Source of the DNA: a virus
Taxonomy: Duplodnaviria; Heunggongvirae; Uroviricota; Caudoviricetes
Length of the DNA stretch: 24,423 bases
Reading direction: 5' to 3' (one strand)
IMG/VR virus record: IMGVR_UViG_2531839474_000007
Coordinates: 1 to 24,423 of that record
Positions 1 to 24,423 of this stretch are shown here, piece after piece. Under the pieces are notes generated by a model. The model was not told the DNA's origin. It worked only from the letters and a program-made list of their open reading frames with translations, and did not search any database. How positions within the stretch are numbered: the first letter of the stretch is position 1; each line of letters begins with the position of its first letter. Position numbers and translations under genes: made by a program.

Positions 1-23
1 GCCTGTAACTGTTTTTCGTCCAT
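1..23 (-). CDS. 5' end of an ORF (MDEKQLQ...) running off the left edge; next gene downstream of the methyltransferase on the minus strand
   Basis: ATG at 23..21 (minus) preceded by a GAAGG Shine-Dalgarno-like motif about 9 nt upstream; only 7 codons visible. Confidence 0.2.
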
Positions 24-115
24 AAATTAACCTTCATTTGATGCTGGATTGAACATATCAAAATCAGGCAATTACACAAATCTATGTACAGGCTCTAATA
101 ATTTGTTGAAATAAA

Positions 116-775
116 CTAAATATGTATATGTTTACCAACAACCACATATGAACTACCTGCTTTGCTCCATGATTTTATTATTTCTAAATTATTATCTGAG
201 CATATTTTACTTACAGTATCCACATCTAATAAACCATAGTAGAAAGCATTGCGAGAGTTTTGGTATATATACCCATGCAAATGTTTAATACCGCTCTCGT
301 ACCTCTTGAAATAAGAACTTTTGTATTGATTGACAATCAGTGCTTCACCATCACTCTTTAATAATTCTCTAATCGCACTGAGGACTTTGTGAATTGTGGA
401 TTCACATGGAATTGCGGAAAGCACGTTTGCGCAAAGTATGAAATCATAATGATTTGTTATTTTATCTATATTTTCATAAGAAACAATATTAGCATTCTTA
501 TAGTTATTTATCACGTAATCTGGAATCGTGGTTTGTACACCTCTGATAATTTGCACTCTTTCTAGTTGTCTTCTGGAATCTAAAAATGTCACAGTTTCAA
601 ATTTATTTACTAATTGTTCTGAATATCTAAGTTTTCCACATCCAAAATCAATGGCATTGCCATTTTTATTAGTGCTTTCAATCTGTTTACAGAGATAGTT
701 AGATGGCATAGTGTGCGGTTTCGCTGCATTTTCTGAACGTATGTTTATTCCATTTATTTTGTAATTCAAAATCAA
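116..775 (-). CDS. class I SAM-dependent methyltransferase, substrate unknown
   Basis: 219-aa ORF from the track; motif I AIDFGCGKL (Gly-rich SAM loop), acidic post-I residue in VTFLD, motif II DFILCANVL, motif III LLKSDGEALIV. Very AT-rich. Start uncertain: TTG at 775 or 769, or ATG at 709. Confidence 0.6.
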   Translation of the reverse strand: MILNYKINGINIRSENAAKPHTMPSNYLCKQIESTNKNGNAIDFGCGKLRYSEQLVNKFETVTFLDSRRQLERVQIIRGVQTTIPDYVINNYKNANIVSYENIDKITNHYDFILCANVLSAIPCESTIHKVLSAIRELLKSDGEALIVNQYKSSYFKRYESGIKHLHGYIYQNSRNAFYYGLLDVDTVSKICSDNNLEIIKSWSKAGSSYVVVGKHIHI

Positions 776-1380
776 CCTCGTTTAAAAAATATTGTTATTG
801 TTAAAGAATTCTTTTATTTTGCTATCAGGTATTTGTCTTACTTGGCTTTCTGTTCTTGGTTTAACTGATGCTATGAAAATAAGGAAGTCAAATGCGACAA
901 GAGAAATAATCCACAACCAAAGATTAATTAAAGAGCCAGTAACAGAGAATATATTTGTTAATTTGGCGATACTTATTATTAAAATAGTAACAAATGCGAT
1001 TACTGTATGTTCAAAGAAAACCCAAAAGTAATAAACTTTGTTCCAGAAAAGTTCAACGTAATGTTTGTCTTTTAACTCTTTAACTTCTGGGTAATACAGT
1101 TTACTCATTACCTTGTGAGATTCATCAGTAGTTAATTTTCTCGTAACGCCTGCAATTTTTGCTAATGGTTTAATAATTAAATGACTATCCCACATCTTCC
1201 TTATTCCAATAATTTTTGCTACATTATTATGTAGATCTAAAGCTCCACTAATTACTGACCAAAAAACTGAAGATGCAATTGGTAATATGCCAAAGGTTAA
1301 TATCCATTTAATAAATTCCTCGTAGTCTTTAACGGGGGTGAACCGCCCCGGTTTTCCTGGAGAGTGTTTTATCTGTGAAC

Positions 1381-2268
1381 TCAGGCTGCCAGATCATCGT
1401 TTCTGATGGAAGCATAATAAGCTTTTTCTGCTTCTGCCGGAGGGATATGACCCAGCCTTCCCAGCAATCGTCGATTGTTATACCAGTCCACCCACGTGAG
1501 TGTGGCCAGTTCCACTTCTGCACGGTTTTTCCAGCTCTTACGGTGTATTACCTCCGCTTTGTAAAGACCATTGATGCTCTCCGCCATCGCGTTGTCATAC
1601 GAGTCACCTGTACTCCCTGTTGATGCCAGCAGTTTTGCTTCTTTTAGTCGCTCCGTATAGGCCAGTGATACATACTGAGAACCTTTATCACTGTGATGGA
1701 CTGTGCCGGACGGCCGACGGGCCCACAACGCCTGCTCCAGTGCATCCAGCACGAATGTCGTTTCCATAGACGATGAGACTCGCCACCCCACGATACATCC
1801 GGCAAACACATCAATGATGAACGCCACATAGACGAAGCCCTGCCATGTGCTGACGTAAGTAAAATCAGCCACCCACAGCTGGTCAGGACGTTCTGCCACG
1901 AACTGACGGTTTACGCGGTCGCCTGCGGAAACGGCTTTCCGGCTGACGGTAGTACGGACCTTTTTACCCCGGAGAACACCGGCAAGTCCCATAACCGCCA
2001 TGAGGCGCGCCACTGTACATCTGGCCACCCTGATACCTTCGCGTAACAACTGGCGCCAGACTTTACGCACACCGTACACCTGATGATTTTCATCGTATAC
2101 GCGCTGTATCTCTCTCTTCAGCCAGTCATCGCGCTGAGCACGGGCACTGCGTTTATCAGGATGATGTCGCTGTTGCTGACAGTGGTAATACGTTGACGGG
2201 GCAATATGCAGTTCACTGCATACCGGTCCGACCCCGTACTGCTCACGCAGCTTATCCAGCAGCGGCAT
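1381..2268 (-). CDS. IS629 OrfB transposase (DDE/integrase catalytic region)
   Basis: 295-aa ORF identical to the copy-2 OrfB; -1 frame relative to orfA. Confidence 0.9.
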   Translation of the reverse strand: MPLLDKLREQYGVGPVCSELHIAPSTYYHCQQQRHHPDKRSARAQRDDWLKREIQRVYDENHQVYGVRKVWRQLLREGIRVARCTVARLMAVMGLAGVLRGKKVRTTVSRKAVSAGDRVNRQFVAERPDQLWVADFTYVSTWQGFVYVAFIIDVFAGCIVGWRVSSSMETTFVLDALEQALWARRPSGTVHHSDKGSQYVSLAYTERLKEAKLLASTGSTGDSYDNAMAESINGLYKAEVIHRKSWKNRAEVELATLTWVDWYNNRRLLGRLGHIPPAEAEKAYYASIRNDDLAA

Positions 2269-2594
2269 TATTTTTTCCAGAGGCGGTCGAACTCCGCCTT
2301 CGCAAAATAAGCGGAAGCCTGGCGAAGGATATCGTTACTGCGGCGCAGTTCACGATTTTCACGTTCCAGCTCTTTCAGACGCTGACGTTCAGCGGTGGTG
2401 AGTCCACCATCACCACTCCCGGTATCCCGCTCATGCTGACGAACCCACACACGCAGAGTCTCTGGTGTACAGCCAATCTTTGGGGCAATGGAACAAATTG
2501 CCGCCCATTGTGAGTCATATTCGCCCTGACTTTCCAGAACCATACGAACTGCCCGTTGACGGACCTCGGGGGAAAAACGTGTATTTTTAGTCAT
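2268..2594 (-). CDS. IS629 OrfA (HTH DNA-binding transposase subunit)
   Basis: 108-aa [22 protein letters not shown]... with C-terminal leucine-zipper-like region; ends in the A6 tract where IS3-family -1 frameshifting occurs. Confidence 0.9.
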
Positions 2595-3374
2595 CCTGTT
2601 TACCTCTTTCTCAGGGAGTTTAGTCTCCAGGATTCCCGGGGCGGTTCAGGGGGGATATACTTGGCATTAATGCCAACCAATGGCATGTAGCCATAAATGA
2701 CTAATGATAGGTAAAATATAAATGTAGTAATAAAAGTCGCCTTATGGAGCATAGGCAACATTTCATTATAACTCTTTGGTGGTTCTAACATTTTACTCTC
2801 CAAACACTCAAAAAAAAGCTAATCTTCTATAATAACGAAATTCAGCTGGCACAATTAAAGATTAATTGCCACCAATTTCTTGATTTTATAATTTTATCTA
2901 AATGTTTTTGATTAATCTAGTCCTAAAAGAAACCTACTGCATAAATATTTATGCTGATGACCCACTCCCTGTTCGTTAACACATAGCAACGTTAGTAATG
3001 CATCCTAAGTGATCAATATTTTTGCTAGCTTCATCTGCTCGCTCAAAGGGAACTATAATGTTGGCTTGCGTGTGACTTGGCATGTTTAAAGAAGTGCTGG
3101 TGGTGACTGGTTGCTGTTTTCCATTTCCACAGAACAAAATCATAGAAACTATACCCAGTAGTTGTATTGAATCACTGACGAGACAGCCTCATATTTATCA
3201 GGACTGGTGTACGTCCAATACAGGAGGTTGTGGTGCTGGTTCTCAAATGTGCGCTGGCTATTGCTGCTGTAATGGCAATTTATTGTCTTGCTGTTGTTCT
3301 TATGGATCACCTTTCTGATTGATTTCATATTGGCGAGGTAACGGTAGTTAAGTAGAATTGCTGCGGGTGCTTGA

Positions 3375-3412
3375 GGCTATCTGCCTCGGGCATCAACACC
3401 AAAGGCAGATAG
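3375..3412 (+). promoter_or_regulatory. perfect 10-bp inverted repeat (CTATCTGCCT ... AGGCAGATAG) in the hok/mok leader; presumed mRNA structural element
   Basis: Hairpin read directly; no T-run on either strand so not an obvious terminator; lies where hok mRNA 5' regulatory structures and the antisense sok gene are expected. Confidence 0.35.
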
Positions 3413-3476
3413 AGAAAAGCCCCAGTTAACATTACGCGTCCGGCAAGACGCTTAACATTAATCTGAGGCCATATCT

Positions 3477-3689
3477 ATGCTCTACACACGTAGGTTAGCC
3501 TCTTACGTGCCGAAAGGCAAGGAGAAGCAGGCTATGAAGCAGCAAAAGGCGATGTTAATCGCCCTGATCGTCATCTGTTTAACCGTCATAGTGACGGCAC
3601 TGGTAACGAGGAAAGACCTCTGCGAGGTACGAATCCGAACCGGCCAGACGGAGGTCGCTGTCTTCACAGCTTACGAATCTGAGGAGTAA
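3477..3689 (+). CDS. mok: mok-like reading frame (in-frame N-terminal extension overlapping hok)
   Basis: 70-aa ORF with GAGG Shine-Dalgarno 8 nt upstream of ATG 3477; contains the complete Hok frame. Confidence 0.45.
   Translation: MLYTRRLASYVPKGKEKQAMKQQKAMLIALIVICLTVIVTALVTRKDLCEVRIRTGQTEVAVFTAYESEE
3534..3689 (+). CDS. hok: Hok/Gef-family type I toxin (HokD/RelF-like small membrane toxin)
   Basis: 51-aa MKQQKAMLIALIVICLTVIVTALVTRKDLCEVRIRTGQTEVAVFTAYESEE; GGAG Shine-Dalgarno 9 nt upstream; single transmembrane helix plus conserved Cys; near-identical to my recollection of HokD. Confidence 0.85.
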   Translation: MKQQKAMLIALIVICLTVIVTALVTRKDLCEVRIRTGQTEVAVFTAYESEE

Positions 3690-3755
3690 GAGACCCGGCG
3701 GGGGAGAAATCCCTCGCCACCTCTGATGTGTCAGGCATTCTCAACGCACCCGCAT

Positions 3756-3786
3756 TTAACCCGCTTCGGCGGGTTTTTGTTTTTAT
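3756..3786 (+). terminator. rho-independent terminator downstream of hok
   Basis: AACCCGC-TTCG-GCGGGTT stem-loop followed by TTTTTGTTTTTATTTT. Confidence 0.75.
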
Positions 3787-3909
3787 TTTCAACGCGTTTG
3801 AAGTTCTGGGCGGTGCCGGAATAGAATCAAAAATACTTAAGTAGCGCGCAGGGATAAGAGGGATGGACCCCGAACAGGGGAGTGCTATTTATCTGGAAGG
3901 ATTCTGTTG

Positions 3910-4170
3910 ATGAAAATCGAAGAATTACGTGAAATTTTTACTGAAGATGGCCTCTATACTGTGCGCGTTGAGAATGGTGCTATTGTCAGTCACTGCCGTA
4001 TTAAATGTTTACAATCTAAACAAAGGAAGAGTGGTGCTGCGTTAATTTATTTTGTGGATGAACTTGTGACAGATGGTTTTATTTTGCGTGAAAATGAATT
4101 TGTCACATCATTGCAGTCTCTGAAAGAAGCTGGGCTTAAGGCTGGTTTTTCTGCTTTTGAAGATGAGTAA
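3910..4170 (+). CDS. hypothetical small protein; positional equivalent of rem in the Qin prophage
   Basis: 86-aa ORF with GGAAGGA upstream; position between hok and the ydfU-like gene matches the Qin order hokD-rem-ydfU; no motif recognised. Confidence 0.45.
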   Translation: MKIEELREIFTEDGLYTVRVENGAIVSHCRIKCLQSKQRKSGAALIYFVDELVTDGFILRENEFVTSLQSLKEAGLKAGFSAFEDE

Positions 4171-4236
4171 ATTCATCTACAATTCAGCACAGGGCTGAAC
4201 CCCTGTTGAGTAACACTGTGCCACCGGAGAAAACCG

Positions 4237-4515
4237 ATGGCGCAAAATTCCAGACCACACAATTCTGATAATTCAGCCGTCTTTGCCAGCAGGCACGGGC
4301 GGCGTTCTCATGCATTCAAATATGACTGGTACCAGCATGACCCATGCACTGAAGAACAGGCCGAATGGCTGATTCAGAACTACCGCAGGCGTGGGTATGA
4401 GTTTAGGAAAGCCCTCAGCCTCGATTATCGTCACTGGATAATCTACGTCAGGCTCCCTTATTCCGAACGCCCACCGCGTCCGTCCCGCACATTCCAGCAA
4501 CGCATCTGGAGGTAA
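4237..4515 (+). CDS. hypothetical protein (92 aa), basic/aromatic-rich
   Basis: ATG with GGAGA Shine-Dalgarno 7 nt upstream; stop abuts the start of the next gene; no motif recognised. Confidence 0.45.
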   Translation: MAQNSRPHNSDNSAVFASRHGRRSHAFKYDWYQHDPCTEEQAEWLIQNYRRRGYEFRKALSLDYRHWIIYVRLPYSERPPRPSRTFQQRIWR

Positions 4516-4516
4516 C

Positions 4517-5566
4517 GTGCGGGTATTACTTCGACCTGTTCCGGTACCGGAACTTGGGCTGGTGGTCCTTAAGCCGGGCCGTGAATCCATGCAGGTATTT
4601 CATAACCCTCGAGTGCTGGTGGAGCCGGAACCAAAAAGCATGCGCGGTCTGCCGTCCGGAGTCGTTCCTGCCGTTCGCCAGCCGCTGGCGGAGGATAAAT
4701 CATTACTGCCATTTTTCAGCGATGAGCGGGTGATTCGTGCTGCTGGCGGCGCTGGTGCACTGTCTGACTGGCTGTTGCGTCATGTCAAATCCTGCCAGTG
4801 GCCTCATGGTGACTATCATCACAGTGAAACCGTCATACATCGTTACGGTACCGGCGCGATGGTGTTGTGCTGGCACTGCGACAACCAGCTGCGTGACCAG
4901 ACCTCTGAATCACTCGGGCAACTTGCTCATCAAAACCTGTCAGCATGGATGATTGACGTCATACGCCATGCAATGAATGGCACACAGGAGCGGGAATTAT
5001 CTCTGGCTGAATTATCCTGGTGGGCGGTCCGCAATCAGGTGGCGGACGCGCTACCGGAAGCTGTATTACGTCGTTCACTGGGGTTGCGTGCGGAAAAAAT
5101 CCGCTCCTTGTACCGCGAAAGCGACATCGTACCGGGAGAGCAGACCGCCACCAGCATACTGAAGCAGCGCACAAAAAATCTTGCGCCGTTGCTTCACACC
5201 CACCAGCCACAGAACCCAGCACAGGAAAAGGCGGTGGTCAGCATTACCGTTGATCCGGAGTCTCCGGAATCTTTCATGAGGCGACCTAAACGTCGCCGTT
5301 GGGTAAATGAGAAATATACGAGCTGGGTGAAGACACAGCCGTGTGCGTGTTGTGGTCAGCCAGCCGACGATCCCCATCACCTGATTGGTCACGGTCAGGG
5401 AGGGATGGGAACAAAATCCCACGATATTTTCACGCTACCGCTGTGTCGGGAGCATCACAACGAGCTTCATGCGGATCCGCTGGCGTTCGAAGAAAAGCAT
5501 GGTTCCCAGATTGATTTAATTTTTCGTTTTCTTGATCACGCCTTTGCAACCGGCGTGCTCGGGTAA
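4517..5566 (+). CDS. ydfU: DUF968-type prophage protein with C-terminal HNH-like zinc-finger nuclease motif (YdfU-like)
   Basis: 349-aa ORF; C-terminal CACCGQPADDPHHLIGHGQGG...CREHHNELH is an HNH-type motif; sits upstream of rusA and Q as in Qin; GTG start at 4517 after GGAGG. Confidence 0.65.
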   Translation: MRVLLRPVPVPELGLVVLKPGRESMQVFHNPRVLVEPEPKSMRGLPSGVVPAVRQPLAEDKSLLPFFSDERVIRAAGGAGALSDWLLRHVKSCQWPHGDYHHSETVIHRYGTGAMVLCWHCDNQLRDQTSESLGQLAHQNLSAWMIDVIRHAMNGTQERELSLAELSWWAVRNQVADALPEAVLRRSLGLRAEKIRSLYRESDIVPGEQTATSILKQRTKNLAPLLHTHQPQNPAQEKAVVSITVDPESPESFMRRPKRRRWVNEKYTSWVKTQPCACCGQPADDPHHLIGHGQGGMGTKSHDIFTLPLCREHHNELHADPLAFEEKHGSQIDLIFRFLDHAFATGVLG

Positions 5567-5578
5567 AAGAGGTTACTG

Positions 5579-5938
5579 ATGCGTATAGAGTTTGTTTTGC
5601 CTTACCCGCCAACGGTGAACACCTACTGGCGGCGTCGTGGCAGCACATATTTTGTATCAAAAGTCGGTGAGCGTTATCGCCGTGATGTGGCGCTTATTGT
5701 TCGCCAGCAGCAACTGAAATTAAACCTGTCCGGAAGGCTGGCAATAAAAATTATTGCAGAGCCACCGGATAAGCGCCGTCGTGACCTGGACAATATCCTG
5801 AAGGCACCACTGGATGCACTGACGCATGCGGGGCTGCTCATAGACGACGAGCAGTTTGATGAAATTAATATTGTGCGCGGTCAGCTTGTTCCTAGTGGGC
5901 GGTTGGGGATAAAAATCACAGAACTGGGGTGCGCATGA
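5579..5938 (+). CDS. rusA: RusA-family Holliday junction resolvase
   Basis: 119 aa; the acidic motif DKRRRDLDN and overall similarity to E. coli RusA; typical lambdoid nin-region position just upstream of Q. Confidence 0.85.
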   Translation: MRIEFVLPYPPTVNTYWRRRGSTYFVSKVGERYRRDVALIVRQQQLKLNLSGRLAIKIIAEPPDKRRRDLDNILKAPLDALTHAGLLIDDEQFDEINIVRGQLVPSGRLGIKITELGCA

Positions 5939-6624
5939 ATAACCAGTATTTACAGTTTGTGCGTGAGCAGCTCATTATCGCCACCGCTGATTTGAGTGGG
6001 GCAACAAAAGGTCAGCTTGAAGCCTGGCAGGAGAATGCCATGTTCGATACAGGGCGTTACAGGCGTAAAAAAATCCGGTACCGCGATGAAGTGACTGGAA
6101 AAATGATAACGCGGGATAATCCACCAATCCCGGGAAAGCAATCGCTGGCGAAGGGGACGTCAATTCCTCTGGTCAGTCCGATTGAGTTTTCGACATCATC
6201 GTGGCGGCGGGCTGTTCTGTCTCTTGAAGAACATCATAAAGCCTGGTTGTTGTGGTGTTACAGCGGGAGTATTTGTTGGGAATATCAGATCGCGATAACA
6301 CAGTGGGCGTGGAATGAATTTAATACTCAATCCGGTACCAGAAAAATTGCAGGGAAAACGCAGGAACGCCTGAAAAAATTAATCTGGCTGGCGGCGCAGG
6401 CAGTAAAAGCAGAACTTTTTGGTGGGGAAGGTTATGAATACAAGGAGCTGGCATTACTGGTGGGAGTGACAACTAAAAACTGGTCCAAAACATTTACTCG
6501 TCACTGGGTTGCAATGAAACACATTTTTCACCGACTGGATAGTGAGGCTTTATTGTTTGTAATGAGAACGCGTTCAAAACAAAAGGCGGCATTTTCAAAG
6601 CAAAGTGTTGCAAAAGTAGATTGA
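5935..6624 (+). CDS. putative late-gene antiterminator Q (assigned by position)
   Basis: ATG 5935 overlaps the rusA stop (ATGA coupling); 229 aa; immediately followed by a tR'-like terminator and the tRNA cluster; no lambda-Q zinc-finger motif recognised. Confidence 0.45.
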   Translation: MNNQYLQFVREQLIIATADLSGATKGQLEAWQENAMFDTGRYRRKKIRYRDEVTGKMITRDNPPIPGKQSLAKGTSIPLVSPIEFSTSSWRRAVLSLEEHHKAWLLWCYSGSICWEYQIAITQWAWNEFNTQSGTRKIAGKTQERLKKLIWLAAQAVKAELFGGEGYEYKELALLVGVTTKNWSKTFTRHWVAMKHIFHRLDSEALLFVMRTRSKQKAAFSKQSVAKVD

Positions 6625-6687
6625 AAGGCATATATTTCATGCAAATCTGATATTTTGCCGATTTTGTACGTGATGGCAAAAGCAAAC

Positions 6688-6716
6688 AAAACCCGCCCAC
6701 AAGCGGGTTTTTTTGT
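6688..6716 (+). terminator. rho-independent terminator (tR'-like) downstream of the Q-like gene
   Basis: AAACCCGC-CCACAA-GCGGGTTT stem-loop followed by a T-run. Confidence 0.75.
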
Positions 6717-6834
6717 GCCACTTATCTCGGATAGACATGGTGAATGCGCTGGTGGAGGAAGCAAGGGTAATTTTTAACCAGGTGATTCTTGAATGCTTGC
6801 AACATTGATTTCGTAACGTTATTATCCTGCGCCC

Positions 6835-6910
6835 GGCCCTTTAGCTCAGTGGTGAGAGCGAGCGACTCATAATCGCCAGGCCGCTGGTTCAAATCCAGCA
6901 AGGGCCACCA
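6835..6910 (+). tRNA. tRNA-Ile2 (anticodon CAU, ileX/ileZ-like; lysidine-type) or tRNA-Met
   Basis: 76-nt cloverleaf folded by hand: acceptor GGCCCTT/AAGGGCC, D arm GCTC..GAGC, anticodon loop CTCATAA, T loop TTCAAAT, 3' CCA encoded; close to E. coli ileX as recalled. Confidence 0.85.
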
Positions 6911-6917
6911 TCACATA

Positions 6918-6994
6918 CCGCCATTAGCTCATCGGGATAGAACGCCAGCCTTCGAAGCTGGTTTCGCGGGGTTCGAGTCTCCGATGGCGGTCCA
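6918..6994 (+). tRNA. tRNA-Arg, anticodon UCG as read
   Basis: 77-nt cloverleaf: acceptor CCGCCAT/ATGGCGG, anticodon stem CCAGC/GCTGG with loop CTTCGAA, T arm CGGGG-TTCGAGT-CTCCG, CCA encoded; one D-stem mismatch. Confidence 0.8.
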
Positions 6995-7007
6995 TTATCG
7001 GTATTCT

Positions 7008-7084
7008 GCGTTTTTAGCTCAGCCGGACAGAGCAATTGCCTTCTAAGCAATCGGTCACTGGTTCGAACCCAGTACAACGCACCA
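7008..7084 (+). tRNA. tRNA-Arg, anticodon UCU (argU-like, reads AGA/AGG)
   Basis: 77-nt cloverleaf: anticodon stem ATTGC/GCAAT with loop CTTCTAA, T arm ACTGG-TTCGAAC-CCAGT, CCA encoded; one acceptor-stem mismatch. Confidence 0.8.
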
Positions 7085-7253
7085 CACTTATTTTCCCTCG
7101 CTCGCTTTTGCGGACCTTTTTTGTATCCGCACCACGCCCGGCGCATACCAACCACAGAGCCTTTCGGGGGGAGCTTATGGAGTGGTCAGTGTGACTTTCT
7201 CTGTGGGCAGATCGCTCCCGGGCGTTGGCTCACCCACCCAAAGGAACGTCACG

Positions 7254-7686
7254 ATGTTTGGTATTTTTGGTAAAAAAAGCCCGCAGAGCGGCAACGGAAA
7301 TTAAAAAGTTTGAAAAACGCGATCTGGCACAGGTGGTGATTAACGCCGCATACCTGGTGGCCTGTGCAGATGGTGAATGTGAGGCTTCCTAGAAAGCGAA
7401 GATCGAACAGGTACTGCGTAATCAGCCTGCGCTGTACGCGTTTACGTCAGAAATTAATGCGATTAGCGCAACCATTATCGGTCAGCTGGATACGAACTTT
7501 AAAACTGGTCGTCGTGCGGCGTTACGTGAGATCGAGGATGTGAAACACGATACGCGTGAAGCGGAAGATGTGCTGGATGTGGCGGTGGCCATTGCGGAGG
7601 CAGACGGCGAAATTGAGCCGGAAGAGCGCAAGGTGCTGGAAGAGATTGCCGGTGTTCTGGGTCTTCGTCTGGAGAATTACCTGTGA
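7254..7686 (+). pseudogene. TerB-like (tellurite-resistance TerB-family) gene inactivated by a frameshift and an in-frame amber codon
   Basis: ATG 7254 with AAGGA 8 nt upstream. The frame stops after 16 codons; the +1 frame entered at the A7 tract (7272..7278) continues through two ADG-x5-E type repeats (ACADGECEAS, AEADGEIEPEERKVLEEIAGVLGL) but holds TAG at 7390..7392 before ending at TGA 7684..7686. Confidence 0.55.
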
Positions 7687-7850
7687 CGGTAAAACTGCGC
7701 CTGACTGTGGCTGCACTCCTGCTGTTTCTGGTGGTGATGGTGGATTTCACCAGCAGAATCATGTCGGTGCTGGCGGATGGGGTGCTGGTCTGCGGCATTA
7801 TGGTATTGCTGTGGCCGGTGATAAAAAGAAACAGCCTGCATAATGCTTGA
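7683..7850 (+). CDS. small hydrophobic protein (about 55 aa) translationally coupled to the TerB-like gene
   Basis: GTG 7683 overlaps the upstream TGA (GTGA); two hydrophobic segments (VAALLLFLVVMV, VLVCGIMVLLWPV); alternative ATG starts at 7737 and 7761; below the ORF-track size cutoff. Confidence 0.3.
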   Translation: MTVKLRLTVAALLLFLVVMVDFTSRIMSVLADGVLVCGIMVLLWPVIKRNSLHNA

Positions 7851-14867: not shown

Positions 14868-15092
14868 TTAAGTAAACCTGTCTGAACAGGTGCTCTGGTC
14901 GTGTTTGTCTTTGTTGGGTACAAATTGAGAATATTTTTCATTAATTAATCTTCTTCTGCAGGCTTCAATAACCCACGCTGAAAAATTACCTGAACCTTTC
15001 AGGTCAAGAGCGATGTTAATTTGTTCAATTATCTGGTTTGGAAATCGGATGTTGCGGGTTGTTGTTCTGCGGGTTCTGTTCTTTGATGACAT
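14868..15092 (-). CDS. small basic protein, possibly ribbon-helix-helix DNA-binding (positional analog of ylcI/ynfO next to cos)
   Basis: 74 aa MSSKNRTRRTTTRNIRFPNQIIEQINIALDLKGSGNFSAWVIEACRRRL; family assignment from general resemblance only. Confidence 0.4.
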   Translation of the reverse strand: MSSKNRTRRTTTRNIRFPNQIIEQINIALDLKGSGNFSAWVIEACRRRLINEKYSQFVPNKDKHDQSTCSDRFT

Positions 15093-15289
15093 AATGTTGC
15101 CCCGTATTCAGTGTTGCTGATTTGTATTATCTGAAGTTGCTTTTACGCTAATTTGATGCAGATCAATTAATACGATACCTGCGTAATAATTGATTATTTC
15201 TCGTGGTTTGATGGCGTACACACATGTCGTGATAAACCTCATGTAGATGATAATTATTATCATTTTCGTGGGTCCTTTCCGGCGATCCG

Positions 15290-15470
15290 ACAGGTTACGG
15301 GGCGGCGACCTCGCGGGTTTTCGCTATTTATGAAAATTTTCCGGGATCCATGTCCGGTTTCTCTTCAAGTTAACTATATGAAAAATATAAAAACAGGTCT
15401 TCTGTGAACCGGACATGAACAAAAAACAGACATGTAAACCGGACATGACCGGTTTTGTTGTGATTGTGAG
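15290..15470 (+). other. cos: cos site: cosN (GGGCGGCGACCT at 15300..15311) plus cosB with three CCGGACATG terminase-binding repeats
   Basis: CAGGTTACG-GGGCGGCGACCT-CGCGGGTTTTCGCTATTTATGAAAATTTTCCGG is nearly identical to the lambda cos junction as recalled; repeats CATGTCCGG (inverted) and two CCGGACATG lie before Nu1. Confidence 0.85.
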
Positions 15471-15494
15471 GTGAGAGTTTTTGCGAGGTGAGGA

Positions 15495-16004
15495 GTGGCT
15501 ACGCAGACTGAAGTTGCCAGGCATTTAAGTCTGACCGATCGCCAGCTTCGCAGATTGCAGAAATTGCCGGGTGCCCCGATATCGAATAAGCGAGGGCAAC
15601 TGGATCTGGATGCCTGGCGCGATTTTTACATATCGTATCTGAGGAGAAGTAAAAACGATGTGCCTGATGGCGATAGCGAAGACGACTATGAGGAGAAATT
15701 GCTTATTGCCAGATGGGAACTGACAGCAGAACAGGCTGTTACACAGCAGTTAAAAAATGAGGTGTCAAAAGGAAAACTGATTGACACCGGGTTCTGTATT
15801 TTTGCCCTCAGTAAGCTGGCAATGGCGTTATCCAGTACGCTTGATTCCATCCCTTTATCCATGCAGCGACAGTTTCCTGATTTAACACCGCGCCATCTTG
15901 ACCATCTGAAAACCCTTATTGCGAAGGGGGCAAATCAGTGTGCGCGGGCAGGGGATAAATTACCGGATTTACTCGATGAATATATCAGAGCAACAACTGA
16001 ATAA
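15495..16004 (+). CDS. nu1: terminase small subunit Nu1
   Basis: 169 aa; N-terminal helix-turn-helix region; C-terminal similarity to lambda Nu1 (ETAFCTFVLS / DTGFCIFALS as recalled); GTG start. Confidence 0.85.
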   Translation: MATQTEVARHLSLTDRQLRRLQKLPGAPISNKRGQLDLDAWRDFYISYLRRSKNDVPDGDSEDDYEEKLLIARWELTAEQAVTQQLKNEVSKGKLIDTGFCIFALSKLAMALSSTLDSIPLSMQRQFPDLTPRHLDHLKTLIAKGANQCARAGDKLPDLLDEYIRATTE

Positions 16005-17904
16005 TATGATGGCTGCCGTTTCGGTTGCGCTGCAGCCTCTGGTCAGGGTTGTACCAATGACGGCAGTTGAATGGGCTGATCAAAATTATTATCTGCCTAA
16101 AGAATCTTCATATGGTGAGGGAGAATGGAAAACGCTGCCATTCCAGATCGCCATTATGAACTGTATGGGTAACGACCAGGTTCGCACGGTTAACCTGATT
16201 AAATCTGCCCGTGTTGGCTATACAAAGATGTTGCTGGGGGTGGTCGGGTATTTTATTGAGCATAAATCCCGAAACAGTCTGCTTTTTCAGCCCACGGATT
16301 CTGCCGCTGAAGATTTTATGAAGTCTCACGTGGAGGCGACGATTCGGAACGTGCCATGCCTGAAAGACCTTTCCCCATGGCTGGGTCGTAAACATCGTGA
16401 CAATACTCTCACGCTGAAACGCTTTTCATCGGGCGTCGGTTTCTGGTGCCTGGGCGGTGCAGCCGCCAAAAACTACCGTGAAAAATCCGTGGACGTGGTC
16501 TGCTATGACGAGCTTTCCTCGTTCGAGCCGGATGTCGAAAAAGAGGGCTCGCCAACCCTGCTGGGGGATAAGCGTATTGAGGGCTCTGTATGGCCAAAAT
16601 CCATTCGCGGCTCGACGCCTAAAATCAAAGGTACCTGCCAGATCGAAAAAGCGGCCAACGAGTCGGCGCATTTCATGCGTTTCTATGTGCCCTGCCCGCA
16701 CTGTGGGGAGGCGCAGTATCTGAAATTTGGCGATGAATCCACGCCTTTTGGCCTTAAATGGGAGAAGGACAGCCCCGAAAGCGTTTTCTACCTCTGTGAA
16801 CATCATGGCTGCGTGATCCATCAGTCTGAGCTTGACCAGAGTAACGGGCGCTGGATCTGTGAAAACACGGGTATGTGGACCCGTGACGGCCTGATGTTTT
16901 TCAGCGCCCGGGGGGATGAAATTCCGCCGCCGCGCTCCATCACGTTCCATATCTGGACGGCGTACAGTCCGTTCACCACCTGGATACAGATAGTCTATGA
17001 CTGGCTGGATGCACTGAAAGATCCCAACGGCCTGAAAACCTTTGTGAACACCACGCTGGGCGAGACCTGGGAAGAGGCCGTGGGCGAAAAACTCGATCAC
17101 CAGGTACTGATGGATAAGGTGGTGCGTTACACGGCGGCGGTGCCTGCCCGGGTGGTTTATCTGACGGCGGGCATTGACTCGCAGCGAAACCGTTTTGAGA
17201 TGTATGTCTGGGGATGGGCACCGGGAGAGGAAGCCTTTCTGGTGGATAAAATCATCATTATGGGCCGTCCCGATGAGGAAGAGACGCTGTTACGTGTGGA
17301 TGCGGCGATCAACAAAAAATACTGCCATGCAGACGGAACCGAAATGACCATTTCCCGTGTCTGCTGGGACACCGGGGGGATCGATGGTGAAATTGTCTAT
17401 CAGAGGTCAAAAAAACACGGTGTTTTCCGGGTGCTGCCGGTAAAAGGCGCATCTGTCTATGGCAAGCCGGTGATCACCATGCCGAAAACCCGCAATCAGC
17501 GGGGCGTGTATCTGTGTGAAGTGGGGACGGACACCGCAAAAGAAATTCTCTATGCCCGTATGAAAGCCGATCCCACTCCTGCGGATGAAGCCACGTCGTA
17601 TGCCATCCGTTTTCCTGATGATCCGGAGATTTTTTCGCAGACAGAGGCGCAGCAACTGGTCGCGGAAGAGCTTGTGGAGAAGTGGGAAAAAGGAAAGATG
17701 CGTCTGCTGTGGGATAACAAAAAGCGGCGTAACGAAGCGCTGGACTGCCTGGTGTATGCCTACGCGGCATTACGTGTGTCCGTGCAACGCTGGCAGCTTG
17801 ATCTGGCTGTACTGGCAAAATCCCGGGAAGAAGAGACGACCCGGCCAACCCTGAAAGAACTGGCAGCGAAGCTGTCCGGAGGAGTGAATGGTTACAGTCG
17901 CTGA
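15976..17904 (+). CDS. A: terminase large subunit A
   Basis: Start MNISEQQ at ATG 15976 overlapping the Nu1 end as in lambda; conserved blocks incl. AVEWADQNYYLPKES, CPHCGE, WDTGG. Confidence 0.9.
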   Translation: MNISEQQLNNMMAAVSVALQPLVRVVPMTAVEWADQNYYLPKESSYGEGEWKTLPFQIAIMNCMGNDQVRTVNLIKSARVGYTKMLLGVVGYFIEHKSRNSLLFQPTDSAAEDFMKSHVEATIRNVPCLKDLSPWLGRKHRDNTLTLKRFSSGVGFWCLGGAAAKNYREKSVDVVCYDELSSFEPDVEKEGSPTLLGDKRIEGSVWPKSIRGSTPKIKGTCQIEKAANESAHFMRFYVPCPHCGEAQYLKFGDESTPFGLKWEKDSPESVFYLCEHHGCVIHQSELDQSNGRWICENTGMWTRDGLMFFSARGDEIPPPRSITFHIWTAYSPFTTWIQIVYDWLDALKDPNGLKTFVNTTLGETWEEAVGEKLDHQVLMDKVVRYTAAVPARVVYLTAGIDSQRNRFEMYVWGWAPGEEAFLVDKIIIMGRPDEEETLLRVDAAINKKYCHADGTEMTISRVCWDTGGIDGEIVYQRSKKHGVFRVLPVKGASVYGKPVITMPKTRNQRGVYLCEVGTDTAKEILYARMKADPTPADEATSYAIRFPDDPEIFSQTEAQQLVAEELVEKWEKGKMRLLWDNKKRRNEALDCLVYAYAALRVSVQRWQLDLAVLAKSREEETTRPTLKELAAKLSGGVNGYSR

Positions 17905-18094
17905 ACTACAGGCGCTACGTCAGGCGCGCCTTGATTTATTAACCGGTAAACGGGTGGTGTCTGTCCAGAAAGATGGTCGCAGAATTGAATATACGGCGGC
18001 TTCTCTGGATGAGCTTAACCGGGCGATCAATGATGCGGAGTCGGTACTGGGGACAACCCGACGTCGCCGTCGTCCGCTGGGAGTGAGGTTATGA
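17888..18094 (+). CDS. W: head-tail joining protein W
   Basis: 68 aa with the TGKRVxxVQKDGRR block shared with lambda gpW; overlaps the A stop. Confidence 0.85.
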   Translation: MVTVAELQALRQARLDLLTGKRVVSVQKDGRRIEYTAASLDELNRAINDAESVLGTTRRRRRPLGVRL

Positions 18095-19683
18095 AACGAA
18101 CGCCTGTCCTGATTGATGTGAACGGCGTTCCGCTTCGTGAGAGTCTCAGCTACAACGGGGGCGGCGCAGGATTTGGCGGGCAAATGGCGGAGTGGTTGCC
18201 ACCGGCGCAGAGTGCCGATGCAGCCCTGCTGCCTGCGTTGCGTCTGGGGAATGCCCGGGCAGATGATCTGGTGCGCAATAACGGGATAGCGGCCAATGCG
18301 GTGGCCCTGCATAAGGATCATATTGTCGGGCATATGTTTCTGATCAGCTACCGTCCGAACTGGCGCTGGCTGGGGATGCGGGAGACTGCGGCAAAAAGTT
18401 TTGTCGATGAGGTGGAGGCGGCCTGGTCGGAATACGCCGAAGGGATGTCTGGCGAGATCGACGTGGAAGAGAAACGCACGTTTACGGAATTTATTCGTGA
18501 AGGTGTGGGCGTTCATGCGTTTAACGGCGAAATCTTTGTGCAGCCGGTCTGGGATACGGAGAGCACGCAACTGTTTCGTACGCGTTTTAAAGCCGTGAGT
18601 CCGAAACGGGTGGACACGCCAGGACACGGTATGGGGAACCGTTTTCTGCGGGCCGGTGTGGAGGTCGATCGATATGGTCGTGCCGTTGCGTACCATATCT
18701 GTGAGGATGATTTTCCGTTCTCTGGGAGTGGACGATGGGAACGGATCCCGCGTGAACTTCCCACCGGGCGTCCGGCCATGCTGCATATTTTCGAGCCGGT
18801 GGAGGACGGGCAGACCCGTGGGGCCAATCAGTTTTACAGCGTAATGGAACGGCTGAAGATGCTCGATTCCCTGCAGGCAACACAGCTTCAGTCGGCCATA
18901 GTGAAGGCGATGTATGCAGCGACGATTGAAAGTGACCTTGATACCGAAAAGGCCTTTGAATATATCGCCGGTGCGCCGCAGGGGCAGAAGGATAATCCGC
19001 TTATTAATATTCTGGATAAGTTCTCCACCTGGTATGACACGAATAGCGTGACGCTGGGCGGTGTCAAAATTCCGCACCTTTTCCCCGGTGATGATCTGAA
19101 ACTTCAGACCGCGCAGGATTCAGACAATGGATTTTCGGCGCTTGAACAGGCGCTGCTGCGGTATATCGCCGCCGGTCTTGGCGTTTCCTACGAACAGTTG
19201 TCCCGTGATTACTCGAAGGTCAGTTATTCAAGTGCCCGCGCATCCGCCAATGAGTCGTGGCGCTATTTTATGGGGCGGCGAAAATTTATTGCGTCCCGGC
19301 TGGCCACGCAGATGTTTTCCTGCTGGCTGGAAGAGGCACTTCTTCGGGGGATTATTCGTCCGCCACGGGCACGTTTTGATTTTTATCAGGCGCGATCAGC
19401 CTGGTCACGGGCTGAGTGGATTGGAGCCGGAAGAATGGCCATTGACGGGCTCAAGGAGGTTCAGGAATCAGTGATGCGCATTGAGGCCGGACTGAGCACG
19501 TATGAGAAAGAGCTGGCGCTGATGGGCGAGGATTATCAGGACATTTTCCGCCAGCAGGTCAGGGAATCTGCAGAGCGGGAAAAAGCCGGACTCTCACGTC
19601 CGGTGTGGATAGCGCAGGCGTATCAGCAGCAGATAGCGGAGAGTCGCAGGCCGGAAGAGGAGACAACACCACGTGAGACGTAA
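18091..19683 (+). CDS. B: portal protein B
   Basis: 530 aa, lambda gpB-like; ATGA overlap with W. Confidence 0.9.
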   Translation: MKRTPVLIDVNGVPLRESLSYNGGGAGFGGQMAEWLPPAQSADAALLPALRLGNARADDLVRNNGIAANAVALHKDHIVGHMFLISYRPNWRWLGMRETAAKSFVDEVEAAWSEYAEGMSGEIDVEEKRTFTEFIREGVGVHAFNGEIFVQPVWDTESTQLFRTRFKAVSPKRVDTPGHGMGNRFLRAGVEVDRYGRAVAYHICEDDFPFSGSGRWERIPRELPTGRPAMLHIFEPVEDGQTRGANQFYSVMERLKMLDSLQATQLQSAIVKAMYAATIESDLDTEKAFEYIAGAPQGQKDNPLINILDKFSTWYDTNSVTLGGVKIPHLFPGDDLKLQTAQDSDNGFSALEQALLRYIAAGLGVSYEQLSRDYSKVSYSSARASANESWRYFMGRRKFIASRLATQMFSCWLEEALLRGIIRPPRARFDFYQARSAWSRAEWIGAGRMAIDGLKEVQESVMRIEAGLSTYEKELALMGEDYQDIFRQQVRESAEREKAGLSRPVWIAQAYQQQIAESRRPEEETTPRET

Positions 19684-21028
19684 TCTTTCACACATTATTG
19701 CCGCAGCATTCAATGAACCGCTGCTTCTGGAGCCCGCCTATGCGCGGGTTTTCTTTTGCGCGCTCGGGCGCGAGATGGGGGCAGCAAGTCTTTCGGTACC
19801 ACAACAGCAGGTACAGCTTGATGCTCCCGGAATGCTGGCTGAAACGGACGAGTACATGGCCGGAGGTAAACGACCGGCCCGTGTTTACCGGGTGGTGAAC
19901 GGTATTGCGGTACTGCCGGTGACCGGCACGCTGGTGCACCGGCTGGGGGGGATGCGGCCATTTTCCGGAATGACTGGCTATGACGGCATTGTCGCCTGTC
20001 TTCAGCAGGCAATGGCAGATAGCCAGGTGCGGGGCATACTGCTGGACATTGACAGTCCGGGCGGGCAGGCCGCCGGCGCGTTTGACTGCGCTGACATGAT
20101 TTACCGCCTCCGTCAGCAGAAGCCGGTCTGGGCACTGTGCAATGACACGGCCTGTTCTGCAGCCATGCTGCTGGCGTCGGCCTGCTCCCGACGGCTGGTT
20201 ACCCAGACATCCCGTATCGGCTCCATTGGCGTGATGATGAGCCATGTCAGCTATGCCGGTCATCTGGCGCAGGCCGGTGTGGATATCACGCTGATTTACT
20301 CAGGGGCGCACAAGGTGGATGGCAATCAGTTTGAAGCCTTACCGGCAGAGGTTCGCCAGGACATGCAGCAGCGCATTGATGCGGCGCGCCGGATGTTTGC
20401 CGAAAAAGTGGCGATGTTTACCGGTCTGTCTGTTGATGCCGTCACGGGAACAGAGGCCGCCGTTTTTGAAGGTCAGTCCGGCATTGAGGCCGGGCTGGCG
20501 GATGAATTAGTCAATGCGTCGGATGCCATCAGTGTGATGGCCACGGCGCTGAACAGTAATGTCAGAGGAGGCACTATGCCGCAATTAACTGCAACGGAAG
20601 CCGCCGCGCAGGAGAACCAGCGAGTGATGGGGATCCTGACATGCCAGGAAGCGAAAGGACGTGAACAACTGGCGGCAACGCTGGCGGCGATGCCGGAGAT
20701 GACGGTGGAAAAAGCCCGCCCGATCCTGGCTGCTTCACCGCAGGCGGATGCCGGACCCTCACTCCGTGATCAGATCATGGCACTGGATGAGGCAAAAGGG
20801 GCTGAGGCGCAGGCTGAACAACTGGCTGCCTGCCCGGGAATGACTGTGGAGAGCGCCCGGGCTGTGCTGGCTGCGGGATCAGGTAAGGCAGAACCGGTCT
20901 CTGCATCCACAACCGCCCTGTTTGAACGCATCATGGCGAACCATTCACCGGCAGCGGTACAGGGTGGCGTGCCACAGACGTCAGCAGACGGTGATGCGGA
21001 CGTGAAAATGCTCATGGCCATGCCATGA
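19673..21028 (+). CDS. C: head maturation protease C (S49/ClpP-like)
   Basis: GTG start; AFNEPLLLEPAYARVFFCAL near-identical to the lambda gpC N-terminus as recalled; overlaps the B stop. Confidence 0.85.
   Translation: MRRNLSHIIAAAFNEPLLLEPAYARVFFCALGREMGAASLSVPQQQVQLDAPGMLAETDEYMAGGKRPARVYRVVNGIAVLPVTGTLVHRLGGMRPFSGMTGYDGIVACLQQAMADSQVRGILLDIDSPGGQAAGAFDCADMIYRLRQQKPVWALCNDTACSAAMLLASACSRRLVTQTSRIGSIGVMMSHVSYAGHLAQAGVDITLIYSGAHKVDGNQFEALPAEVRQDMQQRIDAARRMFAEKVAMFTGLSVDAVTGTEAAVFEGQSGIEAGLADELVNASDAISVMATALNSNVRGGTMPQLTATEAAAQENQRVMGILTCQEAKGREQLAATLAAMPEMTVEKARPILAASPQADAGPSLRDQIMALDEAKGAEAQAEQLAACPGMTVESARAVLAAGSGKAEPVSASTTALFERIMANHSPAAVQGGVPQTSADGDADVKMLMAMP
20576..21028 (+). CDS. nu3: scaffolding protein Nu3, nested in frame within the 3' part of C
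   Basis: Internal ATG 20576 with a strong GGAGG Shine-Dalgarno 5 nt upstream, in frame with C, as in lambda. Confidence 0.6.
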   Translation: MPQLTATEAAAQENQRVMGILTCQEAKGREQLAATLAAMPEMTVEKARPILAASPQADAGPSLRDQIMALDEAKGAEAQAEQLAACPGMTVESARAVLAAGSGKAEPVSASTTALFERIMANHSPAAVQGGVPQTSADGDADVKMLMAMP

Positions 21029-21064
21029 AGTCAGTGCTGATCATCAACAGGAGGTTTTTACAAT

Positions 21065-21412
21065 ATGGTAACGAAAACCATCACTGAACAGCGTGCGGAA
21101 GTACGTATTTTTGCCGGTAATGATCCGGCTCATACCGCCACAGGCAGCAGCGGGATTTCCTCGGCAACACCGGCACTGACGCCCCTGATGCTGGATGAAG
21201 CCAGCGGGAAACTGGTGGTCTGGGACGGACAGAAAGCCGGTAGTGCAGTTGGCATACTGGTACTGCCGCTTGAAGGCACAGAGACGGTACTGACCTATTA
21301 CAAGTCGGGGACCTTTGCGACGGAGGCAATCCGCTGGCCTGAAAGTGTGGATGAACACAAAAAGGCAAATGCCTTTGCCGGCAGTGCCCTGAGTCACGCG
21401 GCGCTGCCGTAA
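21065..21412 (+). CDS. D: head decoration protein D
   Basis: 115 aa; AGGAGG Shine-Dalgarno; DPAHTAT...TPLMLD...KLVVWDG...AVGIL blocks match lambda gpD as recalled. Confidence 0.9.
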   Translation: MVTKTITEQRAEVRIFAGNDPAHTATGSSGISSATPALTPLMLDEASGKLVVWDGQKAGSAVGILVLPLEGTETVLTYYKSGTFATEAIRWPESVDEHKKANAFAGSALSHAALP

Positions 21413-21469
21413 CACGTTATCAGGCCACCGCGGTGGCCTGACTGATTTCTGAATGAAAGGAACTGATTT

Positions 21470-22498
21470 ATGGGATTGTTTACGACCCGCCAGTTACTCG
21501 GTTATACCGAACAAAAAGTGAAATTTCGTGCGCTGTTTCTGGAGCTGTTTTTCCGCCGTACGGTGAATTTCCATACCGAAGAGGTGATGCTGGACAAAAT
21601 TACCGGAAAAACGCCGGTGGCGGCCTATGTCTCCCCGGTTGTTGAAGGAAAAGTGCTGCGTCATCGTGGTGGTGAAACCCGCGTGTTACGTCCGGGCTAC
21701 GTCAAGCCGAAACACGAATTTAATTACCAGCAGGCGGTTGAGCGCCTTCCTGGTGAAGATCCGGCTCAACTGAACGATCCGGCTTACCGCCGTCTGCGTA
21801 TCATTACCGATAACCTCAAACAGGAAGAGCACGCGATTGTCCAGGTGGAAGAAATACAGGCGGTAAATGCTGTGTTGTATGGCAAATATACGATGGAAGG
21901 AGACCAGTTCGAGAAAATTGAGGTCGATTTTGGCAGGTCGACGAAGAATAACATCACTCAGGGTAGTGGTAAGGAGTGGTCAAAACAGGATCGTGACACG
22001 TTCGATCCTACACATGATCTTGACCTCTACTGCGACCAGGCCAGCGGTCTTGTGAATATTGCCATTATGGACGGTACCGTCTGGCGTCTTCTGAATGGTT
22101 TTAAGCTGTTCCGCGAAAAACTGGATACCCGTCGCGGTTCAAATTCTCAACTCGAAACGGCAGTGAAAGATCTGGGCGCAGTGGTGTCCTTCAAGGGGTA
22201 TTACGGCGATCTGGCCATTGTGGTGGCGAAAACGTCTTATATAGCAGAAGACGGTATCGAAAAACGTTATCTGCCGGAGGGCATGCTGGTTCTGGGGAAT
22301 ACTGCTGCAGATGGGATCCGTTGTTACGGTGCCATTCAGGATGCGCAGGCGTTGTCCGAAGGTGTGGTGGCCTCTTCCCGTTATCCGAAACACTGGCTGA
22401 CGGTGGGGGATCCCGCCCGTGAATTTACCATGACGCAGTCCGCGCCGCTGATGGTGTTGCCGGACCCGGATGAGTTTGTGGTGGTACAGGTGAAATAA
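21470..22498 (+). CDS. E: major capsid protein E
   Basis: 342 aa; extensive blocks shared with lambda gpE (PGYVKPKHE, EKLDTRRGSNS, LETAVKDLG, GDPAREFTM). Confidence 0.9.
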   Translation: MGLFTTRQLLGYTEQKVKFRALFLELFFRRTVNFHTEEVMLDKITGKTPVAAYVSPVVEGKVLRHRGGETRVLRPGYVKPKHEFNYQQAVERLPGEDPAQLNDPAYRRLRIITDNLKQEEHAIVQVEEIQAVNAVLYGKYTMEGDQFEKIEVDFGRSTKNNITQGSGKEWSKQDRDTFDPTHDLDLYCDQASGLVNIAIMDGTVWRLLNGFKLFREKLDTRRGSNSQLETAVKDLGAVVSFKGYYGDLAIVVAKTSYIAEDGIEKRYLPEGMLVLGNTAADGIRCYGAIQDAQALSEGVVASSRYPKHWLTVGDPAREFTMTQSAPLMVLPDPDEFVVVQVK

Positions 22499-22506
22499 TC
22501 CGTGAG

Positions 22507-22535
22507 CGGGGGCGAAATGCCCCCGTGTCTTTTTT
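22507..22535 (+). terminator. hairpin plus T-run immediately after E (possible attenuator or mRNA stabiliser)
   Basis: CGGGGG-CGAAATG-CCCCCG then TGTC-TTTTTT. Confidence 0.45.
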
Positions 22536-22549
22536 CACAGGGGGCTGAT

Positions 22550-22924
22550 ATGGCAACGAAAGAGCAAAATCTGAAACGGCTTGATGAACTGGCCCTGATT
22601 CTGGGGCGTGAGCCGGATATATCCGGGAGTGCCGCAGAGATAGCGCAGCGGGTGGCGGAATGGGAAGAGGAAATACAGTCATCCGGCGAGGATGTTCAGG
22701 TTGGGGATACGGTGATCCGGGAGCGGGAAACCGCGGCTCATGATGTTCGTGAGGATACATCCGGTGCGTTAACGCGCATCAGAGTTCTGACCTGCCTCCA
22801 TCTCTGTAGCATTGATGGTGAAACAGGGGAATCCGTTGAGATTGCGGATGTTGGTCGGGTGATTCTGATTATGTCCTCAGATGCAAAAACACACGTTGAT
22901 GGCGGAATGGCTGTTTATGCGTGA
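22550..22924 (+). CDS. FI: DNA-packaging accessory protein FI
   Basis: Acidic 124-aa protein starting MATKEQNLKRLDELA at ATG 22550; FI position between E and FII; the ORF-track start at 22502 is an upstream extension. Confidence 0.7.
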   Translation: MATKEQNLKRLDELALILGREPDISGSAAEIAQRVAEWEEEIQSSGEDVQVGDTVIRERETAAHDVREDTSGALTRIRVLTCLHLCSIDGETGESVEIADVGRVILIMSSDAKTHVDGGMAVYA

Positions 22925-23270
22925 TTTTCAGAATGCCTTTGATGCTGCCCTTGCCGGGGTGGACAGTACGATTGTTGAAGTGATGGGGCTCTGTGCACAG
23001 TTCACCTCGGGGGCACAGTGTGGCGGAGAAGTTCAGGGGGTTTTTGACGATCCGGAGTCGCTGGGATTTGCCGGTAGCGGGGTCCGTATTGAAGGAAGCA
23101 GCCCGTCATTATTTGTGCGGACGGATACGGTTCGTGCTGTGCGGCGTGGTGACACGCTGACCATTAATGGTGAGATATTCTGGGTGGATCGTGTTTCTCC
23201 GGATGACGGGGGCAGCTGTTATCTCTGGCTCAACCGTGGGCAACCACCCGCCGTTAACCGGCGACGATAA
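22917..23270 (+). CDS. FII: head-tail connector protein FII
   Basis: Start MRDFQNAFDAA; C-terminal RRGDTLTI...FWVDRVSPDDGGSC...PPAVNRRR matches lambda gpFII as recalled. Confidence 0.85.
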   Translation: MRDFQNAFDAALAGVDSTIVEVMGLCAQFTSGAQCGGEVQGVFDDPESLGFAGSGVRIEGSSPSLFVRTDTVRAVRRGDTLTINGEIFWVDRVSPDDGGSCYLWLNRGQPPAVNRRR

Positions 23271-23285
23271 ACGCAGGGTGAAATT

Positions 23286-23819
23286 ATGGCGATAAAAGGG
23301 CTTGAGCAGGCGATTGATAATCTGAGCCGGGTTCGTAAAAACGCCATTCCGGCGGCTTCTGCAATGACCATTAACCGCGTGGCCACAACGGCGATTAATC
23401 AGTCTTCATCACAGGTTGCCCGGGAAACCAGGGTGAGACGGAAACTGGTTAAGGAACGGTCCAGACTGAAACGGGCCACGGTCAGAAATCCGAATGCCAG
23501 AATTATCGTTAACCGCGGTGATCTCCCGGTGATTAAGCTGGGGATCAGGATGCCGGGGCGTCGTCCGGACAGCATACTCAAAGCCGGTCAGCATCGTTAT
23601 CAGCGGGCATTTATTCAGCGATTAAAAAATGGTCGCTGGCATGTCATGCAGCGTGTGGTCGGGAAAAACCGTTACCCCATTGATGTGGTGAAAATCCCGA
23701 TGGCGGCCCCACTGAAACAGGCGTTTGATGAGAATGTTGACCGTATCCGGCGTGAACGTCTGCCCGGAGAACTGGCATACGCGCTGAAACAACAACTGAG
23801 GATTGCGATAAAACGATGA
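23286..23819 (+). CDS. Z: tail completion protein Z
   Basis: 177 aa starting MAIKGLEQA as in lambda gpZ. Confidence 0.85.
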   Translation: MAIKGLEQAIDNLSRVRKNAIPAASAMTINRVATTAINQSSSQVARETRVRRKLVKERSRLKRATVRNPNARIIVNRGDLPVIKLGIRMPGRRPDSILKAGQHRYQRAFIQRLKNGRWHVMQRVVGKNRYPIDVVKIPMAAPLKQAFDENVDRIRRERLPGELAYALKQQLRIAIKR

Positions 23820-24211
23820 AACATACTGATATCCGTGCTGCAGTGCTGGATGCACTGGAGCTGCATGAACACGGGGCGACGCTGTTTGATGGTCGCCCCG
23901 TTGTTTTTGACGAAGAGGATTTTCCCGCGGTCGCGGTTTATCTGACGGATGCAGAGTATACCGGTGAAGAGCTGGATGCAGATACCTGGCGGGCCACACT
24001 GCATATTGAGGTGTTTTTACCAGCACAGGTACCGGATTCGGAGCTGGATTCGTGGATGGAAAGCCGGATTTATCCGGCGATGACTGCGATCCCGGCACTG
24101 GCAGACCTGATTACCACGATGGTTACGCAGGGCTATGAGTATCGTCGTGATGACGATATGGCGTTATGGAGTTCTGCGGATCTGACTTATTCCATTACAT
24201 ACGAGATGTGA
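23816..24211 (+). CDS. U: tail terminator protein U
   Basis: 131 aa; ATGA overlap with Z; lambda gpU-like. Confidence 0.85.
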
Positions 24212-24218
24212 GGACGAT

Positions 24219-24423
24219 ATGTCAACACCAAATCCCCTTGAGCCGGTAAAAGGTGCCGGTACCACCCTGTGGGTTTATAACGGTCAGGGTGACGCCTATG
24301 CAAACCCGTTGTCAGACGATGACTGGCTGCGACTGGCTAAGGTGAAGGATCTGACGCCGGGCGAGATGACGGCAGAACCCTACGATGATAACTACCTGGA
24401 TGATGAAGACGCGGACTGGACCG
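24219..24423 (+). CDS. V: major tail protein V, 5' part only (runs off the right edge)
   Basis: [20 protein letters not shown]...[22 protein letters not shown] matches the lambda gpV N-terminus as recalled. Confidence 0.85.

Follow-up and report, generated by a model that had tools for sequence, protein, structure and literature searches.

The left end of a lambdoid prophage window carries an IS-broken copy of the ymfE-ymfD gene pair, a mobile two-gene module that may act in phage or mobile-element conflict

The window analysed here is the whole 24,423-nucleotide stretch of the viral record IMGVR_UViG_2531839474_000007. It is 100% identical to scaffold JH659573.1 (GCA_000261145.1), which extends further leftwards. 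Within the AT-rich positions 1–2803 lies a minus-strand gene pair, encoding a membrane protein of 231 amino acids with four helices and a SAM-dependent methyltransferase of 217 amino acids. The GC content is about 30% (0.29–0.35) at positions 1–1200 and 2601–3200, compared to 0.50–0.57 in the IS and the phage genes, which bears out the compositional difference that a first-pass annotation had reported for the left 2.8 kb outside the IS. The pair takes up the cargo position of a lambdoid prophage, with the replication and SMEK-domain genes on one side and hokD on the other. The features of the region are as follows.

1–93, minus strand: terminal 93 bp of a copy of IS1414 (IS256 family), 96–98% identical to annotated IS1414 ends
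94–102, no strand: one copy of the 9-bp IS1414 target-site duplication, AATTATTAG on the gene strand, from junction comparison
116–769, minus strand: intact ymfD-like gene for a class I SAM-dependent methyltransferase, 217 amino acids, stop codon at 116–118
770–781, minus strand: intercistronic spacer of 12 nt with a GAGG Shine-Dalgarno-like motif, by direct reading
782–1338, minus strand: 3′ part of the ymfE-like gene, from the second base of codon 47 to residue 231 and the stop codon
1335–1338 and 2649–2652: 4-bp target duplication of the IS3-family element, GGGG
1339–2648, minus strand: IS3-family (IS629-type) element of 1310 bp, splitting ymfE at codons 47/48
1381–2268, minus strand: orfB of this element (295 amino acids), IS3 family
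2268–2594, minus strand: orfA of this element (108 amino acids), IS3 family
2197–2313: ALIL frameshift pseudoknot in the IS, 120.9 bits
2649–2791, minus strand: 5′ portion of the ymfE-like gene, codons 1–47 plus bases 1–2 of codon 48
2792–3364, no strand: AT-rich region upstream of ymfE, reaching to the hok/sok locus; GC 0.35, presumed promoter

The hok/sok locus is marked by an Rfam sok match at 3365–3539. A simple scan upstream of the ymfE-like gene did not find a consensus minus-strand promoter.

At the left edge, the first-pass annotation had placed the start of a third gene of a minus-strand operon. A minus-strand ATG reading frame from base 23 (MDEKQLQ...) is the start of the IS1414 transposase. 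When both junctions in locus L065 were compared with the uninterrupted locus L001, IS1414 was found to be a simple insertion, located 22 bp beyond the stop codon of the methyltransferase gene and flanked by the 9-bp duplication. The identification of the element is based on its termini and on a duplication criterion of 8–9 bp, its interior being an assembly gap: in the scaffold, IS1414 runs into 1910 Ns and ends beside a SMEK-domain gene. This convergent gene is the next real gene past IS1414, and the leftward extension from which the remainder of the operon had been expected yielded no further operon gene. The uninterrupted locus, present in 151 genomes, has two genes only. Since positions 1–93 are an IS1414 end, beyond which the convergent SMEK gene follows, the operon consists of two genes and not three; its membrane protein and methyltransferase genes stand as described, while the third gene falls away.

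The ymfE-like gene is indeed knocked out by an IS629-type element, as had been proposed, with the 1310-bp insertion lying at codons 47/48 between the two GGGG copies. Its size, the −1 frameshift signal between orfA and orfB and the 4-bp duplication agree with the IS629 type, for which about 1.3 kb and duplications of 3–4 bp are expected. Identical copies of this element carry the annotation IS3 family transposase; from its length and terminal sequence, it is probably IS629 itself. The 3′ part of the gene is collinear with positions 12001–13245 of L001 (99.9%), and the 5′ part with L001 from position 13242 on. An uninterrupted allele, for which a search of related genomes had been suggested, exists in E. 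coli C7 and others and encodes 231 amino acids, the C7 pair having the accessions WP_000892866.1 and WP_001373963.1; an alternative TTG start at 2803 would give 235, in agreement with the roughly 236 codons first estimated. The site of the break is a C7 tract (ATCCCCCCCG). Across loci, ymfE has been inactivated repeatedly, by IS insertion, by a C7-to-C6 frameshift and by a second insertion. Of 33 loci inspected, 30 have a ymfD free of internal stop codons, among them all loci with the window allele. A conserved phase-variation tract was considered and rejected, as the C7 run is specific to the window allele. The window copy cannot make YmfE and the module is non-functional here. What remains at the left end is a pseudogenised, IS-broken copy of the two-gene ymfE-ymfD module. 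The IS junctions of the window itself were found in none of 5426 complete E. coli genomes.

The first-pass annotation recognised neither gene and regarded the module as one that could not be assigned. BLASTP comparisons overturn this view. The ymfE-like protein is 61% identical to K-12 YmfE over 228 of 230 residues (1e-107), with the conserved motifs common to both, and the ymfD-like protein is 69% identical to K-12 YmfD over 211 residues (2e-112). Both alignments span the full proteins. Judged by sequence, the window pair is a clear homologue, a diverged copy, of the catalogued but uncharacterised ymfE-ymfD genes of the K-12 prophage e14, and the module is consequently not an unseen one. As the K-12 genes are uncharacterised, the match gives the module a name but no explanation.

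The methyltransferase differs from that of the uninterrupted locus L001 by a single substitution (L40I). Its reading frame spans 116–775 (219 amino acids) when counted from the first TTG, which places it 6 nt after ymfE, the spacing given originally; from the RefSeq-type, homologue-supported TTG at 769, which follows the GAGG motif, the gap is 12 nt. The protein matches the Pfam families Methyltransf_12 and Methyltransf_23 above their cut-offs, and its AlphaFold2 model (pLDDT 91.7) has a Rossmann-type, seven-strand methyltransferase fold. Motif I (DFGCGK) contains an invariant D41-x-G43-C-G45-K, and the acidic residue D64 after strand 2 is likewise invariant. The protein is thus a class I (Rossmann-fold) SAM-dependent methyltransferase. 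A Foldseek search returned 965 PDB-chain matches at E ≤ 0.001, and the 50 listed are methyltransferase-fold entries; the nearest structures are Trm9, which is the top match, MfnG, NNMT, DhpI, DnrK and NodS, and the nearest sequence profiles, both weak, are UbiG and TehB. YmfD resembles small-molecule methyltransferases, not DNA methylases. No match to Pfam N6_Mtase, N6_N4_Mtase or DNA_methylase was obtained, and the 217 residues contain neither an invariant DPPY/PC catalytic motif nor a target-recognition domain. A role as a DNA methylase or in restriction-modification was rejected on motifs and size, the partner being a membrane protein and not a nuclease. Among the models of PADLOC-DB v2.0.0, YmfD matched only mad2, weakly (9.5e-5) and within the methyltransferase core.

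YmfE is modelled as an all-helical protein (pLDDT 92.6) and has four hydrophobic segments, so the topology prediction that had been recommended gives a membrane protein; twelve Lys/Arg residues lie in the central loop. It would be an inner-membrane protein that spans the membrane four times, and its two termini and a helical domain of about 65 residues are predicted to be cytoplasmic. In an alignment of 114 sequences of the superfamily, residues H83, R93, D97, Y129, D137, H139 and E156 each reach a conservation of 87% or more, and three of them are the same in all 114. On the sequences and the model, this pattern of invariant and near-invariant residues suggests a pocket for ligand binding or catalysis and speaks less for a simple pore. 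Roughly 275 clusters make up the YmfE family. YmfE gave zero matches in Pfam, NCBIfam and PHROGs, and none in PADLOC at E ≤ 1. A profile of the core family found no PDB sequence, one of the distant family found a single match at chance level, and the structure search returned neither a transporter fold nor any other fold relative. A Foldseek search of viral structures produced no match at E ≤ 0.001.

The ymfE-ymfD pair is accessory, not core. The window allele occurs in 151 and the K-12 allele in 283 of the 5426 complete E. coli genomes, not every related genome has the pair, and it is not a housekeeping pathway. The horizontal acquisition first proposed on composition is supported. A YmfD-like gene adjoins YmfE in all 32 loci examined. 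The pairing is kept in distant relatives, one with reversed order and a 4-nt overlap and another with an 11-nt overlap, and among relatives the gap between the genes varies from −11 to 55 nt. The pairwise identities of the two proteins are correlated (r = 0.96, 17 loci). Carriers include lambdoid, e14 and P2-like prophages, a P4-like island and the chromosomal integron of Vibrio cholerae; in the P2-like prophages the pair is cargo directly after ogr, and in V. cholerae it forms exactly one integron cassette between two attC/VCR repeats. The pair thus moves as one self-contained unit whose two genes diverge together. A tblastn search of 50,697 sequenced phage genomes returned no match. Two 15-kb ‘plasmid’ matches, considered as possible screen clones, proved to be excised circular e14 elements and were set aside. 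We found no paper containing the RefSeq accessions of the pair, and no integron-cassette or defence screen in which ymfE-ymfD appears. Of the two K-12 genes it has been reported that they are not induced in the SOS response alongside the e14 lytic genes (PMC11002266) and that deletion of ymfD, in the Keio strain, leaves growth normal (PMC12096079). A preprint entitled ‘H-NS silences antiviral immunity through 3D chromatin compaction’ mentions ymfE 11 times and lit 18 times.

Relatives of the pair do sit among defence genes, as a suggested look at their surroundings confirmed. In K-12, ymfE-ymfD adjoins Lit, and the SMEK-domain neighbour of the window locus matches a pAgo-associated model of PADLOC (1e-20). 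Neighbours of relatives include HamA and the helicase of Hachiman, LmuA and LmuB of Lamassu, Avs4 (E = 0), a retron RT-Toprim, gop-beta-cII and a C5 DNA methylase. A JAB-domain protein belongs to a set of neighbours that also gave two E1-E2 matches. Among about 14 independent contexts, 8 have recognised defence genes at a distance of up to about 3.5 kb; this is a small sample of loci chosen by availability, and the figure is not a genome-wide enrichment statistic. Several non-enteric loci are surrounded by ordinary regulators and metabolic genes. In V. cholerae, the neighbouring cassettes encode GNAT, glyoxalase, DJ-1/PfpI and APH proteins, and in Vibrio and Marinobacter the pair lies among ParDE and Phd/YoeB cassettes.

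On balance, we lean towards reading the intact module as a membrane-anchored methylation unit that travels as cargo related to conflict and may be a defence system not yet described; the window copy is inactive. YmfD would be a soluble methyltransferase of the small-molecule type, which together with YmfE may form a unit anchored at the inner face of the membrane. Such a unit would serve conflict with phages or mobile elements, by defence or exclusion, rather than housekeeping, as its genomic context suggests. The narrower proposal, that YmfE-YmfD is an undescribed two-gene system against phages or mobile elements acting through SAM-dependent methylation at the inner membrane, is put forward tentatively, with the chances somewhat against it. 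It would be consistent with an obligate pair that spans the Gammaproteobacteria, with distant relatives from metagenomes, and with a membrane protein of apparently novel fold whose invariant His, Arg, Asp, Tyr and Glu residues may line a pocket. The K-12 copy, located beside Lit, would then have gone unnoticed and is probably silenced. To our knowledge, neither ymfE nor ymfD has been tied to a phenotype by experiment. The pair is present in the standard phage host, E. coli K-12, and has not, as far as we know, been credited with resistance there.

A rather unlikely alternative to the methylation unit in conflict is protective chemistry, in which YmfD would methylate a toxic small molecule, a lipid or a quinone in the manner of TehB, UbiG or Pmt, and YmfE would bind, present or export the substrate, the benefit being tolerance to stress, bacteriocins or antibiotics. 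The small-molecule methyltransferases, UbiG and TehB, closest to YmfD in structure or profile speak for it, as do the enzyme-like character of the invariant polar residues of YmfE and the four kinds of V. cholerae cassette named above. Integron cassettes often encode detoxifying enzymes. However, YmfD scores 26–27 bits with the TehB models of NCBIfam, against cut-offs of 218–303, and YmfE is not TehA-like and lacks a transporter fold. A detoxification gene would also not be expected to adjoin defence systems repeatedly.

We consider it improbable that the pair is an addiction module resembling a toxin-antitoxin system, which would stabilise prophages and integron arrays with one toxic and one neutralising partner. 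Such a module could account for a compact two-gene cassette amid the ParDE and Phd/YoeB cassettes of Vibrio and Marinobacter and for its position next to hokD in prophages of the window type, and the recurrent loss of ymfE, with ymfD mostly open, would fit a costly membrane component. Both single losses are nevertheless tolerated, that of ymfD in the Keio strain (PMC12096079) and that of ymfE in natural null alleles with intact ymfD, although expression may be silenced. Moreover, e14 excises without reported killing (PMC11541549, PMC12956098), and both proteins are of enzyme size and have conserved residues of catalytic type.

There is only a slight chance that YmfD is a nucleic-acid methyltransferase, whether orphan epigenetic, anti-restriction or RNA-modifying, with YmfE as an unrelated neighbour. 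The tRNA methyltransferase Trm9 is the top Foldseek match, and in a ymfD knockout the number of mRNA m6A peaks was 32 compared to 602. All four unrelated knockouts of that study, however, lost peaks similarly, and its authors conclude that none of the genes encodes the m6A enzyme (PMC12096079). The DNA-methylase families and motifs for which YmfD was searched are missing from it, and its obligate pairing and co-divergence with YmfE speak against an unrelated neighbour. That the operon continues as a three-gene unit past the left edge, as the ATG reading frame at base 23 might indicate, is refuted for practical purposes by the IS1414 end, the 9-bp duplication and the convergent SMEK gene.

The window copy is itself a wreck of little importance, and its family is a better lead than the first-pass annotation could know. 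The interest of the family lies in a pair that is strictly coupled and self-mobile and that has entered four kinds of prophage or satellite as well as a chromosomal integron. The family is absent from PHROGs, NCBIfam and PADLOC, its membrane protein also from Pfam, and the K-12 copy can be tested directly. If a role in defence or exclusion applies, the mechanism, methylation at the membrane by an enzyme of the small-molecule type, would be new among known systems, and two long-standing y-genes of K-12 would gain a function.

The closest counterpart is the e14 pair of K-12, in which ymfE (b1138) and ymfD (b1137) have the same order, strand and tight spacing as the genes of the window. Both pairs are AT-rich prophage cargo with a neighbour of defence or toxin type: the e14 pair lies beside Lit, the window pair beside hokD and the SMEK-domain gene. 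They differ in that the window pair is another allele and belongs to a lambdoid prophage at another chromosomal position, where its slot is bounded by the replication genes and hokD/Q. In the window, ymfE has been destroyed by an IS. A second likeness is to TehA/TehB, where a membrane protein gene also lies beside a small class I SAM methyltransferase gene. YmfD matches TehB weakly (Pfam, 2.1e-5; PDB code 2xva, 0.007) and scores well below both equivalog cut-offs (218 and 303), and YmfE, with four transmembrane segments, a novel fold and no Pfam family, contrasts with the ten-transmembrane channel of TehA/SLAC1. With UbiG, NNMT, DhpI, NodS and DnrK, YmfD shares the fold at TM-scores of about 0.6 and an identity of 10–18%, while an invariant N-terminal RSENAAKP and a KLRY directly after the glycine loop are features of its own. 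YmfE-YmfD fits no catalogued defence model of PADLOC-DB v2.0.0 convincingly, and we know of no defence system in which a small-molecule-type methyltransferase is coupled to a membrane protein of this kind. In their general layout, Kiwa (KwaA/KwaB) and the membrane-effector modules of CBASS, retrons and Thoeris are likewise compact pairs of a membrane and a cytosolic protein, located in prophage hotspots or defence islands.

The left 2.8 kb of the window, the insertion sequence excepted, is AT-rich, as the first-pass annotation had it, with a GC content of 0.29-0.35 at positions 1-1200 and 2601-3200 against 0.50-0.57 in the insertion sequence and in the phage genes to the right. Two genes lie there:

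116-775 (from the first TTG), minus strand: methyltransferase ORF, ymfD-like
782-1338 and 2649-2791, minus strand: membrane-protein gene, ymfE-like, in two pieces

For the methyltransferase, homologues and RefSeq back a TTG start at 769, preceded by GAGG, and a product of 217 amino acids. One database name on a close homologue is ymfD, and the reconstructed membrane protein and the methyltransferase share 61% and 69% identity with YmfE (b1138, E = 1e-107) and YmfD (b1137, E = 2e-112), respectively, of E. coli K-12. By this similarity the pair is almost certainly a homologue of ymfE-ymfD, which in K-12 stands at the left edge of the cryptic prophage e14, in divergent orientation to lit. The earlier view of an accessory pair of unassigned function stands, while its description as unrecognisable does not. 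Of 5426 complete E. coli genomes, 151 carry the window's allele, as befits an accessory locus, and 283 the K-12 allele, most of these being laboratory derivatives. In prophages of the window type, the slot of the pair is bordered by replication and SMEK genes on one side and by hokD, rem, DUF968, rusA and Q on the other.

The gene pair and the insertion sequence reported on first reading are real; the third operon gene at the window edge is not. Bases 1-93 are 96-98% identical to the ends of annotated copies of IS1414 (IS256 family), and the ORF that begins there at base 23 (MDEKQLQ...) encodes the transposase of this element. Scaffold JH659573.1 (GCA_000261145.1; L065) is 100% identical to window bases 1-7195 and continues leftwards; window base 1 directly adjoins a gap in the assembly, 1910 Ns long, that falls within IS1414 (L065 7196-9105). 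There IS1414 proves to be a simple insertion, flanked by a target duplication of 9 bp (AATTATTAG) and located 22 bp beyond the methyltransferase stop codon. This leftward extension yielded no further operon gene: IS1414 is followed by a convergent SMEK-domain gene and then by a DUF977 gene and replication genes, in the order of the uninterrupted prophage. Since the "third gene" is an IS1414 insertion followed by a convergent gene, the operon has two genes, not three.

An uninterrupted ymfE allele, which the first-pass annotation had proposed to look for, is present in a prophage of E. coli C7 (L001). Window 94-1338 and 2649-10024 align with L001 12001-13245 and 13242-20617; because both flanks are collinear, the sequence inserted between them, window 1339-2648, measures exactly 1310 bp, and its 4-bp target duplication is GGGG. 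This element carries ORFs of 108 and 295 amino acids and an ALIL frameshift pseudoknot, and identical copies elsewhere are annotated as IS3-family transposase; its length and terminal sequence, TGAACCGCCCCGG, are consistent with IS629. A second copy, 100% identical and inverted, lies at window 10025-11334, so that the two flank hokD, Q, the tRNA genes and downstream genes; a further ~179 bases of the window (11335-11513) are likewise missing from the prophage of E. coli C7. A search of 5426 complete E. coli genomes found neither IS junction of the window.

The insertion site is a C7 run (ATCCCCCCCG on the gene strand, codons 46-48; window 1335-1338 / 2649-2655) that is peculiar to this ymfE allele and missing from the others. 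In three other genomes (L066, L067, L070) a C6 version of the tract causes a frameshift; possible explanations are a mutational hotspot and, for some of the assemblies, sequencing error. In an IMG/VR prophage contig (L064 5011-6905), a different insertion, ~1.2 kb long, interrupts the same allele at nt 313-316 with 4 bp of overlap; this disruption is independent. ymfD is free of internal stops in 30 of 33 loci, among them all those with the window's allele; the other three, with a more divergent ymfD allele, align with gaps and show a sole in-frame stop three codons ahead of the reference one. The recurrent loss of ymfE could reflect a costly membrane gene, or merely a fragile tract.

The two genes are one unit. 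A YmfD relative adjoins a YmfE relative in all 32 loci examined, and the pairwise identities of the two proteins are correlated (r = 0.96, 17 distinct loci). The intergenic spacing varies between -11 and 55 nt. An exhaustive YmfE profile search returned 275 clusters at E ≤ 0.001 and only 15 at 1e-30; the others form a distant sister group of ~230-residue proteins that share the architecture. Of four distant members looked up (E = 3e-27 to 1e-13), three have a YmfD-like methyltransferase partner, the fourth lying on too short a contig; one distant pair has reversed gene order and a 4-nt overlap, another an 11-nt overlap. In Vibrio cholerae the pair fits exactly between consecutive attC (VCR) repeats, 1487 bp apart, of a chromosomal integron array, and is a single mobile cassette. 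A V. cholerae integron array also contains a 29-nt unit repeated seven times in tandem (L013 8191-8451), beside a cassette for DUF3307 and a 220-residue protein.

Relatives of the pair were found in the following settings:

Lambdoid prophages: carry the pair
e14 prophage: carries the pair
P2-like prophages of Enterobacter and Providencia: pair directly after ogr
P4-like island: pair with a retron-type RT-Toprim (PADLOC E = 6e-219) and gop-beta-cII
IMG/VR: relatives on 27 predicted prophage contigs
Pseudomonas, outside prophage: pair 170 nt downstream of Hachiman (HamA and helicase)
Second Pseudomonas, outside prophage: Lamassu LmuA/LmuB 2.5 kb from the pair
Low-GC metagenomic contig, outside prophage: pair 430 nt downstream of Avs4 (E = 0)
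P. psychrophila, outside prophage: C5 DNA methylase near the pair
Halieaceae genome, outside prophage: JAB-domain gene beside the pair

Among 50,697 sequenced genomes of phages, none gave a match. Two E1-E2 matches occur in a pooled set of neighbours to which the Halieaceae locus belongs, and at other loci the neighbours are ordinary regulators and metabolic genes. The proposed check for defence islands places some relatives near Hachiman, Lamassu, Avs4 or a retron. A recognised defence gene lies within ~3.5 kb in about 8 of 14 independent contexts, which is no statistic because the contexts were picked by availability; the association is suggestive. The SMEK-domain protein (299 aa; L065 9619-10518, L001 10809-11708), whose gene converges on ymfD in prophages of the window type, may itself be a separate defence gene, since it matches the PADLOC model of a pAgo-associated nuclease (1.4e-20).

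Other features were observed to the right of the pair. A type I toxin-antitoxin locus, hok/sok of the hokD type (window 3365-3689; Rfam sok match, 114 bits; hok ORF end at 3689), lies ~600 bp upstream of ymfE and is divergent from it. A 78-residue cysteine-rich plus-strand ORF (MFKEVLVVTGCCF...CCCNGNLLSCCCSYGSPF, window 3082-3318) falls between sok and the region upstream of ymfE; RefSeq relatives carry no annotation for it, and it is probably spurious. The Q antiterminator region is followed by three tRNA genes and a match to the sRNA STnc100 (window 6835-7081 and 7855-8027), and the annotation of the matching prophage in E. coli C7 gives the tRNAs as Ile, Arg and Arg.

YmfE has no family in Pfam, NCBIfam, PHROG or PADLOC and no relative among PDB sequences. 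Its AlphaFold2 model (pLDDT 92.6) is all-helical, and hydropathy agrees with the multi-pass protein first proposed, giving four membrane segments (~17-39, 55-80, 148-172 and 184-206). With its 12 Lys/Arg, the central segment (80-146) is predicted to face the cytoplasm, and the two termini with it. Residues Y8, H83, R93, D97, Y129, D137, H139, W152 and E156 are 87-100% conserved across 114 core and distant sequences, a pattern that we read as a candidate site for binding or catalysis, not as a pore.

We found no functional study of ymfE or ymfD in the literature. A ΔymfD strain grows normally, and ymfD was among four candidates tested, then dismissed, as the mRNA m6A enzyme (PMC12096079). Upon SOS induction the e14 lytic genes rise while ymfD and ymfE stay flat (PMC11002266), which fits cargo that is either expressed in the lysogen or silenced. 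A preprint of September 2026, on the silencing of immunity loci by H-NS, contains 11 mentions of ymfE and 18 of lit. Judging from architecture and neighbourhood, the best-supported mechanism is that intact ymfE-ymfD would act as a methylation unit anchored to the membrane and would be carried as conflict-related cargo; the window copy of the module is inactive. The strongest version, in which ymfE-ymfD is a new defence system, we regard as tentative and rather less probable than its opposite.

The methyltransferase half is a compact class I enzyme (model pLDDT 91.7) with an invariant motif I and acidic ribose-binding residue, and with the family-specific motifs RSENAAKP and GCGKLRY. Nothing points to a DNA methylase. 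The nearest structures are small-molecule enzymes and Trm9, with TM-scores of ~0.6 at 10-18% identity. The nearest sequence profiles, UbiG and TehB, are weak matches, and YmfD scores an order of magnitude under the cut-off of the TehB equivalog.

Follow-up and report, generated by a model that had tools for sequence, protein, structure and literature searches.

The window, a 24,423-nucleotide stretch of DNA, carries an IS629 element in a prophage-borne ymfE-like gene, with a four-base repeat at the point of entry that probably reflects a true 4-bp duplication at insertion, the best explanation available. The description of the locus as an IS629 insertion in which four of seven G's have been duplicated is correct, and the finding is an ordinary one: the 4-bp outcome is rare for IS629 and already documented, and the insertional knockout is ordinary and strain-specific. 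The window comes from a draft source, the scaffold-level assembly GCA_000261145.1 (E. coli M919), a 2012 deposit.

IS629 copies in the window

Two complete copies of the element are present, the first of them inside the ymfE-like gene. Their parts are as follows.

1339..2648, minus strand: IS629 copy 1, 1310 bp, bounded by TG...CA, its transposase encoded on the minus strand
2624..2648, minus strand: IRL, the terminal inverted repeat on the orfA side, TGAACCGCCCCGGGAATCCTGGAGA, matching IRR at 22 of 25 positions
1339..1363, plus strand: IRR, the terminal inverted repeat on the orfB side, TGAACCGCCCCGGTTTTCCTGGAGA, read from the sequence
2268..2594, minus strand: IS629 orfA, 108 aa, HTH (NCBIfam transpos_IS3, profile positions 1-86; Pfam HTH_Tnp_1 on the source contig)
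1381..2268, minus strand: IS629 orfB, 295 aa, DDE/rve (NCBIfam transpos_IS3, 312 bits; Pfam rve)
2197..2313, minus strand: ALIL, the IS3-family frameshift-stimulating pseudoknot (Rfam RF01497, 120.9 bits against a gathering score of 50)
10025..11334, plus strand: IS629 copy 2, inverted relative to copy 1, with an unambiguous AAG duplication at 10022-10024 and 11335-11337

The two 1310-bp elements are 100% identical and mutually inverted, and orfA joins orfB by a -1 programmed frameshift (RefSeq labels identical copies "programmed frameshift"). Assignment to IS629 is by identity to elements so annotated in phages and genomes, not to the ISfinder reference: the element matches copies in O145, O103, O45 and O80 genomes at 100% over its full length, the O157:H7 SS52 copy at 99.9%, the "IS629 transposase" of phage JLK-2012 at 99.6%, and the "insertion sequence:IS629" of phage VT2-Sakai (AP000422) at 95.6%. 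The published primers IS629-insideF and IS629-insideR (PMC3271280) match both copies exactly. The first-pass annotation had placed the ends of copy 1 at the 1338 and 2648 borders, where they are indeed present in the sequence; the element matches end to end elsewhere at 100%, and the flanks diverge from the first base outside TG...CA. The end motif TGAACCGCCCCGG occurs at both ends of both copies, at 1339 (plus strand), 2648 (minus strand), 10025 and 11334.

Copy 2 sits just past the stop codon of a SASA-family esterase gene. Its duplication is 3 bp, as had been read from the sequence at the outset, with AAG on both sides and a single AAG at the empty site in strain ECO2947. A composite transposon, or an inversion between the two inverted copies, was considered and rejected: each copy still has matching repeats on its two sides, and ECO2947 is collinear with the intervening 7.4 kb.

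One gene in two fragments

The transposase of copy 1 is co-directional with the gene that it interrupts (both on the minus strand), and the insertion leaves these features.

2649..2791, minus strand: 5' part of the ymfE-like gene (codons 1-47 and two bases of codon 48), predicted TM1 only
782..1338, minus strand: 3' fragment, from the last base of codon 48 to codon 231 and the stop, predicted TM2 to TM4
1335..1338, no strand: left-hand GGGG of the duplication, placed in arbitrary register within the 5-G run 1334-1338
2649..2652, no strand: right-hand GGGG of the duplication, within the 6-G run 2649-2654, supported by the G7 empty sites and the overlap in the flank alignment

As the first-pass annotation had it, the insertion lies between 5 G's and 6 G's, the flanks reading ...TCTTTAAC GGGGG (1334-1338), the element, and GGGGGG (2649-2654) ATATAC. 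With four bases removed, the gene is continuous through ...NAKYIPPVKDYEEF..., and the same holds for one or seven; removing 0, 2, 3, 5 or 6 bases brings an early stop, so that the claim that a three-base removal breaks the frame also holds. The minus-strand ORF said to start at 2803 does run into the element, but its TTG start gives way to an ATG at 2791. The latter is almost certainly the true start, because it yields the 231 aa of RefSeq WP_000892866.1 and because homologues all begin MLEPP or MFEPP. The 3' fragment was assigned by alignment to 20 homologues and by hydropathy, its largest ATG-initiated ORF being 782..1195 (137 aa).

That these two ORFs are the halves of one gene is settled by uninterrupted alleles: 146-151 complete E. 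coli genomes have a single 231-aa gene annotated there. The opposite view, that they are separate genes whose in-frame join is a coincidence, has nothing to recommend it beyond the 1-in-3 chance of any join being in frame, and it is already refuted, with a negligible chance of being right: a single annotated 231-aa CDS crosses the site in about 146 genomes, K-12 ymfE is one gene, 20 full-length homologues align over the join without gaps, and AlphaFold models an intact homologue (P0001, 99% identical) confidently as one fold (pLDDT 87). Full-length homologues extend down to 34-40% identity in other Enterobacterales, and P47-P48-x-K50 is invariant across the join, with no indels, in those from Cronobacter, Enterobacter, Serratia and Providencia.

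In its present state the 5' fragment reads KYIPP and then continues into the element to a stop at 2600, for a chimeric product of 63 aa. This product (EIF84152.1, E. coli M919) occurs only once in a collection of about 15 billion proteins, and the copy 1 junction has no match in 5,426 complete genomes, so that no complete E. coli genome carries it; the insertion is therefore recent and private.

Length of the duplication at copy 1

Homopolymer flanks cannot show the length of a duplication, and the 4-bp call therefore rests entirely on an assumed 7-G target. Comparison of the tract with uninterrupted alleles, as the first-pass annotation suggested, finds G7 prevailing and favours a four-base duplication. 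Of 146 complete E. coli genomes, 134 have the empty site TTTAAC-G7-ATATAC inside the 231-aa gene (WP_000892866.1), 3 have G6 and none has G8. The closest prophage relatives (C3, C7, E105, PE164, IAL7252, MEI003 and ECO2947, 99.9% identical) all have G7. In a collection of 15 billion proteins, at least 1000 contigs carry the exact intact allele, as against 12 with the truncated G6-type product and 3 with the G8-type. Some variation in tract length does occur among public assemblies, G6 amounting to about 1-2% and G8 to about 0.3% or less. With G7 at the empty site, 5 + 6 - 7 leaves four bases duplicated. Alignment of the window to ECO2947 (18.7 kb aligned, 12 substitutions, no gap) gives the same figure, reference bases 14001-14004 aligning to both flanks of copy 1 (four bases, against three for copy 2).

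Duplications for IS629 have been described as "between 3 to 4 base pairs" (Rump et al. 2011, PMC3271280). In our own sample of 20 IS629 copies with clean matching flanks, 19 have 3 bp and one has 4 bp (AATG in Stx1a_EH182). This survey left out 15 of 35 other complete copies for their non-matching flanks, which presumably result from IS-IS recombination or adjacent deletions. No duplication was found at any of the three complete copies on the EHEC plasmid pRM8988-C1, nor at 7 of the 12 chromosomal copies surveyed, and most IS629 matches in viral and genome collections lie at contig ends. Complete E. coli genomes contain roughly 23,000 chromosomal matches to IS629 in all.

We infer that four bases were duplicated at insertion, rather than three with one more added later. 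IS629, a member of the IS3 family, would have entered the G7 tract of the prophage-borne gene (C7 on the coding strand, of which one base completes the Ile46 codon and six make up the codons of Pro47 and Pro48). A target cut with a 4-nt stagger, or repair that filled in 4 nt, would leave GGGG on either side (5 G + 6 G = 7 + 4). A speculative and doubtful further idea is that slippage in gap repair makes IS629 more prone to 4-bp duplications at homopolymer targets. The point against the 4-bp reading is that it invokes a minority outcome (1 of 20 in the sample), a 3-bp duplication being about 20 times likelier a priori per insertion.

Slippage, a G8 allele and an assembly error are each less likely than the 4-bp reading by roughly ten times. 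It is unlikely that the extra G is a miscount from sequencing or assembly, of a homopolymer lying against a multicopy repeat collapsed in the draft. Assemblies at scaffold level, the level of the source, are least reliable where multicopy IS elements meet their flanks, and the perfect identity of the two copies could itself reflect repeat collapse; against this, the window shows no indel relative to a 99.9% identical reference at any of 126 homopolymer runs of at least 5 nt (18 of them G/C), for a per-run homopolymer error rate below about 2.4% at 95% confidence. It is somewhat harder to credit that a 3-bp GGG duplication, the usual length for IS629 (19 of the 20 sampled), arose in a rare G8 allele that was already frameshifted. 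A product exactly matching the G8 frameshift (49 aa, ...YIPPR) does appear on 3 contigs, so G8 alleles or miscounts occur, but these 3 stand against the at least 1000 with the intact allele, complete genomes offer 0 of 146, the nearest prophage relatives are all G7, and the prior comes to about 0.003 x 0.95, as compared with 0.92 x 0.05 for the 4-bp reading.

The first-pass annotation had left the choice between a 4-bp duplication and later slippage; the former, within the documented range of IS629, is now favoured, and the latter is reduced to a minor alternative. In the slippage account, a 3-bp duplication was followed by a replication slip that added one G to one of the flanking runs (or, in a variant, a base of the donor flank was carried along with the circle junction). 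Homopolymers do slip, G6 variants of this very tract exist, and the base count of a pseudogene is under no selection. This account is nonetheless the least probable of those weighed here for the extra G, since the insertion looks very young (private to one strain, its IS copies identical over 1310 bp), the 18.7 kb and 126 runs compared with ECO2947 hold no further indel, and short split runs of 5 and 6 nt slip less than longer ones.

The ymfE/ymfD-like pair and comparison with known systems

The product of the interrupted gene is a predicted inner-membrane protein of 231 aa, with four putative transmembrane segments; hydropathy places the four hydrophobic segments at about residues 20-41, 58-80, 148-172 and 181-205, the AlphaFold model of P0001 contains long helices, and one source names the protein "E14 prophage predicted inner membrane protein". 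Across 230 of its 231 aa, the product of the reconstructed allele (the allele present on at least 1000 public contigs) aligns gap-free to K-12 YmfE at 60% identity (E = 2e-108). The 231-aa protein belongs to no family in Pfam, PHROG, PADLOC or NCBIfam, has no fold match in PDB, and matches none of the PADLOC-DB v2 defence models. A literature search returned no paper mentioning WP_000892866 and no study of the function of ymfE or ymfD in E. coli. Downstream lies the second gene of the cassette.

116..775, minus strand: intact ymfD-like class I SAM-dependent methyltransferase (Pfam Methyltransf_12 and Methyltransf_23; RefSeq-equivalent CDS 116..769)

Its product is 68% identical to K-12 YmfD, a putative SAM-dependent methyltransferase, and finds only a weak generic mad2 match (E = 3e-4) in PADLOC-DB v2. 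Truncation after residue 48, in the TM1-TM2 loop, would inactivate the ymfE-like gene, whose product is thus probably non-functional. The methyltransferase ORF is intact, and with 1.3 kb of co-oriented IS now between it and what would be the cassette's own promoter, a polar effect on its expression may follow.

The pair is a conserved, uncharacterised two-gene cassette, present in several prophage families and disrupted in several genomes. Its two genes are adjacent in the window, in ECO2947, in FORC 064, in K-12 e14, and in P2-like prophages of Providencia and Enterobacter; on a relaxase-bearing contig the ymfE-like gene is followed by one of similar size without a Pfam call. The slots occupied are variable cargo positions in elements unrelated to one another: the lambdoid early-right region, after ogr (P2-like), next to lit (e14), and the relaxase-bearing element. 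Disruptions include IS629 here, IS5 in TW14425, IS1A plus G6 in 14EC047, and G6 frameshifts elsewhere. It is a speculative idea, and a rather doubtful one, that the pair (a four-TM protein and a SAM methyltransferase, at about 30% GC) is a self-contained mobile accessory module of temperate phages, a candidate of the phage-exclusion or abortive-infection type, with the coding poly-G tract as a mutational off-switch. The cassette is only a mildly interesting by-product of this analysis that could merit a phage-resistance test.

The insertion itself has little importance beyond correct annotation, in which both fragments should become one IS-disrupted ymfE-like pseudogene rather than two hypothetical proteins. 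It also adds one well-supported case of the minority 4-bp duplication of IS629, and makes a clean worked example of how the length of a target duplication in a homopolymer can be called only with an empty site in hand.

Among known systems, the gene pair most resembles ymfE-ymfD of the K-12 e14 element (b1138, b1137), with the same order, orientation and tight spacing. The e14 pair lies beside lit, whereas that of the window lies in a lambdoid prophage, between replication/SMEK genes and hokD. For the mobile element, IS911 and IS3 are the studied models of IS3-family transposition, which proceeds by a copy-out, paste-in route via a circular intermediate, with -1 frameshifting yielding the OrfAB fusion transposase and the target being duplicated over 3 bp, occasionally 4 bp. 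By its family membership, the IS629 of the window may have moved through such a copy-out circle. IS629 as known from Shigella and EHEC (IS3 family; isoforms IS1203 and IS1203v) is likewise 1310 bp long, with TG...CA ends, imperfect inverted repeats of about 25 bp, orfA and orfB, a -1 frameshift and ALIL. The GGGG and AAG duplications of copies 1 and 2 fall within its published range of 3-4 bp, and the location agrees with its reported preference for prophages (Rump et al. 2011, PMC3271280). The element here is identical in kind, and differs in its private insertion site and in the less common 4-bp duplication in a homopolymer.

The interrupted gene and the inserted element

Two elements of 1310 bp, 100% identical and mutually inverted, lie in the window, each bounded by the motif TGAACCGCCCCGG, which occurs four times there (plus strand at 1339 and 10025, minus strand at 2648 and 11334), a count that no shuffle of the window reached. 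Both can be assigned to IS629: the two published IS629-specific primers (sequences taken from PMC3271280) match exactly in both copies, and over its full length the element is 100% identical to copies from O145, O103, O45 and O80 genomes, with 99.9% for a copy from O157:H7. The "IS629 transposase" element of phage JLK-2012 shares 99.6% identity with it, the "insertion sequence:IS629" of VT2-Sakai 95.6%. The products of orfA (108 aa) and orfB (295 aa) match the IS3 transposase model, with HTH and rve domains, and the ALIL frameshift pseudoknot is present (120.9 bits). Because flanks in 18 other genomes or phages diverge from the first base outside TG...CA, the ends are those that the first-pass annotation, made by a model from the sequence alone, had assumed and proposed to check.

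Features of the window
116..775, minus strand: ymfD-like SAM methyltransferase gene, intact
782..1338 and 2649..2791, minus strand: fragments of the ymfE-like membrane-protein gene
1339..2648: IS629 copy 1, transposase on the minus strand
3082..3318, plus strand: 78-aa ORF
3365..3689: sok antitoxin RNA, upstream of and overlapping hokD (Rfam, 114 bits, above gathering score)
6835..7081: three tRNAs downstream of Q (Rfam, above gathering score; Ile, Arg and Arg in the ECO2947 annotation)
7855..8027: sRNA STnc100, just upstream of the esterase gene (Rfam, 100.8 bits, above gathering score)
10025..11334: IS629 copy 2, inverted

Copy 1 sits in a run of G's, with ...TCTTTAAC-GGGGG on its left and GGGGGG-ATATAC... 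on its right. The minus-strand ORF from 2803 (TTG) or 2791 (ATG) reads ...NAKYIPP and then runs into the IS to a stop at 2600, and the frame of the 137-aa ORF at 782..1195 is open all the way to the other IS end. Rejoining the flanks minus k bases restores a single long frame for k = 1, 4 or 7 only; k = 3 leads to a stop directly after ...YIPPR. The first-pass annotation had described one gene split between five and six G's, restored by removing 4 bp and not by removing 3 bp, and a 3-bp duplication at copy 2. Its coordinates and frames are all correct, the flank-joining test agrees with it, and AAG stands on either side of copy 2.

That the flanking ORFs are separate genes is ruled out by homologues, which hold one full-length gene with no indel at the join. 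The 39 found (from Cronobacter, Enterobacter, Serratia, Providencia and metagenomes) are mostly full-length at about 231 aa and range down to 34% identity; in an alignment of 21 sequences P47, P48 and K50 are invariant, and the join is free of indels. Hydropathy predicts four membrane-spanning segments, with the IS in the loop after the first, and the AlphaFold2 model of an intact, 99% identical homologue is confident and all-helical (pLDDT 87, pTM 0.79). After the insertion, the 5' part of the gene codes for a 63-aa chimeric peptide, with 48 native residues and 15 from the IS, and the 3' part lacks a promoter. The methyltransferase ORF is intact, with the IS upstream of it in the same orientation.

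The empty site and the GGGG repeat

A 770-bp query built from both flanks with seven G's has matches, many of them at 100.0%, in 151 complete E. coli genomes, and the site there falls under a single "hypothetical protein" CDS (e.g. WP_000892866.1, 231 aa, FORC 064). Tract length was read by exact matches of 70-72-nt probes centred on the tract among 146 genomes: the uninterrupted allele proposed for comparison by the first-pass annotation has seven G's (G7) in 134/146, six (G6) in three, two of them read directly, and eight (G8) in 0/146. In the other nine a substitution falls within the probed stretch; for three of them the matched span is 71 bases, which suggests G7 beside a substituted flank. 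The nearest prophages (99.9% over 7.4 kb: ECO2947, E105, C3, PE164, C7, IAL7252 and MEI003) are all G7. Exact look-ups in a collection of 15 billion proteins agree, with the intact allele on at least 1000 contigs against 12 for the truncated G6-type product and 3 for the G8-type. When the window is aligned to ECO2947, the left flank of copy 1 reaches reference base 14004 and its right flank already starts at 14001; therefore both flanks share four reference bases. At copy 2 the overlap is three bases.

Rump et al. 2011 (PMC3271280) reported that IS629 "duplicated between 3 to 4 base pairs" in 21 of 47 sites. Our survey covered the flanks of 36 complete 1310-bp elements, both window copies among them and the others from viral contigs, species-representative genomes, E. 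coli chromosomes and plasmids, and Stx phages. An exact 3-bp repeat flanks 19, including window copy 2, and an exact 4-bp repeat flanks one (AATG, Stx1a_EH182); 15 have non-matching flanks and no repeat, and window copy 1, with its homopolymer flanks, is not readable. Since repeat length is unambiguous outside repetitive sequence and one 4-bp copy was seen, duplications of 4 bp do occur but are in the minority, at about 5% (95% interval roughly 0.1-25%). Non-matching flanks make up about 40% of complete copies (15/35 besides copy 1), and all three complete IS629 copies found on the EHEC virulence plasmid pRM8988-C1 have them; they probably arose by IS-IS recombination or adjacent deletion, which may be frequent after insertion.

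A genuine 4-bp duplication in a G7 target is the likely origin of the GGGG repeat, with a rough prior of 0.92 x 0.05 ≈ 0.046; the fourth base would stem either from a cut with a 4-nt stagger or from slippage in gap filling. A 3-bp duplication into a G8 target would invoke the commonest IS629 repeat (19 copies vs 1), and G8-type product does exist on 3 contigs of the large collection, but these stand against at least 1000 intact, and a target absent from all 146 complete genomes makes this reading very improbable from the outset. An assembly miscount of the G's is improbable to a lesser degree: along 18,711 bp, in which 126 homopolymer runs reach at least 5 nt, the window and ECO2947 are separated by 12 substitutions and not a single gap. 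We allow somewhat more for miscounting than this internal control would, since the G runs adjoin a multicopy repeat and the scaffold is a draft.

The first-pass annotation had offered either a 4-bp duplication or later slippage of the homopolymer. The duplication is much the likelier of the two: a +1 slip after insertion in a run of 5 or 6 nt is exceedingly improbable by our own estimate from homopolymer indel rates, the insertion is private to one strain, and the two IS copies are still identical. Copy 1 is an ordinary case: IS629 has recently knocked out a ymfE-like prophage gene in a single strain. Its target duplication, probably of 4 bp, falls inside the documented range of IS629; insertion into a homopolymer is all that makes it look odd.

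Part of the IS629 end is complementary to the G7 target. The flanking G run pairs with CCCC of the terminal repeat (GGGG-TGAACCG-CCCC, 1333..1350 on the plus strand, mirror site 2637..2654), and the resulting short GC hairpin, followed by GGTTTTCC, was picked up by a terminator scan; it is probably an accidental by-product of insertion into the G tract.

The host prophage

The window comes from E. coli M919 (GCA_000261145.1), scaffold JH659573.1, and its host element is a lambdoid prophage. The same prophage in ECO2947 adjoins a tRNA-Ser gene by mtfA and runs dicA/dicC, ydaT, replication gene, DUF977, SMEK, the ymfE-like and ymfD-like pair in reverse orientation, hokD/sok, DUF968, rusA, Q, three tRNAs, SASA esterase, lysis genes and terminase. 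The inverted IS629 copies bracket 7.4 kb of this order (sok/hokD, DUF968, rusA, Q, the three tRNAs and the SASA esterase), a geometry like that of a composite transposon and one on which inversion could readily act. Because both copies retain their own duplications and the DNA between them is collinear with ECO2947, they are independent insertions, and composite transposition or inversion of the segment is ruled out. ECO2947 lacks both window insertions and has, at other sites, ISEc8 at 21790-24231 and an IS629-like element, 97.3% identical, at 25934-27243. This prophage backbone gathers IS elements independently in different strains.

STnc100, just upstream of the esterase gene, lies in the place where Stx phages carry stx, and no stx gene is present at that position in the window. 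The 78-aa ORF at 3082..3318, with a strikingly cysteine-rich C-terminus (...CAGYCCCNGNLLSCCCSYGSPF), falls in the unannotated 0.7 kb that separates the ymfE-like gene from sok/hokD. RefSeq relatives carry no annotation for it, and it may be spurious.

The ymfE/ymfD-like cassette

The disrupted gene and the downstream methyltransferase (116..2803) form a conserved two-gene cassette of about 30% GC in a backbone of roughly 50% GC, and its transcription runs against that of the phage genes on either side. The ymfE-like protein has no family in Pfam, PHROG, PADLOC or NCBIfam and no fold match in PDB, and literature on the function of E. coli ymfE or ymfD was not found. The gene is inactivated independently in other E. 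coli: by IS5 in TW14425, by IS1A plus G6 in 14EC047, and by the G7-to-G6 frameshift alone in ET791 and F8111-1SC3. The G tract in the coding sequence acts as a weak point for mutation.

The two genes move as a pair among unrelated elements. Besides the lambdoid prophage of the window, it follows gpD-ogr in P2-like prophages of Providencia and Enterobacter, and it occurs on a contig that also encodes a relaxase, a reverse transcriptase and Hcp; the gene next in line there is similar in size but has no Pfam call on record. Independent disruptions and unrelated contexts fit a dispensable or costly accessory module; that the cassette is such a module, possibly acting in phage exclusion, is a speculation to which we give little weight. 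Its homologue in K-12 is ymfE-ymfD of the cryptic prophage e14, which adjoins the exclusion gene lit: the ymfE-like protein is 60% identical to YmfE over 230 residues, gapless, and the methyltransferase 68% identical to YmfD.

What the first reader, a model, noticed from the sequence alone, without database searches (positions are those of the whole stretch)
3320..3790. hokD-like toxin with its own mok frame and leader hairpin, but no relBE upstream
Hok here is almost identical to my recollection of HokD/RelF, and the downstream order (small ORF, YdfU-like, Q) mirrors the Qin prophage arrangement relB-relE-hokD-rem-ydfU-Q. Upstream, however, there is no relBE. Instead there is a mok-like in-frame extension with its own Shine-Dalgarno, a perfect 10-bp inverted repeat in the leader, and a terminator after hok, which is the architecture of an autonomous hok/sok module. 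Whether an antisense sok RNA is encoded could not be resolved by eye.
Basis: partly seen in the sequence, partly recalled or inferred. Interest (0 to 1): 0.45.

Follow-up and report, generated by a model that had tools for sequence, protein, structure and literature searches.

The report
Intact prophage hok/mok/sok toxin–antitoxin module
This is a complete, ordinary copy of the well-known hok/sok "host-killing" toxin–antisense-RNA cassette carried by a Qin-like lambdoid prophage of E. coli; the familiar K-12 hokD behind relBE is the truncated version, not this one.

Summary
Window 3534-3689 encodes a Hok toxin that matches K-12 HokD at 50 of 51 residues. It has a 19-codon in-frame mok extension with a GAGG Shine-Dalgarno, a perfect 10-bp inverted repeat in the leader and an intrinsic terminator. 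The window contains no relB or relE.

The open question, whether Sok is encoded, is answered yes at the sequence level. On the minus strand there is a promoter-like site, then a long hairpin and a U-tract. Together these predict an RNA of about 75 nt (3485 to about 3409).
- The hairpin is more stable on the minus strand in 48 of 48 related loci.
- It keeps G·U pairs that would be A·C mismatches on the hok strand.
- The putative promoter hexamers and spacer (3492-3520) are identical to the same stretch of hokW-sokW in Sakai prophage Sp5, where sokW is expressed from its own promoter and the pair is an experimentally shown type I toxin-antitoxin system.

The tac/fbi long-range pairing and the ucb sequestration of the mok SD are also present.

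The intact leader occurs in 4215 of 5426 complete E. coli genomes. The K-12-type relE-hokD junction occurs in 1173. The locus is therefore already known and common, and interest is low.

Two side notes:
- The Sok 5' tail is a hypervariable island.
- An unannotated 29-codon hydrophobic ORF sits just upstream.

The parts
3330..3358 (+). hok promoter-like site: TTGGCG (3330-3335), 17-nt spacer, TAGAAT (3353-3358). The predicted +1 is near 3365.
   Evidence: Consensus scan, 9 of 12 matches. A TAnnAT -10 lies at a fixed distance before GGG(T/C)GC in loci from several genera. Homology to hokW starts only at about 3345, so the -35 comes from the local flank.
3365..3785 (+). Predicted full-length hok mRNA (leader, mok/hok, 3' UTR, terminator).
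   Evidence: Rfam RF01794 matches 3365-3539 at 114 bits against a gathering score of 59. The MFE fold is -173.2 kcal/mol, z = -7.3 against shuffles.
3365..3377 (+). tac (translational activator element), the 5' end of hok mRNA.
   Evidence: It pairs with fbi (3739-3751) in the full-length MFE and switches to ucb (3417-3423) when the 3' end is removed. It is invariant in 92 phage haplotypes.
3377..3412 (+). 5' leader hairpin formed by the perfect 10-bp inverted repeat (3377-3386 / 3403-3412).
   Evidence: It corresponds to the first helix of the Rfam model.
3417..3423 (+). ucb / anti-SD box (AAGCCCC).
   Evidence: It pairs with the mok SD region 3465-3469 in the full-length fold and with tac in folds truncated at 3730 or earlier.
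3465..3468 (+). mok Shine-Dalgarno (GAGG), 8 nt before the mok ATG.
   Evidence: Read from the sequence. GAGGC is conserved before the mok ATG in related loci.
3477..3689 (+). mok reading frame (70 aa): a 19-codon in-frame N-terminal extension of hok.
   Evidence: Exactly 19 codons are conserved in most of the 52 related loci, across Escherichia, Photorhabdus, Pantoea and Erwinia. The exact 70-aa protein is on 217 public contigs.
3492..3520 (-). Putative Sok promoter: -35 TTGCCT (3520 to 3515), 17-nt spacer, -10 TAACCT (3497 to 3492).
   Evidence: Placed by position relative to the annotated 5' ends of K-12 sokC and sokB. The stretch is 100% identical to the same stretch in Sp5 hokW-sokW, where sokW is expressed from its own promoter and promoter mutations unleash toxicity (PMC8621323); the paper's figure with the mutated bases was not readable here. 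It matches only 7 of 12 consensus positions and was not found by the scan.
3409..3485 (-). Predicted Sok antisense RNA (about 75 nt): 5' single-stranded tail 3485 to 3471, hairpin 3470 to 3418, U-rich tail to about 3409.
   Evidence: The fold is -34.7 kcal/mol, z = -6.0. The minus-strand hairpin is more stable than the plus-strand one in 48 of 48 loci, by 8.5 kcal/mol on average. Covarying pairs and G·U pairs fit only the minus strand. The ends are inferred from homology.
3470..3490 (.). Hypervariable island: the Sok 5' tail, which is also the mok start region and the Sok target.
   Evidence: Nucleotide diversity is 0.311 here against 0.00-0.09 in the rest of the leader, among 92 phage/prophage haplotypes. 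There are 19 distinct segments in 120 loci. Seven of the 9 leader differences from Sp5 fall here.
3519..3524 (+). hok Shine-Dalgarno (AAGGAG). It overlaps the Sok -35 by 2 nt.
   Evidence: Read from the sequence. CAAGGAG is nearly invariant across loci.
3534..3689 (+). hok toxin gene (51 aa).
   Evidence: 98% identical to K-12 HokD. Pfam HOK_GEF E = 2.9e-23. PHROG 251 'MokW-like host killing' E = 6e-33. The exact protein is on more than 1000 public contigs, named HokD.
3697..3718 (+). GC-rich 3' UTR stem-loop, the likely protective 3' end of the processed mRNA.
   Evidence: It is present in every fold, full-length and truncated. The role is inferred from the R1 model (PMC9841398).
3739..3754 (+). 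fbi (fold-back inhibitory element), complementary to tac.
   Evidence: A 9-nt perfect complement links 3362-3370 and 3746-3754. The duplex energy is -26 kcal/mol. fbi lies at a constant offset of about 45-50 nt after the stop codon. tac/fbi changes are compensatory: GGGUGC/GCACCC versus GGGCGC/GCGCCC.
3758..3785 (+). Intrinsic terminator of hok mRNA.
   Evidence: A stem of 7 pairs with a T-run. It is shared with K-12 hokD but not with Sp5 hokW.

Best explanation
The locus is an intact, self-contained hok/mok/sok type I toxin-antitoxin module of the HokD/HokW lineage. It sits in the early-right region of a Qin-like lambdoid prophage.

**Proposed mechanism.**
1. hok mRNA is transcribed from its own promoter, with +1 near 3365, and ends at the terminator around 3785.
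2. The full-length RNA is closed. tac at the 5' end pairs with fbi in the 3' UTR, and ucb sequesters the mok SD. In this state the RNA is not translated and does not bind Sok.
3. Slow 3' trimming removes fbi. tac then pairs with ucb and the mok SD is freed. mok translation then drives translation of the overlapping hok.
4. Sok is a constitutively made, short-lived antisense RNA of about 75 nt from the minus strand (3485 to about 3409). It pairs with the mok start region of the processed mRNA. This blocks mok/hok translation and marks the duplex for cleavage.
5. When Sok supply stops, the stable mRNA pool yields Hok. Supply could stop through loss of the prophage or a transcription block during induction. 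Hok is a 51-aa inner-membrane peptide that collapses the membrane.

**Shown here.**
- All sequence elements are present.
- The predicted partner switch of tac occurs when the 3' end is removed.
- tac and fbi covary.
- The Sok hairpin is conserved in a strand-specific way.
- The locus is near-identical to a validated system.

**Inferred from the plasmid R1 and Sp5 hokW-sokW literature.**
- 3' processing and RNase III cleavage.
- Sok instability.
- The biological role, which could be prophage stabilisation or help with lysis on induction.
For: **Toxin.**
- Hok is 98% identical to HokD and matches Pfam HOK_GEF.
- HokD and HokW are toxic when expressed (10.1101/2025.08.07.668861; PMC8621323).

**Leader.**
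- Rfam RF01794 matches at 114 bits.
- K-12 hokB, K-12 hokC and Sp5 give the same match. The truncated K-12 hokD locus gives none.

**mok.**
- A 19-codon in-frame extension with SD is conserved across genera.

**tac/fbi and ucb.**
- The full-length MFE pairs 3365-3376 with 3739-3751 and pairs ucb with the mok SD.
- Truncation at 3730 or earlier switches tac to ucb.
- Changes between loci are compensatory.

**Sok.**
- The hairpin and U-tail are on the minus strand, z = -6.0.
- The minus strand is more stable in 48 of 48 loci.
- Stem pair 5 is U·G in 29 of 29 unique hairpins, which would be C·A on the plus strand. Pairs 7-9 covary.
- The predicted 5' end matches the annotated sokC and sokB ends.
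- The -35, spacer and -10 are identical to the same stretch in Sp5.

**Prevalence.**
- The intact leader is in 4215 of 5426 genomes.
Against: - No expression data exist for this particular copy.
- The putative Sok promoter matches only 7 of 12 consensus positions and was not found by the generic scan.
- Its conservation cannot be separated from constraints on the overlapping hok SD and mRNA helices.
- I could not see which bases Takada et al. mutated, because the figure is not held, so the TAACCT assignment is positional.
- In truncated folds the MFE pairs the freed mok SD with a 3' UTR CCUC rather than with the expected dcb. The fine details of the open form are therefore not reproduced.
- Chromosomal hokA, hokB and hokC loci were reported not to mediate post-segregational killing (cited), so activity of an intact-looking copy is not guaranteed.
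- A 29-codon ORF ends 8 nt before the hok -35 with no terminator in between. Read-through transcripts with an extended 5' end are possible.
Confidence: 0.93

Rival explanations
1. The locus is a decayed or silent chromosomal hok copy, as in K-12. The sequence looks complete, but the module no longer kills or is no longer regulated. For example, the hok promoter could be too weak, or Sok could be in permanent excess. In that case it would be a passenger relic.
For: - Chromosomal hokA, hokB and hokC loci did not mediate post-segregational killing and were not rifampicin-activated (literature cited).
- The hok -35 lies outside the conserved module and is supplied by the flank.
- The prophage carries two IS629-like insertions, which suggests some decay.
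Against: - No IS, frameshift or stop disrupts any element.
- tac, ucb, the Sok hairpin and the Sok -35/hok SD region are almost invariant among 92 haplotypes, which points to continuing selection.
- The 95%-identical Sp5 copy is functional (PMC8621323).
Confidence: 0.05
2. hok has no dedicated antisense regulator. It is expressed only by read-through from upstream, for example from the transcript of the 29-codon ORF at 3233-3322. Control would be by mRNA folding alone.
For: - The generic scan finds no minus-strand promoter.
- There is no terminator between 3322 and the hok leader.
Against: - The minus-strand terminator-like hairpin shows wobble pairs that fit only that strand, and covarying pairs.
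- Its position matches the annotated sokB and sokC.
- The putative promoter stretch is identical to the same stretch of Sp5, where sokW is expressed from its own promoter.
- hok has its own 9-of-12 promoter match.
Confidence: 0.02

Closest known systems
hokW-sokW of Stx2 prophage Sp5 / phage 933W group (E. coli O157:H7 Sakai, ECs_1245 region)
   Same: - About 95% nucleotide identity from the hok -10 (about 3345) to the end of fbi (3754).
- The putative Sok -35, spacer and -10, the hok SD and the first 90 nt of hok are identical.
- It has the same long (60-nt) Sok hairpin variant.
- It is experimentally a type I TA system, with sokW expressed from its own promoter (PMC8621323).
   Different: - Seven substitutions are concentrated in the Sok 5' tail and mok start (3470-3489).
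- Hok differs at 3 of 51 residues.
- The 3' terminator and both flanks are unrelated.
- In Sp5 the module lies at the far end of the prophage, near an antirepressor gene and the rutG-side boundary, not in the region upstream of Q.
hokD (relF) of E. coli K-12 cryptic prophage Qin
   Same: - The Hok protein is 50/51 identical.
- The sequence is nearly identical from position 3520 through the hok CDS, 3' UTR, fbi, terminator and into the rem upstream region.
- It occupies the same prophage neighbourhood: rem, ydfU/DUF968, and dicA/dicB/dicC further left.
   Different: - K-12 has relB-relE abutting hokD.
- Everything upstream of 3520 is absent there: the hok promoter, tac, ucb, the Sok target, the mok start and the Sok -10. 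Rfam finds no leader in that locus.
- The K-12-type junction is in 1173 of 5426 genomes, against 4215 with the intact leader.
hok/sok (parB) of plasmid R1, the archetype, and K-12 hokB/sokB and hokC/sokC
   Same: - The same set of elements is present: tac/fbi, ucb/dcb, mok, a cis-antisense Sok overlapping the mok start, and a HOK_GEF toxin.
- The mechanism is as summarised in PMC9841398.
   Different: - R1 Hok is only about 44% identical to the HokW type (figure taken from PMC8621323, not computed here).
- The Sok hairpin here is about 20 nt longer than in hokC-type and hokB-type loci.
- The carrier is a prophage rather than a plasmid.

Membership tests
[quoted passage not shown] | Small hydrophobic Hok/Gef-family toxin | tested here: met
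   Pfam PF01848 HOK_GEF matches at E = 2.9e-23, 81.6 bits against a cut-off of 22. The protein is 98% identical to HokD.
[quoted passage not shown] | mok reading frame that overlaps hok, has its own SD and starts inside the Sok-complementary region | tested here: met
   The frame 3477-3689 is in frame with hok, with GAGG at 3465-3468. The 19-codon extension is conserved across genera.
[quoted passage not shown] | Long-range 5'-3' pairing (tac/fbi) that closes the full-length mRNA | tested here: met
   The MFE pairs 3365-3376 with 3739-3751. Loci from other genera show compensatory changes, with fbi at a constant offset.
[quoted passage not shown] | ucb/anti-SD sequesters the mok SD, and tac switches from fbi to ucb after 3' truncation | tested here: met
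   In thermodynamic folds, ucb 3419-3423 pairs with 3465-3469 in the full-length RNA. tac pairs with 3417-3423 once the RNA ends at 3730 or earlier. The predicted SD/dcb helix of the open form was not reproduced.
[quoted passage not shown] | cis-encoded antisense Sok RNA with its own promoter and terminator, complementary to the mok translation-initiation region | tested here: met
   This is sequence-level evidence only. The minus-strand hairpin and U-tail give z = -6.0. Stability, wobble pairs and covariation are strand-specific. The position equals the annotated sokB and sokC. The putative promoter stretch is identical to the same stretch of Sp5. The promoter matches only 7 of 12 consensus positions. 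Expression itself was not tested.
[quoted passage not shown] | Homology of the leader to curated hok/sok loci | tested here: met
   Rfam RF01794 matches at 114 bits against a gathering score of 59, over the full model 1-157. The model is in hok-mRNA sense.
[quoted passage not shown] | Toxicity of Hok, unstable Sok, 3' processing, RNase III cleavage and post-segregational killing | not testable with these tools
   Available only by analogy to plasmid R1 (PMC9841398) and Sp5 hokW-sokW (PMC8621323).
relBE-hokD operon arrangement (K-12 Qin type) | relB and relE immediately upstream of hokD, replacing the hok leader | tested here: not met
   No RelB or RelE homologue in the 24.4-kb window (tblastn). 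The full leader is present instead.

The most novel reading that the evidence does not exclude
The 21-nt stretch that encodes the Sok 5' tail, which is also the mok start and Sok target (3470-3490), may be a set of discrete specificity alleles. About 7 major alleles exist, and the window carries the commonest one. Diversifying selection would maintain them so that the several hok/sok copies carried by different prophages in one cell do not cross-protect each other. Each prophage would then keep a private addiction or lysis-timing switch. The unannotated 29-codon membrane-peptide ORF that always travels 8 nt upstream of the hok -35 could be a further, uncharacterised part of the same cassette.
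Probability: 0.35. Interest if true: 0.35.

Novelty: already known. Interest (0 to 1): 0.1.

Why it matters
This matters little as a discovery. Prophage-borne hok/mok/sok modules are catalogued, and one 95%-identical copy has been characterised experimentally.

There are three practical points.
1. This copy shows what the intact HokD-type locus looks like, and makes clear that K-12 hokD is a 5'-truncated derivative fused to relBE.
2. RefSeq annotates only the hokD CDS here. mok, Sok and the neighbouring 29-codon ORF are left unannotated in thousands of genomes.
3. The Rfam 'sok' model reports the hok-sense strand, so automatic annotation from it would place Sok on the wrong strand.

Tried and rejected
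- **Generic promoter scan.** The sigma-70 scan of 3000-4000 found no minus-strand promoter. I located the Sok promoter by homology and position instead.
- **Rfam as evidence for Sok.** I first read the Rfam 'sok' hit as direct evidence for the antisense RNA and then rejected that reading. The hit is on the hok strand. In K-12 it lies opposite the annotated sokB and sokC. It therefore proves only leader homology.
- **Large protein database search for the 29-aa ORF.** An exact look-up found it called only a few times, once as 'membrane protein'. Pfam, NCBIfam and PHROGs give nothing, and a literature search for the peptide string gives nothing.
- **Supplementary primer tables of PMC8621323.** Not held, so I could not confirm the exact bases mutated in the sokW -10.
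- **hokW in the first part of Sp5.** Not found in the first 30 kb fetched. It lies at the other end of the prophage.
- **First diversity comparison.** The ungapped version was unreliable because of indels. I replaced it with an alignment-based one.
- **Inversion between the two inverted IS copies.** Considered and rejected. Each copy has its own target-site duplication, and gene order matches an IS-free relative.

Full report
**Observation.**

- The ORF at 3534-3689 encodes a 51-aa peptide that is 98% identical to K-12 HokD. The only difference is S49 in place of P49. It matches Pfam HOK_GEF at E = 2.9e-23 and PHROG 251 'MokW-like host killing' at E = 6e-33.
- An ATG at 3477 opens a 70-codon frame that runs in frame into hok. 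GAGG lies 8 nt upstream.
- The leader holds a perfect 10-bp inverted repeat, 3377-3386 and 3403-3412, inside a longer imperfect one.
- A stem with a T-run follows hok at 3758-3785.
- tblastn with K-12 RelB and RelE finds nothing in the whole 24.4-kb window.

**Context.**

The window is a Qin-like lambdoid prophage.
- An almost identical, IS-free relative in E. coli strain C7 has this gene order: dicB, dicA, dicC, replication genes, a variable cargo (SMEK-domain protein, methyltransferase, hypothetical), hokD, a Rem-like ORF, a 92-aa ORF, DUF968/YdfU-like, RusA, Q, three tRNAs and lysis genes.
- Compared with K-12 Qin, Rem is 72% identical and YdfU is 85% identical. RusA and the 92-aa ORF are extra. 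The Q protein is unrelated to YdfT.

**Anatomy of the module.**

- **Rfam match.** Rfam RF01794 matches 3365-3539 on the + strand at 114 bits over the full model. The model is written in the sense of hok mRNA and ends at the hok AUG. In K-12 it hits the strand opposite to the annotated sokB and sokC genes, and it finds nothing at the truncated K-12 hokD. The match therefore establishes leader homology, not the antisense RNA as such.
- **hok promoter.** A promoter-like site, TTGGCG-17-TAGAAT, ends at 3358 and places +1 near 3365. A TAnnAT box at that distance recurs in related loci from several genera.
- **Full-length fold.** Folding the predicted full-length mRNA (3365-3785) gives -173 kcal/mol with z = -7.3. 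In this fold the 5' end (tac, 3365-3376) pairs with 3739-3751 (fbi). The box at 3419-3423 (ucb) pairs with the mok SD region at 3465-3469.
- **Truncated folds.** When the RNA is cut at or before 3730, tac pairs with ucb instead. This is the partner switch described for plasmid R1 (PMC9841398). The predicted SD/dcb helix of the open form was not reproduced by the MFE.
- **Covariation of tac and fbi.** Across about 45 related loci, fbi sits 45-50 nt after the stop codon. Changes are compensatory: GGGUGC/GCACCC in Escherichia and Kluyvera, GGGCGC/GCGCCC in Photorhabdus and Pantoea, and GAGGC/CCUC against GAGAC/UCUC.
- **mok.** The extension is exactly 19 codons in most loci, from Escherichia to Erwinia.

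**Is Sok encoded?**

By alignment with the annotated sokC and sokB of K-12, the Sok equivalent starts at about 3485 on the minus strand. It covers the mok start and SD.

The predicted RNA has three parts: a 15-nt 5' tail, a long hairpin (3470 to 3418) and a CUUUUCUCU tail. Its fold gives -34.7 kcal/mol with z = -6.0.

Upstream lie TTGCCT (3520 to 3515), a 17-nt spacer and TAACCT (3497 to 3492). This is only 7 of 12 consensus matches, which is why the generic scan missed it. The A at position 2 and the T at position 6 of the -10 are at least 90% conserved among 49 loci.

Two lines of evidence go beyond resemblance.
1. **The hairpin is selected on the minus strand.**
   - It is more stable there than on the plus strand in 48 of 48 loci, by 8.5 kcal/mol on average.
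   - Among 29 unique hairpins, stem pair 5 is U·G in all 29, which would be C·A on the hok strand.
   - Pair 1 is G·U in 23 of the 29.
   - Pairs 7 to 9 covary through up to six pair types.
2. **The locus is about 95% identical to a validated system.**
   - The whole locus matches hokW-sokW of Sakai prophage Sp5 at about 95%.
   - It is 100% identical from 3490 to 3624, which includes the putative Sok -35, spacer and -10.
   - For that system, sokW expressed from its own promoter neutralises HokW. Mutations in the sokW promoter unleash toxicity, and sokW in trans partly rescues it (PMC8621323).

**Relation to K-12 hokD, and prevalence.**

- K-12 is nearly identical to the window from position 3520 onward, through hok, the 3' UTR, fbi, the terminator and on towards rem. 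Upstream of 3520 it carries relE sequence instead. K-12 hokD has therefore lost the hok promoter, tac, ucb, the Sok target, the mok start and the Sok -10.
- The intact 188-nt leader is found at 80% coverage or more in 4215 of 5426 complete E. coli genomes, with a median of 2 copies and up to 10.
- The K-12-type relE-hokD junction is in 1173 genomes.
- RefSeq annotates only the hokD CDS at these places.
- A 2026 survey reports that hok is enriched in prophages (10.1101/2025.08.07.668861).
- The absence of relBE is therefore the normal state, not an anomaly.

**Mechanism and role.**

I take the R1 scheme to apply: a closed full-length mRNA, 3' processing, mok-coupled hok translation and a Sok block. 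This is summarised in PMC9841398.

The biological role is inferred only. Candidates are prophage stabilisation, or help with lysis on induction. In Sp5, mitomycin C treatment removes sokW, HokW is then made, and phage yield doubles.

**Verdict.**

This is an already known and very common element.

**Side observations.**

1. **Hypervariable island.** Among 120 IMG/VR loci with identical flanks, the 21 nt at 3470-3490 fall into 19 variants and about 7 major alleles. The window carries the commonest, in 25 of 120. Alignment-based diversity is 0.311 there, against 0.00 to 0.09 elsewhere in the leader and 0.072 in the hok CDS. Seven of the nine leader differences from Sp5 lie there. This fits allele-specific Sok recognition but was not tested.
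2. **Unannotated small ORF.** A 29-codon hydrophobic ORF lies at 3233-3322, with a GTG start and an AGGAGG SD. It ends 8 nt before the hok -35. It is intact in 7 of 7 diverged copies and sits next to different upstream cargo in different genomes. The region occurs in 1758 genomes without annotation.
3. **IS copies.** Two identical 1310-bp IS629-like elements lie in inverted orientation at 1339-2648 and 10025-11334. Each has its own target duplication.
4. **Codon positions.** Diversity in the hok CDS is about equal at all three codon positions. This would be expected if RNA structure also constrains the sequence.

Noticed in passing
window 3233-3322 (+), SD at 3222-3227: An unannotated 29-codon ORF encodes a hydrophobic peptide, MLVLKCALAIAAVMAIYCLAVVLMDHLSD. 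It has a GTG start 5 nt after AGGAGG. It ends 8 nt before the hok -35, with no terminator in between. It is intact in 7 of 7 diverged copies with mostly conservative changes, and sits next to different upstream cargo genes in different genomes. The region is in 1758 of 5426 E. coli genomes with no RefSeq feature, and was once called 'membrane protein' (APK03751.1). It has no Pfam, NCBIfam or PHROG match and no literature hit.
   Followed up: partly
window 3470-3490: This is a hypervariable island inside an otherwise nearly invariant hok leader. It corresponds to the Sok 5' tail, the mok start and the Sok target. There are 19 variants and about 7 major alleles in 120 phage/prophage loci. Diversity is 0.311 against 0.09 or less elsewhere in the leader. 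Co-resident copies in one E. coli genome and one Shigella genome carry different alleles.
   Followed up: partly
window 1339-2648 (-) and 10025-11334 (+): Two 100% identical 1310-bp IS3-family elements lie in inverted orientation. They are IS629-like: 95.6% identical to the Sakai Sp5 IS629, with the ALIL frameshift pseudoknot. They bracket 7.4 kb that includes hok/sok, Q and the tRNAs. Each has its own target-site duplication (about GGGG, and AAG), so these are independent insertions with no inversion. The first splits a hypothetical gene (782-1195 plus 2600-2803).
   Followed up: yes
Rfam RF01794 match, window 3365-3539 (+); K-12 loci L003 and L004: The Rfam family named 'sok antitoxin' is modelled in the sense of hok mRNA and ends at the hok AUG. 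In K-12 it hits the strand opposite to the curated sokB and sokC genes. Annotation taken directly from it would put Sok on the wrong strand and make it about twice too long.
   Followed up: yes
window 3672-3675: The Tyr47 codon UAC is followed by G. This is the UACG context of TadA A-to-I editing, which recodes Tyr to Cys in hok mRNAs according to the literature (10.1101/2025.08.07.668861). Editing would create a second Cys alongside Cys30. This was not tested here.
   Followed up: no
window 3534-3689: Among 92 phage/prophage haplotypes, nucleotide diversity in the hok CDS is nearly the same at codon positions 1, 2 and 3 (0.068, 0.064, 0.084). This is unusual for a protein-coding gene. It is consistent with extra constraint from mRNA structure.
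   Followed up: no
window 6835-7084 and 7855-8027: Downstream of Q there are three tRNA genes. ARAGORN calls them CAT (Met), TCG (Arg) and TCT (Arg); RefSeq annotates the first as tRNA-Ile. This is the ileZ-argN-argO-type cluster of Stx-like phages. An Rfam STnc100 sRNA match follows at 100.8 bits.
   Followed up: no
locus L030 (Kluyvera sp.), compared with K-12 locus L002: A K-12-like, relE-derived leader precedes hok in a Kluyvera genome as well. The relBE-hokD fusion is therefore not confined to E. coli.
   Followed up: no

Follow-up and report, generated by a model that had tools for sequence, protein, structure and literature searches.

The 24,423-nucleotide stretch of DNA analysed here (the window) carries at 6918..6994 on the plus strand a 77-nt gene, encoded CCA included, for a tRNA-Arg with the anticodon UCG. 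The gene is argN, the middle member of the ileZ(CAU)-argN(UCG)-argO(UCU) cassette of Stx-type and related lambdoid Escherichia prophages. Its anticodon, TCG in the DNA, occupies 6952..6954 (position 35 of the gene by ARAGORN) and sits in an arm made of CCAGC (6945-6949), the loop CTTCGAA (6950-6956) and GCTGG (6957-6961). The first-pass annotation had claimed a 5-bp stem, CCAGC/GCTGG, closing this loop and had read the anticodon as UCG; both are seen in the sequence, and the check it had proposed, running ARAGORN, returned a tRNA-Arg with anticodon tcg at 6918-6994 on the plus strand. ARAGORN and the Rfam tRNA model RF00005 are independent callers and agree on the gene and on the anticodon. 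The Rfam model, which has a gathering score of 29 bits, aligns to 6918-6991 with 44.4 bits (E = 1.4e-6 over the whole window), and with that E value and the conservation of the gene elsewhere the match is far beyond chance. ARAGORN still makes the call at 115% stringency, and as the threshold is tightened further argN and both of its neighbour tRNAs drop out together between 115% and 120%.

The features of an elongator tRNA captured by RF00005 are present, with U33, A37 and the T loop TTCGAGT in place and the score above threshold, and the invariant tertiary nucleotides (U8, A14, G18, G19, U33, the T-loop TTCGA and C61) are intact. ARAGORN and a pair-by-pair check find a single non-standard pair in the cloverleaf of the window allele, C11xA24 in the D stem, and a single wobble, G52.U62; other positions to mark are A20, C35, G36, U46 and the discriminator U73. 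Identical RefSeq copies are annotated as tRNA-Arg and bear no pseudogene flag. Minimum free energy folding of the single sequence returned a cloverleaf for no argN allele and gave a z-score of only -1.2, a procedure that is uninformative for tRNAs because they depend on tertiary contacts and modifications. An 88-aa minus-strand ORF lying over the tRNAs (6889-7155) was rejected as an artefact, being merely the reverse complement of tRNA sequence.

To either side of argN lie ileZ (6835..6910, plus strand; ARAGORN, Rfam 72.5 bits), a CAU tRNA of the Ile2 type with the pairs C4-G69 and C5-G68, and argO (7008..7084, plus strand; ARAGORN, Rfam 63.3 bits), a tRNA-Arg with anticodon UCU (tct) that reads AGA/AGG, and so the neighbours are those that the first-pass annotation had named, a CAU Ile2 tRNA and a UCU Arg tRNA. 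Identical RefSeq copies of ileZ are annotated as tRNA-Ile, and the gene is named ileZ in Stx2 phages. The pairs 4-69 and 5-68 are determinants for TilS, and the ileZ product is presumably lysidine-modified and reads AUA. The argO of the window has an acceptor-stem mismatch, U6xC67, and its 63.3 bits compare with 68-70 bits for other argO alleles in Rfam. The three tRNAs (CAU, UCG, UCU) thus stand on one strand between 6835 and 7084, right after the gene for the late antiterminator Q (5935..6624, plus strand), an ORF whose near-identical copies are annotated as 'bacteriophage antitermination protein Q'. The cassette has spacers of 7 and 13 nt, and each of the three genes encodes its CCA, which fits a single precursor being cut by the host tRNA-processing enzymes. 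The exact composition CAU-UCG-UCU recurs in 86 of the 127 tRNA clusters of the loci fetched. On one viral contig (L027 7134-7209) the first tRNA of the cassette reads CGT and not CAT through a single A-to-G change at position 35; it is otherwise ileZ-like, and ARAGORN calls it tRNA-Thr.

A consensus scan places a sigma-70-like site, TTGCAA-17 nt-TATTAT, at 6797..6825 on the plus strand, followed by the G+C-rich CCTGCGCCC up to the first tRNA. These hexamers are conserved over 47 upstream haplotypes in which the sequence farther upstream is unrelated (different Q modules or another gene), and they are invariant in a comparison with an Stx2a phage. Since they are kept in unrelated upstream contexts the three tRNAs appear to travel with their own promoter, and the site at 6797-6825 would then be active as one. 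Farther upstream the same scan found a late-promoter-like site, TTGCAA-17 nt-TATATT, at 6608..6636 on the plus strand, overlapping the last codons of Q; it can be assigned to the pR' position because it matches the lambdoid order Q - pR' - tR'. In the tR' position, at 6688..6716 on the plus strand, lies a G+C-rich hairpin followed by a T run (AAAACCCGCCCACAAGCGGGTTTTTTTGT), a hairpin that the consensus scan had placed on the opposite strand. Its function would be tR'-like, with Q-antiterminated late transcription expected to read through it into the tRNAs. As an observation in its own right, the late-promoter-like site with the hairpin and T run (6608-6716, plus strand) would give rise, ahead of the cassette, to a short RNA some 75 nt long, which we take to resemble the short, terminated transcript from pR' reported for Stx phages.

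The window forms part of a lambdoid prophage of E. coli. Many chromosomes, O157:H7 among them, match the 501 bases around the tRNAs at 100% identity, and a related copy of some kind of this 501-base region turns up in no fewer than 3056 of the 5426 complete E. coli genomes; the whole window is 99.8% identical to strain ECO2947 over 94% of its length. The order of genes in the relatives runs hok/sok, DUF968, RusA, Q antiterminator, tRNA-Ile, tRNA-Arg, tRNA-Arg, TerB-like and DUF3927, and continues past DUF3927 with the SASA/NanS-p esterase, lysis genes, terminase, and head and tail genes. Just past the tRNAs of the window, in the slot held by stx in Stx phages, is a TerB-family ORF (7258-7686, plus strand) broken by a stop at 7390, TAG against GAG in the O157 copy; the copy in ECO2947 is likewise annotated with an internal stop. 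Two 100% identical 1310-bp IS3-family elements, IS1203-like in relatives, stand in inverted orientation at 1339-2648 (minus strand) and 10025-11334 (plus strand), each carrying an ALIL frameshift pseudoknot, and bracket the segment with Q, the tRNAs and the esterase. Gene order between the two copies remains collinear with that in relatives, so no inversion has taken place. A match to the sRNA family STnc100 at 100.8 bits, lacking the 3' stem-loop of the model, lies between the DUF3927 and esterase genes (7855-8027, plus strand); the copies in six related loci reach 117-160 bits, and one of them lies just downstream of stx2B in an Stx2a phage locus (L002). The nin region of the prophage also holds a hok/sok type I toxin-antitoxin system (3365-3539, plus strand), with the sok RNA at 114 bits and the hok gene annotated as hokD in relatives.

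As a gene argN is already known. It is named in deposited GenBank records of Stx2 phages, and reportedly it was described with the 933W genome by Plunkett et al. in J Bacteriol in 1999. A full-text literature search by the gene names ileZ, argN and argO gave nothing relevant, and the names rest on GenBank annotation. The literature searched yielded no data on the expression or charging of argN, and Arg-TCG is not listed in a tRNA-sequencing paper on EDL933, supplements included (PMC13185646). The sole addition made here is an allele unseen in isolated phages. Against the tRNA-Arg/argN of 251 phage records the argN of the window is 90.9-93.5% identical over all 77 nt, and the exact allele is found in no record of an isolated phage but in chromosomal prophages only, those of 335 of the 5426 complete E. 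coli genomes, many of them clonal O157:H7. When the exact D-arm word was scanned across all species, matches beyond Escherichia were mostly chance ones in unrelated genomes or in contaminant-like contigs, and at the stringency of that exact word the argN family reads as restricted to Escherichia.

The identity set used by the E. coli arginyl-tRNA synthetase (ArgRS) consists of A20, of C35 together with G36 or U36 and, as a minor element, of a purine discriminator (A73/G73); these elements are said to go back to McClain 1990 and Tamura 1992. In argN the D loop ATCGGGATA has an A at position 20 once G18 and G19 are aligned, the anticodon supplies C35 and G36 behind U34, and A20, C35 and G36 are kept in all argN alleles examined. 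The discriminator is U73 in the window argN and in every allele examined, and is a purine in the tRNA-Arg species of the host. Charging with arginine is expected to be lowered by U73, not abolished.

How good a tRNA the window allele specifies is best judged against its kin. From 120 IMG/VR loci together with phage and genome loci, 12 full-length argN alleles were extracted, all of them at least 90% identical and as a set too shallow for covariation to be informative. Mismatch-free alleles exist and score 55-58 bits with Rfam, as against 44.4 for the window allele, which is also alone in having U46 and not G46. An E. albertii-like allele with the mismatch A3xC70 reaches 44.9 bits, and a 933W-like allele scores 43.0 bits with G3.U70, U7.G66, U27.G43 and A51xC63. 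In the pair-by-pair check most stem substitutions among the alleles give G.U pairs. One copy of the 933W-like allele, in the phage Stx2a_WGPS6 (L002 3157-3233), has G3.U70 together with A51xC63 and U7.G66; G3.U70 is the main identity element of the alanyl-tRNA synthetase. Over 24 cassette haplotypes the mean pairwise difference is 0.004 for ileZ, 0.046 for argN and 0.028 for argO, which makes argN about ten times as variable as ileZ, and it is 0.21 for the argN-argO spacer and 0.25-0.45 for the flanks, the last being inflated by insertions and deletions. Being far below the spacer and the flanks and above ileZ, the difference in argN indicates a gene under constraint, more weakly so than ileZ.

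Dead derivatives of argN are also found, in the form of chimeras in which the 5' half of a window-type argN (with A24) is fused to the 3' half of argO (L006 1532-1608, minus strand; L009 9206-9282; L024 5033-5109; L033 3835-3911, minus strand). The junction falls at GCCTTC, which is common to both anticodon loops, and implies a 90-bp deletion. The acceptor halves of the chimera are unpaired, and neither ARAGORN nor Rfam calls it.

Such dead derivatives elsewhere lend something to the idea that argN in this degraded prophage is a relic with little or no function, a passenger kept only because it is linked to ileZ and argO. The window allele alone has three derived changes, all at structural positions: G24A breaks the pair 11-24, G46U removes G46, and C62U replaces a G-C pair by G.U. 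The allele is among the lowest in Rfam score of those scored, some 11-14 bits under the clean alleles; the argO of the same haplotype has its own mismatch, U6xC67; and the prophage contains two copies of an IS, with a TerB-like pseudogene immediately past the tRNAs. A tRNA pseudogene has lost invariant nucleotides or has several broken stems, and scores below the thresholds of the callers. The window allele has one broken pair and no G46, yet ARAGORN, even at 115%, and Rfam, well over its threshold, still call the gene, and neither the invariant tertiary nucleotides nor A20, C35 and G36, the bases of arginine identity, have been lost. Moreover, one C.A mismatch on its own is frequently tolerated, the 933W-like allele of inducible Stx2 phages does no better at its 43.0 bits, and the identical allele persists in 335 genomes, many though these be clonal O157:H7, with no pseudogene flag in RefSeq. 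The window allele carries derived structural defects and may function below the level of the clean alleles; that it still works is nonetheless quite probable, and we regard the gene being a decayed passenger as unlikely.

What a working argN could offer depends on how the host reads the CGN box. The K-12 set of tRNA-Arg genes comprises four with ACG and one each with CCG, TCT and CCT, with none for TCG (PMC3711424 Table 1), and none of the 5426 complete genomes lacks an ACG tRNA-Arg, the median copy number being 4. Inosine in E. coli is confined to tRNA-Arg(ACG) (PMC13185646). The resulting tRNA-Arg(ICG) reads CGU, CGC and, poorly, CGA, and tRNA-Arg(CCG) reads CGG (PMC3711424, PMC13185646); for a tRNA with I34 the A-ending codon is the hardest, and inosine-mediated reading of CGA is inefficient (PMC3711424). 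The first-pass annotation was therefore right in recalling that E. coli reads CGA through an inosine-containing ACG tRNA and has no UCG species, at least in K-12 (PMC3711424), but its suggestion that argN provides a decoding capacity missing in the host does not hold, CGA being read by tRNA-Arg(ICG) and CGG by tRNA-Arg(CCG). Given that the host already reads both codons, argN could only supplement or speed their reading: it adds an isoacceptor without a counterpart in the core genome, not a missing capacity.

Codon usage was compared between the 3986 codons of 16 late genes in the window and the 14,064 codons of 41 host core genes from the closest genome. Per 1000 codons, CGG stands at 15.3 in the late genes and 6.1 in the host core (odds ratio 2.5, p 1e-7), AGA at 6.3 and 1.4 (odds ratio 4.4, p 1e-6), AGG at 4.3 and 0.4 (odds ratio 10, p 2e-7) and AUA at 6.8 and 2.9 (odds ratio 2.3, p 0.001), whereas CGA at 6.0 and 4.9 is not enriched (odds ratio 1.2, p 0.38). 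Taken as shares of the arginine codons and set against K-12 genome-wide, CGG makes up 21.6% as compared with 9.9% (p = 5e-9) and CGA 8.5% as compared with 6.5% (p = 0.18). The comparison of rare-codon usage that the first-pass annotation had put forward thus comes out in part: AGA, AGG and AUA, and CGG as well, are enriched in the prophage genes, and CGA is not against either reference. The anticodons of the cassette match the enriched codons, and for argN the signal lies in the wobble codon CGG, not in CGA.

Phage lambda served as a control, since it has no tRNA genes and its head proteins are 61-65% identical to those of the window. Over the homologous genes nu1 to U the frequency of CGG per 1000 is 17.0 in lambda and 17.1 in the window, and that of CGA 4.9 and 5.9. 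With CGG equal in a phage without tRNA genes, CGG richness is a general lambdoid trait independent of argN, and the codon bias neither depends on nor predicts the argN tRNA. CGA-rich late genes as the reason for argN are ruled out by the codon counts and the lambda control together. The nearest intact downstream gene, that for the SASA/NanS-p esterase, contains no CGA or CGG codons, and in stx2A, the classic cargo gene, AUA and AGA dominate (AUA being 15 of the 20 Ile codons) and CGA/CGG amount to only 5 codons. A gene for a PerC-family regulator (14472-14786, plus strand) has 12 rare codons among its 14 for arginine (4 CGA, 5 CGG, 3 AGA), and is the gene of the window most dependent on the codons read by argN and argO.

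Overall we consider it likely that argN supplements the reading of CGA and CGG as one member of a rare-codon cassette, which would be transcribed both from its own promoter and, on induction, as part of the late transcript. The cassette would be transcribed from its sigma-70-type promoter and, during lytic growth, would also be covered by Q-antiterminated late transcription from upstream, and the transcript would be cut into three CCA-ending tRNAs. ArgRS would charge argN with arginine by way of A20, C35 and G36, and the charged tRNA would pair with CGA in Watson-Crick fashion and with CGG by wobble. For these two low-usage codons the host has nothing but the poor I:A wobble of tRNA-Arg(ICG) and the single-copy tRNA-Arg(CCG), and argN, along with the readers of AUA and of AGA/AGG, could raise the translation of phage and cargo genes that are horizontally acquired and rich in rare codons. 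The account builds on the gene and its anticodon, on synteny, on the conservation of the tRNAs and of the promoter, on there being no UCG gene in the host and on the codon statistics; the expression of argN, its charging, the modification of its U34 and any benefit from it are what we infer. It is favoured by the enrichment in the prophage genes of CGG, AGA, AGG and AUA, which are codons read by the three tRNAs, and it is weakened in that CGA, the Watson-Crick codon of argN, is not enriched.

Before the main competitor of this account is weighed, a homologue at the same slot needs to be described. In PPompW-type prophages and in phage Evi the middle tRNA is an argN homologue with the anticodon UUU (L003 3198-3273; L004 3210-3286; L142-L221). 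Its arm UCAAC-CCUUUAA-GUUGA has C33 in place of the universal U33 and differs from that of argN by two compensatory changes of stem pairs, and it retains the A51xC63 mismatch and U73. This UUU/C33 form was seen in no fewer than 120 IMG/VR loci, and about 770 of 5426 complete E. coli genomes contain it with an identity of at least 90%. RefSeq annotates some of its alleles as tRNA-Lys and leaves others unannotated, and in Rfam the L003 allele does not reach the threshold. The stem changes of the UUU form remove the CNG motif that P2 Old requires (PMC12445682).

Recent work has argued that escape from host defences is a main reason for phage-borne tRNAs, and has shown such tRNAs to rescue cells from systems that cleave tRNA (PMC10264068; PMC12445682), and the cassette tRNAs might likewise serve mainly as spare parts for host tRNAs destroyed by tRNA-cleaving defences or toxins (colicin D acting on tRNA-Arg, P2 Old, PARIS, PrrC), and not for any match to codons; argN would be the arginine tRNA that survives cleavage or outnumbers the cleaved host species. 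Protection against P2 Old is conferred by the tRNA-Thr(UGU) of the lambdoid phage 21, and P2-lambda interference inactivates Arg tRNAs among others (PMC12445682). Such tRNAs lie downstream of Q in p21 and its relatives, according to the SfI paper (PMC3636060). The idea gains from the weakness of the codon-usage argument for argN and from the UUU homologue at the middle slot of related prophages, where C33 is found and the stem is without the paired CNG motif. In argN itself, however, there is no signature of evasion, by which is meant a change in the anticodon loop or stem, compared with the host target, that removes a recognition or cleavage site in nuclease-evading phage tRNAs (van den Berg 2023; the P2 Old study of 2025). 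Its loop CUUCGAA differs from the CUACGAA of the host tRNA-Arg(ACG) at position 34 only, and its stem retains the paired CAG/CUG motif, with A37 beside it, that mark Old-sensitive tRNAs (PMC12445682). The cassette moreover reads AUA, AGA/AGG and CGA/CGG, which is precisely the classic set of rare codons. No known nuclease spares a UCG tRNA. For argN a role in defence evasion seems improbable, marginally more so than decay.

A further view, that the middle slot is a fast-evolving position at which the anticodon arm is remoulded under tRNA-cleaving defence, with Arg(UCG) and UUU/C33 as alternative states valued for escaping or buffering anticodon-arm nucleases rather than for matching codons, draws on the compensatory stem changes by which the UUU form erases the P2-Old CNG motif, and is the one to which we give the least credence.

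The supplementary-reader account of argN stays the preferred one. As a discovery argN matters little, being named in public records of Stx phages and annotated in hundreds of E. coli genomes. The story of rare-codon supply fits the cassette overall (AUA, AGA/AGG, CGG) and not CGA specifically, and the bias is shared with the tRNA-free lambda. Of more general use are that argN alleles vary in structural quality and that the anticodon has switched at the same slot in related prophages, the latter bearing on whether phage tRNAs are kept for codon supply or for defence evasion.

Among the closest known systems are the Stx2-converting phages of the 933W type, such as Stx2a_WGPS6 (AP012539), which have in common with the window the gene order, the position after Q, the anticodons, the 7- and 13-nt spacers and an identical promoter region. 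Their argN is 91-93% identical to that of the window. What follows the cassette differs, being stx2AB in the Stx2 phages and the TerB-like pseudogene with the DUF3927 gene in the window, and so does the allele of argN, with C11xA24, U46 and G52.U62 in the window and instead G3.U70, U7.G66, U27.G43 and A51xC63 in the 933W-like form.

Within E. coli a further comparison is with the chromosomal tRNA-Arg(ACG->ICG) of argQ/V/Y/Z, which like argN belongs to the CGN box, has A20, C35, G36 and A37, and can read CGA. In contrast to the A34 of argQ/V/Y/Z, which becomes inosine after TadA, argN has U34, and so would read CGA as a Watson-Crick match and CGG through wobble, without the need for TadA. The stems of the two are unrelated in sequence and the discriminator is U73 in argN and A73 in argQ/V/Y/Z. 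Further, argN is borne by prophages and found in a minority of strains, whereas the argQ/V/Y/Z type is in every genome at about four copies.

A tRNA-Arg(UCG) has also been added in Mollicutes of the Pneumoniae group, likewise as a U34 isoacceptor that eases the reading of A- and G-ending CGN codons (PMC3711424). There it is chromosomal and belongs to a reduced tRNA set, in contrast to argN as a mobile supplement. The tRNAs of SfI, Sf6 and phage 21 (Asn GUU or Thr UGU) occupy the same slot after Q as argN, and the debate over codon supply and defence evasion is common to them. Their anticodons are different from that of argN, and tRNA-Thr(UGU), unlike argN, is backed by experiment in protecting against P2 Old.

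What the first reader, a model, noticed from the sequence alone, without database searches (positions are those of the whole stretch)
7254..7686. TerB-like gene carries two independent inactivating lesions
From a well-placed ATG and Shine-Dalgarno the frame terminates after 16 codons. Shifting +1 at the A7 tract (7272..7278) restores a long frame containing two TerB-like ADG-x5-E repeats, but that frame holds an in-frame TAG at 7390..7392 where the repeat consensus expects a sense codon. Two lesions point to decay rather than programmed recoding, though A-tract slippage could give low-level frame restoration of the first lesion.
Basis: seen in the sequence. Interest (0 to 1): 0.4.

Follow-up and report, generated by a model that had tools for sequence, protein, structure and literature searches.

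The report
Decayed prophage tciA (TerB) pseudogene
This is an ordinary broken copy of a small phage accessory gene (tciA, TerB family) in an E. coli O157:H7 prophage, disabled by a one-base insertion and a stop codon that both recur in hundreds of other sequenced genomes.

Summary
ATG 7254 opens a frame that stops after 16 codons. A7 at 7272-7278 is a one-base insertion compared with intact homologs, which have A6. TAG 7390-7392 replaces GAG, the invariant Glu of the first ADG-x5-E motif.

The gene is tciA, a TerB-family (PF05099) accessory gene. It lies between the Q-tRNA cluster and tciB/nanS-p of a lambdoid prophage that is 100% identical to E. coli O157:H7 genomes. RefSeq already flags this copy as a pseudogene ("internal stop").

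Neither lesion is an assembly error. In 5426 complete E. coli genomes:
- A7 on this haplotype occurs in 875 copies, against 8 copies with A6.
- TAG occurs in 962 of about 2722 tciA copies.
- The exact A7+TAG haplotype occurs in 121 copies in 117 genomes.

A7 came first: 509 copies have A7 with GAG. All ten TAG loci examined, this window included, also have a damaged 5' end, either A7 or a deleted start. In this lineage TAG arrived together with a linked silent change, which suggests a short gene-conversion patch from another prophage copy.

I found no recoding signals: no suppressor tRNA, no stimulatory RNA structure, and homologs are single 141-148 aa ORFs.

One nuance: PGAP hides the frameshift by starting the gene at TTG 7258, so A7-only copies are annotated as intact.

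Verdict: pseudogene decay, of low interest.

The parts
7240..7247 (+). Shine-Dalgarno region (AAAGGAAC) of tciA
   Evidence: Read from the sequence. The AGGA core at 7242-7245 lies 8 nt before ATG 7254 and 12 nt before TTG 7258. It is identical in the intact homolog JLK-2012.
7254..7304 (+). Residual native-start ORF: ATG, 16 codons (MFGIFGKKSPQSGNGN), TAA
   Evidence: The first 8 residues, MFGIFGKK, equal the conserved N-terminus of intact TciA proteins.
7272..7278 (+). Lesion 1: A7 tract, a one-base insertion relative to A6 in intact genes
   Evidence: Alignment with JLK-2012 and with the intact A6 alleles L015-L018. On the same 71-nt haplotype, A7 is found in 875 copies in 555 genomes and A6 in 8 copies in 8 genomes.
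7258..7392 (+). N-terminal fragment of the TerB frame, from the alternative TTG start used by PGAP to the amber codon (44 sense codons)
Evidence: Translation.
7390..7392 (+). Lesion 2: TAG replacing GAG (Glu46, the motif Glu of the first ADG-x5-E)
   Evidence: E46 is Glu in 16 of 16 homologs. The TAG allele occurs in 962 copies in 577 genomes. The silent change at 7386 (GCA to GCT) is linked to it.
7393..7686 (+). C-terminal 97 codons of tciA, still open, holding the second ADG-x5-E motif, ending at TGA 7684-7686
   Evidence: Translation. The best Pfam TerB stretch covers residues 98-138. This part is nearly invariant across copies.
7683..7850 (+). tciB (DUF3927, 55 aa), intact. Its GTG overlaps the tciA stop, and it has its own GGAG at 7671-7674.
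   Evidence: Pfam PF13064, 60.4 bits. Annotated intact in all related loci examined.
6835..7084 (+). Upstream phage tRNA cluster (CAU read as Ile2/Met, Arg-UCG, Arg-UCU). None is a suppressor.
   Evidence: ARAGORN, Rfam and the PGAP tRNA-Ile/Arg/Arg annotation.

Best explanation
The interval is a dead copy of tciA. This is a 143-aa TerB-family accessory ('moron') gene that lambdoid and P1-like phages carry just downstream of the Q antiterminator and phage tRNAs, paired with the small membrane-protein gene tciB.

Steps shown here:
1. An A6 to A7 insertion in codons 7-8 uncouples the native ATG and Shine-Dalgarno from the TerB frame. Ribosomes starting at the ATG make a 16-residue peptide.
2. 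An amber codon replaces the invariant Glu46. Any product that reaches the TerB frame would stop after about 45 residues and lose two thirds of the domain, including the second ADG-x5-E motif.
3. A7 is the older and commoner lesion. TAG is found only on copies whose 5' end is already damaged.

Steps inferred:
4. After A7, or after a 5' deletion, removed selection, the amber allele was neutral. It spread among the paralogous prophage copies of enterohaemorrhagic E. coli by recombination. It entered this particular prophage as a short gene-conversion patch, marked by the two linked changes at 7386 and 7390.
5. tciB and the downstream late genes keep their own signals and are unaffected.
For: - Lesions versus intact homologs.
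- TerB membership of the repaired product.
- Full-length single-ORF homologs, including P1 TciA at 40-51% identity over residues 1-143.
- RefSeq/PGAP already marks the identical locus as a pseudogene ('internal stop').
- Real alleles, not sequencing errors. A7: 875 copies in 555 genomes. TAG: 962 copies in 577 genomes. Exact A7+TAG haplotype: 121 copies in 117 genomes.
- Order of events. A7+GAG occurs in 509 copies in 287 genomes including EDL933. All ten TAG loci examined carry A7 or a replaced 5' end. These are the window (identical to L001), L009-L014, L021 and L022.
- The counts balance without needing any TAG on an intact 5' end. The 962 TAG copies are approximately 610 5'-truncated, plus 121, plus about 231 of the 245 remaining A7 copies.
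- Gene conversion. The orthologous locus in O157:H7 OK1 differs from the window at only two positions of 7225-7700, namely 7386 and 7390. Both are shared with TAG copies in other prophage backbones.
- Relaxed constraint. pN/pS is 0.03-0.11 between diverged alleles and 0.3-0.9 within the A7 clade. Fisher p = 7e-4, on very small counts.
- No recoding apparatus. The adjacent tRNAs have anticodons CAU, UCG and UCU. The 82 nt after the A tract fold no better than shuffles, z = 0.13.
Against: - The A7-only allele has kept an otherwise open 142-aa frame from TTG 7258 in at least 509 copies, and PGAP calls those intact. A7 may therefore reduce expression rather than abolish it.
- The within-clade pN/pS rests on 6-8 substitutions, and some of those may come from recombination rather than mutation.
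- Two draft assemblies carry TGG (Trp) at the TAG position on an A7 background (P0004/L003 and P0012). This could be read as selection to reopen the frame. However, Trp replaces an invariant Glu, and no TGG copy exists in the complete genomes.
- No expression data were available.
- The allele counts come from exact-match BLAST thresholds and miss copies with extra SNPs.
Confidence: 0.88

Rival explanations
1. Sequencing or assembly artefact: the true sequence has A6 and a sense codon, and the gene is intact.
For: Homopolymer length errors are common in long-read assemblies. Eight genomes do show A6 on the same haplotype, one of them a laboratory derivative of O157:H7 strain 86-24.
Against: The same A7 is present in 875 copies in 555 independently assembled complete genomes. 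The TAG is a substitution, not a homopolymer error, and it is present in 962 copies. The exact combined haplotype is in 117 genomes. PGAP reports the internal stop in many records.
Confidence: 0.01
2. Programmed recoding: full-length TciA is made by +1 ribosomal or transcriptional slippage on the A7 tract combined with amber readthrough.
For: AAA AAA A allows tRNA-Lys to re-pair in the +1 frame. The A7 allele is stable and abundant. Three phage tRNA genes lie immediately upstream.
Against: - Homologs across genera are single uninterrupted ORFs with A6 or unrelated codons at this place.
- There is no stimulatory structure (z = 0.13). No stop or rare codon follows the tract; the next 0-frame codon is AGC.
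- None of the adjacent tRNAs has a CUA anticodon.
- TAG replaces an invariant Glu, and it is absent from most A7 copies, so the two signals are not a conserved pair.
- Seven A residues are, from general knowledge, too few for efficient transcriptional slippage.
Confidence: 0.02
3. The A7 allele is a working N-terminal variant, started at TTG 7258 or 7267 to give MVFLVKK.... Only the TAG is inactivating, so this copy has one effective lesion, recently acquired.
For: - The TTG is in frame, 12 nt from the Shine-Dalgarno core.
- PGAP annotates such copies as intact proteins WP_001303558.1 and WP_001303509.1.
- At least 509 copies keep the frame open.
- One A7 haplotype carries an in-frame 6-nt insertion (L006-L008).
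Against: - The strong ATG, at optimal spacing 4 nt upstream in another frame, should capture most initiations.
- The N-terminus MFG.F.KK is conserved across genera (G3 nearly invariant, K7 invariant) and would be lost.
- TAG alleles accumulate specifically on A7 or 5'-deleted backgrounds.
- pN/pS is raised within the A7 clade.
- A7 to A6 reversion, an easy mutation, has not spread: 8 copies against 875.
Confidence: 0.07
4. Phase-variable contingency gene: the A tract switches between A6 (on) and A7 (off) at high frequency.
For: There is a homopolymer within the first 10 codons. Both A6 and A7 exist on the same haplotype. A nearby poly-G tract (7166-7171) also varies in length between copies.
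Against: The A7:A6 ratio is 875:8, and most A6 copies lie on different phage backbones and TciA protein alleles (L015, L016 and L018). A 7-nt tract is short for a contingency locus. The fixed TAG in a third of copies is incompatible with a maintained switch.
Confidence: 0.02

Closest known systems
TciA of Escherichia phage JLK-2012 (AFB75444.1) and the tciA-tciB pair of lambdoid prophages
   Same: The repaired product is 96.5% identical over all 143 residues. The gene order is the same: Q, three tRNAs, tciA, tciB overlapping by GTGA, then the yjhS/nanS-p esterase and the holin.
   Different: JLK-2012 has A6 and GAG, so the gene is intact. Its tRNAs are Asn/Thr/Gly rather than Ile/Arg/Arg.
[quoted passage not shown]
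   Same: Homologous over residues 1-143 at 40-51% identity (records OP279344.1 and AF234173.1). P1 TciA is described as TerB-like, and the tciABC region as variable and often lost in P1-like plasmids (PMC9603915).
   Different: P1 has a third gene, tciC, and a different genomic setting. No function has been demonstrated experimentally for either. The copy here is inactivated.
TerB of the terZABCDE tellurite-resistance operon (Pfam PF05099)
   Same: It has the two ADG-x5-E acidic motifs.
   Different: It is a stand-alone phage gene with no terC/terD/terZ neighbours in the window. Membership here concerns the domain only, not the ter system.
The same locus in RefSeq O157:H7 genomes (e.g. ECpv15279_RS14160 in NZ_AP018488.1)
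   Same: 100% identical DNA, already annotated as 'tellurite resistance TerB family protein', pseudogene, 'internal stop'.
   Different: PGAP starts it at TTG 7258 and so does not record the frameshift relative to the native ATG.

Membership tests
TerB domain family (Pfam PF05099) | Sequence match above the curated gathering score | tested here: met
   The repaired 143-aa translation scores 45.7 bits against a cutoff of 24.4, E = 9.5e-12. Database relatives all carry PF05099.
TerB domain family (Pfam PF05099) | Two acidic ADG-x5-E type motifs | tested here: met
   ADGECEAS[E46 replaced by a stop] and ADGEIEPEE are read in the translation. D39, D117, G118 and E124 are invariant, and E46 is Glu in 16 of 16 homologs. 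The first motif is destroyed by the TAG.
Phage tciA-tciB module | Full-length homology to annotated TciA, with a DUF3927 tciB immediately downstream | tested here: met
   JLK-2012 TciA 96.5% and P1 TciA 40-51% identity over residues 1-143. tciB at 7683-7850 hits PF13064 at 60.4 bits. Same order as JLK-2012.
Pseudogene (unitary decay of a paralogous prophage gene) | ORF-disrupting differences from intact close homologs | tested here: met
   A6 to A7 and GAG to TAG relative to JLK-2012 and to L015-L018.
Pseudogene (unitary decay of a paralogous prophage gene) | Lesions are real, that is, reproduced in independent assemblies | tested here: met
   121 exact copies in 117 genomes. 875 A7 copies and 962 TAG copies.
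Pseudogene (unitary decay of a paralogous prophage gene) | Relaxed selective constraint after the first lesion | tested here: inconclusive
   pN/pS is 0.3-0.9 within the A7 clade against 0.03-0.11 elsewhere, Fisher p = 7e-4. This rests on only 6-8 substitutions, and recombination confounds it. TAG being restricted to 5'-damaged copies points the same way.
Programmed +1 ribosomal frameshifting (prfB-type) | Shift site conserved in homologs, with the product requiring the shift | tested here: not met
   Homologs are single ORFs with A6 or different codons.
Programmed +1 ribosomal frameshifting (prfB-type) | Stimulators: slow or stop codon in the A site, upstream SD-like element, or downstream structure | tested here: not met
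   The next 0-frame codon is AGC. The downstream 82 nt have a fold z-score of 0.13.
Stop-codon readthrough by a phage suppressor tRNA | A tRNA with a CUA anticodon in the element | tested here: not met
   There are only three tRNAs in the window, with anticodons CAU, UCG and UCU. Rfam finds no others.
Phase-variable contingency locus | Tract length polymorphic among closely related copies | tested here: not met
   A7 875 against A6 8 on the same 71-nt haplotype. A8 was not searched in the genome collection.

The most novel reading that the evidence does not exclude
The A7 allele is not dead. It is a low-expression form of tciA, translated from TTG 7258 or by occasional +1 slippage on the A run, that O157:H7 has retained in two prophages. 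On this reading the amber allele, which spreads by gene conversion among paralogous prophages, would be an adaptive silencing of a costly phage gene rather than neutral decay.
Probability: 0.07. Interest if true: 0.3.

Novelty: already known. Interest (0 to 1): 0.1.

Why it matters
It matters little for biology. This is one more decaying accessory gene in the highly redundant lambdoid prophages of enterohaemorrhagic E. coli, and RefSeq already flags it.

Two modest practical points follow:
1. At least 509 A7-only copies in complete genomes, including EDL933, are annotated as intact TerB-family proteins only because the annotation pipeline picks a TTG 4 nt after the native ATG. They are probably frameshifted pseudogenes too.
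2. The locus illustrates how a nonsense allele can move between prophage paralogues by short-patch recombination once selection on the gene is lost. This matters when prophage SNPs are used for strain typing.

Tried and rejected
- A 41-mer megablast query centred on the A tract, meant to count A6 against A7 by forcing every seed across the tract, failed. The low-complexity filter masks the tract. I replaced it with longer queries plus an E-value cutoff that admits only exact matches, calibrated locally.
- The exact haplotype of L006 (A7 + GAG + 6-nt in-frame insertion) has no match in complete genomes, so that allele is rare.
- A TGG 'revertant' query found nothing in complete genomes. The TGG alleles are singletons in draft assemblies, so I rejected them as evidence of selection to restore the frame.
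- I looked for a suppressor tRNA and for a frameshift-stimulating structure. There is none.
- The P1 genome paper (PMC523184) is not held. The origin of the tci name is therefore cited through PMC9603915.
- The first literature search on tciA/tciB returned mostly Trypanosoma TcIa/TcIb papers.
- I judged structure prediction and the representative-protein search unnecessary for a pseudogene call and did not run them.

Full report
**Observation.**
- An AGGA Shine-Dalgarno core at 7242-7245 is followed after 8 nt by ATG 7254.
- That frame reads MFGIFGKKSPQSGNGN and ends at TAA 7302-7304.
- The A run is 7272-7278 (A7).
- The frame one base further on (phase of 7258) runs to TGA 7684-7686, with a single in-frame TAG at 7390-7392.
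- If one A is removed and the TAG is read as a sense codon, the 143-aa product passes the Pfam TerB threshold (PF05099, 45.7 bits against 24.4).
- The product shows the two ADG-x5-E motifs. The TAG falls exactly on the Glu of the first motif.

**Setting.** The window is a lambdoid prophage of E. coli O157:H7. The 801 nt around the finding are 100% identical to several complete O157:H7 chromosomes.

The gene order is as follows:
- DUF968
- RusA
- antiterminator Q (5929-6624)
- three tRNAs (6835-7084)
- the TerB gene
- a 55-aa DUF3927 gene (7683-7850), whose GTG overlaps the TerB stop
- a DUF1737/SASA esterase of the nanS-p type (8165-10015)
- the lysis genes

Phage JLK-2012 has the same arrangement, and its two genes are named tciA and tciB. 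[quoted passage not shown] P1 TciA aligns with the repaired protein over residues 1-143 at 40-51% identity.

**Comparison with intact homologs.** JLK-2012 tciA is a single 143-codon ORF with A6 and GAG at the two positions. Protein searches return many full-length 141-148 aa relatives from Escherichia, Klebsiella, Salmonella, Serratia and Pantoea and from Erwinia phages. The tblastn search of phage records adds full-length matches in Vibrio and Pseudomonas phages. In an alignment of 16 diverse homologs:
- the N-terminus MFG.F.KK is conserved;
- residue 46 is always Glu.

So the native start is the ATG at 7254, the A tract lies in codons 7-8, and both differences are disruptions of an otherwise conserved single ORF.

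**Are the lesions real?** I counted alleles in 5426 complete E. coli genomes using megablast queries. Either every seed had to span the variant, or the E-value cutoff admitted only exact matches. Both designs were calibrated locally.

| Allele or class | Copies | Genomes |
|---|---|---|
| Conserved 3' part of tciA (total copies) | 2722 | 805 |
| TAG allele | 962 | 577 |
| A7 on the window's 71-nt haplotype | 875 | 555 |
| A6 on the same haplotype | 8 | 8 |
| Exact 187-nt A7+TAG haplotype of the window | 121 | 117 |
| Exact A7+GAG haplotype (L019 type) | 509 | 287 |
| 5'-truncated class | 610 | 478 |

- The TAG allele occurs in serotypes O157:H7, O145:H28, O111:H8 and O103:H2 and in non-STEC isolates.
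- The four A6 copies that I fetched are annotated as intact 143-aa genes.

The lesions are therefore alleles circulating in the population and not assembly errors. PGAP marks the identical locus as a pseudogene with 'internal stop'.

**Order and origin of the lesions.**
- A7 with GAG is the commonest state of this haplotype: 509 copies in 287 genomes, including EDL933.
- A third class of copies has had the first 50 or so nucleotides of the gene, including the start codon and the A tract, replaced by unrelated sequence. All three sampled members carry TAG.
- Every TAG locus I examined has either A7 or this 5' replacement. The ten loci are the window (identical to L001), L009-L014, L021 and L022.
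- The counts balance without any TAG on an intact 5' end. The 962 TAG copies are approximately 610 truncated, plus 121, plus about 231 of the remaining 245 A7 copies.
- The orthologous locus of O157:H7 strain OK1 differs from the window at only two positions within 7225-7700. These are 7386 (GCA against GCT, silent) and 7390 (GAG against TAG). Both window states are shared with the TAG copies on other prophage backbones.

Two linked changes 4 nt apart that match a pre-existing allele are best explained by a short gene-conversion patch between paralogous prophages. This last step is inference.

**Is A7 itself inactivating?** PGAP avoids the frameshift by starting at TTG 7258, which is in the long frame. 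It therefore annotates A7+GAG copies as intact 142-aa proteins. I think this is an annotation convenience, for five reasons:
1. The ATG sits at ideal spacing from the Shine-Dalgarno sequence, only 4 nt upstream of the TTG, and would dominate initiation. This rests on established knowledge of initiation and was not tested here.
2. The conserved N-terminus would be replaced.
3. Nonsense alleles accumulate on A7 backgrounds.
4. pN/pS is 0.03-0.11 between diverged alleles but 0.3-0.9 inside the A7 clade. Fisher p = 7e-4, on very few substitutions and with recombination as a confounder.
5. The easy A7 to A6 reversion has not spread: 8 copies against 875.

Residual expression cannot be excluded without experiments.

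**Recoding rivals.**
- No tRNA in the window has a CUA anticodon.
- The 82 nt after the A tract fold no better than shuffled sequence (z = 0.13).
- The 0-frame codon after the tract is an ordinary AGC.
- Homologs need neither a shift nor a readthrough.
- Two draft assemblies have TGG at the amber position on an A7 background. Trp would replace an invariant Glu, and no such copy exists among complete genomes. These look like neutral changes in a dead gene.
- Phase variation is unsupported by the 875:8 ratio.

**Conclusion.** The locus is a tciA (TerB-family) pseudogene in an O157:H7 lambdoid prophage and is already flagged in RefSeq. It is one instance of widespread erosion of this gene in E. 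coli prophages: at least 1485 of about 2722 copies have a damaged 5' end, and 962 carry the amber codon. tciB remains intact. Novelty: already known. Interest: low.

Noticed in passing
window 1339-2648 (-) and 10025-11334 (+): Two 100% identical 1310-bp IS3-family insertion sequences (IS629-like; each has a 108-aa and a 295-aa ORF and an Rfam ALIL frameshift pseudoknot). They lie in inverted orientation and bracket the hok/sok-DUF968-rusA-Q-tRNA-tciAB-esterase segment. One sits between the esterase and the holin. An inversion of the 7.4-kb segment by IS recombination is conceivable.
   Followed up: partly
window 7855-8027 (+), terminator-like 8052-8070: Rfam STnc100 sRNA match (100.8 bits against 47) immediately downstream of tciB and upstream of the esterase, followed by a GC hairpin and a T run. 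A 2026 preprint relates STnc100 to the prophage PasD sRNAs and notes TerB genes as conserved neighbours of PasA/PasC.
   Followed up: partly
window 7258-7686 and loci L019, L020: PGAP annotates A7+GAG copies (at least 509 in complete genomes, including EDL933) as intact TerB-family proteins, starting at TTG 7258 (WP_001303558.1, WP_001303509.1). Relative to the conserved native ATG, these are frameshifted and probably mis-annotated pseudogenes.
   Followed up: yes
L010, L012, L014 (junction equivalent to about window 7305): A separate class of tciA copies (610 in 478 complete genomes) has the start codon and first 50 or so nucleotides replaced by unrelated sequence. It lies downstream of a different, 822-bp antiterminator gene with no tRNAs. 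All three sampled copies also carry the TAG.
   Followed up: partly
window 7166-7171: The poly-G tract between the tRNA cluster and tciA is G6 here but about G13-G14 in related loci L004 and L011 (alignment). This is a length-variable homopolymer in the tciA upstream region.
   Followed up: no
window 3365-3539 (+): Rfam sok antitoxin RNA match (114 bits), indicating a hok/sok-type toxin-antitoxin locus in the prophage early region. A HOK_GEF gene is called at the matching place in L006.
   Followed up: no
window 6835-6910: ARAGORN calls this tRNA Met (CAU), while PGAP annotates the identical gene as tRNA-Ile, that is, the lysidine-modified Ile2 type typical of the ileZ-argN-argO cluster of Stx-like phages.
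   Followed up: no
L003 (GCA_023642445.1) and protein P0012: Two draft assemblies carry TGG (Trp) at the amber position on an A7 background, one step from TAG. None is found in complete genomes.
   Followed up: yes

Follow-up and report, generated by a model that had tools for sequence, protein, structure and literature searches.

A tciB homologue of the DUF3927 family overlapping a TerB-family pseudogene in a lambdoid prophage of Escherichia coli

A frame of 55 codons opens on the stop codon of a TerB-like gene in the window examined here (the whole 24,423 nt stretch of IMG/VR record IMGVR_UViG_2531839474_000007), and it raises the question of whether so short a frame is a gene and, if it is, what a small hydrophobic protein might do beside a protein of the TerB fold. 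The original prediction described it as an unannotated ORF in a format that recurs among toxin, immunity and regulatory peptides. The element that carries it is a lambdoid prophage of E. coli, and the frame is referred to below as tciB, after its homologue in phage P1, with the upstream TerB-family gene as tciA.

The reading frame and its family

The ORF occupies nt 7683–7850 of the plus strand, runs from a GTG start to a TGA stop, and specifies a protein of 55 aa (MTVKLRLTVAALLLFLVVMVDFTSRIMSVLADGVLVCGIMVLLWPVIKRNSLHNA) annotated here as a DUF3927 small membrane protein. The junction with the preceding frame reads tacctGTGAcgg, with ccTGTGAcgg at nt 7680–7689; in the bases G7683, T7684, G7685 and A7686 the tciB GTG and the TGA of the TerB frame (nt 7684–7686) have three bases in common, so that the GTGA overlap described originally is seen at nt 7683–7686. 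The hydropathy profile of TciB has maxima near residues 14 and 38 and a dip at residues 26–28, which bears out the description of a 55-codon frame with two hydrophobic segments. These segments (approximately residues 5–20 and 34–47) lie on either side of a polar stripe, D21, R25, S28 and D32, the members of which fall within ±40° on a helical wheel of the central segment DFTSRIMSVLADG. Basic residues are present at both ends of the protein (K4 and R6; K48 and R49), and the second hydrophobic stretch terminates in WP before the basic residues begin. A Shine‒Dalgarno-like GGAG (nt 7671–7674, plus strand) is found 8 nt 5' of the GTG, inside Leu-Glu-Asn codons of the TerB frame. Homologous loci (L002–L009 and P1) carry GGAG, GGAA or GGAT at an equal distance from the start, and the element probably acts as the ribosome-binding site of tciB. 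RNA folding at the stop/start junction gave a z-score of −0.5, with no sign of a regulatory hairpin.

The length of the frame is not in itself above chance, as the same stretch also holds an antisense ORF of 166 aa (nt 7499–7999) and an ORF of 95 aa in another frame (nt 7556–7843). The case for a real gene comes instead from homology and from the signal of selection. The protein matches Pfam PF13064 (DUF3927) with an E-value of 1.7e-16 and 60.4 bits (cut-off, 25 bits), residues 3–51 aligning to positions 2–50 of the 53 in the profile, and matches PHROG 1470 ('TciB-like') over positions 1–54 of 54 (E 1.8e-29). In pairs of homologues with dS of 0.45–1.4, the Nei‒Gojobori (NG86) pN/pS ratio of the tciB frame is about 0.15–0.45. 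When the three frames were compared over the same nucleotides, the tciB frame gave 0.22–0.41; the other two give values of at least 1.07 and are interrupted by stops in most sequences. The 166-aa and 95-aa ORFs were both rejected as genes, the pN/pS of their frames being at least 1. Within tciB, constraint is uneven: the pooled ratio is 0.56 for codons 2–18 and 0.42 for codons 2–26, indicating purifying selection, and the C-terminal tail evolves almost neutrally (0.85).

Homologues were found in prophages of Enterobacterales, in P1-like plasmids and in metagenomes. Conservation of the frame in homologous prophages was the test by which the original prediction would stand or fall, and the ORF proved to be intact, at 49–62 aa, in Franconibacter, Pantoea stewartii, an Enterobacterales isolate, metagenome-assembled genomes, Logan contigs and P1. 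In every homologue the start codon, ATG or GTG, overlaps or abuts the upstream stop; it is this start, giving the full-length protein, that is conserved. The in-frame ATG codons noted at nt 7737 (codon 19) and nt 7761 (codon 27) are both present. The shorter products proposed from them are unlikely, since Met19 is a methionine only in the E. coli subgroup, Met27 alternates with leucine, and codons 2–26 are under purifying selection. Taken together, similarity and codon-level constraint make it nearly certain that the frame is a genuine tciB/DUF3927 gene.

The description of the ORF as unannotated has to be withdrawn. A segment of 1071 nt (window nt 7100–8170) is identical to E. coli AMSHJX01, in which the CDS of RefSeq protein WP_000216649.1, 'DUF3927 family protein', has exactly the bounds of tciB, and the PGAP pipeline annotates members of this family routinely. 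The 168-nt ORF was matched in 1342 of 5426 complete E. coli genomes (about 25%), at up to 10 places per genome, and among the 25 matches listed all except the weakest fall on a gene annotated as 'DUF3927 family protein'. Several phage records, for example those of 434, 2B8 and Pollock, name the homologue 'TciB' or 'TciB-like', and PHROG classes both genes of the pair under 'moron, auxiliary metabolic gene and host takeover'. The gene is thus already known and routinely annotated (Pfam, PHROG, RefSeq); it has borne its name in phage P1 for twenty years and carries little weight as a discovery.

When 1.84 billion representative proteins were searched with a profile of the family, only 118 clusters were returned, nearly all of them of 45–65 aa and of the same architecture. 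No genuine TerB‒DUF3927 fusion was present among these 118 representative clusters; four longer hits (P0131, P0168, P0170 and P0227) were considered as fusions and rejected as out-of-frame or chimeric gene calls. Family members were defined as stand-alone proteins of about 50–66 aa with two hydrophobic stretches and a central VDF(T/A)S..(M/L)S...D motif, and the 55-aa protein has all of these features. Across 53 diverse members, D21, S28 and D32 are at least 90% conserved, with arginine or lysine common at position 25, and the three occupy a single face of the helix, in the part that separates the two hydrophobic stretches. A search of the PDB returned no relative of DUF3927, and NCBIfam holds no model for the small protein. 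In the literature searched, 'DUF3927' was met in two papers, each time as a label in a figure legend, searches by accession and family identifier were empty, and no report of toxicity or immunity was found for the family.

The TerB partner and the genomic setting

The upstream gene (nt 7254–7686, plus strand) is a tciA homologue of the TerB family, the TGA of which (nt 7684–7686) overlaps the tciB start, and in this prophage it is a pseudogene. An in-frame TAG at nt 7390–7392, 291 nt 5' of the tciB start, replaces a codon that is GAG in intact alleles. Near the 5' end, a run of seven A residues (A7, nt 7272–7278) occurs where alleles that use the ATG at nt 7254 have six, which puts this usual start of the family out of frame; the pseudogene called by PGAP starts instead at a TTG (nt 7258). 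PGAP flags the gene as 'pseudo, internal stop', in agreement with its alignment to the intact gene of locus L002. The repaired translation matches Pfam TerB (E 4.5e-13), and a match to PHROG 632 was obtained as well. The TAG allele is not peculiar to the window: about 78 prophage loci having the 55-aa form were sampled, and 41 of them share it, with TciB intact. Another locus (L025) combines an intact TerB gene with a TciB identical to that of the window. The arrangement that defines the cassette, a tciB placed directly 3' of a same-strand TerB-family gene with overlapping or adjacent ends, is found in the window, with one of its two genes broken (tciA) and the other intact (tciB). With tciA interrupted 291 nt upstream, any TciB made here would have to come from independent initiation at GGAG-N8-GTG, and translation of this copy is expected to use its own GGAG site.

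Coupling to the TerB-like gene, which was part of the original prediction, turned out to be a conserved feature of the family, the junctions taking the form GTGA, an ATGA-type overlap, TGATG or TAATG. In loci L002–L007, L009, L090–L094 and L098, in P1, and in most independent contexts of the DUF3927 gene, the gene immediately before it is TerB, the stop of which overlaps or adjoins the DUF3927 start. When the search was made from the TerB side, the start of the DUF3927 ORF overlapped the TerB stop in 80 of 80 sampled IMG/VR loci, the overlap being of 4 nt in 64 of them and of 1 nt in the other 16; these loci were retrieved with an alignment led by P1 TciA, so the count refers to TerB genes of the P1-TciA-like kind. 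The two genes are also adjacent in phage-plasmids of the pSLy3 type (PMC9600943) and in D6-like plasmids (PMC6799933). Cases of DUF3927 separated from TerB do occur. Phage 434 and 2B8 carry a DUF3927 protein with a variant N-terminus, preceded by a multi-pass membrane protein of 247 aa; in L097 the order is Q, a gap, the DUF3927-like gene, holin and lysozyme, with no TerB; and in L096 an exonuclease-like gene precedes DUF3927, again without TerB. In L008 and L184, truncated DUF3927 remnants are fused directly onto a tRNA gene.

The gene order in the window is a DUF968 gene, RusA, the Q antiterminator, tRNA-Ile2(CAU), two tRNA-Arg genes, the tciA pseudogene and tciB, followed by the STnc100 sRNA, a SASA esterase, an IS element, holin, lysozyme and spanin. 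A short ORF at nt 7843–7938 (31 aa) was examined as an equivalent of P1 tciC and rejected, being dissimilar to P1 TciC and lying inside the STnc100 sRNA. In lambdoid prophages the cassette follows the Q antiterminator/tRNA cluster and precedes the lysis genes; Stx phages carry stx in this region, after the Q/tRNA cluster and ahead of the esterase and lysis genes. Franconibacter and Pantoea likewise have it between a Q-like gene and the lysis cassette, the distance to the holin-like ORF being 1.1 kb in L003 and 0.4 kb in L006. The cassette of P1 and P1-like plasmids stands amid tRNA genes in the C1-controlled ban operon. The timing of expression thus differs between phages, as would suit cargo better than a core function of the phage. 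No promoter-like site was found directly upstream of tciA. The nearest ones, at nt 6608–6636 (the end of Q) and nt 6797–6825 (before the tRNA genes), are consensus matches only, as is a minus-strand site inside tciB (nt 7824–7797). The locus is probably silent in lysogens.

A proposed role and its alternatives

Domains of the TerB fold work at the cytoplasmic face of the inner membrane. TerB works with the membrane protein TerC, and DjlA and DUF533/YebE have a transmembrane (TM) segment of their own. Against this background, tciA (TerB fold) followed by tciB may be read as a two-gene cassette of P1, P1-like plasmids and many lambdoid prophages, in which TciB, an all-helical small protein of the inner membrane, would serve as the membrane partner of a cytoplasmic TciA, the pair representing a split version of the membrane-tethered TerB modules. 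Ribosomes that finish tciA would normally re-initiate on tciB; in the window, TciB would act without TciA. The cassette would be accessory 'moron' cargo, dispensable for phage growth, and would probably change the way in which an infected or lysogenic cell copes with membrane or ion stress, or with colicins and phages arriving from outside. As a whole, this account of a tciB gene whose product partners TciA within an accessory cassette is the explanation we favour, with somewhat better than even confidence. A functional partnership between the two proteins is, taken separately, likely. Counting against it are the loci in which TerB is truncated while TciB is intact (the window, and the 41 of about 78 loci with the TAG allele), the TerB-less DUF3927 genes of 434, L097 and L096, and the lack of a TerB‒DUF3927 fusion among the 118 clusters.

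The membrane topology bears on the form such a partnership could take. An N-in/C-in helical hairpin is suggested by the lengths of the hydrophobic segments and the positive-inside rule only; AlphaFold2, run on TciB alone with an alignment of 53 sequences, returned one continuous helix over residues 3–53 (pLDDT 91) and no hairpin contact. With both ends inside, the D21/S28/D32 stripe would be turned toward the periplasm, and the tails on the cytoplasmic side would be short, the C-terminal one evolving near neutrality, so that the protein is a poor fit to a model in which it anchors TciA. That TciB is the physical anchor of TciA is put forward tentatively, as something we doubt rather than expect. 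A more ambitious reading, which we consider improbable, would make tciA‒tciB a minimal membrane-surveillance module of temperate phages, in which a TerB-fold sensor gates an oligomeric TciB channel built around D21, S28 and D32, the thing sensed being a change in cytoplasmic ions or metals or a perturbation of the membrane. If it were true, superinfection exclusion, protection from colicins or a tuning of lysis would be the expected outcomes, and one would see in the common TerB-null alleles derivatives that are either 'unregulated' or inactive.

The main rival to partnership is that TciB is a self-sufficient small membrane effector, with TciA only a regulator or dispensable, and that it oligomerises through D21/S28/D32 or binds a host membrane protein so as to affect ion flux, the proton-motive force, division or the timing of lysis. 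Several observations are in line with this. DUF3927 occurs without TerB in 434, 2B8, L096 and L097 (directly before holin and lysozyme in the last), and many loci with the TerB TAG carry an intact and identical ORF. Conservation is strongest in the membrane-embedded centre rather than in the tails, the cassette precedes the lysis genes in Franconibacter and Pantoea (L003 and L006), and the Dionysus system pairs TerB with a pore-forming membrane protein. However, tciB overlaps a TciA-type TerB gene in all 80 loci of the TerB-side sample and is TerB-coupled in most independent contexts, while the TerB-less cases are few or resemble rearranged remnants (L099, L008 and L184). In P1, moreover, the gene is non-essential and forms part of the C1-controlled ban operon, a long way from the lysis genes. 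The protein has no match to a holin or toxin family in Pfam, nor any in PADLOC. On this evidence we consider a self-sufficient effector unlikely, though a serious contender. A toxin‒antidote pair would fit the format of the locus, where translation of a short hydrophobic peptide is coupled to that of a larger gene; TciB would then be a membrane toxin, with immunity supplied by TciA or by an antisense RNA. The minus-strand promoter-like site at nt 7824–7797, a consensus match only, could be cited in its favour; however, Rfam detects no antitoxin RNA in the ORF in either orientation, and the real hok/sok module of the window is located elsewhere. Alleles that join a nonsense-mutated TerB to an intact TciB are common, which is unexpected if TerB is the antidote, and they argue weakly against a toxin neutralised by TerB, as repression in the lysogen could mask toxicity. 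The lack of a PADLOC match and the accessory, in P1 non-essential, nature of the family point the same way, and we hold a toxin‒antidote pair to be very improbable.

There is also the view that this particular copy has no function, being the remnant of a decaying cassette or yielding only a shorter product from the ATG at nt 7737 or 7761. The pseudogene state of its partner, the IS insertions in the prophage, the truncated DUF3927 remnants in L008 and L184 and the GTG start could all be taken as signs of decay. Against them, the ORF is of full length and its product is identical to that of the L025 locus, where TerB is intact; the GGAG is kept at optimal spacing; and selection across the family covers the N-terminal codons, with Met19 and Met27 not conserved as starts. 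Loss of function is accordingly the least credible of the alternatives. What still lends the locus some value is how common the cassette is, together with its cargo position in the late region of lambdoid prophages, downstream of Q and the phage tRNA genes. The locus also makes a compact starting point for further work, with the 80 of 80 overlaps, the D-S-D stripe, the natural TerB-null alleles and the TerB-less variants of phage 434.

Relation to known systems

The small size and membrane character of TciB invite comparison with holins and with type I toxins. A Pfam scan of the window protein returned no holin or toxin family. The window has its own, separate class II holin, which in an IS-free relative is situated about 2.6 kb downstream of tciB, and in the window the distance is greater than this because of the IS element. 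Similarly, P1 tciB is placed in the ban operon and not with the lysis genes, and a DUF3927-like gene abuts a holin only in L097. The antisense RNA that marks a type I toxin is not seen at tciB, as an Rfam search of both strands of nt 7683–7850 returned no antitoxin RNA. The window does carry a hok/sok module, at nt 3365–3702, in which the sok RNA (nt 3365–3539) adjoins hokD.

TerB proteins have been described as amphitropic and as occurring beside membrane effectors in defence systems (bioRxiv 10.1101/2025.09.30.679545). Dionysus (DinB with the pore-forming DinC), Shango (SngA) and Bunzi (BnzA) resemble the cassette in placing a TerB protein beside a membrane protein on a mobile element, but they have extra or much larger components, unlike tciAB. 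In PADLOC-DB v2 no match was found for the 55-aa protein, and the TerB-like protein matched only PDC-S48, at a level that is not significant (E 0.0025, 14.9 bits).

The upstream gene matches TerB of the terZABCDE operon (PDB 2JXU) along its full length (E 4.4e-8), and the cassette is like the ter operon in having a soluble TerB-fold gene beside a gene for a membrane protein. It differs in that no other ter genes are present here and in that a peptide of 55 aa stands in place of the multi-pass TerC as the membrane component. Similarity of the TerB-like protein to the N-terminal region of DjlA (NCBIfam DjlA, E 4.3e-7) and to DUF533/YebE (Pfam DUF533, E 1.5e-5) is below the cut-off in both cases. 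In those proteins the TM segment and the TerB domain are joined in one polypeptide whereas here they are specified by two genes, so the likeness is one of mechanistic analogy and not of membership.

The closest known counterpart is the tciABC cassette of P1, where the names tciA, tciB and tciC were given 'by homology' only according to the P1 record. All three genes are non-essential by CRISPRi (PMC10695390), and about half of the P1 subgroup-1 plasmids are without the operon (PMC9603915). P1 differs from the window in the presence of tciC, a further tiny gene for a 35-aa product with one TM segment, which has no equivalent in the window, in carrying the cassette in the C1-repressed early ban operon rather than downstream of Q in the late region, and in having a tciA that is not a pseudogene. 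The intact TerB of the L002 allele shares 41% identity with P1 TciA (E 7e-33). P1 TciB (YP_006541.1), at 54 aa against 55, is 51% identical to the window protein over 51 residues (BLASTP, E 2e-12), and the two have a common core, VDFTS..(M/L)SVL.DG..V...WP..K. In both P1 and the window, the start of tciB overlaps the stop of a preceding TerB-family gene, and phage tRNA genes adjoin the pair.

Allelic state of the tciA–tciB cassette

The TerB-family gene tciA (7254–7686) is a pseudogene, in which TAG replaces GAG at 7390–7392. The identical TAG was seen at 41 loci in a sample of about 78 from prophages, with tciB, the DUF3927 ORF directly downstream, intact. The allele also has a run of seven A residues (A7) at 7272–7278 of tciA, compared to six (A6) in other alleles. 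Eight of the sampled A7 alleles lack the TAG and have an open TerB frame, so TTG 7258 rather than ATG 7254 may be their TerB start. Two mechanically called ORFs overlap both tciA and tciB, one antisense (7499–7999, − strand, 166 aa) and one in another frame (7556–7843, + strand, 95 aa). Both were rejected as genes because their substitution patterns lack coding constraint, with pN/pS values of at least 1 in both frames (0.2–0.45 in the tciB frame).

tRNA linkage, remnants and variants of tciB

Phage tRNA genes adjoin the tciA–tciB cassette in unrelated phage types (window 6835–7084; comparison loci L003, L009, L102/L103 and L185). In lambdoid prophages these specify Ile2(CAU)/Arg/Arg, or Ser in Franconibacter, and in P1-like plasmids Asn/Thr/Ile. 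A truncated, 38-aa DUF3927 ORF recurs just 3′ of a tRNA gene, in E. albertii (L008, 3974–4090) and in E. coli W60 (L184, 3003–3119); a deletion has removed TerB along with the 5′ third of tciB. The L008 junction lies within a truncated tRNA gene, and the L184 remnant is still labelled 'DUF3927 family protein' by PGAP.

A variant TciB is found in phage 434 (L101, 3112–4099) and at loci L041 and L099. Its N-terminal 20 residues differ (LFYKLCLLAVVILLLVMVMM), the apparent start is TTG with no clear SD, and no intact TerB precedes it; in phage 434 the upstream gene specifies a 247-aa multi-pass membrane protein. The breakpoint of the recombination appears to fall within the small ORF. A more distant DUF3927-like protein of 62 aa (L097, 4001–4189) has a very basic C-tail (ERRKKGKHRRKKRR), and its gene is directly 5′ of the holin and lysozyme genes. 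The 437-nt gap that follows the antiterminator gene Q at this locus contains no TerB gene.

The hok/sok module and IS copies

A sok antitoxin RNA (3365–3539, + strand; Rfam RF01794, 114 bits) adjoins a hokD-type toxin gene (about 3547–3702), and this pair is the genuine small-membrane-toxin module of the prophage. The window also carries two inverted, 100% identical IS copies of 1310 bp (1339–2648, − strand; 10,025–11,334, + strand), each with a match to the ALIL frameshift pseudoknot, a mark of the IS3 family. The second copy sits between the SASA esterase and holin genes, and is missing from the otherwise matching prophage of E. coli record AMSHJX01. Because of this insertion, the lysis genes are probably no longer coupled to the late transcript.

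The STnc100-family sRNA downstream of tciB

The first base of an STnc100-family sRNA (7855–8027, + strand; Rfam RF02076, 100.8 bits) lies 5 nt past the tciB stop, and a terminator-like hairpin is at 8052–8079. A search for promoter-like sites on the + strand within tciB found none, so the sRNA might be processed out of the tciAB 3′ end. In EHEC, 11 copies of the STnc100 family are expressed (PMC5331693). A 2026 preprint relates the PasD sRNAs to STnc100 and gives TerB as one conserved neighbour of PasA/PasC.
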